Source: Octopus vulgaris (Eukaryota). From it: a stretch of 64,000 bases of DNA. The translations under genes were made by a program, and so were the position numbers. Below, in pieces: positions 1-64,000 of the stretch. The notes under the pieces were generated by a model, which had not been told where the DNA came from, made no database searches, and saw nothing but the letters and a program-made list of their open reading frames with translations. Numbering within the stretch: position 1 is the first letter of the stretch; every line of letters begins with the position of its first letter. The DNA lies in assembly GCA_951406725.2 (NCBI GenBank), contig OX597837.1, positions 2,542,001 through 2,606,000 of the forward strand. The letters run 5' to 3'.

Positions 1-300
1 CGTTCGTGAAGGGGTTTTATGATCCAAGTGCAACTTGCATTGAACTGTTTTGCTAATTCTTGTGCAGTTTGCTTTGGACTTTTCTCAACAACTGTTTCCA
101 GAAAATCAATATTGATAGAACTCGGTCGTCCTGATGCAGAGGAATCTGCGAAAGGAAATACATCCCGATCGAAAATAGCCAAACTGTTGTTGGAATATCC
201 GGGCATTTAAAGCTTCATCTCCACAGACAGAGCGAATGCTTCTTTCCATTTCTGTGGCAGAAGAATCCATTTTGAATACAGACAACATGCAGAGTCTATA
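1..300 (-). mobile_element. Degraded mariner transposase, N-terminal HTH region (continues off the window edge)
   Basis: Minus strand translates, with one frameshift, to MLSVFKMDSSATEMERSIRSVCGDEALNARIFQQQFGYFRSG...DSSASGRPSSINIDFLETVVEKSPKQTAQELAKQFNAS. This matches the Mos1/Hsmar-type pattern (A..I..VYG..AL..R..Q.WF..FRSG...D..RSGRP). Confidence 0.85.
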
Positions 301-396
301 TTAGGGGTCTGAGCTAAAGTCATTTTAAAAAGATGAAATCGATTCGTGTTTAACCGCCATGGCACGAAGTAACCTGTAAAGAAAGATCTCACCGTA

Positions 397-427
397 AGGT
401 GGTGGTGGTGGTGGTAGTTGTAGTAGT

Positions 428-465
<38 letters not shown>

Positions 466-652
466 TAGCAGTAATGGTAGTGGTGATGGGGGAGGGTTGT
501 CGTCGTGGGGTAGGAAGAGGGGGGAGAGAAGGAGGAGGGGAGAAGTAAAGGAGGAGAAGGGAGAGGATATGGAAGAAGAGAAGCCGCAGCAGGTTTGAGG
601 AGAGGGAGTGAGCAAGATAGGAATGGGAGCAGCAGTAGCATCTACAGTAGAG

Positions 653-717
<65 letters not shown>

Positions 718-745
718 GGTGGTGGTGGTGGTGGTGGTGGTGGTG
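397..745. repeat. Compound (GGT)n/(AGT)n/(AGC)n microsatellites and purine-rich tract
   Basis: Directly visible. Confidence 0.95.
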
Positions 746-1621
746 GGTCGTGTTGGTAGTGAAACAAGGTGGAGGGAGGTGGAAAGGGATGGGCAGTGGT
801 GCAATAAATAGCGTTAATGCTTTTTCAAAAGTGCCATTAGAAGAAATGCAAATGAGATGAAAGTATGTTTTAAGCACGGATCGAAACTGGCTCGCCGAGT
901 CGGAGCCACCAAAAGGTTATCGCCATTTTCTCTACAAAGCATGGCGCTCGCCACCCGCTGGCGCATTGTTACAGACAATGTTACACACAAATATCAGTAG
1001 AATTACATAGCCAAACACACACACACACATATTTATGAATGTATATGACTATATATATAGATATATATACCAATAGATGTACGTATATGTGTGCGTGTGT
1101 GCATCATATATATACATATACATATAGAGAGAGAGAGAGGGAGACAGATGTATGTACATATATTTATAATATATTTTATATAAATTGATATATATGTTTG
1201 TATATATATATATAATTATATATTTATATATGTATATATATATATAATTATATATTTATATATGTATATGTATATATGTATATATCTATATATATGTATA
1301 TACATGTGTGTATATACATACATACCTATATAAATACACACACGCAAACATACATGCATACATATATATATCATCATCATTGTTATTATCATAAAAATAT
1401 ATATATGTATGTATGTATATTTGATGTCATCTACATACATCTATCGCTGTGGGACATTAAGAATGTTGGATATATACACGCATATGTGTGTGTGTAGGGG
1501 GTGCATGTTTATGTGTGTATATGCATATATACACACACCCTTCTAAACACTATAACATACTATAGAATGCGGATCGATTATTTCCAGATATCTGAGGCAC
1601 ATTGATTAATGCATCTCACGA

Positions 1622-1657
<36 letters not shown>

Positions 1658-2095
1658 ACACCCACAGTAACACATACACGCCGACATATCCCTAAACACA
1701 CATACATACATAGATACGACACATATATATTGACACATATGCACTCACTCACGCACACACACATTTTCATACCTTTCTTATATGTGTATTCGTATGCATA
1801 TGTGTGTGTGTGTGTGAACTCATATACATACATGATATATATAAGTATGCTTGTATATATTCATATATATACATATATATATATATATGCATGGACTGGC
1901 ACGAAAATACAGAAATAAGTCAAATGTACACAAATTCCAGCAATGACACACACACACACACGCACACACACATACAAAACACACGCACATACAAACACAC
2001 AGATTTACAGTCAGCATATCTGACCAAATGAACAATGTTTTTGCCAAGCCCACAACCCAATTCACTCGATAAGCACTGGAACAAAATAACAGTTC

Positions 2096-3207
<1,112 letters not shown>

Positions 3208-3489
3208 GTTAAGAACCACGCCCAGACACTTTGCTTGCCATAGGGCAATATGCCCACACGTGTCTGTGCGTGTTTCTAAGTATCTGCGTGATATATGTAT
3301 GTATAGATGGATGCATGGCACCATGTGTATGTGTGTGTGTGTGTGCGTGTGTGTGTGTGTATCCACCCGCTTCTCGGTGAAGAATAAAACATTTAAAGAT
3401 CAAACCGTTATTAGTTTTGTGTCAGTAGAATATCGTCTACTGGAAGCGTGGCCCAAGAGGTAGCAGAATGTAATAATAAATTGTAAATT

Positions 3490-4115
<626 letters not shown>

Positions 4116-4711
4116 CCATTATTGTTATTATCATAAAAATATTTAGCATTAACTATATATTTATAAATGCATCTATATGCGTATGCTTGTGTGCGTGTGT
4201 GTTTGTACGTTTGTGTTTGTATACATGTGTATGTTTACATGTATATACGGAAATATATCTTTAAACCTTTACTTGTTTCCGTCATAATAAACTCAAAATT
4301 CTGCTAGTTCCTCTGTCTGGGACCCCTGTATCTTAGTCTACATATGTTCTACATGGACATATATCTTTTTGAAATCAAGATGATCCCGGGATTGAAACTC
4401 CGCTCTTCATTTGGCTCTGGAGCATCCATCATTGGGGTCTCATTTATAAGCATCTGGGTCGCTATTTTTCTCGCAGGCAAGCTTGATCGATTCACGCCAC
4501 CCTGATTGACGTGGGTCAGATGACATCAGAGATCAAGGGAGAGATAAATGACATTCACTTCGTTAATTTTACATCGTGATAAGGACTTTGGGGCAAATTG
4601 CTCAACAGTTAAAATTCAAATTAGGACTGGAACAGTAGAATGATTGCATTACAAAATTAATTCTCGTTCGCAATTTAAAAACCAAAGGTACAAGTACAAT
4701 CGTCACTAAAG

Positions 4712-4902
4712 TGACTAAGGGTGCAAATCAGCACCAGCATTGCTAGAAATAAGAGTCAAAACAACGCTTGGCCACGGGCATAGCAGTTATCCATGTAGAA
4801 AAGTTGTCTCCCTTGTCAGTCAGCAGAAAAGTGTTTTGCCCGTGGCAAAGTTGTTTGACTGTTATTTCTAGCAAAGCTGCTGCTGATTTACACATTTAGT
4901 CA
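4712..4902. repeat. Imperfect inverted repeat (arms about 4712-4780 and 4837-4902)
   Basis: Left arm tgactaagggtgcaaatcagcaccagcattgctagaaataagagtcaaaacaacgcttggccacgggca versus reverse complement of right arm tgactaaatgtgtaaatcagcagcagctttgctagaaataacagtcaaacaactttgccacgggca. Confidence 0.92.
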
Positions 4903-4943
4903 GTTTTCTTTTAATTTTTCCAAAATTTAATTGTTTGCCATAC

Positions 4944-4985
4944 TTACAGTTGAAAAAGTCTAAATGACTGAAACCGGTGCTGAAA
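4944..4985 (+). ncRNA. Minimal hammerhead-like motif, U3-A8 core variant, probably inactive (GUG at cleavage site)
   Basis: cag-UUGAAAA-agtc(taaat)gact-GAAA-ccgg-UG-ctg. It sits in a roughly 130-bp repeat also found at 20991-21116. Confidence 0.55.
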
Positions 4986-5187
4986 TGTTTTTATAAATTA
5001 TTTTAGCATTTTCTACCTTGACTTTTTTTCCATTTATATATATATATATATGCATGTATGTATGTATGTATGCATGTATGTATTATGTATGTATGTATGT
5101 ATGTATTATGTATGTATGTATGTATGTATGTATGTATGTATGTATGTATGTATGTATTATGTATGTATATATATATATATATATATA

Positions 5188-5507
5188 TAATCCACTAGAC
5201 TATTATGTATGGGGCGTAGTTGTTATAGGGGTCAGTTAATACCGCCATAACATCGCACAACCTCTCAAGTCCGCCATAGCCAGTACTGTGTCCAAAAGTC
5301 GATATAGACCATCTAATTGGAACCTGTCAACACTTCGATTACTATATTGAGCCAGACATTGACGCTAACGGTGGATTCATTGAATGGGTCTGAGAAAAGG
5401 ATTCTCGAGATTATTTGCAGAAATATGTGTTTTCAAATACATCTTTTCTTTAATGAGCTACACGACTTTTCATACAAATGACCTCAAAAAAATTGATGCA
5501 CCATGTA
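5188..5507 (+). mobile_element. Degraded Tc1/mariner transposase C-terminus and probable right end
   Basis: Translates NPLDYYVWGVV...HNIAQPLKSAI...HLIGTCQHF...IE..IDANGGFIE and ends in gcaccatgta, a TIR-like end followed by TA. Confidence 0.8.
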
Positions 5508-5546
<39 letters not shown>

Positions 5547-5822
5547 ACGATAAGAAATGTGGCAATAAATAACAGTGAGAAATGGATCATTGCTGTTATA
5601 AAGTCATTATGTAATTAAATTTCTTATCGTTTTTATATACATTAAACCACGGCTTTACCTTTTAAATTACCTACTACTGTATACCTTATAACATGGACCA
5701 TACATACGAAGGTAATACCAGGAGCGCCTATGGATACGTCTATCCCTTAGAAGGTTACATTACCTTCTCCATACACCTTCTCTATAGACACATACATACA
5801 TTTATATGCAGGAAATACACGC

Positions 5823-5854
<32 letters not shown>

Positions 5855-5995
5855 GTATGTATGTATGTATGCATGTGTGCGTGTGTGTGTGTGCGTGTGT
5901 AAGTGTGGGTGGGTGTGGGTGTGTGTACATAAGTGTGTAGTAGCTTTCTCTATATATATGTGTGTGTGTAAACGTGTATATATATATATATATAT

Positions 5996-6254
<259 letters not shown>

Positions 6255-6456
6255 TACATATATATACGTGGCACACATTATATACGCACATAATATACAT
6301 ACATTACATTCATAGATTACGTACATACATACACGCACACACATATGTATAATAAAATTTGGCGATAAAAAAGCCTCAATGAAAATTTATATAGATCGGA
6401 TATGTTATAAATTATAGATAACAAAGTGTTTGTTGAAATAATAACATGAACAACAC

Positions 6457-6544
<88 letters not shown>

Positions 6545-6912
6545 TATGGTTTTTAAAGTCGTGTAAACTATTATCCATGTGAAGTCAGACTGTTTTAATT
6601 CTCCAGGGCGGAGTTTCTTTATCCAACGGCGTCACAAATCCAAAAAAATCACCTTCCAGGGGCCGGACCGTTTATTGTGAAAGAAACACAATGAAGGAAG
6701 CTACAAAACTTTGAAGGTTAACATGTGGAGTTTTTGAACGGCAAAGGTTGGTTGGGGTGGTGGTGGTGGAGGTGGTGCTGGTGGTCGGATGGGATAGGAT
6801 GGGATGGGTGAGGAAAAATCCCTCCCTCGTGGGGTGCAGGGGGGAGAGATTAGGTGAGGAGGAGGGAAGTATGAGATTGGAGGAGTAGTAGTAGTAGTAG
6901 TAGTAGTAGTAC

Positions 6913-6958
<46 letters not shown>

Positions 6959-7489
6959 GGTGGTGGTGGTGGTGTGGAAGTGGTAGTTTTGTGGTGGTAG
7001 TGATGGTGGTACTGGTAGTGTGGTGACAAATAAAGAAATAGGTACTGGTAGTGTGGTGATAGTAATAGTAGTAGCTGTAGCAAAAGGTGGGATATTGGAG
7101 GGAAAGTGGTAGGGTGATCTGAGGTGTATTTGTAATATGGCGGTAGCGGTGTTTGTTGTTGATGTGTGGTCGCGGAGGCGGCGGCGGTGACAGTGATGGT
7201 GGTGACGGCAGTTGTGGTGTTGGTGGTGGTTGCCATTGTTCATCCCCAGGTCAACTCTAATATAGCCGATCTGTGATCAAAAGTCTCTCTGCCACGGCCA
7301 TCCCGCTAGACGCTATACAATCCAACATATCATTCCGAAAACTCGAAACACTTATGAGGTTACTCTGGCTGTTAGAAGTAGCAGTCAAATCTCCTTCCAA
7401 ATCACTCCTAAAGTCTTAGCTAAAAGAGAAGGGTCACATTTTCAATAAGGTGTCATTTCTCTACCACAAAATCAAAGAACGATTTATTC

Positions 7490-7580
7490 TTTTCTTTGTA
7501 AGCCTAGTACTTATTCTATCGGTCTCTTGCCGAACCGCTAAGTTACGGGGACAAATACAGACACACAAACACACACACAC

Positions 7581-7611
<31 letters not shown>

Positions 7612-7740
7612 CGACTGGCTTCTCTCAGTTTCCGTCTACCAAATCCACTCACAAGGCTTTGATCGGCCCGAGGCTATAGTAAAAGATACTTGCCCAAGGT
7701 GCCACGAAAGCTACTTACCACACAGCTACTCCTGCGCTTA
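7490..7740 (-). mobile_element. SINE family A, partial with internal deletions
   Basis: Reverse complement of the copy at 10656-11050 (aaatccactcacaaggcttt..., cacacagctactcctgcgc). Confidence 0.9.
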
Positions 7741-7774
7741 TTCTAGATATTTTCTTTGACAAATGTTATATTCT

Positions 7775-8030
7775 TGTCTCAGAATTTTCAATGACGTAGC
7801 ACATCGTCAAACATCTCCCGTCGCCTCACATTCATTGTATCCCATATCTTAGTTTGCAGCATTTCCATGATTTCGTTCATGATGTCACATCAAAATATTC
7901 TTAGACTTATTCTAAGGCAGCATCTATAGAATGGAAGACATCCATAGTTCTGTAGATTCTACAACGCCCCACAAACATAAAGTCAGCGTCGGCGAGACGA
8001 TGAATGTATGGGAGAAGTTTAGAGTTTGGG
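7775..8030 (-). mobile_element. RTE-like LINE fragment (C-terminal part of RT), inverted copy
   Basis: Minus strand gives SKLLPY..IVSPTL...CLRISLRIF.CD..NE...RRREMFDDVLRH, resembling RTE TKL.LY..IVLPTL.Y..ETW...CLR.ILRI.W.D.V.NEE...RR..WFGHVLR. Confidence 0.7.
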
Positions 8031-8094
8031 TTTAAAGAATACTAAGTGGTTCTCGTTTCTTTATTTCTAGTGTATTCCTTACAAAACACCATTT

Positions 8095-8620
8095 TGTCGG
8101 TAACAATGGAAGCACAGAAAGTGATGCAAAGAAAAGGCTTACGAAAAACTGAAGCCAAACCTGAATGATCTAACATCTTCTTCAGCCAAAGCACCAAACT
8201 TCTCCTGTATAGATCCACTGTATTACCAATGGCGATTTATGTCTTTGAGACGTGATAAAAGATTAGTAAAATCTATAGAACTGTAGATAAGCTCCGTTCT
8301 ACAAACTTTGCCTTAGAATCAGTCTAAGAATTTCTTGGTGCGAACAGGTCGGTAAAGATGGAAATTCCAAAACTGATGTCGAGAAGAGACTTTTAAAAAA
8401 CTGTTGCCATCTTCCAGCGTCTGAAGCCTATTTGGCCTAAATTTGTCTTCAACCAAACTATTCCTGTGTAGATCCATCTTGATGCTGATCCTGATTTATG
8501 ACTGACCCGGGTGAAAGACTTACAGAATGTACAGGACTACAGATATCCTTCATTCTATAGACGTTGGTTTAGATTCATTCCAACAATTTTTTGATGTGAC
8601 CACATCACGAATGAAAAAGA
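8095..8620 (+). mobile_element. Two tandem diverged RTE-like LINE fragments of the same segment (about 8095-8350 and 8351-8620)
   Basis: First copy: NNGSTESDAKKRL...TKLLLYRSTVLPMAIYVFET*...CLRISLRISWCEQV. Second copy: KDGNSKTDVEKRL...FQRLKPIWP...TKLFLCRSILMLILIY...CDHITNEK. Confidence 0.78.
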
Positions 8621-8937
8621 GAACATTCGATTATTCGACCCAAGTATATGACTGCTATTCTATATTGGAGGGATAAAAGGCAAATCTGACAATGGCCTCA
8701 TTAGAATTCATTAAAATAAATTAAATTAATAGCAAATAGTGCATGTTTGTTGTCTGTTCGAAGGTATCCGGCCATTTTACTTTACATTACTTTCACAGGG
8801 TACCCCAAAACTGCTGACATGATGGAGGAGTACGCTGGAAGGAGAAGCCTGAGAATATCTGATCTATAAGTCTTTGAAAAATACTTTGGGAGGTGTGTTC
8901 GGAATGGTTACAGTTGACCTGGGGCTAAACAACAACA

Positions 8938-9008
<71 letters not shown>

Positions 9009-9528
9009 CAGTACATCATCATCATCATCATCAACACAGTCACCACCGCAAACAACTATAACAACTGCTATCAATCAAACCCAAACTGCAATTCTTTTAT
9101 CTCTCCCCAAACCCCCCGACACCCCATCCCACTCACATTTCTACCACAATGACCATCACTACAGCCACCACCACCACCATCACCATCACAATCACCACCA
9201 CAACCTCCAGCACCATAGCCGTCATCACAACAACAACTTACATTTAGTCCACCATTGTATTTCTGAAAATGTCAACCATTGTTTACGGGGATGAAAAAGA
9301 AATAAATGTATTATAGATAAATTAACAGAACAAAAATGTTGATGATCATGATGGCAGTGCTTCTGTATCGTTGTCATTATTATTATTATTACCATCGTTG
9401 ATGCATTATTACTATTTCTCCTCCCATTTGTCGACCATTTCATTGATATCATCATCGATTAGATGATTATATATGAGTGTGTGTATGTGTGTGTAAGTGT
9501 GTGCATACACACACACACATAAACTCCT

Positions 9529-9565
<37 letters not shown>

Positions 9566-9595
9566 TTATGTATATGTATATATATATATATATAT

Positions 9596-9641
<46 letters not shown>

Positions 9642-9663
9642 GGACAAATATATATATTTATAG

Positions 9664-9717
<54 letters not shown>

Positions 9718-9789
9718 GTATGTATGCATTTAGTGAGTGCGTTTGTGTGAGTGTGTGTGTTGTGTGTGTATGTGTGTTGTGTTTGTGTG

Positions 9790-9851
<62 letters not shown>

Positions 9852-10387
9852 GTGTGTGCTTGTGTGTGGTCGTGTGTAATATCGGAGCACGACAAACAAG
9901 GCAAGACGACAAGAGGACAGCAAACACAAAAGCCTTCTCTTTGTCATTAGATTTTGATGTGATAAACGAAGGGCGGGGTTAGCAGGGTGGTTCGGGCCGT
10001 TGCAGCGTTACGCTCTGCCCTCCTGCGTGGATTTCTGAACTTGGTAAATGTCGAGGCTTAGGACCAGCTTTTCAGCAGACAATGGAGTAAATTCTTAACC
10101 GTTTAAGTAGGTTCTTTAACATTCAGATTCGTTCTTGGGACAATGAGAAGGACAGGAGTCGAAGGCCGTTTTTTATAAATCGCTAGGGGGTGCCAGAGTT
10201 ATCAGCAGTTGTATATACATATAAATGGTCCCGAAACCCCAATAAAATAGAGTAGGAAAGGGTTTTTCTGGATGGCGTCTTGTTGCCATTATTGTTATTA
10301 CTTTTGACGTTGTTGCTGTTTGTTTGTTTGTTTTTACTCGTGTTTTTACGGCGTGAATCAGATGGAATGGAAACCAATTTTCCAAGA

Positions 10388-10533
10388 CATAGGTGTGTGG
10401 TGAAGAAACACGTTTAGCAACAACGCAGTTTCAGGTTCAAACACACGTCGCGTCACCTTGGGAAAGTGTCTCCTACTATGGTCCCGGGACAACCAGTGAA
10501 TTTGATAGACGGAAACTGTGTTGAAGCTCGCTG

Positions 10534-10535
<2 letters not shown>
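10388..10535 (+). mobile_element. SINE family A, old diverged 5' half
   Basis: caccttgggaaagtgtctcctactat...tttgatagacggaaactgtg, similar to the adjacent full-length copy. Confidence 0.75.
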
Positions 10536-10566
<31 letters not shown>

Positions 10567-10568
10567 GC

Positions 10569-10655
<87 letters not shown>

Positions 10656-10657
<2 letters not shown>

Positions 10658-11050
10658 CGCAGGAGTGGCTGTGTGGTAAGTAGCTTGTTTACCAACCACA
10701 TGGTTCCGGGTTCAGTCCCACTTCGTGGCACCTTGGGCAAGTGTCTTCTGCTATAGCGCCGGGCCGACCAATGCCTTGTGAGTGGATTTGGTAGACGGAA
10801 ACTGAAAGAAGCCTTTCGTATATATGTATATATATATGTATGTGTGTGTGTGTTTGTCTCCCTAGCATTGCTTGACAACCGATGCTGGTGTGTTTACGTC
10901 CCCGTCACTTAGCGGTTCGGCAAAAGAGACCGATAGAATAAGTACTGGGCTTACAATAAGTCCCGGGGTCGATTTCCTCGACTAAAGGCGGTGCTCCAGC
11001 ATGGCCGCAGTCAAATGACTGAAGCAAGTAAAAAAGTAGAAGAGTAAAGA
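10656..11050 (+). mobile_element. SINE family A, full length (tRNA-derived head, internal microsatellite, LINE-derived tail)
   Basis: Head with A-box-like tggctgtgtggt and B-box-like ggttcagtccc. Tail ggcggtgctccagcatggccgcagtcaaatgactgaa. More than 10 related copies in the window; resembles octopus SINEs I recall. Confidence 0.95.
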
Positions 11051-11069
11051 GATATACTTCCCCTATTTT

Positions 11070-11109
<40 letters not shown>

Positions 11110-11629
11110 GTTGCTCACAAGTGACCATCGTCCATCTTTCTTTTCCTCACATGACCATCTTTCTCTTTATCTGCACGGACGCTTAAAAGAACGGATGTGT
11201 TTCTCTCTCTCTCTCTCTTTCTCGCTCTCTCTCTTTTATCTTTTCTTTTTTTCAAAAAATATTTCTCGCAGCTTTCATTATTTTCCCCTCGTTCTGGTCT
11301 AACGACCTTCCATGTTTGTTTTCGTCCGGTTTCTTTGTATGTATCCCTGTCATGGTTTGTTCCCAACTTAGTTGCTCCCATAAATTCTAAAATAAAATTC
11401 AAGATTTATGGAGGGTCTTTGAAGACTCATATTGTCGTTGAATGCTCCAAATGAGGACCAGATAAACAGCCGACAACTGATGAAGGGTCCATTCTCAGTA
11501 TTTACTTGTCCTGTTTTCCATTTTCTCGTTGTCTATGTATTTCACTTGTTTTTACCTCATTTGTTCACGTATTACCCATATATGAATATATATGTGTGTG
11601 TGCGTGTATTATATATATATATGCGTGCG

Positions 11630-11845
11630 CGTTTGCGTCTGTGTTTTCCCCTCCCACTGATTAAGAACGGGTGTTGGTTTGTTTATAGTCCCTGTAACTT
11701 AGAGGTTCGGCAAGAGTCCGACATAATTAGTACCAAACTTGAAAATTAAGTACTCGGGTTAATCTGCTCGACTAAAACCCTTTAAGGTGGTGCCCCAGCA
11801 TGGCCACAGTTGAATGACTGAAACAAAAGCAAAAGATAAAAAATA
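11630..11845 (+). mobile_element. SINE family A, 3' half
   Basis: gtccctgtaacttagaggttcggcaa...ggtgccccagcatggccacagttgaatgactgaaac. Confidence 0.85.
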
Positions 11846-12419
11846 TACCACTGCTAACAGCAAGAGCAACAACAACAAGCAAGCAAAGACTGAGCAGAAA
11901 GAGCTAAAGACACGCGCGCGCGCGTGTGTGTGTGTGTGTGTTTGCATAATCGGTCAATTGTTCATAAGTTTGATAATAAGCACACTCTAAAAAATTATCT
12001 TCAGAAGCAAAATTATATCTAGTCGTTCTGTTATGTTCGGTCAGAAAGTTGTCATTTCCGCATATTTTTGTTGCTAGCAAGGTTGAAGTATTTCCTCCTG
12101 TATAGCTTAAACAGCATGATTAAATGGAAGCTCCTGGAACAGGCCTCAACGGAAACAGATGATGCAAACTATACTTGACCGAGAGGAACCTAAAACATTC
12201 GCTTGATCCGAAGCCCTTCTTAAATTCTAGAAGTCGATGCCTTTACGACAGAAAATTCGTGTTGGAGACATGGGCTTCCTTGCTTGCTGAGTAACGAATG
12301 GAAAACGTACATAAACTGCACCTTCGAACACAACTGGAACCGTTCAAAGGAAGGTAACTAAGGGTTGCATACAAGAATATTCATATATACATACATATAT
12401 ATATATATATATAAAAAAA

Positions 12420-12481
<62 letters not shown>

Positions 12482-12582
12482 TATATGTTATTATATCAGC
12501 AAATACATGTGAGTTTTATCCTAATATATATATATATAATAACAGATATATATATATATATAGTCATATATATATATATAAA

Positions 12583-12627
<45 letters not shown>

Positions 12628-12736
12628 TTAATTTGCAACAATAAACCGTTTACATTTCAAATATCATTTTTTTCATTCTCTATATCACCCACATTACTGT
12701 ATTGTTAAATCAGTATAGAGAGTAATGTAAAAACTT

Positions 12737-12823
<87 letters not shown>

Positions 12824-12824
12824 G

Positions 12825-13428
12825 GTAATGTAAAAAATTACAAAGGATATATTATAAATAATTAAGATTATTTATGAATATATCAATGGCCAAATATGTT
12901 ATCATAAAATATAAAGAAGTCACAATTATAACTAAGAGCGTTTTTAAAAAAACCCTTACATGTTAAAAATAGCAGCCAAAACCGCTATTAAGCCATTGTA
13001 TCATTCATATTATTTCTCCTCACGATAAAAACTGCCGTCGAGTGACATGGCAAATAGAATGCACAACTTGAAAATAGTTGGTTAATTCCCTATTGCAATT
13101 TCGGCGTTAGAGACCACTTAAGGGACCCATTCGCCTCGTCAGGGGAAATATTCCTATAGATAGAAATCAAAACAAGACTTTACCTTGGGGCTAGCGTGAA
13201 TCCCGACCAGCAAGAGAAACATTTCAACCTTTGTCTATACAATCAAGTTTTAAATTCAAATGCCATGCCCAGCGTTCATGTGAAAAGACGGGTACTGTCG
13301 AGCCACGCCAAAGACACCAGATATGAGTTAGGAAAATTTAAGTAAGTGGAGAGTTATGTAAAAACATTACGAAGTATATGTTATAAATAATTAAGATTAT
13401 TTATGGATATATCAATGGCCAAGTATGT
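12825..13428 (-). mobile_element. Non-autonomous hammerhead-bearing element with terminal direct repeats (Penelope-derived or retrozyme-like)
   Basis: About 75-bp direct repeats whose 42-bp cores (12852-12893 and 13381-13422) differ at one base; period 529 bp. Internal HHR; flanked by (TA)n and (TACA)n. Confidence 0.7.
13086..13147 (-). ncRNA. Minimal type I hammerhead ribozyme
   Basis: Minus strand: ttccc-CUGACGA-ggcg...cgcc-GAAA-u(ugca)a-UA-gggaa. All core nucleotides are present, stem I is 5 bp, the stem III loop is palindromic, and the predicted cut lies between 13091 and 13090. Confidence 0.85.
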
Positions 13429-13495
13429 ATGTATATATATATATGTGTGTGTATTCATATATATACATACATACATACATACATACATACATACA

Positions 13496-13531
<36 letters not shown>

Positions 13532-13539
13532 TATATATA

Positions 13540-13735
13540 GTTGAAATTTATAGAAAAACAAAAGACGAAGACAGGTGTATGAACAACAAGCAGGTGTATT
13601 AGTTTGACGTTCGGGAAAAGGAAAAAGTGTTTTACGTTTCAAGCCTATGCTCTTCAGCAGAAAGGAACATGAGAAAATAAACAGAGAGAGAATGGAAAAA
13701 ATGTGTAGATTTCAGCGGTCCAGCATGGCGAATAG
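13540..13735 (-). mobile_element. Short interspersed repeat carrying a degenerate minimal hammerhead (13630-13663)
   Basis: Minus strand: ttt-CUGCUGA-a-gagc(atag)gctt-GAAA-cg-UA-aaa. A fragment of the same repeat occurs inverted at about 46382-46416. Confidence 0.6.
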
Positions 13736-13980
13736 AGTATATGTTAAAGAAGAAAATGGTGAGTTTTGACAGATAACATCAATTTATTAACATATTGTCA
13801 ATTTATATATGCGTGTGTGTGTGCGTGCGTGTAGATATATATATGTAAATGTAAAAAAATACAAACTGGGACAAGAACGTGAAACATTTAGAAGACGATA
13901 CAAAAAACACGGACGGGACATTCGAAGCCTTCAATCTTCAGTCAAATCATACGCATTATTATTACTGGAAAAAATTCAAA

Positions 13981-14036
13981 GTCTTACAGCTGTTTCTGGA
14001 ATATCCCAGGGTATGGGATATTCCATCATCAGAGAC
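13981..14036 (-). ncRNA. Minimal type I hammerhead ribozyme
   Basis: Minus strand: gtct-CUGAUGA-tggaatatccca(taccc)tgggatattcca-GAAA-c(agcu)g-UA-agac. Perfect 12-bp stem II, GUA cleavage triplet, palindromic loop III. Confidence 0.92.
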
Positions 14037-14287
14037 ATATAGGGAAAAATGGGGAAACAAGAATGGTATATATTGATAAAATGAGTATATAGCGGAAGGG
14101 AGGAAATGAATAAGGACATGGAGAGAGAAAAGAAAAAAGAAGCATAAAATTTCATAGTTGAACTTTCTGATGTCGTGGAAACAAGTGTCTAAGTCCTTAA
14201 GTGGAATCTTGCGTAGATCCATGTGGGTTAAAATCCTGATATTGTAAACATCCAGAGAAAAAAGATGCGAACATATCAACGTTATTG

Positions 14288-14554
14288 AAATCTGCATAAG
14301 GAGGAAGTAGATGTCTTCAAAAAGGAACTAGACATTCTCCTCTCCACAGTATCGGAAGAAAGCAACAGCCCAACATGAGGTGCAGACGAGGGCAGCAGAA
14401 TCAAACTCCCTTCCACACCAAATGGGACAACAGCTGGGACAAAGGCACATACAGGTGTGGTGATGTAAAACACCCCAGACTGAGAAAATCAGCAAGACCA
14501 CGGTGATGCTCCAGCATGACCGCAGCCACATGGCTCCGAAACGAGTAAAAGAGT

Positions 14555-14556
<2 letters not shown>
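14288..14556 (+). mobile_element. 3' end of a CR1-group LINE (ORF2 C-terminus and 3' tail)
   Basis: NLHKEEVDVFKKELDILLSTVSEE...EVQTRAAESNSLPHQ, then tail gtgatgctccagcatgaccgcagccacatggct...gaaacgagtaaaagagtaa. Clade assigned from remembered motifs. Confidence 0.75.
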
Positions 14557-14610
<54 letters not shown>

Positions 14611-14623
14611 GTATGTATGTATG

Positions 14624-14704
<81 letters not shown>

Positions 14705-15098
14705 CGTATGCGTATACGTACATGATTATATATGATCGGCCATTCTCTCTTCTCGGCGTTTTAAACGACAAAAAACAACAACAATTTAAAAAGTTTTGGC
14801 CTTGAGCCTAAGTAGGAAATCAATAGAAATTAGAAATTGGCGAGGAAGGTCAGCTGTTTCTGCTAATTCTGGCATCGGTGTTTACCATTTTATAGTGCTG
14901 AGGCGATCGATTGCCTGAGGTGGAGGGGTGGAGAGAAGGTAACTGTAGGAGAAAATAGGGAGCTCGGGGAAAGAGGGGGAGGAGAGAGAAACAGGTAGCG
15001 AGATCATAGAGACATATAGAGAAGAGAGAGAGAGAGAGAAGAGAGCAAAATAAGCATAATCAGTGAATGATATATGTGTGTGTGTTTGTATGTATGTA

Positions 15099-15169
<71 letters not shown>

Positions 15170-15221
15170 ATATATGTATATATATATATACATACATGTA
15201 TGTGAGTGTGTATATGTATGC

Positions 15222-15268
<47 letters not shown>

Positions 15269-15518
15269 TATATGTGTGTGTGTGTATATATGTATATATA
15301 TATATACATACATGTATGTGAGTGTGTATATGTATGCATTTATATATATATATGTGTGTGTGTGTGTGAATGGAGAGAGATGGCGAGAGGAAAAATTGGG
15401 AGAGTGACAGTGCGAGGAAAAGTATAAGGAGATAATGTGAAGAATATATACATATACACACACGCATATATATATAACAAATATTATATATAATATATAT
15501 ATATATATATATTTATTT

Positions 15519-15584
<66 letters not shown>

Positions 15585-15799
15585 ATAGAGAGAGAAAGTA
15601 CTGGTGGAGAGGGAGGGAGAGGGAGTCACTGGGGTGATGAATGAAGTGGATAAGATTTTAACAAGTATTCGGAGCCATTAAGTTAATTTTGTCAGACGTG
15701 TCACTCATTAACAAAGATTTCTTCCCGCTCTCCCTCTCTCCTCTACGCTCTCTCTCTCTCTCTCCTCCATTTCCAATCGTTTCACCCAACAACAACAAC

Positions 15800-16100
15800 A
15801 CCAATCTACATCTCGATGGATCAGCCATTACCAAGGACTTCAATGTTTATCAAATCCTGTTTACTGGTTTCTCCTCCAGTCTGACTGTTGTTGCAGCGCA
15901 AACCTGAGATGAATGAATTTGTAGCCTGTGAGGGTAAGAACTTGCCAATATGAAGGAATTTTGAGAGAATTTCCTTTTGGGTAAACTCCAAGTCTTTCGA
16001 TTTTCAAATACTCTTCAGGTGTCAACATTTACCTCTGTGCTGCAATCGACTGATGAACTATGCCTCTCTTAACTAGAATCCCTTGTTTTGTATGTGGACA
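15800..16100 (+). mobile_element. Possible highly decayed LINE RT fragment
   Basis: NLHLDGSAITKDFNVYQILFTGFSSSLT and MNYASLN*NP weakly recall LG..FSS.L.W and LEYAS..W.P of CR1/Jockey-type ORF2. Confidence 0.35.
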
Positions 16101-16529
16101 AAGTAAGATTTGAACGTGAACCTCGATGCACTGAACCCCGATGGACTCGATGCACTTGTTGATTATTCGGTATCTCACCGCCTTCTGCAGACAGCCGGCT
16201 ATGAATTAGTTGTGAAACTACCTGCTGTTGTCTTCTTCTTCTTCTTCCAATCAGGACTCGTGCCATTAGCCAAAAAGAATAATCTTTAATTCGAGCCTAC
16301 TCTAAGCTACTAAGAATTCGTGTGGCAACTTGAAAATCCACCCACCACACGCGATAGACTGGCAGTTACACGGGCACGAAAGCTACGTTATTATCCTCAT
16401 TCCGTAAACGGTGGCTTTTAACGGGTGGAGAGCTGAACCATCCTAGGGTACAGAGGATTCGAAATCTAGACTAGGGTCTGAAAGTTTACTACACCATAGT
16501 GGATTACACCATGGTTCCTCTGCTCTATG

Positions 16530-16687
16530 GCAGAAGTAAGAAGAAAGAGTGAGAGGAAATTGTGGAGCATCGTGGAACTTAGATGTTTTTGCTCAATAAA
16601 CACTCACAATGACCGATCTGGGAATCGAAAGCGCGTTCTTACGACCGCGAGTCCGCTGCTCTAACCACTGGGCCATTGCGCCTCCCC
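16530..16687 (-). mobile_element. SINE family C, 5' part with tRNA-like head
   Basis: Minus strand: ggaggcgcaatggcccagtggttagagcagcggactcgcggtcgtaagaacgcgctttcgattcccag, with A and B boxes followed by a non-tRNA body. Confidence 0.8.
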
Positions 16688-16813
16688 ACCTGCTGTGTTG
16701 TTGTTGTTGTTGTTGTTATCGTCATCGCCGTTGTCGTTGTCGTCGTTGCAGTTGCTGTTGTTAATATTGCTGTTGTGCTTGTTAGTGTTGTTGTTAATAT
16801 TGTTGATATCAAG

Positions 16814-17600
16814 ACAGCGAGTGGGCAGAAACATTAGCATGCCGGGCGAAATGCTAAACGGTATTTCGTCTGCCGCTATGTTCTGAGTTCTAATTCCGCC
16901 GAGGTCGAATTTGCCTTTCATCCTTTCAGGGTCGATAAATTAAGTACCAGTTATGACTGGGGTTGATCTAATCGACTTAATCTCTTTGTCTGTCCTTGTT
17001 TGTCCCCTCTATGTTTAGCCCCTTGTAGGCAATAAAGAAATAAGAAACGTTAGCACGCCGTACGAAATGCTTAGCGGTATTTCGTCTGCCGCTACGTTCT
17101 GAGTTCAAATTCCGCTGAGGTCGACTTTGCCTTTCATCCTTTCAGGGTCGATTAAATAAGTACCAGTTACGCACTGGGGTCGGTGTAATCGACTTAATCC
17201 GTTTGTCTGTCCTTGTTTCTCTCCTCTGCGTTTAGCCTCTTGTGGGTAGTAAAGAAATAGGTATTTCGTCTGCCGCTACGTTCTGAGTTCAAATTCCGCC
17301 GAAGTCGACTTTGCCTTTCATCTTTTCGGATGTAACCGACTTAATCCCTTTGTCTGTCCTTGTTTGTCCCCTCTATGTTTAGACCTTGTGGGCAATAAAG
17401 AAATAAATATTGTTGATATCAAGACGGCGATTTGGCAGAACCGTTACCGCGCCAGGCAAAATGCTTGGCGGCATTCCGTCTGCATTTAGGTTTCACCGAA
17501 GTTGACTTTGCATTTCGATAAAATAAATACAAGTTGAACACTAAGGTCGATGCAATCGATTTACCACCGAAATTGCTAGTCTTGTACCAAACTTTGAAAT
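16814..17600 (+). mobile_element. SINE family B: three tandem copies plus one diverged copy
   Basis: Repeats of gtatttcgtctgccgctacgttctgagttcaaattccgccgaggtcgactttgcctttcatcctttc...ccttgtgggcaataaagaaata at about 16860, 17077 and 17260; diverged copy from 17425. Confidence 0.93.
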
Positions 17601-17799
17601 CAATGTTGTTGCTTTTATTGTTGTTGTTGTTGCTGTTTATGTTGTTCATTCCCAGTCCTTTCTGCTCGAACAGATCCATGACGAAAGGCATTCCAGGTTT
17701 GTCCTTATCCTTTTCTGCATATCAAAAACTATGTCGACCAGTACAATTTTCATTAGAACTGGTAAGCTGTGATTTGTAATATGGGATTGAACAGGATTA

Positions 17800-18010
17800 T
17801 GATGGTTTTTGACAAACCCATAGCATGTGTAGAAGGAATTTTCCCCTATGGAAGCAAACCTTGGACTATAAAAAGAAGTAACTTCAACATTATATTGACT
17901 CTGTGGCACAATGGGTCTCGTATAAGAACTCAGAATGTCTCATGGCGTAAACACAAGACCAAAGAGGAGATTTGTAGATTTATTTCGCCTTTTTCAACAC
18001 TAAGTGTTCT
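17800..18010 (+). mobile_element. RTE-like LINE fragment
   Basis: ACVEGIFPYGSKPWTIKRS...RTQNVSWRKHKTKEEICRFISPFS, matching ACVE.ILLYGSE.WT...QN.SW..H.T.E.IY..LPP.S. Confidence 0.75.
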
Positions 18011-18559
18011 CTGCCTCTCCAAGTTTAACCATAAATACCTAGATATAGTTAGTAGAGCTTCGTCCTTGTACTGAGCTGGAGATACGGATAAAACGTCTCC
18101 CCGTGTTTTTAGAAATTTCATTCGGTATATTTCCTTTGAAAAATATAAATTGTCAACGAAAGAAAGATTACCTTCTCGAGTCATACTGACTCATAAGCGC
18201 ATACACACACACATACACAAACACACACTCAAATACGCATGCACGCGTAGAAATATACGCAAATAGATAGAAAGATATTACATTTTAATAATTGAACACG
18301 GTTGTCATAAGCACCTTCCCTTTCTTCATATACATAAATAGAAACCTGCTCACACATATAAACAGGGAGATGAGGGAGAGAGAGGGGGAACGAGAGAAGC
18401 GTTAGAATGTCTGATGTCAGATAAGTCAGCGTCGAATCAACAAAGCCTAATAAGCAGCACCAAAACATCTCATACCTTGGAGGAAGTAAAACACACACAC
18501 ACACTCACACACGAGCAAACGTGTTTATACACATACATACACATATATGCAATCATTTA

Positions 18560-18790
18560 CTATCTCTCAAGAACTTGTCTGGTTTCCGAATTTTTGACAA
18601 TGTTTCAAAGATGTGCTTCATTTGTGCCCATTTCCAAAAGGAGCTTGTAAGCGGAACCTGCAGCCCGCTTCATTGGAAAGTTTATCGCTACCTGGAAAAG
18701 CGACTGCAATAACTAAATAACCAGCAGTTTGGGTTCACAGATTTTAGCAAACAATGGACTGACCAGGATTGTCTTTCTAATTCCTTCAGA
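18560..18790 (+). mobile_element. Decayed LINE RT N-terminal fragment
   Basis: RTCLVSEFL...ASFVPISKR and YLEKRLQ*LNNQQFGF resemble W..A.V.PI.KK...YLE...LL...QFGF. Confidence 0.55.
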
Positions 18791-18925
18791 AGCATCAAGG
18801 ATGCAAATTCCAGCTTCTTGTGCCGAACCATTTTAAAAGTAGCAACATAGACCGCTCTTCTTGTCTGCAACTAGTTTAGGGTCATTGTTAATGACATGTG
18901 ATATTAACATGTAGTGCATTTTATA

Positions 18926-18974
<49 letters not shown>

Positions 18975-18995
18975 CCTCTCTCTCTCTCTGTCCCC

Positions 18996-19074
<79 letters not shown>

Positions 19075-19249
19075 AAGCACCTGTCATTTATACGGTCAGC
19101 CTTTAACACATTCTGTCTCGCTGACCCAGCCTGAGAGTTACACGTGTCTGAGGAGTACTCGGTCACTCTTATACATTAATTACACGATGAGTAATTCTGC
19201 TCGTCGTCGATACCGACGGAGAATCCATTTCCACACCACCAGACAACAA

Positions 19250-20614
19250 AATATGCTTGCGTATATGCGTATATGTGTAGCGTATATGCGTATATGCTTG
19301 CGTATATGCGTATATGCGTATATGTACACATAAATCTACATACATTACACATATTCGGCTGTATGGTTATGTATGTAGATTTGTGTGTACATATGTATAT
19401 GTGTGTGTGGTGTGTGTGCGTGGGTGGGAACATGTGTGCATATATGTGCTTGCGTATGTACGTATGTGTGTGTGTGGTGTGTGTGCGTGGGTGGGAACAT
19501 GTGTGCATATATGTGCTTGCGTATGTACGTATGTGTATAAGGCTATATGCATGTGTATGTGGAATTGTGTATGCGTATAATGTGTATGTATGTATATGTG
19601 TGTGTGCGTGTGAGCATGTGCATGTGTATGCAACTGTACTTGTGTGTATATGTGCATGTGTGTGCAGTTGTACGTCTATATGTATATATATATACGGACG
19701 TGCGTATTCGTATATTCGTGTATATATATATGTGTGTGCGTGCGTGTGTGTGTATCTGTATATGTATATATATGTGTGCGTGTGTGTGTGAGTATGTGTA
19801 TATGCACCTGCATGTGTATGTGTTTCTGCATATAAGGGAGAGAGACTTATGTGTGTATGTGTATGTGTGTATATGTGTATGTGTATGTGTACGTGTGCAT
19901 GAGTTTGTGTGTTAGAAAGTTTGATATGTATATGTGTGTGTGTGTGAGTGTGTACGTGAATGTGTCTATGTATATATGTTTGTGACCGTTTGTGTGCGGA
20001 GGTGTGGATGTGTGTATGTATGTGTATATATGCATATATGTACCTGTGTTTGTGTTCCTGCATATGTCCAAGTGTGTATGTATATATGTTTGTGTTAGTG
20101 TATATGTGTGTGCGAGGATGTGGATGTGTGGATGTATATGTGAATGTGTGTGTGAGAGATAGAGTGATGTTTGTGTGCGTATGTATATAGATGTATGATG
20201 TGTGTATATGTGTGATGTCTGATGTATATGTGTTTATGTACATACACGTGTGTGTGATATGTATGTGTCCGTGAGTGCATGTGTGGGAGAGAGAGAGAGA
20301 GAAAACATGATGTGTGCATATATATATGTGTGTGTATGTGTATATGTATATGTGTACATGTGTGATGTGCGTATGTGTGCGACGTGTGATGTACGTACGG
20401 TGTATGTATATGTGTAACGTACAACACGTACATGTGTGTGTGCGTGTGTGATCTATGTGTCTACGATGTATGTGTGGATGTGTGATGCGTGTGTTCTCTG
20501 TTGTGTATGTATGTGCAAGGTGTACATCGTATACATGTATCTGTGTGTGACTTATGAGCTGTATGTGTATGATGGGGGAAGCAGTGTATGTGTGTTTGTG
20601 CTCACTGGTGTGTA

Positions 20615-20700
<86 letters not shown>
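19250..20700. repeat. Degenerate (TG)/(TA) low-complexity tract with short internal duplications
   Basis: Directly visible; an approximately 60-bp unit (gtgtgtgcgtgggtgggaacatgtgtgcatatatgtgcttgcgtatgtacgtat) occurs twice at about 19410-19530. Confidence 0.95.
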
Positions 20701-20702
<2 letters not shown>

Positions 20703-21026
20703 GTATATATCTGTTATGTGCGTCTGTGTGTAATGTCATATTTTTCATGAATTGAACAGGGGCTGCTACCATCCACGGACCATTCAAAATACTACTATCA
20801 TGGCACTCCCAAATGATTATTCTTCTTCTTCTCCTCATCCTCCTTCCTTTTTTTTCTTCTTCTTCTTCCCTACCAAGAATTCACAAGGACCTCGAACCCA
20901 CAAGAGTAAACAAGAGAGACAGAGACAGGCAGAAACAAGGAAAATGCCACTTGTATTTGAACACTATACAAATATTCTTTTAAAAAAACCTTTCTTTTAA
21001 TTTTTCTAAATTTAATTATTTAATCG

Positions 21027-21068
21027 TTACAGTTGAAAAAGTATCAATGACTGAAACCGGTACTGAAA
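21027..21068 (+). ncRNA. Minimal hammerhead-like motif, U3-A8 core variant with GUA site
   Basis: cag-UUGAAAA-agt(atcaatg)act-GAAA-ccgg-UA-ctg; second copy of the repeat at about 4905-5030. Confidence 0.6.
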
Positions 21069-21153
21069 TGTTTTTTAGAAAATTATTTTAGCATTTTCTA
21101 TCTCGACTTGTTTTTCTATATATATCAACTCGTGTGTTCCTTTTCATCCTTAT

Positions 21154-21281
<128 letters not shown>

Positions 21282-21524
21282 TGTATGTATGTATGTATGT
21301 ATGTATATGAGTGTGTGATGGGCGATGTATGATGTATGTATGTGTGAAACGTACGATCTGCTTATGTGTTTGTGCGAGATATGGGTGCGTGTGTGTATGT
21401 ATGTGATGTTCCAGGTGTATATATATGTGTGTGTGTGTGTGTGTGTAAGTATGTATGTATACGTGTGTAAGTGTATGACATGGGATGTATTCTTGTGTAC
21501 GTGTGTATATGTGTAATGTTCCAG

Positions 21525-21563
<39 letters not shown>

Positions 21564-22149
21564 CATACATATGTATGTATATGTGTGTAAATGTAGGACA
21601 TGCGATGTAAGCATGTACATGTGAGCGTATGTGTAATGTCCCAGGTGTTATTATACGTATGTGTATATGTTTGCATGTATGACATGCGATGTATACATGG
21701 ATGTGTGTGTGTGTGTGTGTGCGCACGTGTGCGTGCATGTGTGTATGCGTGCATGTGTGTATGCGAGACGTGTGTGTCTCCCCCTCCGCTCTTGAGAATC
21801 TTCTCCACAAAAGAGAGACAAGCCACACATCTTGTAAAATATGGTGGTGGTTTTATTAACCAACACCAGCAACAAGAGGCTGTGCATCACACTGCAACCC
21901 GCCAGTGACACTTACGCCCTCTCTCTCTCTCTCCCTCTCTCCCTTTCTCTCTCTCTCTGCCTCTCTCTCTCTCCCTCCCTCTCTCTCTCTCTCTTTCTAA
22001 CAACAGTTGCAACTGCACCTTGTTGCAATCGATCGCAACACCGACGTTTGTTGACGTTAAACTGTCTTCTTCAATGATTTCAGGTATTTTTCATGAACGG
22101 GGGTGGTGGAGAGAGTGGAGGAGAGGCATTACTGAAGGTGTGGAATTAA

Positions 22150-22825
22150 GGGTGGAGGGTGGTGATGGTGGTGATGGTGGTCGTGGTAATAGTGGTGGTG
22201 GCGGTGGTACTGCTGATGGTGGTGGTGGTATTAGTGGTGGTAGTGATGCTGATGGTGGTGGTAGCGGTGGCGGCAGTGATGTTGATAATGCTGGTGCTGG
22301 AGACGATGGTGGTGGTGGTGGTTGTGGCGTTGGCGGTGGTTGTGGTGGTGGTGGTGGTGGTGATAGTGGGGTGGGTTGGGGTGGGGGTTGCTATGTGTAA
22401 CGATGATGTGTTAGTGATAGACTGTATGGTTGTAGTGAAGGTGGTAGTGTCACGTTGCGTGGTCTGTGCGCTGAAGTATTAGTAGGGGTTGTTGTTGCTA
22501 CTGTTGTTGTTGTTACTGTTGTTGTTGTTATTGTTGGTGTTATCATAGTGGTGGTGGTGGTGGTGGTGTGGCTAGTATTAATAATAGTATGGATATCACC
22601 ATCATCATCATCATCCCCCACACCACCACCACCGCTGCCACTAACAGTTTCATAGTAATCATTGTCAACATCATCACCATCATCATCATCGTCATCATCA
22701 TCATTTCTATCATCATCATCGTTATCAACATCATCGTCATTGTCGTCATCATCATCATCATCATCATCTTCATTCTCTTCTTCCTCTTCCTCTTCCTCCT
22801 CCTCCTTCTCTTTATCCTCATTATT

Positions 22826-22866
<41 letters not shown>

Positions 22867-24927
22867 TACCACCACCACCACCATCATCATCCAATTCTTG
22901 TCAATACTACCATAATTATCACCACTGCCAGCACTACCATCATCACCATCGCCCTATCATCACCAATAACAACAACAGCAATTGTTGCCGTTGTTTGCTG
23001 TTGTTGTTTGTTGTTGCTGTTGTTGTTGTTAACATCATCGTCTGCGTCATCGCATGTGTCGTCTGCTCGTTCCATTTACCTCTCAGCTTAGCTGTTAATA
23101 TTCCCTCATTTTGCCACTGTTGTCATCACAAATACAACATATCGATTCTGAAGAGCAAATAATTATCTCACGAACCATTCATCGATTTCTTCACCTTCTT
23201 CATTTCATTTATTTTATTATTCAGTTTTTTGTTTTTATTTTTACCTTCTTCAGCCTTTTCTTTCCCTTTCTTCTTCGTCATCTTCCTTATTTCTACATTC
23301 CACTTTATCACCTTAATCATTCATCTTATTTTGCAGCAACCTTCTCTTTTCTACTTCGTCTTCTTTTCCTTCATTTTGATCATATTTTGTTCTTCATTGT
23401 TATTTTCCTTCTTCTTCTCCTTCTTATATGGCTGCTGCTGCTACTTCGTATTCCTTTTGTTACTTCTTCTTCGGTTTTTCTTTTATCTTCATTCCTTTTT
23501 TCCTTCTACTTCTTCCTTTCCGTATTCTTTCTTCTTGACTTTTACTACTTCCTTTTCCTCTTCTTCTTCTTCTTTTTCTTCTTCTTCTTTTTCTTCTTCT
23601 TTGTTTCTCTCTTCTTTATTCTTCTCCTTCTTTACCTTCTTCCTTATCACTGTCCTCTTCGTCTTTTTCCTTCGTTTTCTTCGTTGTCTTTCTTGCTTCT
23701 TCTTCCTTCAGTTTCTTCTTTCTTTCTTTTTTTGCTCAGTTTCCTTCCTTTTCCTTCTACCTTCTTTCTCATTTTACCTTTCATCTTTCTTTCATTTTTT
23801 TTTCCATTTTTTCTTTTTCTTTTTCGTATTTTTCACTAAATTCTTATTCTTTTCTTTCATCTTATCCTGTATATTTCTTCTTTTCCTTTCTTTTTCCATT
23901 CTTCGTTTCCTTCTCGTTATTCATTCTCCTCTCTTTATTCTACTTCTTTTTTATCTTCAATCCACATCTTCCTCCTTCTCCTCTTCTTCCTTTGCCTTCC
24001 TTCATTATTTTCCATTCTCCTTCTTTCCCCTCTTCCTTCTCCTCCTTTCACCTCCTCTATTTCTCCTTTTATCTCCTTATTCTTCTGCTATGTTTTCATT
24101 CCTCTTAATCATCTTCCATCTCCATTTTCTTAATCTTCTTCTGCTTTCTTTTTCATTACATCACCATCATCATCACCATCATCATTATCATCAACGTGGT
24201 CATCAATATCATCATCAGCATCGTCTTAATTTTTATTATCTCCACTACCACAACCACCTCCACCACCAACGTCACAACCACCACCGCCACAACCACCGCC
24301 GCCACACCACAACCACCACAACTATAACCACCACCAACGCTACAACAACCACTACCACCACCATTGCTACCATCACCACCACCACCACAACCATCACCCC
24401 ACCACAACCATCACACCCACCACAACCACAACCACCACTACAACCACAACCACAACCACCACTAACGCTACAACAACCATTTCCACCACCACTACAACCG
24501 TCACCACCATCAACACCACCACAACCACCACCACCAGCAATCACCGCAACAATCACAACAACAACCACTGCCACCACCATTACTACCATCACCACTACAA
24601 AACCACAACCAACACCCTCTCAACCTCCACCAACATCACCCTCACCACCACCACCACCACTGCCGCCACAACTATGAACTGTTCTTCAATAAACAGTCAT
24701 TGTTGATGTTACATTATATTGCCAATATATATATTTGTAGCAGTTTTCAATATGGCGGAGAGTGTTTCTGCCAACAGGAATAATGTTTTATAATTGAAAA
24801 ACTACCGTCACAACCACTACTAGCGCCGCCGCCGCCACCGCCACCATCGACAATAGGAATGCCATCACAGGCCCTCACAACCATCGTCATTATCACTCAA
24901 CCAAACCAGCCCTCTCGTTTCCGACAG

Positions 24928-24958
<31 letters not shown>

Positions 24959-25079
24959 GTCATCATTACCATCATTAGCATCATCATCATCGTTATCATT
25001 ATCAGTATCATCATCACCATCACCACATCATCATCATCACCACCATCAACACAACCACCACCATTTTCTTGAACACCAT

Positions 25080-25122
<43 letters not shown>

Positions 25123-25168
25123 GCTACTACTACTACTACTACTACTACTGCTACTACTACTACTACTG

Positions 25169-25220
<52 letters not shown>

Positions 25221-25240
25221 CACTATTGCTGCTGCTACTA
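22150..25240. repeat. Mosaic of trinucleotide repeats (GGT, CAT, CAC, ACT) and a long CT-rich tract
   Basis: Directly visible; source of the 242- and 482-aa low-complexity ORFs. Confidence 0.93.
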
Positions 25241-25243
25241 CTA

Positions 25244-25677
25244 GGTGCAGGCCTGGTTGTATGGTAAGAAGCTTCCACATGGTGCCGGGTTCAGTCCCAC
25301 TGCATGGTACCTTGGGCAAGTGTCTTCTACTATAACCTCGGGCCGACCAAAGCCTTGTAAGTGGATCTGGTGGACGGAAACTGAAAGAAGCCTGTCGTAT
25401 ATGTGTGTGTGTGTGTGTGTGTGTATGTGTGTGTGTGTGTGTGTGTCTATGTGTGTGTCTTAGTGTCTGTGTTTGTACCCCGATCACCGCTCGACAAACC
25501 GGTGTTGGTGTTTACGTCCCCGTAACTTAGCAGTTAAGCAAAGGATACCGATAGAGTAAGTACAAAGCTTTAAAAAAATATAAGTCCTGGCGGTCGATTT
25601 GCTGAAGGCGGTGCTCCACCATGGCCGCAGTCAAATGACTGAAACATGTAAAAGAATAAAAGTGTAAAAGAATAAAA
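25244..25677 (+). mobile_element. SINE family A, near full length
   Basis: Colinear with 10656-11050. Confidence 0.93.
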
Positions 25678-25715
25678 GACTACTACTCCTACTACTGCTC
25701 CCGCTACTACTACTG

Positions 25716-25775
<60 letters not shown>

Positions 25776-26007
25776 TTATTATTACTACTACTACTACTAC
25801 AAGTAGTAGTAGTAGTAGTAGTAGTACCACGACAACCAACGCCATCAGATTTACCACTAAACTACCATTTAAGGTAAAACCTACCCCATACACACTCCTA
25901 ACCCTCATATAATCCCATCAAGACCGCCATAACCACAAGCACAACAGCAACAACGACAATTCCAACGTTATTTCACTCCATAACTCCAAAATCATTGTTA
26001 TCTGCCG

Positions 26008-26141
26008 ATGCCCACTGCAAACTGCACACGGCACAGAACATATCTCACGTTTCAGGCTGCCCACTGCCCGCTGCACAATGCACACTGCACACTGCACGCT
26101 GCATACTTCACGCTGCACATAGCACGCTGCACACTGCATAC
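26008..26141. repeat. Degenerate heptamer tandem repeat (CTGCACA)n
   Basis: ...ctgcacaatgcacactgcacactgcacgctgcatacttcacgctgcacatagcacgctgcacactgcata. Confidence 0.85.
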
Positions 26142-26703
26142 CAGTTAGCCATGAGGTGTCCATTTCACACAGCAATTTTCCTCCACTTCCACTTATCAAG
26201 TCTTTAATACGGACATGCAGACAGCAAGGTGGGTTGCCGAGGATTAATTTACGGTTGAACCTCTCTGACACGCTTATACATTGACTCTTAATTTCTCTCT
26301 CTCTCAAACACACACTCCCTCTCTCTCTTTCTCTTTCTCTTCTCTTTCTCCCTCTCTTCTCTCTCTCTTTCTCTTCTCTTTCTCTGTCTCTGTCTCTCTG
26401 TCTCTCTCTCTCTTTCTCTGTCTCTCTCTCTCTCTCTCCCTCTCTCTCTCTCTCTCTCACTCTCTCAATGTGTGTGCGTGGATGGGGATGTGATTCTGCA
26501 TAATTTATGAATTAAATACTTTTATGTGTCTGATATATACATGTGGGTTTATATAGTTGTCTGTCTATATATAGAATATATATATATGTACATGTATGTA
26601 TATATACATATGTGTATGTATATATATACATACATGTATACACATAACAATGTGTGTGTATGTATATATGTGTGTGTGCGTGTATCTATACATATACACA
26701 CAC

Positions 26704-26759
<56 letters not shown>

Positions 26760-27808
26760 CTGTACAAACCTTTGAGTTAATAATGTGACTTCTCAGCTAC
26801 AATAAAATAATATAAGCGTTCTCATTTATGGTAGTGTTTTCTTTTTCTCCTGGTTGAATAAACAATCCTATATATAAGTGTAAGTTTGTGTAATAATGTA
26901 TGTGTTTGTGTGTGTGTATGAATGTATGTATGTATGTAGATGTGTGCGTGTTGTGTGTGTGTATAAGTGTTGTAGTTTGCTTGAAGGATAATGTTATGAA
27001 AATTGAGATTGTTTGGAAATCTTTCGATGTAAAAGAATGTCTCGATATCAAAAGAAACAACAAGGCAGACAAGTGTTACCTAAGGTGATACTTGAATGCC
27101 CTGTTGTTACTTTGATATTTATCAATACACACACGCGCGCATACACACACGAGCGCACGCACACGCACACATATACATACAGATACATAAACACACACAC
27201 ACGTGTGTGTGTGTGTGTGTGTGTGTTTATATCTTTGTAATGAACTGGAAGAACACAGACACTCAAAAACATTCTTTTAATAGAATTTATATAAACTTTC
27301 GGGACCCAAGATTTCACAAAGACGAAAATCAACCATTATTTAACCAGAATTAAATTCACGAATAACTTTGTTATTGTAGACGAACCTGATATGCTAGAAT
27401 AACGGATAAAATTAGATGCTGTCGTCACCAATGTAGTTTTTCATACTTTGATGTATATAAGGGAACATAATCTTCCACTGTTAATTGTTCGGCTTTGTTC
27501 CAAAGAAATGCTAGATTTTAGTGTAGCGTGCAAAATTATAACAGCCGTTGGGATTTTTTAAATTTTATTTCGCACTGATTGTTGAGATTGTTCGTGTGTT
27601 GATGTAGCGCAAACACTAAATTGGATGGTGAAAGTGTAACTCCTATTGTTTTTAAGTTCAGTCAATGATGTGGGTTATCTTCAGGTTGTATGGTCTGTCC
27701 ATGCTAGAAATAGTCAAACAACTGTCATGAGGATAATCTGGATCTTTGTCGGGATTAGAAGCTAATACTATTTGCACGTTCGTCTTGTAATTGTAATAGC
27801 TAGCTAGC

Positions 27809-27915
<107 letters not shown>

Positions 27916-28057
27916 GTAGGTAGGTAGGTAGGTAGGTAGGTAAGTAGATAGGTAGGTAGACAGAAAAACACAGACAGACAGATACATACATACATACATA
28001 CATACATACATACATACATACATACATACATACATACATACATACATAGCTAACTAA

Positions 28058-28140
<83 letters not shown>

Positions 28141-28514
28141 TGTTTGTACGTATACATCTGCATATATACAACCATAAATACATACATATAACCATGCACA
28201 CACAGATCATAACAAAAAACGGTAAGACGTTGTTTGAAAGAGATTTGCTTATCAGGTCTAGCTACATGTAGGTTGGCGTTGATTGCCATTTCTAGCATAT
28301 TGTTGTGCCACATAGGTGTCTCTTTTCATGGCTCATACATACGTATATACATACATATTACTGTAGGCTGCCATTCGAGGGGGATTTAGTTGTTATTTCT
28401 ATCATGTCTAGCTACATAAACTTGGCAGTTTGTATTAAATGAAAAGGGAACACCATATCTCATATGATAAAAGACTTCTATTTTAAATCAAAAAATGACA
28501 ACGAGATTATGGTT

Positions 28515-28860
28515 GGAAAATAACAATTGTCTCAAAGTAGCTGTCCTCAGCTTCCACCATTGACTCAAGACGGCTCTGGAACCTGACGCTTGCGTTTCTG
28601 ACTTGTGTCCCCCGCAAAGATCTTCACGCACCTCCCTGATTTTGGCCACCAGCTCAGTCTTGTTGCAGATAGAGTGGTTGGTGCCTTTTCCAACCGCGCT
28701 CCACACAATAATCCATGGGATTACAGTCGTTGGGGATCAAGAGGCAAGAAATCGAGGCTGGTTAAGTCATAAAATTGCTTCGACAACCACGTCCGACTTT
28801 TTTGTGAGTTATGATTAGGAACCGAATCCTGCTGCCACTCATACGCCCTTCCAGCAGTAA
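28515..28860 (-). mobile_element. Degraded Tc1/mariner transposase catalytic C-terminus
   Basis: AGRAYEWQQDSVPNHNSQKSRTWLSKQFYD...DCNPMDY.VWSAV...N....KTELVAKIREV...RFQSRLESMVEAEDSYFE, with the QQD and D.NP.DY.VW motifs. Confidence 0.88.
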
Positions 28861-28889
28861 TTCTCTCCAGCCAGAGTTTGACTACAGTA

Positions 28890-29037
28890 TCCACGTATCT
28901 AGGTATCTATGCAGTCTACATGCTATCTATCCAAATAGTCATAAATGTATCTAACATTCTAACTTTTTTTTTATCTGTCCTTATTTGTTTGTCTATCTAT
29001 CAATCTGCCTGCCTGTCTATCTATCTATTTATCTTTG

Positions 29038-29074
<37 letters not shown>

Positions 29075-29463
29075 GCAGTTTATCATTCTATCTATTTGTC
29101 TCTCTACCTATCCATTTATCAATGTCCATCTATCGCTATTTATATATCTAGCTAGCTAGCTATCCATCTTTGTTTATATACTTACCTCCCTATCGGTATA
29201 GCGATCTATATATCTGTCACACGCATTATCTATCTATCTATCCAACTTCTGTACTTTATCCATTTTATTCACCCATCTATCTGTCTCTGTGTCTACTAAT
29301 GAATTATCTGTCTGTACTGCAATTTATATATCAATCAATCGAAATATCTAGTTACGTATTTCTCAATCAATCAATCAATTAATCTGTTAAGCTAATTTTG
29401 CATCAACATATTTATAAACCTATCTAACTTATCTACCCTTTATCCCTATATATCTATCTGTCT

Positions 29464-29519
<56 letters not shown>

Positions 29520-29890
29520 GTCTAACTATTAACCATCTACATATATTTTCACTTATCCGTGTATCCATCTCATCTAGCTATCTCTATTTCTCAATCAACA
29601 TATCTAGCTAGGTAGCTATTTATCTATCTACCTGTCAATAAAGTCTTCTATATATTTTAATATCAATGTGTGTGTTTGTGTGTGTGTGTGTGTGTGTGTT
29701 AATCTAAGGATCTCTCTGTCCATCGTATCTACCTACCAACCTATCTATATATCAATCTATTTATATATCTATCTATTTATCTATCTAATCACCCATCTAT
29801 ACATTATAAGTCCATCTACTCATCTTATCTTACTATCCTATGTCCTTATCTAACTGTCCATTTCTCTGTCCTGTCTATCTATCTATCTAC

Positions 29891-29963
<73 letters not shown>

Positions 29964-30410
29964 GATCTATCTGTATCTCTCTGTCTATCTATCTGTCTGT
30001 CTATTTGTCTGTCTGAATATCTATCTATCTAAATATTTATTTCTTTATCAATTTCTCTCTATTTCAATCAGTCTATTGATCTTTTTATCAACCCGTCTAC
30101 ATATTTATCAGTCAATTTATCTATCTACCTATCTATATATCTATCTATCTAAATATCTATTTCTTTATCAATCTATCGTTCTATCAGCTTATCTATCCCT
30201 CTATCTACTTATCTATCAATCCATCTCTCTGTCCTGTCTAGTTCTTTATCTATCTATCGATCTTTCTATCAACCCATCAAGTAATCTATCTATCTAATCT
30301 ATCTCTCTCTCTCAATCAACCTGTCTCCTTATCAACCTACCTATCAGGCTAATTATCTATCAAGATATATCTTTAAACCCATCTTTATATCTTTCCAATC
30401 TCATATCCTT
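28890..30410. repeat. Degenerate (CTAT)n-derived low-complexity region
   Basis: Directly visible. Confidence 0.9.
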
Positions 30411-30932
30411 CTATCTGTAACATAAATATTTTTACTAGCTTCAAAAGCTATTTTCCGGCTAAATTTCCTTCCAGTAATCTGGAATATTGTTCAAGAAAGT
30501 AGATTCGGCTAAATTTTATGTACTTTTACCCTATAACTCTCCGTTCAGATAATCTCCAATGAAAATTAGCAAACACAGCGACTTTATCTCTTCAGTTTTT
30601 CTTTTCGATTTTTGTTGCGGTTTTTCTTTATATTTTTCCTCCTTTTTTGTATGTTTTCGCGTTGTTTTTATAGTGGTTGTTACTGTGGTTCATGTTGTTG
30701 TTGTTATTGTTGTTGTTGTTGTTGTTGTTGTTGCTGTTAATTTTGCTTCCATCGCATTTTAAAGTGTGTGCACGGTAATTTCGTCGTTCTTACCATCGTC
30801 ATCGTCGTCGTCGTCGTCGTTGTCGTCATCATCATTATCGTCATCTTCATCACCACCACCGCCACTACCATCATCATCATCAGCAACAACAACAACAGCA
30901 ATAGTACTACCAACACCGTTACTACTACCACG

Positions 30933-30964
<32 letters not shown>

Positions 30965-30977
30965 TACTACTACCACG

Positions 30978-31009
<32 letters not shown>

Positions 31010-31320
31010 TACTATTTAATCGTAAAATAAGAAGCCACTTCGATTTTTACCAAAATTTTTGTCTCATCCACCCTGATATTCGTTGACCATCTTGAAGACG
31101 TGTAGATCTGGGTGCAGATGTAGTTCTTTTTTAATTCACGATACTGTAATCAACGTGGTGGATCTTTTGTACTCTTCTGAAAACAACGAAATCCAGATGG
31201 ATTTTCACGAGTCTATTATAACATTTTACGGAGCAACACAAGAGGATGAAAGAGTGAGCAGGATGTAGGGGTCAAAAGTAGAAGGAAAACTTTCTGAAAT
31301 GGTGCTTGAGTTGAAGTTTG

Positions 31321-31537
31321 TACGAGGGGGCCACTGAAGCGTCCCTGGCTTTAAGAGTATCGCAAAAGGCCTGGTTGGAGGCCCAGCCTTCCCAGTTCTT
31401 TTACAAGGCTTAGAAAACTAAAGGACCACTCCAGTGTGTGAATCTGAAAGAGGAATATGTTGGATAAAATCATAATTAATTCACCCTCCAGCATTTTCTT
31501 TTATCCAAAGCCAGGAATTTTTCAGCACCCCCTCATA
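31321..31537 (+). mobile_element. Mariner-derived MITE, copy 1
   Basis: Imperfect TIRs of about 30 bp (tacgaggggg...cctggcttt / aaagccagg...cagcaccccctcata) with an internal remnant of the transposase end. Confidence 0.85.
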
Positions 31538-31732
31538 CGCACGCACGCACAAACACACACACACACGTATGCACATACATAAAAGCGTAAAACCACTCAG
31601 GCGTCTCGGAAATCAGCTGGTGCGAAAACCAGCTGCGATTGATCCTTGTATCGTATTTTTGTCTCCCTTTTTTGTCCCTTATGTTTTCACCCAGTTTTCG
31701 TCTGTTTTTCCCTTCTCTAACTTTGGAAATAT

Positions 31733-31887
31733 AGGAGTGGTTGTGTGTTAAGAAGCTCGCTTCACACCCACATGGTTCCAAGTTCAGTCCCACTGCGCGA
31801 CACCTTGGGCAAGTGTCTTCTACTATAGCCTTGGGCCGACCAAAGCCTTGTGAGTAGATTTGGTAGACAGAAACGGAAAGAAGCCCG

Positions 31888-31934
<47 letters not shown>

Positions 31935-31954
31935 TGTATGTATGTATGTATGTA

Positions 31955-32008
<54 letters not shown>

Positions 32009-32209
32009 TGTGTGTTTGTCCCAACAATCGCTTGACAACCGATGCTAGTGTGTTTACGTCCCTGTAACTTAGCAGTTCGGCAAAAAAAGTAAGATACAAT
32101 AAGTACCAGGCTTACAAAGAATAAGTCCTGGGGTCGATTTGTTCGACTAAAGGCGGTGCTCCAGCATGGCCGCAGTCAAATAACTGAAACAAGTAAAAGA
32201 ATAAAAGAA
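31733..32209 (+). mobile_element. SINE family A, near full length
   Basis: Colinear with 10656-11050, with an expanded internal microsatellite. Confidence 0.93.
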
Positions 32210-32219
32210 TATACATACA

Positions 32220-32441
32220 TACGAAGGGGTGTTGGAAAGTTCCTGGTTTTAAGGGTATCGCAAAAGACCAGGTGAGACGGCCAACCTTCCGAGTTCTTTT
32301 AGAGGGCTTAGAAAAACTGAAGGACCGCTGCCATAAGTGTGTGAATCTGAGACGGGAATATATTGAATAAAATCATAATTAACCGATCCTCCTGTATTTT
32401 GTTTTACTCAAAGCCAGGAACTTTTCAGCAACCTCCTCGAA
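32220..32441 (+). mobile_element. Mariner-derived MITE, copy 2
   Basis: TIRs tacgaaggggtgttggaaagttcctggtttt / aaagccaggaacttttcagcaacctcctcg. Internal GLEKLKDRCHKCVNLRREYIE* is a mariner transposase C-terminus. Confidence 0.88.
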
Positions 32442-32899
32442 AGAGATAGTGGTGTCGCGGTTGAAGACAGAAACAATAAACATAAAAATGAAGGAGGTGG
32501 AGAGTAGAACCCATGACACCGAACGAGGCCGAAATCTTGCAATGCACAGCGGATCGTGTTCGGTGGTCAAAATAAACGAACACCATTCACTACCTTTTCG
32601 CATCCTACTCTCAATCCATCGAGGCTGCCTCATTTTGCCTCTTCGATCACACATACATTGCAGGAGTCTGAAGGGTCGTGTGGTGTCCAACAACTTTGAG
32701 GGGAGGAGGTGCAAGTCGATTACATCTCAGTGTTTGAATGGTACTTTATGTTATCGACCCCGAAAGGATGAAAGGCAAATTTGAAATGGGACCTAGGAGA
32801 GCTGCGTCAGTGTATGGCAATGGTTTTCAACCGGGGCCTGTATGACACTTGGTGGTGGGGGTGTCTATATAGGATTTTGTTGTTAAAATATTTTTTTTT

Positions 32900-33312
32900 A
32901 TCCTTTATTTATTTAGGTCATTTGGTTGCGGCCATGCTGGAGCACCGCCTTGAAGAGTTTTAGTCAAACAAATCCATCCCAGGATTTATTATTTTTTTAA
33001 CCCTAGTATTTATTTTATCGGCCACTTTTGTCGAACCGTTAAGTTATGGGAAGCTAAACACACCAATACCGGTTGTCAAGCGGTGGTGGGGGACAAATAC
33101 AAACACACACACATACATATATAATTATATACATATATATATATATACTACGGGCTTCTTTCAGTTTCCCTCTGACAAATCCACTAACAACGCTTTGGTC
33201 AGCCTAGGTGTGTAGAAGAAGATACTTACCCAAAGTTCCACGCACTGGGACTGAACCTTGAACCATGTGGTTGGGAAGCCAGCTTCTTCCCACACAGCCA
33301 CGCCTGCACTTA
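32900..33312 (-). mobile_element. SINE family A, full length, inverted
   Basis: Reverse complement of family A from tail (gccatgctggagcaccgcc) to head (cacacagccacgcctgc). Confidence 0.93.
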
Positions 33313-33999
33313 TATGTGTAATGGTTATATTTCTGCAGTAGACACAAAGGCTTAAAAAAGGCTTAAGGGTCAGTTCGTCCGACTAAAAATTCTTCAATGC
33401 GGTGCCCCAGCATGGCCGCAGTCTAATAACTGAAACAAATAAAAAAAAAAGAAGTTAAACTACTATAACCCGTAGGAACAGTGGAATGGTAAAAGTCTGG
33501 AGAAATGGTAATCTCAAATCCTTGTGAGGTTTCGTCAGTTGTGCTTGGAATTCCAATCCAGAAACCAACCGAAATATGAACATAACATTTTCGTGCCTCC
33601 ATAAGAAATGAAATACAAAAATACCAGTGACACACTGAGGTCGATGTAATTGATTATAACTAACTTCTGTACCACCGTCGACCCCACTGCCACTACCTCA
33701 TGCTATTTTCGTGACCTCGTGACAACTTAGGAAGTTAATAAAGCCATGAAGCGGGGTGTGGGATGGGTGAGGTGGGGGGATGGGCTAAAGGCATGTTGGT
33801 GTTGGTGTTGTTTCTTTTACATTTTTTATTGGATTTTGTCTCAGAAGAGTGAAAAAAAAATGATATTGAAATTTTCATTTGACGTTTTTTGACAAGGCAG
33901 ACGACATCTTACAATATGGCTTCGAAATTAACAGCAGGAGAGACCTTCTAGAAACGGTAGCTGTCATCGGAACGTTTCACAGGAAGAGGACGAAAAGAT

Positions 34000-34326
34000 G
34001 GAGATTGAAGAAGAGGATGATGACGATGATGATGATGATGAGGAGGATGAGGATGAGGATGATGATGACGACGACGACGATGGTAAATGATAGAAAAATG
34101 AAAATGAAGACGGAGAAAAGTCATGATGATTATGAGGAGGAGGAGGAGGGGGGAGGAAAAAGAAGATGAAGAAGAAGAAGAAGAAGAAGAAGAAGAAGAA
34201 GAAGAGATGATGAGGATAACGTCGATGACAACAATGATGACGATGAAGATGATGATAACGATGATGGTGGTGGTGTGGCAGTGGTGGTTGTAGTGGAGAA
34301 GCGAGTGCTTGAAGGGATGATGATGT

Positions 34327-34377
<51 letters not shown>

Positions 34378-34780
34378 CGACGACGACGACGACAACGATA
34401 AGTGGGAGGAGGAGGAGGAGGAGGAGGAGGAGGAGAAGGAACAGAAGTTGGCCGGTGGTGATGTTAGTGATGATGGTGATGACGGAACAGTAAGAGGAGG
34501 TAGAGGAAGAGGTGATAATGATGCGGTGTTGTAGAAGTGGTGGTAGCGGTGGTGGAGATGATGATGATGATGATGAGGAGGAGGAGGAGGAGGAGGAGGA
34601 GATGGGATGGAAAGAGCGGGAGAGGAGGTGGTGGGGGATAGGATGGGATGTGGGGGGAGAGGAAGAAGGATGAGGAGGGGATAGGAAGAGGGGGGAAGAG
34701 GAGGGGAGAAGTAGAGGAGGAGAGGAGAGGAGGAGAGGGGAGGGGAGGCGAGGAGGCGAGGAGGAGGAGGAGGAGGAACT
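34000..34780. repeat. (GAT)n/(GAG)n/(GAA)n purine-rich microsatellite mosaic
   Basis: Directly visible. Confidence 0.93.
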
Positions 34781-35152
34781 AGTGTAATGTAATAAAATTC
34801 TGAATATGGACACATAATACATGTCTAAGAAACGATAACAACAACAACAACAATAATAACAACATCCATGTAGGGGTCTCTACTTGGTCAAACAAAAAGT
34901 AAAGTCGACTGCGGTAGGGAATGGTTTCAGAACTGATTTCTGTGAAAAGAGATAAAAGCGGTTGACCTTAACATCTCTTACCATCACCACTGGTTCTCAA
35001 CCATTTTTTTTTTTTTTTTTTTTCTTTTGCCTGTGGACCCTCTTTCATTCCAATTGTACTCTGCTGGATCTCCAGAGCCATTCGATGTTTAAAAAATCCT
35101 ACTATGTTTTTAGAAAGAAATATTAGGAAATTCAGGGAAAAGATTTATATAT

Positions 35153-35790
35153 GGGCGCAGGCGCGACTGTGTGGTAAGAAGAAGTTTGCTTCCCAACCAC
35201 ATGGTGCTGGGTTCAGTCCCACCGTGTGGCACCTTAGGCAAGTATCTTCTACTATAGCCTCGGGCTGACCAAAGCCTTGTGAGCGGACTTTGTAGACGGA
35301 AACTGAAAGAAGCCCGTCATGTATATATATATATATACGTGTGTGTGTGTGTGTGTGTGTATGTATATTTGTGTGTTTGTGTCTTTCCATTCCCCCACCA
35401 TTGCTTTACAACCGATGCTGGTGTGTTTACGTCCCGTGACTAAGAGGTTAGGCAAAAGAGCCCGATATGTACTAGGCTTACAAAGAATAAGTCCTGGGGT
35501 CGATTTGCTTGACTAAAGGCGGTGCTCCAGCATGGCCGTAGTCAAATGACTGAAACAAGTAATAGAGTAAAAACGTAACGTGTGTGTATGTGTGTGTTTG
35601 TCGCCCCGTCATCGCTTGACAACCGATGCTGGTCTGTTTATGTCTCCGTGACTTAGCTGTTCGGCAAAAGAGACCGATACAACAAGCACTAGGCTTACGA
35701 AGAATAAGCCCTGGGTATCGATTCCTTCATTCCGATTCCGATTCCCCTTCAGCATGGCCGCAGTTAAATGACTGAAACAAGTAAAATAAA
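35153..35790 (+). mobile_element. SINE family A, full length plus a second 3' half in tandem
   Basis: Head gggcgcaggcgcgactgtgtggtaag; tails end at about 35570 and 35790. Confidence 0.92.
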
Positions 35791-35896
35791 TAATAGAAGA
35801 ATATTTTGTTTATTGTAGAAGCACAACCTGGGATTTCGTGAAAGGTGAACGAACTTCCTAACCATTCGGACAGAGAGAGGGGACAGAGAGGGGAGG

Positions 35897-35939
<43 letters not shown>

Positions 35940-35973
35940 AGGAACGAACGAACGAAGGAAAGGAGGAAAGGGA

Positions 35974-36023
<50 letters not shown>

Positions 36024-36836
36024 AGGAAAGAAAGAAAGAAAGAAAGGACAGGTATTGGTAGAGAGATTGAAATGAAGAGACAGATAGACACACGGACAAG
36101 TAGACAGAGGGAAAGACAGAAAGAAAGATAGAAACATAGAGAGAGAGAGAGACAAACAAAAAAGAAAGAAGGAAAGAAAGACATATATTGGTATAGCTAG
36201 ATAGATAGATAGACAGACAGACAGACGAGCAGACATACAGACGGGCGGGCAGACAGACGGACAGACAGACTGATAGATAGGCATGCATGAATATGTATGC
36301 ATGTATTTTATATGTATATTGTGGTTATGCTGAGATGGCAGGAGGAGGCGGAGGAGGCGGAGGAGGAAGTAAAGATGAAGGCTGGTTAGGGCAGTGGTTG
36401 AGAAAATGGTGGTAATGGTGTCATGGATGACAAATACTGTTGAGAAAGACAACAACATTTTATTGTGAAAAGCAGGCTTTATTTGTGTGTGTATGTGTGT
36501 GTGTGTGTGTGTATGTGTGTATGTGTGTGTGGGTGTGTGTGCGTGTGTGGGAGTGTGTGTTTGTGCATATTGAAAGCCATGAAGAACTCGCAGAGAACCA
36601 TCTAATGGAATCTCAAGTCCTCTGCTGTGCCACGTTGTAGCGCGGGCTAAAAGACTCCTGTTAATTCTATTAAACGTGAAGAAGTTCTTCTGACAGAATT
36701 AGGGAGGGGGAGGACTAGGGGGAGGAGGGAGGACAAATAGGAACTGGGAAAATGGAGAATGACAAAATGAAAAGGAAGAATTTGGAAAAAATAAACGTAA
36801 CTTGAAGGGAAAAGGACATTTTAGAGAAAATATATT

Positions 36837-36886
<50 letters not shown>

Positions 36887-36904
36887 CTTGTAGCTGTTGC
36901 ATTA

Positions 36905-36993
<89 letters not shown>

Positions 36994-37079
36994 TTTAGTA
37001 GTAGTAATTGCAGTATCAAAAGCAGGGGTAGCAGCGGCAGCAGCAACAACATCAATAGTAGTAATTCTTATAAAATTTG

Positions 37080-37445
37080 CAGATGGCCAAGAACTTTGAG
37101 GGGAGGAGGTGTAAGTCGATTACATCGATCTCAGTGTTTGAATGGTACTTTATGTTATCGACCCCGAAAGGATGAAAGGCAAATTTGACCGAGGTGGAAT
37201 TTGAACTCAGAACGTAAAGACGGAAGAAATGGCCACCAAAAATTTTTGTCCGATTCTGCCAGTTCGCTGCTTTGACAACAATAACAACCCTTTCTACTAT
37301 AGACATAAGACCGGAAATTTCTGTGGGAAACTCCTCGTCCGTTATTATCGACTCTATTGCTCAACTGTTACTTATTCCATTGACCCCGAAAGGACGAAAG
37401 TGATACTCGATATCGGCGGAATGTCAACTCGGAACGTAAAGTCGA
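37080..37445 (-). mobile_element. Two SINE family B-related copies, minus strand
   Basis: atcgaccccgaaaggatgaaaggcaaa...ggaatttgaactcagaacgtaa, and a more diverged repeat of it. Confidence 0.85.
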
Positions 37446-37726
37446 ATGATATAAAACAAGCGATGCTACTTTGTCATGCGATCTACGTGTAACCAACGTG
37501 ATCTACAAGAGTCAGATTCTATTTTGTTATGCGATCTACATGTTTCATTTATTTATTATGGCTTAAATAAAACATTCCTAAACTTTTATACATTTATTTT
37601 TAAAAAATAAAATGAAGCAGATTTGAAATAAGTTAACTAATTTTATGGGTGGATCCAACAAACACCAGCTAGAAAAGTCAAAACAAGAGAATTAAAATTT
37701 TTATACATTTATTAACACTTACGAAA

Positions 37727-38012
37727 GGTGGCGAGCTGGCAGAAACGTTAGCACGCCGGGCGAAATGCGTAGCCATATTTCGTCTGCCGTTACGTTCTGA
37801 GTTCAAATTCCGCCGAGGTCGACTTTGCCTTTCATCCTTTCGGGGTCGATTAAATAAGTACCAGTTACGCACTGGAGTCGATATAATTGACTTAATCCGT
37901 TTGTCTGTCCTTGTTTGTCCTCTGTGTTTAGCCCCTTCTGGGTAGTAAAGAAATAGGTATTGCGTCTGTCTTTACATTCTGAGTTCAAATTCCTTTCGGG
38001 GTCGATAAATTA
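37727..38012 (+). mobile_element. SINE family B, full length plus partial repeat
   Basis: ggtggcgagctggcagaaacgttagcacgccgggcg...gagttcaaattcc...gggtagtaaagaaata. Confidence 0.93.
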
Positions 38013-38144
38013 ATCGACAAGTCTCTCCCCCCACACACACATACACGCAAACTTGAGGCCTTCTTACAAAGTACAACTTTTCTTGCTGTAGATCACAATA
38101 TAAAGTGTAGATCCCATACCAAAACAGTTTCATTAAAAGGCTAT

Positions 38145-38520
38145 AGTAGAAGTTTCTTGCGTAAGGTGACACGCAGTGGGACTGAACCCAGAACCATGTG
38201 GTTGGGAAGCAAGCTTCTTACTACACAGCCACTCTTGCGCCTGTGAGTATGTATCTAGCACCAAGCATTATGTCCGATAACGAGTCTGCCAGTTCACTGC
38301 CTCGTTATGGAAATAATCCTTTCTACTATAAGCACACAAGACCTGAAATTTAATGGGGATGGGGTTTAGTCGATTACATTGACCCAGTGCTCAACTGGTA
38401 CTTATTTTATCGACCCTGAAAGGATGAAAGGCAAAGTCGACCTCAGCAGAATTAGAACTCGGACAAAATGACACTCAGAATTTTGTCTAGCGTGCTGACG
38501 ACTCTGCAGCCTTGTCGCCA
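38145..38520 (-). mobile_element. SINE A head (38145-38242) and SINE B-related copy (about 38315-38520)
   Basis: cgcagtgggactgaacccagaaccatgtggttggg; cttattttatcgaccctgaaaggatgaaaggcaaagtcgacc. Confidence 0.85.
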
Positions 38521-38530
38521 TTTAATAATG

Positions 38531-38648
<118 letters not shown>

Positions 38649-39660
38649 GTGAGCCAAATAAAGGAGGTTTCATGAAACGGATGAAGAGAAAATGAGATGA
38701 AAATGGAGTTTTTCAAGCATCCTCCCAGCCACTGATTGGCCAGGCAAGAGTAACTGAAAATTGGAGGGATCTTTTGCTTGCGCTTGAGATCACGGTGTGC
38801 TCCCGCATTCCTGAGTCTAAACCAATATTGGCACTGGATATCTTGCCATGGCTTGTCTTTGGATTATACCAATAGGATAGAGAGGGTCTGTGAGGAACAG
38901 CGTAAACCTCGACCTAAAAGCTTAGGTTTTGCAATGACAGTCAAGGTAACTGCCTGATGCTCGGTCGAGTAGAAGGGCACCTCGGCAAGCACAGAAGCTG
39001 CAGACGCGAACCCGAGTGAAGCCGATTGCTGGTGCAATAACCTCGTGGACATCCAGCATATATAAAACCACAGCATCATAATATACGGCTTGTCGAAAAG
39101 TATTTATCTGTCTGTGTATTGATTTCTAATGTCCTATCAATATCTTAATCGATATTCTAATCTCTCCCTCTCTCGCTCTTCTCTAAATTTCTCACACTTT
39201 TTTTCGTAATATGCATATAACAGACAGATGTATACGCCTGCATATATATACAGGAATATATACGAACATATGCATTTGGATGTGTGTGTGCATGTGTGTG
39301 TGTGTGTGTATGTGTGTGTGTGTGTATGTGTGTGTGTGTGTATGTGTGTGTGTGTGTATTTTAGTTTCAGTGTGTTAAAGGTGTGAGGAAACAGTGCCAG
39401 ATAGCAGGAACGAAGTGAGCGAAAACAAGAGAAATTCTCTTCAAGATTTTGCTCCGTGAACAAAAAAAAAACAAAGAAATCTTTTACGTATGTTTGACAT
39501 CGGATAAGATATGCAAATGTGCAGACATGAGCATACATGTCTGCACATAGATGCGTATGCATACATACATACATACATTTCTGTGTGGGCTTGCATGTAT
39601 TTGTGTGGCGGGGTGTATACACACACAAAGGAAGAGAACGTGTGGGGAAACAAGGTGGCT

Positions 39661-39744
<84 letters not shown>

Positions 39745-39821
39745 AAGTGATTGATAGAGAGAATTTAGATATATCGGTGTTGAGAATTTATTGATACACA
39801 GGTGTGGATAGATAGATAGAC

Positions 39822-39897
<76 letters not shown>

Positions 39898-39964
39898 CAT
39901 GCATACATACATACGTACATATATACATACAAACACATACATACATACATAGATGTACGTATGC

Positions 39965-39999
<35 letters not shown>

Positions 40000-40378
40000 T
40001 GTATGTACAGGTGAATGTTTACAAGCACGTATATTTATACATACATATGATATATATATATAAACATGCACACACAAATGTACTTACATGTATGAATGTA
40101 CGTATGTGTATATGTATGTATGTGTGTGTATGTATGTGTGTATGTATGTATGTATGTATGTATGTGTGTATGCATGTGTGTATGTATGTGTGTATGTATG
40201 TATGTACGTATGTATATGTCTGTGTGTACATATATGCACATATGTATATGTGGATAATTCACTCACATTACACATAGATACAAGCGTGTGTGTGTATGTG
40301 TCTGTGTGATGGATTGTGTTTCTGTATATTTGTAAGTGTACGCGGACGTCTGTGTCCATATGCTTGTATAAACATATG

Positions 40379-40431
<53 letters not shown>

Positions 40432-40951
40432 GTATATATATACATACATGCATATGTATATACACACACATACACTCACATACACACACTCACATACACA
40501 CACATGCATAAGCACACAAACGGTAGAGAATTCGGGCTATTGATCCTATACCGTGTGTTTCATAGAGCACCACACGCTCACAGTGATCGTCTGTTAATCT
40601 TCAATTGGATTGAGATGAATTGAAATTGATCGCTTTGTCCCTTCTCTCTCCATGCACACAATATATACACGGTATATACATACACACCCGCATTTGTTCA
40701 TCGTTCTCTGTATGACTGTGTATGTGTGAGATGGATTTGAGTGTATGTATGTGTATGTGTGCATCTTTGCGTGTGTGTCTGTATGTGTGTGTATGTTGCA
40801 CAGACCGCTCCTGGCTTTTTTCTTTCTTGTGTGTGTAGATATATGTATGTATGTATGTATGTATCTATGTATGTATATATATATATGTGTGTGTGTGTGT
40901 CTGTGTGTGTGTGTATGTTTGCGTGCGTATGTATGTATATAGCACATACGT

Positions 40952-40993
<42 letters not shown>

Positions 40994-41139
40994 TGATATA
41001 TAGGTGTATGTGCGTAAAAATAATATAGTTCTCTATATACATATGTATGAATGCATATACATATACATATATATGTATATATAATATATATGCATATGTA
41101 TATACATTCATATATATTTATATATCTACATATACACTC

Positions 41140-41217
<78 letters not shown>

Positions 41218-41299
41218 ATGAGTGTGTGTGTGTAATTTGGCTGAGTACGAAAGAATATATAATACGAGTCTACTTACACATATGTATAAATACTCGCAC

Positions 41300-41341
<42 letters not shown>

Positions 41342-42239
41342 ACACACACGCGCGCAAAAATCCTGTGTGAAGATCATGCCATTATGCCACCATAGAACCA
41401 GAGAAAGAAAAATCACTGATCGAATGAGAGAACCGATTGCATTTCAATAGGAAGAAAAATACCGCAAAAAAAATGATTCCTTGATGTTTTTCACCATTTT
41501 TTTTTCATGGCTCTGCGTGTGTGTGTATATGTGTGTGTATGCGTATGTGTGTGCATGTGTGTGTGTGCATGTGTGTGTGTAGTTGTGTGTGTGTGTGTTA
41601 TTTATTGCTTTTATTGGTCTACCTTTTCTAAGAACTCTGGTTCCGTGAGTTTTAGGATTTTTGAAATGATTTCCATTTTTGTCTTTTTATTTTGTTTTTA
41701 TCTTTTATTGTGTGTGTGTGTGTGTGTGTGTTATTTTTATCTATTTTTATTCTTTGATCATATCATTATTTGTGTGTGTGTTTGTTTTCTTTAACATTCT
41801 TATCCATACTTGTATGTCTGTTTGATTTCAACGGATATTCTTTGTATCGTCTACTCTATGTACAACTACATATATACCTACACACATAGACTATCTCAGG
41901 CTTTCTCTTTGTTTCTCTCAATCATTCTCTCTTTTTTCCCAATTATTCTTTCTCTCTACTTATCTATTTCTATTTGTCTGTCTATCTACCTATCCAGCTA
42001 GCGATTTCTCCCTCTCTCTCTATATATATATATATATACATATATGTATCTAAGTATGAATAAGATTATGCACGCATGTATGTTTGCTTTAATCAACTTC
42101 TGTGCGAACATGATAGGCATATGTATTTAGAAAGATAAACAAATAAATGAATAGGTAGGTAGAAAGATATAAATGAATAGATAGGAAGAAAGTGAGAGAG
42201 AGAGGGAGAGAGAGACGGACGGACGTACAGACGAATAAG

Positions 42240-42254
42240 CAGACAGACAGATAA

Positions 42255-42335
<81 letters not shown>

Positions 42336-42338
42336 TAA

Positions 42339-42376
<38 letters not shown>

Positions 42377-42381
42377 TGACG

Positions 42382-42451
<70 letters not shown>

Positions 42452-42454
42452 TAA

Positions 42455-42508
<54 letters not shown>

Positions 42509-42513
42509 TGACG

Positions 42514-42591
<78 letters not shown>

Positions 42592-42595
42592 AAGA

Positions 42596-42635
<40 letters not shown>

Positions 42636-42638
42636 AAG

Positions 42639-42703
<65 letters not shown>
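42240..42703. repeat. Compound (GATA)n/(GACA)n array
   Basis: Directly visible. Confidence 0.95.
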
Positions 42704-42704
<1 letters not shown>

Positions 42705-42848
42705 GTTTCTTTATTGGCCACACAGGGCTGCACACAGATGGGACAAGTTACAAGGTTGAGCTTTTCTTTTGGGGGAGAAAAAAAAAAAGGTGGCGTAGGT
42801 TTTCGATCAAAAGGGATCGTAAAAGGGAAAAAAGAACAAAAAAAGAAA
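42705..42848 (-). mobile_element. LINE 3'-end fragment (Tx1-like tail) inserted in GATA repeat
   Basis: Minus strand ends ...ttgtaacttgtcccatctgtgtgcagccctgtgtggccaataaagaaa, the same tail type as 55250-55292. Confidence 0.65.
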
Positions 42849-43009
42849 ATAGATAGATAGATAGAATGTGTTTGCGTGAGACAGACAGACTGACTGACAG
42901 TCATGCAGAGAATATTGGCACCGATGGTATCAACTGATCCACTCCGCTAAAATTGCTAACCTTGTTCAAAAATTTGTAACAATTATCAAGGTTGCTGTTG
43001 CTTTTACTA

Positions 43010-43074
<65 letters not shown>

Positions 43075-43159
43075 GTTGATGCTGCTGCTGCTGCTACTAC
43101 TACTACTATTAGAGAAGACCCGAAGTAGTTTACATGTATGCTTTATCTGGCGATAGTGA

Positions 43160-43483
43160 GTTTTTATAGCCTGCTACTTATTCTATCGGTCTCTCTTGGC
43201 GAACTGCTAATTTACGGTGACGTTAACACACGAACACTGGTTGTCAAGCAGTGGCGAGAGGATGAATACACACACGCACACGCTTACACACACATACACA
43301 AACACATACACATACACACACATATACACGGTGAGATTCTTTCAGCATCCGTCTACCAAATCTGCTCACAAGGCTATAGTAGATGTTTCTTGCGTAAGGT
43401 GACACGCAGTGGGACTGAACCTGGAACCATGTGGTTGGGAAGCAAGTTTCTTACTACACAGCCACCCCTGCGCCTGTGTGTGC

Positions 43484-43516
<33 letters not shown>

Positions 43517-43650
43517 CCAGTCGATGTTATGTTCCCCTAACTTAACGACTCAGCAACAGAGATCAGGGTTTGATTTGTTCGAGTGAAACCCTTCAAGGCA
43601 ATGCCCCAGTATGGCCGCAGACTAATTTACTGAAACAAGATAAAAAAATA
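43160..43650. mobile_element. SINE family A copy (minus, 43160-43475) and family A tail (plus, about 43520-43650)
   Basis: Family A body and head on minus; gcaatgccccagtatggccgcagactaatttactgaaacaag on plus. Confidence 0.85.
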
Positions 43651-44239
43651 AACCAAAATCTTTTTTAAAATACACAAACACTATTAAAAAGCTATTGTGA
43701 GGGGGCAGAAGGTATTTTTAACTGCTATATTTAGCGGATCGAAGCTTTCCTAACATGACGGGTACTAAAACTGACATACGTTTATCGATTTTCTGCTTGA
43801 GTAGAAGTAATATTTATCAATCTTTTCATTTAGACTTTACGCCCCGCTAAGTCTTCTTTTGTTTCCCGGATTTTTAATAAACGTCTGCTATTTTGTTTTA
43901 TTTTCTGTGCTTTTGTTTTTTGGAGTTTTTTTTTTGGTGGGGGGTACTTTTTGCTGTTTTTTTTCTTTTGGTGGGCTTGTTTTCGTTTTGTTTTGTTTTG
44001 TTTATTTTTGTGGGGTTTTTTTGGCCTGTCAATGTATTTTGATGAACAGAAAGATATATATGATGACAGAGGGCGTTGTTGTTGTTGTTGCTGTTGGTGT
44101 GTTGTTGTATTTGCTGAGAATTGAACCTACAGTTGGCAGCGTGCCAGCGAGAGCCAAACTACCTGCTTGTTGCTGTATTGATTGGAAATAAATATCTATT
44201 GATAATCACAAACTGCAGAGAACAATGTGTGTGTGTGTA

Positions 44240-44299
<60 letters not shown>

Positions 44300-44849
44300 C
44301 GTGTGTGTGTGTGTTTGTGTGTGTGAGAGAGAGAGAGAGAGACAGCGTATCTGTGCGCGCGCTTGTAATAAAATGGACAGGATCATAAGAAGATAAATCC
44401 TGATATTTGCTATTGCAAATGATGATGATGACGATGATGATGGGGAGGGATGATTGTGGTACAGATGGTGGTAGTGGAGGTGTTGGCGGTGATTGTGGTA
44501 TTGCTGGTGGTCGTCGTATTGGTGGTCATGGTAGTGATGATGGTCGTCGTGGCCCAGGACGTCTTCATGGCCGTGGTGGTGGTGGTGGTGGTGGTGGTGG
44601 TGGTGATGGTGCAAGTGGTGGTGGTGGTGGCGGCGTTGATTTTTGTAGTAGTGGTGATTTTTTTTAGTTCTGATGGCGGGAGTGGCGGTGGCGATGACAT
44701 GATAATGCTGGTCGTCGTGCTGATGATGGTGATAATGGCGGCAGCGATGGTGGTGGTTATTGCTTGCGGTATTGTGATTGGCGATGGTGATAGTGACGAT
44801 GGTGTCCACTGTACCACTGGGTGGTAGCGACAATAATACTATTAATAAA

Positions 44850-45052
44850 GATTTCAAAGCTTGGCACAAGGCCTTCAATTTCGGGTCAAGGAGAAAAATC
44901 GATTACATCGACCCCAGTATTCAACTGGTACTTATTTTATCGACCACGACAGGATGAAAGGCAAAGTCGATCTCAGTGGTGTTTAAACTCCGAAAGTAAA
45001 GGCGTACAAAATGTCGCTAAGCATTTTGCCCGACGTGCTGACGTTTCTGCCT
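44850..45052 (-). mobile_element. SINE family B-related copy
   Basis: tcgattacatcgaccccagtattcaactggtacttattttatcgacc...gatgaaaggcaaagtcga. Confidence 0.85.
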
Positions 45053-45108
45053 CATGGGACCTGAAGTTTCGCGGGCTTCCTACAAAACCCTATCACACAC
45101 TTAAATAA

Positions 45109-45387
45109 TACAATAATTCCTAATACATAGGGTTAAAACAACCCACTTCCACAGATAGCTTTCCTCCTTTGTTCCGCCCAAGGGGTCTTTTAACCCAAAG
45201 TATTATTTAAGCTTACGTCGATTCCTCCGTGGTGTTGTTTTGCAGTTATAATAAAAATATATATATACAAATCATAAAAATTATTATAAAACTATACGTT
45301 AAAGTACTGTTTTTATTCGCGAATTTTCACCTATTGCGGGGGGGTCTTTTGGAACGTAACACCCACGATAGTCGAGGGATTAGTGTA
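45109..45387. mobile_element. Possible Tigger/pogo-like MITE remnant
   Basis: Right end ...ggaacgtaacacccacgatagtcgagggattagtgta recalls Tigger-type termini; weak inverted match to tacaataattcc at the left. Confidence 0.45.
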
Positions 45388-45871
45388 CTTATATCTATAT
45401 TGGCATTCAAGGTACACTGTTCATAGACGACTGTCCCACAAACACACATAAATTTGTGGGTGGGGTGTACTTTTTTATTAGTTTTTTTAATCGGCAGAAA
45501 TTTACGAAAGTGACTCGAAGTCTAAGAGATTGGTGTATTTAACTTCGAATCCAGAACCTTGTTTCTCTTCTAGAATGAATTAGAATTCAAGGGTCACACG
45601 GACTGCTCGGTCCTTCAGCTGCTTTTGCATTTTGAGCTGAAGGAAAACTAGTATGTGTGCTCATGTCTTGATTTCTTGCTCTTGTTTCTTCTAACAAACC
45701 TATACATACACAAACACACATATGCATACATACATATGTCTCTGTGTGTGCGCATGTGTGTGTATGCGTGTTACGAAAGCAAAGCAACGAACAAAAAAGG
45801 AGAGAAGACAACATGGGAAGGACAAGTTTTAACAAATCATGAGTATAACGCTTAAGATTAAGGGAAAGAAA

Positions 45872-45910
45872 GAGTCTAAGCGTTTCGGACGCTAGTCCTT
45901 CGTCGGAATG
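45872..45910 (-). ncRNA. Hammerhead-like remnant with CCGACGA core
   Basis: Minus strand: CCGACGA-a-ggac(tagc)gtcc-GAAA-cgct-UA; stem I pairs poorly. Confidence 0.45.
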
Positions 45911-46311
45911 AAGGTATCGATGACAAACGTAAGATGAAGCAGCAGAATGAGAAAATAGATGGAGGAATAAAAACCAGAGGAATGGTTAGGAATATATTGT
46001 GCATTGAGATGAGCACAAGGAGGAAGAGATGCGATTATAGGGGTGTTTTGTAAAATATAAGGATAAATAGATAGATATGCTGAGAGAGGGTGGGATAGAG
46101 GCAATTCTGCAGATAAACATATTAAATGTAGCAGCCTGGGTTTGATATACAAAATATGTATATAAGTATACAGGTGAAACAGGGAGAAAGCAAAGATTGA
46201 AAACTTTCAAGTACTGAATATTTAGGTATAAATACATAGGTATTTGTATTGATAGATCCAACTTACACAGAGTACAAAGGACAGAAAATTGAAGGGCAAC
46301 AAGCAAGGTGT

Positions 46312-46374
<63 letters not shown>

Positions 46375-46609
46375 TTGTTTTCCACCTGCCTTCGTCTTTT
46401 GTTTATTTTCATAAACGTTATATATATATACATATATATATATATAATTTAAGGATAAATATATTTTTATGAATTTCTGTTAGCTTGCTTTCCTCGTTTC
46501 GAGATGTGTAATAATATAGGTGAAAATTATTTTATGTGGTTAGACGATTTAGCGTCTATTTTTCAGCTTATTGGCAAAGAATTTTTTTTCTTTTGCCCTC
46601 ATTTATAAT

Positions 46610-46671
<62 letters not shown>

Positions 46672-46757
46672 CATATATATATATATAAAACTTAGATATC
46701 TTTCGACCAGAGATTGGTCCATGCCATGTCTAACTTAATATATATATATATATATAT

Positions 46758-47037
46758 ATCAACAATCAAGGAACGGCCATAATGGGCCATTCACCCACTA
46801 GAAATAACAGCCAAAAGCTTTAACCGCAAAATAACGTCAATTCCGTAAACCAGGAGAAAATTGAAAAACATTTACCCTGTAATTTCTTAGACGATGCACC
46901 GTCTAAGAAATTACAGGGTAAATATGTTTTTCAATTTTCTCCTGGTTTACGGAATTGACGTTATTTTGCGGTTAAAGCTTTTGGCTGTTATTTCTAGTGG
47001 GTGAATGGCCCATTATGGCCGTTCCTTGATTGTTGAT
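46758..47037. repeat. Near-perfect 280-bp palindrome
   Basis: By eye the arms are exact reverse complements except for a 2-nt indel and one mismatch near the centre (ttagacg-a-tgca-c-cgtctaa). Confidence 0.97.
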
Positions 47038-47136
47038 GTTGAACTTAAAAATGGTTTATGACTATTTAATTTTTTCCCACTAGGCCGCTGGTGGCAAAAG
47101 AATTCTACAAAATTTTTTTTTGCCACCCTATATTGA

Positions 47137-47194
<58 letters not shown>

Positions 47195-47589
47195 ATATAT
47201 ATATATACATATATATATATACATATATATATACATATAAAAGTGACATACATGAGGCTATCACGGTTGTGAAAACTCTAATTTGCATATTTATGCCCTT
47301 GATAACAATTCATCCTTAAACAATATGTATTGTGTGTATGTGCGGGAGTACGTGTGCGTGCGTATAACTGGGTAGATACGTAGTGTACTTTTATTAGTTA
47401 TGCTACGATCGAAATAAAAGTGTACTCTATACCTACAGTGGAGTACATATTTAATATAGAGTGTTATACTCCCAACTAATAATATGTCGTTACTCAGAGT
47501 CTTATAATCCTCTCCATTGCAATTCCTCAAACAGACTGGCACCTGGAACGGTTATTTTCCTCACTCTGTGTTTTCTCAGCGTTTTTCGA

Positions 47590-47725
47590 TGTTTTCTTGA
47601 CTTCCGGTCTGTCACGTGCACAGGATGATTGTCTACGGATTTCCGGTGGTTCGGCTGTTTACGTTTCATCGGGCACGAGAGATCTGTTGACATTAGCGGA
47701 TTAAATCTTGTCCGCCATATTGGTG
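47590..47725. promoter_or_regulatory. Candidate promoter or enhancer: ETS x2, E-box, YY1-like motif
   Basis: acttccggt (47600-47608), gtcacgtgc (47611-47619), atttccggt (47639-47647) and ccgccatatt (47712-47721) in a locally CpG-rich non-repetitive island. Confidence 0.4.
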
Positions 47726-47752
47726 CTTAGAATGTGTGCGAGTGAGTGTGTT

Positions 47753-47795
<43 letters not shown>

Positions 47796-47838
47796 CTGTG
47801 CATGTATTAATGTGAACGCATTTATAAATACATATATG

Positions 47839-47888
<50 letters not shown>

Positions 47889-48082
47889 GCATACATACAT
47901 ACATACATACACACATACATACATACATACATACATATGCGCTTATATATATGCGTGTATATCTGTGTATATTTAAGCATATATACTTATGTATACATAT
48001 GTAACTGTTCATAAGTACATCAGACATGTACGTTTTATTAATTGAAATCTTTTATTTCTGTTATAGGTGTGTTTCTATAGCG

Positions 48083-48113
<31 letters not shown>

Positions 48114-48446
48114 AGATACGTGTGTGCATTGCTTATATCAATACATACATACATACAAACATACATACATACATACATACATACATACATACATACGAAT
48201 GCTGGCGACCAATTTATATTCATGGTAGATTGTGTTTATATTCTTATATACGCCTCCCTCCCTCCCTCCCTCCCTATATAGATATGTACACGTGTGTGTT
48301 TGTCCGTGTGTCTGTATGTGTTTGCATGTATGTGCATGTATATGTATATATAACACACACATACATACATATATATATATGTACGTATGTTTGTATGTAT
48401 GTATGCATATGAATGTATATATGTATACACCAATACTTAAATATAA

Positions 48447-48558
<112 letters not shown>

Positions 48559-48833
48559 TATATATGGATATATATAATATATATAGTATATATATAAGTA
48601 TATATATATAAATATACATACGCGAGTATGTATGCGCTTACGTATGTGTGTGAGTTGGTGCGAATGTGTATGCTTAGTGTGTGTTTATGTATGTGTATGT
48701 GCCTATGCGTAACATGTGTGTGCCTGTGTGAATGCAGATGTGTGTGTTTGCATGTGTGTGAATGTCTGTGTGTGTGTGTGTATGTGTGTGCATGTGCGTG
48801 CCTCTGTATGTGTGCGTGTGTGTGTGTATGTGG

Positions 48834-48919
<86 letters not shown>

Positions 48920-49551
48920 CTACCTTTCAGGTATGCAGTGTGACGAAAGTTGATTACTCAAAGACGAATGGTTTGCGTTGCTATGGTAACATCGGAAATA
49001 AATAGCGATTCTAAGAAACGTGGGTGGGGTGGTGGTTTGCAAAGGCAAATCGATACGGGTGTGGCAGATGTGGGTGGGGATGGGATGGCTAGTTGTGAGA
49101 GAAGGAGGAGGAGGAGGAGGATGTATGTTGGGGGTGGATACAAAAAGAAATATTGATGATAGGTGCACGTATGGTGGTGGTGGTGGTGGTCGTGGTGGTG
49201 GTGGTGGTGGTGGTGGTGGTGGTGGTGGTGGCGGTGGCGGTGGTGGTGGTGATGGTGGTGGTGGTGGTGGTGGCGGTGGTGGTGGTGGTGGTGGTGGTGG
49301 TGCTGATGGTGGCGGCAGTGGCGGTCGTGGTTGTGACTGGTGCTGGTGGTGTGCCAATAGGTAGCGTGAATGTGCTGTGTTTTATGGTTGCAATGGTGCG
49401 GGGGCTTCGATGATGTGGAGGAGAGCAATAACGTTGATGAAGAGATAGAAAGATAGATAGACAGATAGAGAGATAGAGAGAGAAAGAGAGAAAGAGAAAA
49501 GAGAGAAATAGAGAGGGTGAGAAAATAGAGAGAGAGAAAATAGAGACAGAC

Positions 49552-49590
<39 letters not shown>

Positions 49591-50112
49591 CAGACAGACA
49601 GGTAGACAGACAGAAAGATAGACAGTTAGAGAGAGAGGGGGTGGGAGAGAGAGAGAAGTAGGTAGGTAAATTGATTAATTCTCTGTGAGTGGAGGGTGGA
49701 AGCGATAGACCAATATTTTAACCGAAGAGATGAGACCTCGTATTACCCCACCGCCACCGCCACCACCACTACCACCATCGCTACCACCGCTGCCACCACA
49801 AAACACCACCTCTGGAGAATAAGCACATCACCACAGCAATATGTTATTTCTTATGATGCAGATGGTGGAGTTGGTGGCGCCGGTGGTGGCAGCAGCGGTT
49901 TGAATATCGTATGTGTCTGCTATAGAAGGGGCGGTAACTATGCCGAATAGCCTGTTCCTCTATACTATGGTGCATCAGAAAGAGTTTTTCTTTTTTCTAT
50001 CTATCTATTTTTCTATCTATCTATCTATCAAAAATTCTACATTGTATTGTCCCCTCTGTATTCGGCCCTGCGTAGCTTAATAAAGAAATCTACCTATTTG
50101 TCTTTCTCTATT

Positions 50113-50145
<33 letters not shown>

Positions 50146-50279
50146 GTCTTTCTCTTTTTCTCTTTCTCTGTATTTATGTACATATTTTATAGATATATAC
50201 ATAGGTATATATCTATACACACATATAGGCTGTAAATATACATATACATTGTAAAGATAGATAGATAGATGGATAGATG

Positions 50280-50358
<79 letters not shown>

Positions 50359-50360
50359 CT

Positions 50361-50592
50361 GTTTCTTTACTACCCACAAGGGGCTAAACATAGAGGGGAC
50401 AAACAAGAACAGACAAACGAATTTAAGTCGATTATATCGACCCCAGTGCGTAACTGGTACTTAATTTATCGACTCCGAAAGGATGAAAGGCAAAGTCGAC
50501 CTCGGCGGAATTTGAACTCGGAACGTAACTGTAGACGAAATACGGCTACGCATTTCGCCCGGCGTGCTAACGGTTCTGCCAGCTCGCCGCCT
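50361..50592 (-). mobile_element. SINE family B, full length, inserted in GATA repeat
   Basis: Reverse complement of the 37727 copy from tail (tttctttactacccacaagggg) to head (ctgccagctcgccgcc). Confidence 0.95.
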
Positions 50593-50734
50593 AGATAGAT
50601 AAATACATGTGTGGGAAATGTCTATGTCTGCGTGTGCATGTTATTTGTAGCAAACTACTGAAAGTTTCATGCTATGGGGAAGGTGTCAGGTCCCGCTCGG
50701 CTGTTCAAACAGCAGCCATCTTCTCGGTACACTT

Positions 50735-51075
50735 CGTAGAGCTGTTTATTGACTTAAGGAAAACTTTTGATGCTGTCCTGTAAGGTGATAAACATCAAAT
50801 TCTTCTCACATGCGGTGTACCTCGACTTGTAGTAGCAATAATGATGCCTTAGAAAACCACTGTAGCTAAAATATGATAAGCTGAAGGAGACATTGATTTC
50901 ATATCAGTGTCAGCGCCATGCTCTCTATATATCTCATGCCTGGCACTTCAACGTCCTTGACACTTCAACTTACAAAATTAAATAATTCGGCTTCGCTCTC
51001 AGAAAATTCTCTTTCTCTTGTTACGCAGCCGCAACAAAAACAGACACGTATTATGCCAATGATATCACTCTTTCA
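50735..51075 (+). mobile_element. Degraded RTE-like reverse transcriptase fragment
   Basis: LFIDLRKTFDAVL*GDKHQILLTCGVPRLVVAIMM...AEGDIDF...FGFALRK...TDTYYANDITL, matching LFIDF.KAFDS...ILLAYG.P...DGDTDFF...TD.DYADDI.L. Confidence 0.85.
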
Positions 51076-52046
51076 TGTGGCCTTGAGAAACCGGTAGAAG
51101 ATATTTATCCGTGTGTCAATTTCCAGAGCTTGGAAAATGCATAACACAGCCTCTGGAGTGAGTTTCGAACTCTGTTCAGAAATTTAGAAGGTAAATAGAT
51201 TTGCTCCTTAAATTACCACTGGTCAGGAGTGGTAGTACGTAACAATAGCCACTTTAGTGGATCAAATAGCAGGTGCTTCTGTGGCTGAAGTATGCAGGAA
51301 AAAAAGGTAAGCTGGTCCCTAGACATGTGTTCCACAGCCAACTGGTTTGTGAATATACTTTGGTGTCACTTGAATCAGAAGTCCTGTTTTCTTGTCTCAA
51401 GGATAAGCTCGACTAAGCGGGAGACTAACTGAGGAATTGTAAATTAAGCGGGAAAAACAACAACGGGGGAAACTGTTGTGTTTCCGAAGGAGAATCTCGA
51501 ATCTCTATTCTTTAACATAATGGCCGATTCTTGCCGGCATGGCATTTGAAGAAAGAAGAGAGAGAAAAAATTCCTCAAAGTCTGCTACCACCAGGACAGC
51601 TCAATAAACACAAACAAATAAAACTATCAAAAATTTGTAGACTCTTTTCTATGTTTAAGAAATAGCATCTCGACCACAAAAACCTTCCATGTCCACCTCT
51701 GTATGGACACGGGATGTTTGCCAATTTGACCCGCCGAATACTATTCTATGGGATCGTGATGGAGGACATGGTGGAACCAGGTAAATATACATATATATTG
51801 TAAAGATAGATAAATAGATAGATAGATATGTATATATGCGTGTATAGAGATATACCTATGTATATATATTTAAAAATATGTAGATATATACAGAGAAAGA
51901 GAGAAAGAGGGAGAGAGAAAGACAAAGGAAGTTAGATAGAAAGAGATAGATTTCTTTATTAAGCTACACAGGTTATACCCGAGTAAACTCGACTAAATGG
52001 TGATGATGATGATGATGATGATGATGATGACGACGACGACGACGAC

Positions 52047-52084
<38 letters not shown>

Positions 52085-52114
52085 CGATGACGACTATGAC
52101 GACGATGACGACGA

Positions 52115-52214
<100 letters not shown>

Positions 52215-52227
52215 GCTATTGATGCTG

Positions 52228-52510
52228 ATGGGGTGGTATTGAACGCAATGCTCCGATGACAATATGGATCACTTTTATGTTCGACTCTCGCATCTTAGCG
52301 ATCTCAATTCTCAGGTCTCCATATTTATCCACCTTTTCTCCTTCTTTCATGATGATATGCTGATCTCCTGGAACTGCCACGTCAATTATTAGGCATTCTT
52401 GTTTGTCCCTCCTAAAGGTTACTATATCCGGCCTTTGGTGCTCTAACACTTTGTCTATCTGGAAATCAAAGTCCCAGGGGATTTATTGCCTTCCCCTTTT
52501 AGTCCATCAC
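52228..52510 (-). mobile_element. R4/Dong-like non-LTR retrotransposon fragment, restriction-like endonuclease domain
   Basis: WDFDFQIDKVLEHQRPDIVTFRRDKQECLIIDVAVPGDQHIIMKEGEKVDKYGDLRIEIAKM...KVIHIVIGALRSIP, with the RPD...DV...K..KY..L...GA.G motif. Confidence 0.9.
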
Positions 52511-53773
<1,263 letters not shown>

Positions 53774-54232
53774 AGTGAGAGAGCAGTGCATGCCATCAAA
53801 GTGATACTGGAGTAAAATATACGAAGCCCAGTACACCCATCATGACTACCCGACTGAATAGGGTACACCAGGCACATGCATCACAACCATATGTGCATGA
53901 CATGGTGGCCTTATATCATGACCTTGCAGGTGGAGCACAGTTACAATTTTCTTCTGGTCGAGTAGCTCATCTCACACAAAAGGCCCCTGGATAAGGGTTT
54001 TTTAAGGATGTTGAACGAACCACCCATGTTTACAAAGGTGAATTATCCAAACCTCTAAGAATTCCTCTCAACACATGGCTATGATGCTCCCCGACTACTT
54101 CTGCTCATGATCAGAGATACACATATCGTCAGCTACCAAGGGACATGCTCAAATAGTTAAGGTCAAGCAATTGACAAGCAAATCTATGGTACTGGGCAGA
54201 ATGTTTGCTGTAGCTCATCATTTATACCAAGG

Positions 54233-54233
<1 letters not shown>
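53774..54233. mobile_element. About 460-bp non-coding insert cleanly bounded by (TTA)n, probable interspersed repeat
   Basis: Sharp boundaries with TTA arrays on both sides and no ORF. It resembles a repeat I recall from octopus DNA but is single-copy in this window. Confidence 0.5.
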
Positions 54234-54304
<71 letters not shown>

Positions 54305-54740
54305 TTCTCATTATCACAGGTTTCGTTGGAGCTCCTGGTATCTTGCATGCGCAGTGGGTTTACTACCTGCAGCCTACAGTACCATGCTATCCGTTCTTTT
54401 CAGCTCTCTAATACTTTCCTGATTATTCTGCCGTGCCAAGGAAGCAAACCTTTTGTAACAATTCTACTGGGCGCTCTATTGCAATTTCCTTTATATTCCT
54501 CTTAATGCCTTATGATATTGTTCCCAAGGACCCAACAATAATTGCCACTATCTACACCTTCTTCATTCTCCATAGCCGAGCTATTTCGTACTTAAGAGGA
54601 TTGTATCTATCTGTCTTATCGTTTCCCTTCTTGGCTATTTGCCGGTCAAATGAGCATGCAACATCAACTATATAGCGTATGTGGTGCACCTTGTCCACCA
54701 CCACTAGATCCGGTCTGTTATGCTCCAGCACCTGATCATT
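54305..54740 (-). mobile_element. Second R4/Dong-like element 3' end (RLE domain, 3' UTR, running into (TAA)n)
   Basis: DQVLEHNRPDLVVVDKVHHIRYIVDVACSFDRQIAKKGNDKTDRYNPLKYEIARLWRMKKV*IVAIIVGSLGTIS...LLQKVCFLGTA. Confidence 0.9.
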
Positions 54741-54769
54741 AATTATTATCACTGCTTATTGGTAGTACC

Positions 54770-55293
54770 TTATTGGTAGTACCGAAAGAATTTGTGTAAC
54801 GGTCCTGTGTGAAAGGTTTTTATACAGCTGATTACTTATCTGACCAAGCTCCCATTAATATTTGTTTTTTAAAGTATTATTTGAAGAGAAAGGTGAGGAT
54901 AGAGCGGGATTTGCTGCCATCTGGTGAGTTTATCGAAAAGTGGTTTAAGCGTGGCAAAATTGGGGAGGCTGAATGGGCCTGTCCTGGAAATGAATTTCTA
55001 TGTAGGATAAAAGAAACTGGAATAGGGCATTTCCGATGCATTGGACACGACATCCGCGACTTTCTTTGTGGGATTTTCCCCCGAATTACCCGAAGTGGAC
55101 TACCCCGCTATTGGGGATTCTATTTATTTATTCATTTTCCTGAATTCAATTTTTATATCTTTTTGTCATATCCTTATTGATGCTTTTTTCTTTTTTTTTT
55201 TCATCGATGTAAACCCCACATTTTTGCGTGTTGTATTCCGTCCTTTGATATTGTCCTCAACATCTTGGGCTCTTGTGGCCAATAAAAGAAATA
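54770..55293 (+). mobile_element. 3' end of a Tx1/L1-like LINE (ORF2 C-terminus and 3' UTR)
   Basis: KGFYTADYLSDQAPIN..FLKYYLKRKVRIERDLLPSGEFIEKW, then a T-rich UTR ending ggctcttgtggccaataaaagaaa. Clade assigned from memory. Confidence 0.65.
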
Positions 55294-55370
55294 ATTAGCA
55301 TTGTTATCTATTATTATTTTTATTATGATTACTACTACTTCTGTTATTATTATTATTACTATTCTTCTTC

Positions 55371-55441
<71 letters not shown>

Positions 55442-55451
55442 GTTATTGTTA

Positions 55452-55495
<44 letters not shown>

Positions 55496-55638
55496 GACCT
55501 TTTTTCTTTATCTCTCTTCTTTTATTCCATGCAAAGCCCAATTCTGTTGTATTCTATTCTTTGCATTGTTCCAACCGCTTTGTAGCCCTTGTGGCTAATA
55601 AAGATATCATTATATTATCATTATTATTATTATTATTA

Positions 55639-55700
<62 letters not shown>

Positions 55701-55849
55701 ATTATTATTATTATCGCTTTTGCAATTTGTCCTTGTAATTTCCCCCTTTATCCATCGCCCTATGTTACATAAAAGAATTGTTACTATTGTTATGTTTATT
55801 TTATTATTTTTTTTTATTATGATTATTATTATTATCATTATCATCATTA

Positions 55850-55896
<47 letters not shown>

Positions 55897-56124
55897 GATA
55901 TTTATGATGTAGATGGTGTTGTTGTTGTTCTTACTGTTCTTCTTCTTCGTTTTCTTTCTCACCAAACACCATCAAAAACCAACAGAATTTATTCCCCTTG
56001 CAGCACAAACTAAACAACCACTTCAAAAAACGAAATCGTTTCATCGCAGTCTTTTGTTCACATTCTCTAACCATCTCTCCCACCCTCTGTTTGTCTCTCT
56101 CTCTCTCGCTCTCTCTCTCTCACT

Positions 56125-56161
<37 letters not shown>

Positions 56162-56271
56162 ACTCAAGCACTGTCTTTCTATCTTTCTCTTTCATACTTT
56201 CTTAGTTTCTCACTCTCTCAAACGCGCAATCTCACTGTTTTTTTTCTCGCACATACAGTCCTTGTCTCATA

Positions 56272-56329
<58 letters not shown>

Positions 56330-57019
56330 CACACGCAAGCATAATCTGTCCCTCTCTCTCTCTCTCTCTCCCTGTCTGTGTTTGTTTCTCTTGAAATAGA
56401 TAAACGTGCATGCACACACATACAGACACACACACACATATATATGCATATATATGTGCATATATATATATACTCGCCCACACACACACACATACATGCG
56501 CAATCACATGCATACACACACATATAATATCTGATATATATACTGTATTTCTCCAAAAATATATACACACATTGAATGATTATAAACCTAATATTTATTA
56601 AAATACTTTTCATTTTCACAATTATAAAGAATCTACAATCAGAATTTTAATATTTTATTAATACTAGTTTTTAAACTGATGACCATTCTGGCCCAGACAC
56701 CCTTGATAATGCGAAACAATGGAATCGCAAACACCAAGAAACATTTCGTTCGATATTTGTGCGTATTATTGTTCAATGGATGCCCTCAATTAATTTGTAG
56801 ACTGTTGCTAGCTTTGTACCGTAAGCCTTTTTTTTTTTAAGAATACCCATTAAAAAAAGTCTAGTGAAGTTGAAGTGAGGTTCGATGAACGCAGAGGATA
56901 TTGTACTGAACTTTGTCTAGTCACCTGTTCGGCAAAAAGAAAAACATAAGGGAGATAACTGATAATTCGATGTGAAGCAGACGTAAACCAGATGTTCTGT
57001 GATCTACTTTTAAATTCCG

Positions 57020-57580
57020 ACAAGATGTATATTTTGAAATGTAGACAGAGAAAAAGTCTCATTCCTCGAATTAATGTGTTCGTTGGAGATTCTTATATAT
57101 TTTAATAGATACAGTTTTTTCAAGCGAACATTCTGAACATTTTCGAGACTCAATATAGGGGCTGGATTTAGGGGGGAGTTTCCATTTGATATCGAAATTG
57201 GTCCCTTCGTCTTTAAGTTTCCAGATTAAAGCCGAAAGGGTTGTTAGAGGCATCTTATCACGGAACCTAAAATTCGAAAGATGGTTGTTACATCAACATT
57301 TAAATTTTCCTTCCACGGTTCCGATATAACGTTTGATATTTGTAAGGCCATTGTCGGAGTTTGCTGAAACTTGTGCTTCATAAACAACAGAAGAGATGTT
57401 CACACTCCTATCCGAGAGGATACTTCGATTTGTCTCTACATGTGCATCCGGGGCAGGCTTCAGTCGTCTGTTGCTTATTGATATACAACTTAACATTAGG
57501 AGGACAAGAAAAGGTAACTTTTATTGTGTGTCTGTTAAAGAATTTATTGTATCTATGGGTTCTAGGGAAGTGGATATACG
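57020..57580 (-). mobile_element. Penelope-like element remnant: C-terminal GIY-YIG endonuclease (frameshifted)
   Basis: HFPRTHRYNKFFNRHTIKVTFSCPPNVK...CTCRDKSKYPLG / SSVVYEAQVS...KRYIGTVEGKFK..YNNHLSNFR / TTLSALIWKLKDEGTNFDIKWK...PY..SRKC..C.LEK...NSRNE. Confidence 0.9.
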
Positions 57581-57639
57581 CAGATGTATATTTGTGTATG
57601 TGTATGTTTATATTAATATGCAAGGTGTTTACGGTAGCC

Positions 57640-57947
57640 TGGCTCTCCGTCGGTTATTACAGTGAGTGTTCCAGTTGATCTCATGAACGGAACAACTTGC
57701 TCAAGGAATTAACGTACAAGTGGCTGATTACTTCACAGACACGCTTACCCTTAACGTTGTTCTCGGGAAGGTTCAGTGTGCCGCAGACTGTGAACAGGCT
57801 GGCCCTTTGAATTACTGGCACAATTCATTTTTGCCAGCTGAGTGAACTAGAAGAACAAGAAATAAAGTGTCTTGCTCGTAAGGAATCGAACTCACGACCT
57901 TAAAATAATGAACCGAATACCCTAACCACTAAGCCATGCCCCTTCAC
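57640..57947 (-). mobile_element. SINE family D, copy 1
   Basis: Minus-strand tRNA-like head tggcttagtggttagggtattcgg...gagttcgattcc followed by gagcaagacactttatttc; a second copy lies at about 59.1-59.4 kb. Confidence 0.88.
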
Positions 57948-58339
57948 TGTTTATGGTGTTTATGGTATCTCTGTCCTAAATATATAATTTCATAAATATA
58001 TTGGTCAGTGGTATACCATATCCCCTGTTGAAGTTATAAAAATTATTTCTTTAATAATTTCAGCGCCAAAGCCTTAATAAAATGGTAAAATCGTTCAGTT
58101 CCATAAAAGTCTTTTTAGACCTTTAATGTTGTATTGTATTATTCGAATGTTTTAGTATGTTTCCCATATTTATTTCTGCGTATTGAAGCCCCCTGTCTAC
58201 CAGATAGCCTGGACCTCTGGAAAAGCAGCACCAAAATAATAGCAATCAGGAATGATAATCTCAAATGATAATAGGACAAAGAAAAACAAGAAAGAATTCT
58301 CTAATTATAGATGAATATCCCTATTTGGTCACCTGGCCA

Positions 58340-59080
58340 TATATGGACGTTGTCCAAACTAGCCCAGACTAATGAGCAGTACGGCGTTCAACCCGGTCGC
58401 AGTGTGGCCAGCCAAGTATTCACACTACATCAGGTTTTCGAGATATCGCGTAAGTATTCTCATGAGATGTAAACTTGCTTTGTCATGTGCCTCGAAAAAA
58501 TGTATGATGGCCGCGTACCATGTCACATGTTGCGAGGGGGTAGGGGCAAGAGTTTGGAATCGATAGAACGTTTCTTCTCGACTTGAAGTCCCTGTACGAA
58601 TGCCATGATGTTTGTGTCCGGACAGTGCTGCAGTGAATAGAAATTTTTCAACGTAGATGTTAGATTCCGTCCAGGGTGCGTACTGCCATCTCTCCTTTTC
58701 ATAATCTTTATGAAGCTGATCCACATGCGCAGTCGTTCGGGAAAGGGCATCTACATCTACAGGTGTAAGGTATCATTTGCGGATACTTATCAATAACTTA
58801 TCAATAATTAAATAGATATAAGTGATGTCAGGACTGTGACATTGGTTCTTTCAAGAATATCTTTCCAGTGGGTTTTGCATACTGGTAGAACTACAATGAA
58901 GCAGGTGGAGACGATCAAGAGTCTTGGAACCATTTTTACGACTGTTGGAAGGCGCGAAACCAAATTGGATGCAAGAATTACTGGAGTTGATGCCATAATG
59001 TCCCACTTTAAGTGGCCAGAAGTATGCAAAAGAATGTTAATTTGTTTCTCTTCAATAAGATTTGTGATCACTTTTATCTT
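58340..59080 (+). mobile_element. Degraded RTE-clade LINE reverse transcriptase
   Basis: EQYGVQPGRSVASQVFTLHQVFE...TCFV..LEKMYD.RVP...LKSLYECHDVCVR...FNVDVRFRPGCVLPSLLFIIFM...MKQVETIKSLGTIFTTVGRRETKLDARI. Confidence 0.9.
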
Positions 59081-59097
59081 GGGGCAGGAATCTTTAC

Positions 59098-59385
59098 TGA
59101 CGTTCTGTCGGTTACTACGACGAGTGTTTCAGTTGATCCAAACAATGGAACAGTCTACTCGTAATATAACGTGCAAGTGGCTGAGTACTCCACAGACACA
59201 CATACCTCCTAACTTAGTTCTCAGGGAGATTCGGCGTGACACAGAATGTAACCAGGCTGGCCCCTTCAATTACCGATACAACTTAATTTTGCCAGCTGTG
59301 TGAACTGGAGCAATGTGAAATAAAGTGTCTTGCTGAAGGACACAACGCGTCACCAAGAACCGAACTCACGCCCTTACGATCCTTA
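59098..59385 (-). mobile_element. SINE family D, copy 2
   Basis: Colinear with 57640-57947. Confidence 0.88.
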
Positions 59386-60094
59386 ACCCTGCTTTCATAA
59401 AGGTCGGTGAGGGGACAGCATTATTTAACTGGAAGTAGGTTAGTTATCTCATAAACCGCATTCGTTTTCTATGAGATTTTATGAATTTCATCGCAACCAA
59501 AGAACTTTTTTTGACACTTTCTAATGGCGTCCATGGCAGAGACACGAAACTTCCCTGTTACCAACCCATGTGACAATTTATCACATGACCAGCTCACATA
59601 TATTATATTCATCTTTAATTTATCCAGTATTTTTTTTTTTGCTTTGTTTTTCCAAGCATCTTTTTCTTCAGTCATTAAAATAAAATTTGAAGATGCTGCA
59701 ATTTTAGCACGCCATTATTGTCATTTTTCCTTGATATTATTCTTCTTATTGTTATGTTACTAAAATTGTTGTTGCTTTTATTGTTAAATGTGTTGTTGTT
59801 GTTGTTGTTGTTGTTGTTGTAACTGCTCTAGTTATTGTGCTAAATAACGATATTACGACATTTGCTTTCACTGATAAGGCACGATAATGTTGTAGTTGTT
59901 ATTGTTGTAGTTGCTCCCCTGATCGTTAATGTTGTTGTTGTTGCTGTTGCACACAAGGCTATTGAACATCGTCCGAATAACTATATTATTTCGTATTGTT
60001 TATTTTGTTTGTTTTTGTTGTAACTTGTTTTCAAATTTTAAAGTAGATTATTATGTCCTGAGGTCATCTTTCTCTTCTGTTCACACTTAACCAC

Positions 60095-60146
60095 ACATGC
60101 AATACGCATGCGCACATGAATACCTGCATATCCATACACACACACA

Positions 60147-60219
<73 letters not shown>

Positions 60220-60324
60220 AAGCATACATACGAACGTACGAACATGCATACACATATCCATACACACCTCTTTATTCACAGGTATAAACTCAAGCATATA
60301 TAAATATGTATGCGTATGTGTGAT

Positions 60325-60384
<60 letters not shown>

Positions 60385-60468
60385 CGCATACGTACAACTA
60401 CACATACATACGTAATTACATGCATATATATACACATACGTGTATATACGTAGATATATATATATATT

Positions 60469-60499
<31 letters not shown>

Positions 60500-61088
60500 A
60501 TGTATATATGTATGTATATACATAGATATATAAACATACAGGTTTAATAATGCGTATAAGCATCAGTCAGCTTCATTGCATCTGTACCCTATGTGCATGT
60601 CAGTCTGCAGGTGTGTGTGTGTGTGTGTATAAATGTTTATATACATCCGCCATGTTCCCAATAATCCCCATGGTTCTTTCAATTAACTAAACACTTCTGC
60701 GTTATTGGTGGTGTTTATATATCTTCTTATTGTCTCCCTTTCTGCGTATATATACATATCTACAAACACATATGTATGCATGTATACATATTTATATACA
60801 TATATGTATATATATATATGTATATACACACATATATATATATATATATACATGTATATACTTATACACACATAACATATACATATATAAATATATATAT
60901 ATATATATATTTATATATAAATATATATATATATAATGTATGTATATGTATATATATATATACGTATATGTATATATATAAGTACATCTAAGTATGTGCA
61001 TTCATACATACGTATGGATAAGACTGCGTATATCTTCGGATTTGTGTACACATCTGTGCGTGTGTATGTTTGTGTATACATATATGTA

Positions 61089-61164
<76 letters not shown>

Positions 61165-61202
61165 TGTATGTATGTATGTGTGTATGCATGTATGTGTGTA
61201 TG

Positions 61203-61252
<50 letters not shown>

Positions 61253-61392
61253 TACACACATGCTCGTACACATACACAGGTGCATTTGTATTCATACATA
61301 TACCTATATGTGTATAACTATCAAAGTTAACGTGTTCGCACATATATGTGTGTGTGTGCGTGCGTGTGTGTGTGCTGGTGTGTGAATGCATG

Positions 61393-61445
<53 letters not shown>

Positions 61446-61685
61446 ATACGTTCGTTTGCATTATCACATATGTATGTGTCACCTCTACGACAGTTCTTAG
61501 AAATCCTTGAGATTTCCAGTGGAATTTCTTTGTATTACAAGACACCAACGGCACAAAAATAAGGCCACGTGAAAATTCATATACATGCATGTGTACATGT
61601 GTGTCTTTATGTATGTATATATATACACACACATAGAGAAATATATAGATAGAGAGGGAGAGAGAGAGAGATAAATTGATCGATC

Positions 61686-61743
<58 letters not shown>

Positions 61744-61744
61744 C

Positions 61745-61825
<81 letters not shown>

Positions 61826-61961
61826 TATGCATACATGCATACATATATATGCATTTGCACACACACTCACACACACACAGACACACACACACATATATAT
61901 ACAGGTATATAGCTAGATATGCCTAAAATATATACAAATGTATATATGGATATAAATGTAT

Positions 61962-62001
<40 letters not shown>

Positions 62002-62005
62002 GCAT

Positions 62006-62057
<52 letters not shown>

Positions 62058-62205
62058 ACTATGAATGTGTGTGTGTCTGTGTGATGTTTGGACCATATGA
62101 ATGCATTACTATATAAAAATACTTTTAAATACAGGTAGAGAGATAAACAGAAAGTCATACATACATACATACGAACGTACGTACATACATACGAACGTAC
62201 GTACC
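60095..62205. repeat. Microsatellite and low-complexity block (TA, CA, TATG, GATA)
   Basis: Directly visible. Confidence 0.93.
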
Positions 62206-62629
62206 TGCTCTCGCAGATAGACTGGATTGCTTACAGTTCTTGTGGGGGCGGCAGCTACGTTATGTTCCTATTGTTTTCTGTCCTTTTTTATTGTTTTAAT
62301 TTCTTTATTTTTCTTAAATAATGCAAAAAAATACTAAGTTGCTTCACCATTTCCCTTCATTGAAATACTTGTTTAAGGAGTAACAACAACAACAACAATA
62401 CTAACAAGAGGAACTGCAGTTACTCTGAAGACAACAGCAAGAGCAGCAGCAGCAGCAGCAGTGATAACAACAACAACAACCACTGTAATAACAACAGATT
62501 AGTTTATACTGATCATGAATCAGTGAAAAAAACAATACATGCGCGTGCGCATCACGTCCCTATTAACAATAGCAGCAGCAGCAGCAGCAATAACAGCGTT
62601 ACTCTTTGTGCACTCTATATTTTAATCAA

Positions 62630-62820
62630 CAGGTAAGCTGCTTGCTTCCCAACCACACGATTCCAGGTTCAGTCCCACTGCGTGGCACCTTGGGCAAGTG
62701 TTTTTTACTATAGCCGCGATGGCCTTGGGAATGGATTTCGTAGACGGAAACTGAAAAGAAGCCCGTCGTATATGTGTTTGTGTGTATGTGTTAATAGATA
62801 GATAAATAGACAGACAGACT

Positions 62821-62919
<99 letters not shown>

Positions 62920-63168
62920 GTACGGGTGTGTGTGTGTGTCTGTGTTTGTCCCCCCCCATTAACTCTCAACAACCGGTGTTAATGTGTTTACGTCCCCTTA
63001 ACTGTTTCTGTAAAAGAGACCGAGAGAATAAGTACCAGGCTTTAAAAAGAAATAAATAAATAAAAGTAGTTGAGTCGATTCATTCGATTAAAATTCTTCG
63101 AGGCGTTGCACCAGCATGGCCACAATCTAATGACTGAAACAAGTAAAAGTAAAGAAAAAAAGATAAAA
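62630..63168 (+). mobile_element. SINE family A with internal GACA/GATA array
   Basis: ggttcagtcccactgcgtggcaccttgggcaagtg...ccagcatggccacaatctaatgactgaaacaagtaaaag. Confidence 0.9.
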
Positions 63169-63206
63169 CGCATCATCATCAAGAACGGCAAAGGTGATGC
63201 CTCTAC

Positions 63207-63242
<36 letters not shown>

Positions 63243-63466
63243 TCAGCAACAACAGCAGGAGCAACAACAACAACAACAGCAACAACAACCGTAAGATCGC
63301 TAATAAATGGAGTTTCTCTGAAACGCCGCAAGGTTTGTTGCTGGTCTAATTGTTCTTTACGTACACCTAAGTTGTTGTTGTTGTTGTTACAGAGGGAGAG
63401 TCAGTAATACTTGTTATACTACTGTTTATAGTAGTAGTAGTAGTAGTAGTGGTAGTGGTGGTGGTG

Positions 63467-63498
<32 letters not shown>

Positions 63499-63906
63499 GG
63501 TAGTAGTGGTGGTAGTGGTGGTGGTGGTGGTGGTAGTATTAGTGGTAGTGGTGGTGGTGGTGGTGGTGGTGGTGGTAGTAGTAGTAGTAGTGGTGGTGGT
63601 GGTGGTGGTGGTGGTAGTAGTAGTAGTAGTAATTTATTTATTTATTTTATTATCTGAATCTTTGGCTGGTTTGAGGCAAATTTCGAATTTAACGGGTTTT
63701 TCTTTTTTTTTTTTATCTTGTAAAAAAAAAAGAAAAAAAACGTTTTTTGTGCTCGTCGTTTTTCTTCTTTTTTTTTATAATTCGCACCCATTATGGCAAA
63801 TAAAGAAAATTATCAGCATTATCATCACCAGCATCAACATCATCAGCTTCATCATCATCCTCATCATCATCATCGCCAGTACCACCCCCTTCATCATCAT
63901 CTTGCA

Positions 63907-63940
<34 letters not shown>

Positions 63941-64000
63941 GATATCATCATCACAGTCCTTTGTCTTAGAATCGCCGCAAATGTTTTTCACAGCCCTTGT

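What the first reader, a model, noticed from the sequence alone, without database searches (positions are those of the whole stretch)
13981..14036. Canonical minimal hammerhead with a perfect 12-bp stem II
Seen: every core nucleotide (CUGAUGA, GAAA, GUA), a 4-bp stem I, a perfect 12-bp stem II, and a 2-bp stem III closed by the palindromic loop AGCU. Known: this architecture is typical of PLE-associated minimal HHRs, which are thought to cleave as dimers. Its stems are unrelated to those of the HHR at 13.1 kb, so it represents a second family. It is the best candidate here for a still-active ribozyme.
Basis: partly seen in the sequence, partly recalled or inferred. Interest (0 to 1): 0.72.

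Follow-up and report, generated by a model that had tools for sequence, protein, structure and literature searches.

The report
Hammerhead on a decayed Penelope stub
This is a real hammerhead-ribozyme sequence on a broken-off end of a jumping gene with over 1,400 similar motifs in this genome; such ribozymes are predicted to cut RNA only in pairs, its "perfect" stem likely arose by random decay, and this lone copy is likely inert, so it is an ordinary member of a known kind.

Summary
The motif is real: a type I minimal hammerhead on the minus strand (14036 to 13981), cut site predicted at 13985/13984. It lies in a 342-bp fragment (13942-14283) of the end repeat of a Penelope-like retrotransposon whose longer copies carry RT plus a C-terminal GIY-YIG domain with the Hydra-clade motifs. 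The core pattern has 1,465 exact genomic matches (control 0). The "perfect 12-bp stem II" is not a family trait. Two of its pairs are mismatches in most relatives (C.A and A.C), and 0 of 47 independently found same-subfamily copies have 12 contiguous pairs. The family stem starts one base further out, as in published PLE hammerheads. This copy differs from the subfamily majority at 31 of 340 positions, is cut off at both ends and has no partner within -24/+50 kb. Its monomer helix III is predicted not to form (P about 0.002). So "best candidate for a still-active ribozyme" is not supported; "PLE-associated, dimer-type, second family" is. An octopus Hydra-clade element with such a hammerhead is published (Hydra-1_Obim, PMC8557442), and this scan has reported the same kind on other DNA. 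New family member; low interest.

The parts
13981..14036 (-). Type I minimal hammerhead motif (whole)
14033..14036 (-). Stem I, 5' strand (pairs with 13981-13984)
   Evidence: 94.3% of cells paired in 61 copies, (partly by how copies were found)
14026..14032 (-). Core C3-A9 (CUGAUGA)
13997..14025 (-). Stem II hairpin; 12 bp here, but 14025/13997 is a C.A or A.A mismatch and 14022/14000 an A.C mismatch in most same-subfamily copies; family stem starts with G-C at 14024/13998
13986..13996 (-). GAAA and the 8-nt palindrome (13993-13986): 2-bp helix III as monomer, predicted 8-bp intermolecular helix III in a dimer
13984..13985 (-). Predicted scissile bond after GUA (A17 = 13985)
   Evidence: position; cleavage not tested
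13942..14283 (-). 342-bp fragment of the end repeat (3' UTR/pLTR) of a Hydra-clade-like Penelope-like element; 5' truncated about 250 nt before the core and cut about 42 nt after the cleavage site
14284..14560 (+). Unrelated abundant repeat abutting the fragment (LINE-like 3' end by recalled resemblance of its translation; not tested)
13540..13941 (-). Unrelated repeats replacing the family's tail; 13540-about 13745 is a high-copy repeat with another minimal-hammerhead-like motif (core starts 13657)

Best explanation
The motif is the hammerhead sequence carried in the end repeat of a Penelope-like retrotransposon that is likely of the Hydra clade, and this copy is a truncated, 9%-diverged fragment that is likely inert because it has no partner to pair with. 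SHOWN: the motif, its copy number, its physical link to RT + C-terminal GIY-YIG in longer copies, copies with a hammerhead at both ends about 3.3 kb apart, head-to-head inverted insertions ending in (TA)n/(TG)n, and the two majority mismatches in stem II. INFERRED: in a pLTR-ORF-pLTR transcript the two hammerheads would pair through the 8-nt palindrome into a double hammerhead and cut after GUA, about 250 nt upstream of the ORF start and again in the 3' repeat, releasing a unit-length RNA. Cutting is likely slow or needs the element's protein, since 87 of 128 sampled insertion arms were copied through an uncut ribozyme. After insertion the copies decay; two C-to-T changes here happened to close two mismatches.
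For: 1,465 exact matches to the core pattern, control 0. 342-bp repeat at 81-87% identity elsewhere. Continuous DNA homology from a GIY-YIG-like domain to the hammerhead in several loci, e.g. L075, L081, L084, L086, L089. Full or near-full copies L133, L134, L137, L139 with hammerhead-bearing repeats beside the ORF; L133 has one at each end; cut-to-ATG 247 nt in L134. Motifs DKT, YRDD, CxCX5C match the Hydra definition. Profile search: 2,404 relatives at E<=0.001, best an 806-aa protein that aligns along the whole ORF. Atlas clusters with PF26215/PF00078 at 0.93-0.95. Published Hydra and other PLE hammerheads show the same extra base on both sides of stem II and a palindromic helix III. Monomer helix III P about 0.002, homodimer fold shows the double hammerhead. 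No partner in the window or the 10 kb before it. All six long copies tested have broken ORFs (longest stop-free stretch 129-323 aa).
Against: No tree with named Hydra references was built; clade rests on motifs and by-eye comparison with the published Hydra-1_Obim protein. Pfam finds no significant domain in the natural fragments and only sub-threshold GIY-YIG in 2 of 8 relatives. Covariation inside the family is no better than shuffles (0.054 vs 0.056; 358 of 500), so the structure rests on core identity and on published relatives. The unit (about 3.3 kb) is longer than the 'generally <3 kb' of Hydra elements. This copy still has every core base and is predicted to dimerise (-50.1 vs 2 x -22.6 kcal/mol), so it could cut in a tube. 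Transcription of the locus is unknown.
Confidence: 0.85

Rival explanations
1. The copy is a kept, working ribozyme: selection preserved the core and perfected stem II, and it cuts a host transcript that runs through it.
For: All core bases, stem I and the palindrome are intact; only 3 of 56 positions differ from the majority against 28 of 284 outside; both stem II changes add pairs.
Against: 3 of 56 vs 28 of 284 is not a significant deficit (Poisson P about 0.2, by hand). 13 of 47 independently found copies are equally intact. The 14025 change is shared by 17 of 48 rows and sits at a CG dinucleotide. It removes the unpaired base after A9 that PLE hammerheads conserve. Monomer helix III P about 0.002. 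No partner in cis. No host protein domain among 120 ORFs scanned (1 hit, a transposase HTH), though short exons would be missed.
Confidence: 0.05
2. The copy is unselected but can be cut now and then in trans, by pairing through its palindrome with one of the many other family copies in nuclear RNA.
For: Shared palindrome in 1,465 exact-core copies; dimer fold predicted; family sequence is present in contigs of runs guessed to be RNA.
Against: Predicted gain on dimerising is small (-4.9 kcal/mol); published minimal dimers cut poorly even in cis; run type is only a guess and contigs show no ends.
Confidence: 0.07
3. It is a non-autonomous retrozyme/SINE-like unit rather than a piece of an autonomous element.
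For: Most copies are short and non-coding; PLE repeats are proposed ancestors of animal retrozymes.
Against: 5' ends are spread over 300 nt or more rather than fixed; homology runs on into the ORF in long copies; no head-to-tail short tandem array here.
Confidence: 0.03

Closest known systems
Hydra-clade Penelope-like elements and their hammerheads, incl. Hydra-1_Obim of Octopus bimaculoides (Craig et al. 2021; bioRxiv 10.1101/2021.04.23.441226 passages and section 11; PMC8557442 supplement part 2 and searched passages)
   Same: Single ORF with RT then C-terminal GIY-YIG, DKT, CxCX5C linker, no cysteine pair inside GIY-YIG, (TA)n insertion, sense-strand type I hammerhead near the 3' end with an extra base on each side of stem II and palindromic helix III (several listed ones read acag..ctgt then a).
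   Different: Hammerhead stems differ from Hydra-1_Obim's; the family's 16-nt core tail has 0 occurrences in that supplement; longer 3' UTR (about 0.9 kb) and unit about 3.3 kb; this subfamily has a longer stem II with an internal A.C mismatch.
Minimal hammerheads of metazoan PLEs (Cervera and De la Pena 2014, PMC4209133; main text parts 1-2 of 4, supplement parts 1-2 of 3)
   Same: Helix I 4-5 bp, long helix II, unpaired base after A9, G10.1-C11.1, palindromic helix III, mostly single dispersed copies; single motif inactive and dimers weak in their assays.
   Different: Palindrome is longer here (8 nt, vs the 4-nt bare form); in the window copy the unpaired base has become part of a U-A pair.
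Hammerhead of the Anolis Poseidon element PAc (Frangieh et al. 2024, PMC11167929; passages)
   Same: PLE hammerhead in the pLTR upstream of or at the ORF start; most insertions made from uncut RNA.
   Different: There the ORF starts inside stem II and cleavage was shown to need the element's protein; here the cut is about 250 nt before the ATG and nothing was assayed.
Animal non-LTR retrozymes (PMC7229834 passages; bioRxiv 10.64898/2026.07.22.740005 part 1 of 5)
   Same: Type I hammerhead, dimer cleavage through a short helix III.
   Different: Those are short tandem arrays with canonical loop contacts and abundant circular RNA; this is a dispersed truncated end of a protein-coding element.

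Membership tests
Hammerhead ribozyme, type I | Core C3-A9, G12-A15.1, U16.1-H17 with helices I-III, open at helix I | tested here: met
Hammerhead ribozyme, type I | Match to an Rfam hammerhead model | tested here: not met
   minimal PLE forms are not what these models were built on (own knowledge)
Hammerhead ribozyme, type I | Compensatory changes in the helices | tested here: inconclusive
   83.1% of cells paired, covariation 0.054 vs 0.056 shuffled; family too homogeneous in the stems
Hammerhead ribozyme, type I | Site-specific self-cleavage | not testable with these tools
   no assay; contigs cannot show RNA ends
PLE minimal hammerhead | Unpaired base after A9 and G10.1-C11.1 | tested here: met
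   family level: first position unpaired in 48 of 61 copies, next pair G-C/G-U in 51 of 61; in the window copy that position is paired U-A
PLE minimal hammerhead | Short palindromic helix III | tested here: met
   8-nt palindrome 13993-13986
PLE minimal hammerhead | Lies in the pLTR of a PLE | tested here: met
   L133 both ends; L134 5' end; L137, L139 3' end plus inverted 5' piece
Hydra-clade PLE | RT followed by C-terminal GIY-YIG in one ORF | tested here: met
   order of tblastn hits in L133, L136, L137, L139; frames broken in all six copies tested
Hydra-clade PLE | DKT in place of DKG | tested here: met
   L133, L134, L139; not picked up in L136, L137, L138
Hydra-clade PLE | CxCX5C linker and no CCHH cysteine pair between GIY and YIG | tested here: met
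   L137, L139; L075, L087 show one Cys in that stretch
Hydra-clade PLE | Insertion into (TA)n | tested here: met
   short arms end about 91 nt after the cut and mostly run into (TA)n or (TG)n (by eye, not counted)
Hydra-clade PLE | Length generally under 3 kb | tested here: inconclusive
   about 3.3 kb between the two hammerheads of L133; one listed Hydra element is 3,045 bp with an inverted piece
Hydra-clade PLE | RT groups with Hydra references in a tree | not tested
   no named reference sequences available to the tools
Non-LTR retrozyme | Short head-to-tail tandem units each with a hammerhead | tested here: not met

The most novel reading that the evidence does not exclude
The family's shared 8-nt palindrome lets hammerheads in separate transcripts pair and cut in trans, so that hundreds of dispersed intact copies, this one included, form a genome-wide pool of latent cut sites; and the small excess of insertion 5' ends just downstream of the cut (16 of 128 arms at +5 to +14) is a fossil record of cleavage of the element's RNA in the germ line.
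Probability: 0.1. Interest if true: 0.5.

Novelty: new member of a known kind. Interest (0 to 1): 0.12.

Why it matters
Little, as a single locus: it is one of well over a thousand decayed copies. Its use is as a caution, since a perfect hairpin in one repeat copy can come from decay, and as material. The family has a long 8-nt dimer palindrome and full pLTR-ORF-pLTR copies, which makes it a convenient test case for the open question of what PLE hammerheads do in vivo.

Tried and rejected
Rfam scans: nothing for this motif. Pfam on natural ORF fragments: nothing significant. Word-indexed protein searches with two fragments against longer proteins: 0 hits of 150 and 504 candidates. Cluster look-up gave no names. 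Nematis assignment, my first guess from recall, was dropped when DKT, CxCX5C and the missing cysteine pair matched Hydra. Sequencing runs: no RNA holder listed; four runs laid were all contigs of guessed or unknown type and show only other family copies, so no statement on expression. Pile-up of 5' ends at the cut: 0 of 128 arms start between -1 and +4; 16 start at +5 to +14 (1.04 per 100 per nt vs 0.6 in the 50 nt upstream). This is inconclusive, because AT-rich palindromic microhomology there could favour head-to-head junctions and the two arms of a pair are not independent; 87 loci of the first 100 listed matches of 352 were used. In the short subfamily about 4 of 30 arms start after the cut (by eye). 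Host gene: 1 of 120 ORFs scanned had a Pfam hit, a transposase HTH. Lunse et al. 2017 (dimer cleavage of PLE hammerheads) is not held; known only through a review passage. Two paper searches for the effect of the 10.1-11.1 pair gave no direct measurement; a search for hammerhead + octopus gave only Craig et al. as relevant.

Full report
OBSERVATION. The motif reads on the minus strand from 14036 to 13981: 4-bp stem I, CUGAUGA, a 12-bp hairpin with a 5-nt loop, GAAA, a 2-bp helix III with loop AGCU, GUA, then the 3' strand of stem I. The predicted cut is between 13985 and 13984. A strict descriptor finds it once in the window and in 0 of 100 shuffles. Rfam gives nothing for it. The first stem II pair is U-A rather than G-C.

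IT IS A REPEAT. The genome is 2.8 Gb in 227 contigs. An octopus-type host is my inference from size, microsatellite load and earlier scan notes, not a test. The motif sits in a fragment 13942-14283 with many copies at 81-87% identity. The core pattern has 736 + 729 = 1,465 exact matches, control 0. Most listed matches are shorter-stem subfamilies; 19 match the window's long-stem subfamily exactly over the whole motif, and a downstream anchor of that subfamily has 352 exact matches. The fragment is bounded by unrelated repeats on both sides, so it lacks both the ORF and the family's tail.

THE PARENT. Walking upstream in other copies reached a GIY-YIG-like domain about 0.9 kb before the hammerhead, then a thumb and RT. 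A profile of seven natural fragments found 2,404 relatives at E<=0.001; the best, 806 aa, aligns along the whole ORF in order. The Atlas gave clusters with PF26215 and PF00078 at 0.93-0.95. Pfam itself gave nothing significant, and two word-indexed searches were blank. L133 has a hammerhead-bearing repeat at both ends, about 3.3 kb apart; L134 has one 247 nt before the ATG; L137 and L139 have a 3' one plus an inverted 5' piece. 38 head-to-head pairs were seen among 87 loci. DKT, YRDD and CxCX5C are present. These are the hallmarks of the Hydra clade, whose published list includes Hydra-1_Obim from Octopus bimaculoides with its own, different hammerhead; this family's 16-nt core tail is absent from that supplement. 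No tree was built. All six long copies tested have broken frames.

THE PERFECT STEM IS AN ACCIDENT. Against 54 aligned rows (19 loci dropped beforehand as re-fetches or overlaps; a few duplicates may remain) the window differs from the majority at 31 of 340 positions, within the 4-16% range of other copies. At 14025 the majority is C (31 of 48; T 17, at a CG dinucleotide), facing A. At 14000 it is C (44 of 46), facing A. In 61 aligned motifs (63 found, 2 with a deleted core left out) the first pair is formed in 13 and the fourth in 29, of which 28 are G-C in short subfamilies and one is the window's A-U. Among 47 long-form copies found only by a downstream anchor, 0 have 12 contiguous pairs, 30 have C.A at the first position, 44 have A.C at the fourth, and 13 have core, palindrome and stem I intact. 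So the family fold has one unpaired base on each side before G10.1-C11.1, as in published PLE and Hydra hammerheads. Against my reading: covariation within the family is no better than shuffles (358 of 500), and the core is somewhat less diverged (6.4%) than the upstream flank (10.8%) though like the downstream flank (7.0%).

MECHANISM. As a monomer the hammerhead fold has P about 6e-5 and helix III about 0.002 in context. Cofolding two copies gives the double hammerhead through the 8-nt palindrome, -50.1 against 2 x -22.6 kcal/mol; for majority-type copies the palindrome pairs but the full fold was recovered in only 2 of 6. Inferred: two hammerheads on a pLTR-ORF-pLTR transcript pair and cut, giving a unit-length RNA. 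Published minimal motifs do not cut singly and cut weakly as dimers; the Anolis PLE hammerhead needs the element's protein and uncut RNA is the main template; GUA is slower than GUC in a viroid hammerhead (abstract). In line with this, 87 of 128 insertion arms extend through the cut site and none starts between -1 and +4; a small excess at +5 to +14 is inconclusive. The window copy has no partner in the window or in the 10 kb before it, and no predicted joint helix with the 13.1-kb motif. No host gene was recognised. Expression is unknown.

SECOND FAMILY. The 13.1-kb motif belongs to a different repeat with its own conserved hammerhead and palindrome, seen in 8 of 12 loci, and shows no match to this one.

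PAPERS SEEN. PMC4209133: main text parts 1-2 of 4, supplement parts 1-2 of 3. Craig et al.: passages and section 11 of the preprint; supplement part 2 of 59 and searched passages of PMC8557442. PMC11167929, PMC6765202, PMC7229834: passages. bioRxiv 10.64898/2026.07.22.740005: part 1 of 5. PMC1636495: abstract. Lunse et al. 2017: not seen, only cited in a review; it or unseen supplements and repeat libraries may already list this very family.

VERDICT. Observation confirmed; interpretation partly supported. New member of a known kind, probably inert at this locus. Earlier notes of this scan describe the same kind in this and other genomes; my Hydra reading was reached before reading them. Interest 0.12.

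Noticed in passing
window 13086-13147 (-), in a repeat about 12825-13420: A second hammerhead with intact core, G-C first pairs and a different 8-nt palindrome; family of at least 40 copies at 78-89%; one copy (L261) has a Hydra-like GIY-YIG end upstream. As good or better a candidate than the finding.
   Followed up: partly
window 13540-13745 (-), core at 13657: Very high-copy repeat (5,595 first-look candidates) with a bare minimal hammerhead; relatives have C where the window has U before GAAA.
   Followed up: partly
window 13870-13945: Short stretch with very high depth in laid contigs and a degenerate CUGAAGA-hairpin on the minus strand; it cuts off the tail of the finding's fragment.
   Followed up: no
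window 56676-57600: Another degenerate Hydra-like piece: weak tblastn hits on the minus strand at 57080-57572, and a loose hammerhead-like motif on the plus strand at 56676.
   Followed up: no
L066, L079, L106, L131, L133, L134, L137: Many longer, ORF-linked copies have C instead of U at core position 4 (9 of 48 rows); may be a subfamily trait or a CG effect.
   Followed up: no
L140-L229: In head-to-head pairs one arm usually stops about 91 nt after the cut at a microsatellite while the other runs on towards the ORF start, i.e. two priming sites.
   Followed up: partly
L016, L021, L024, L030: Several other minimal-hammerhead families in flanks of fetched loci.
   Followed up: no
window 109-300 (-): Mariner/Mos1 transposase HTH fragment (PF17906, E 1.4e-5).
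   Followed up: no
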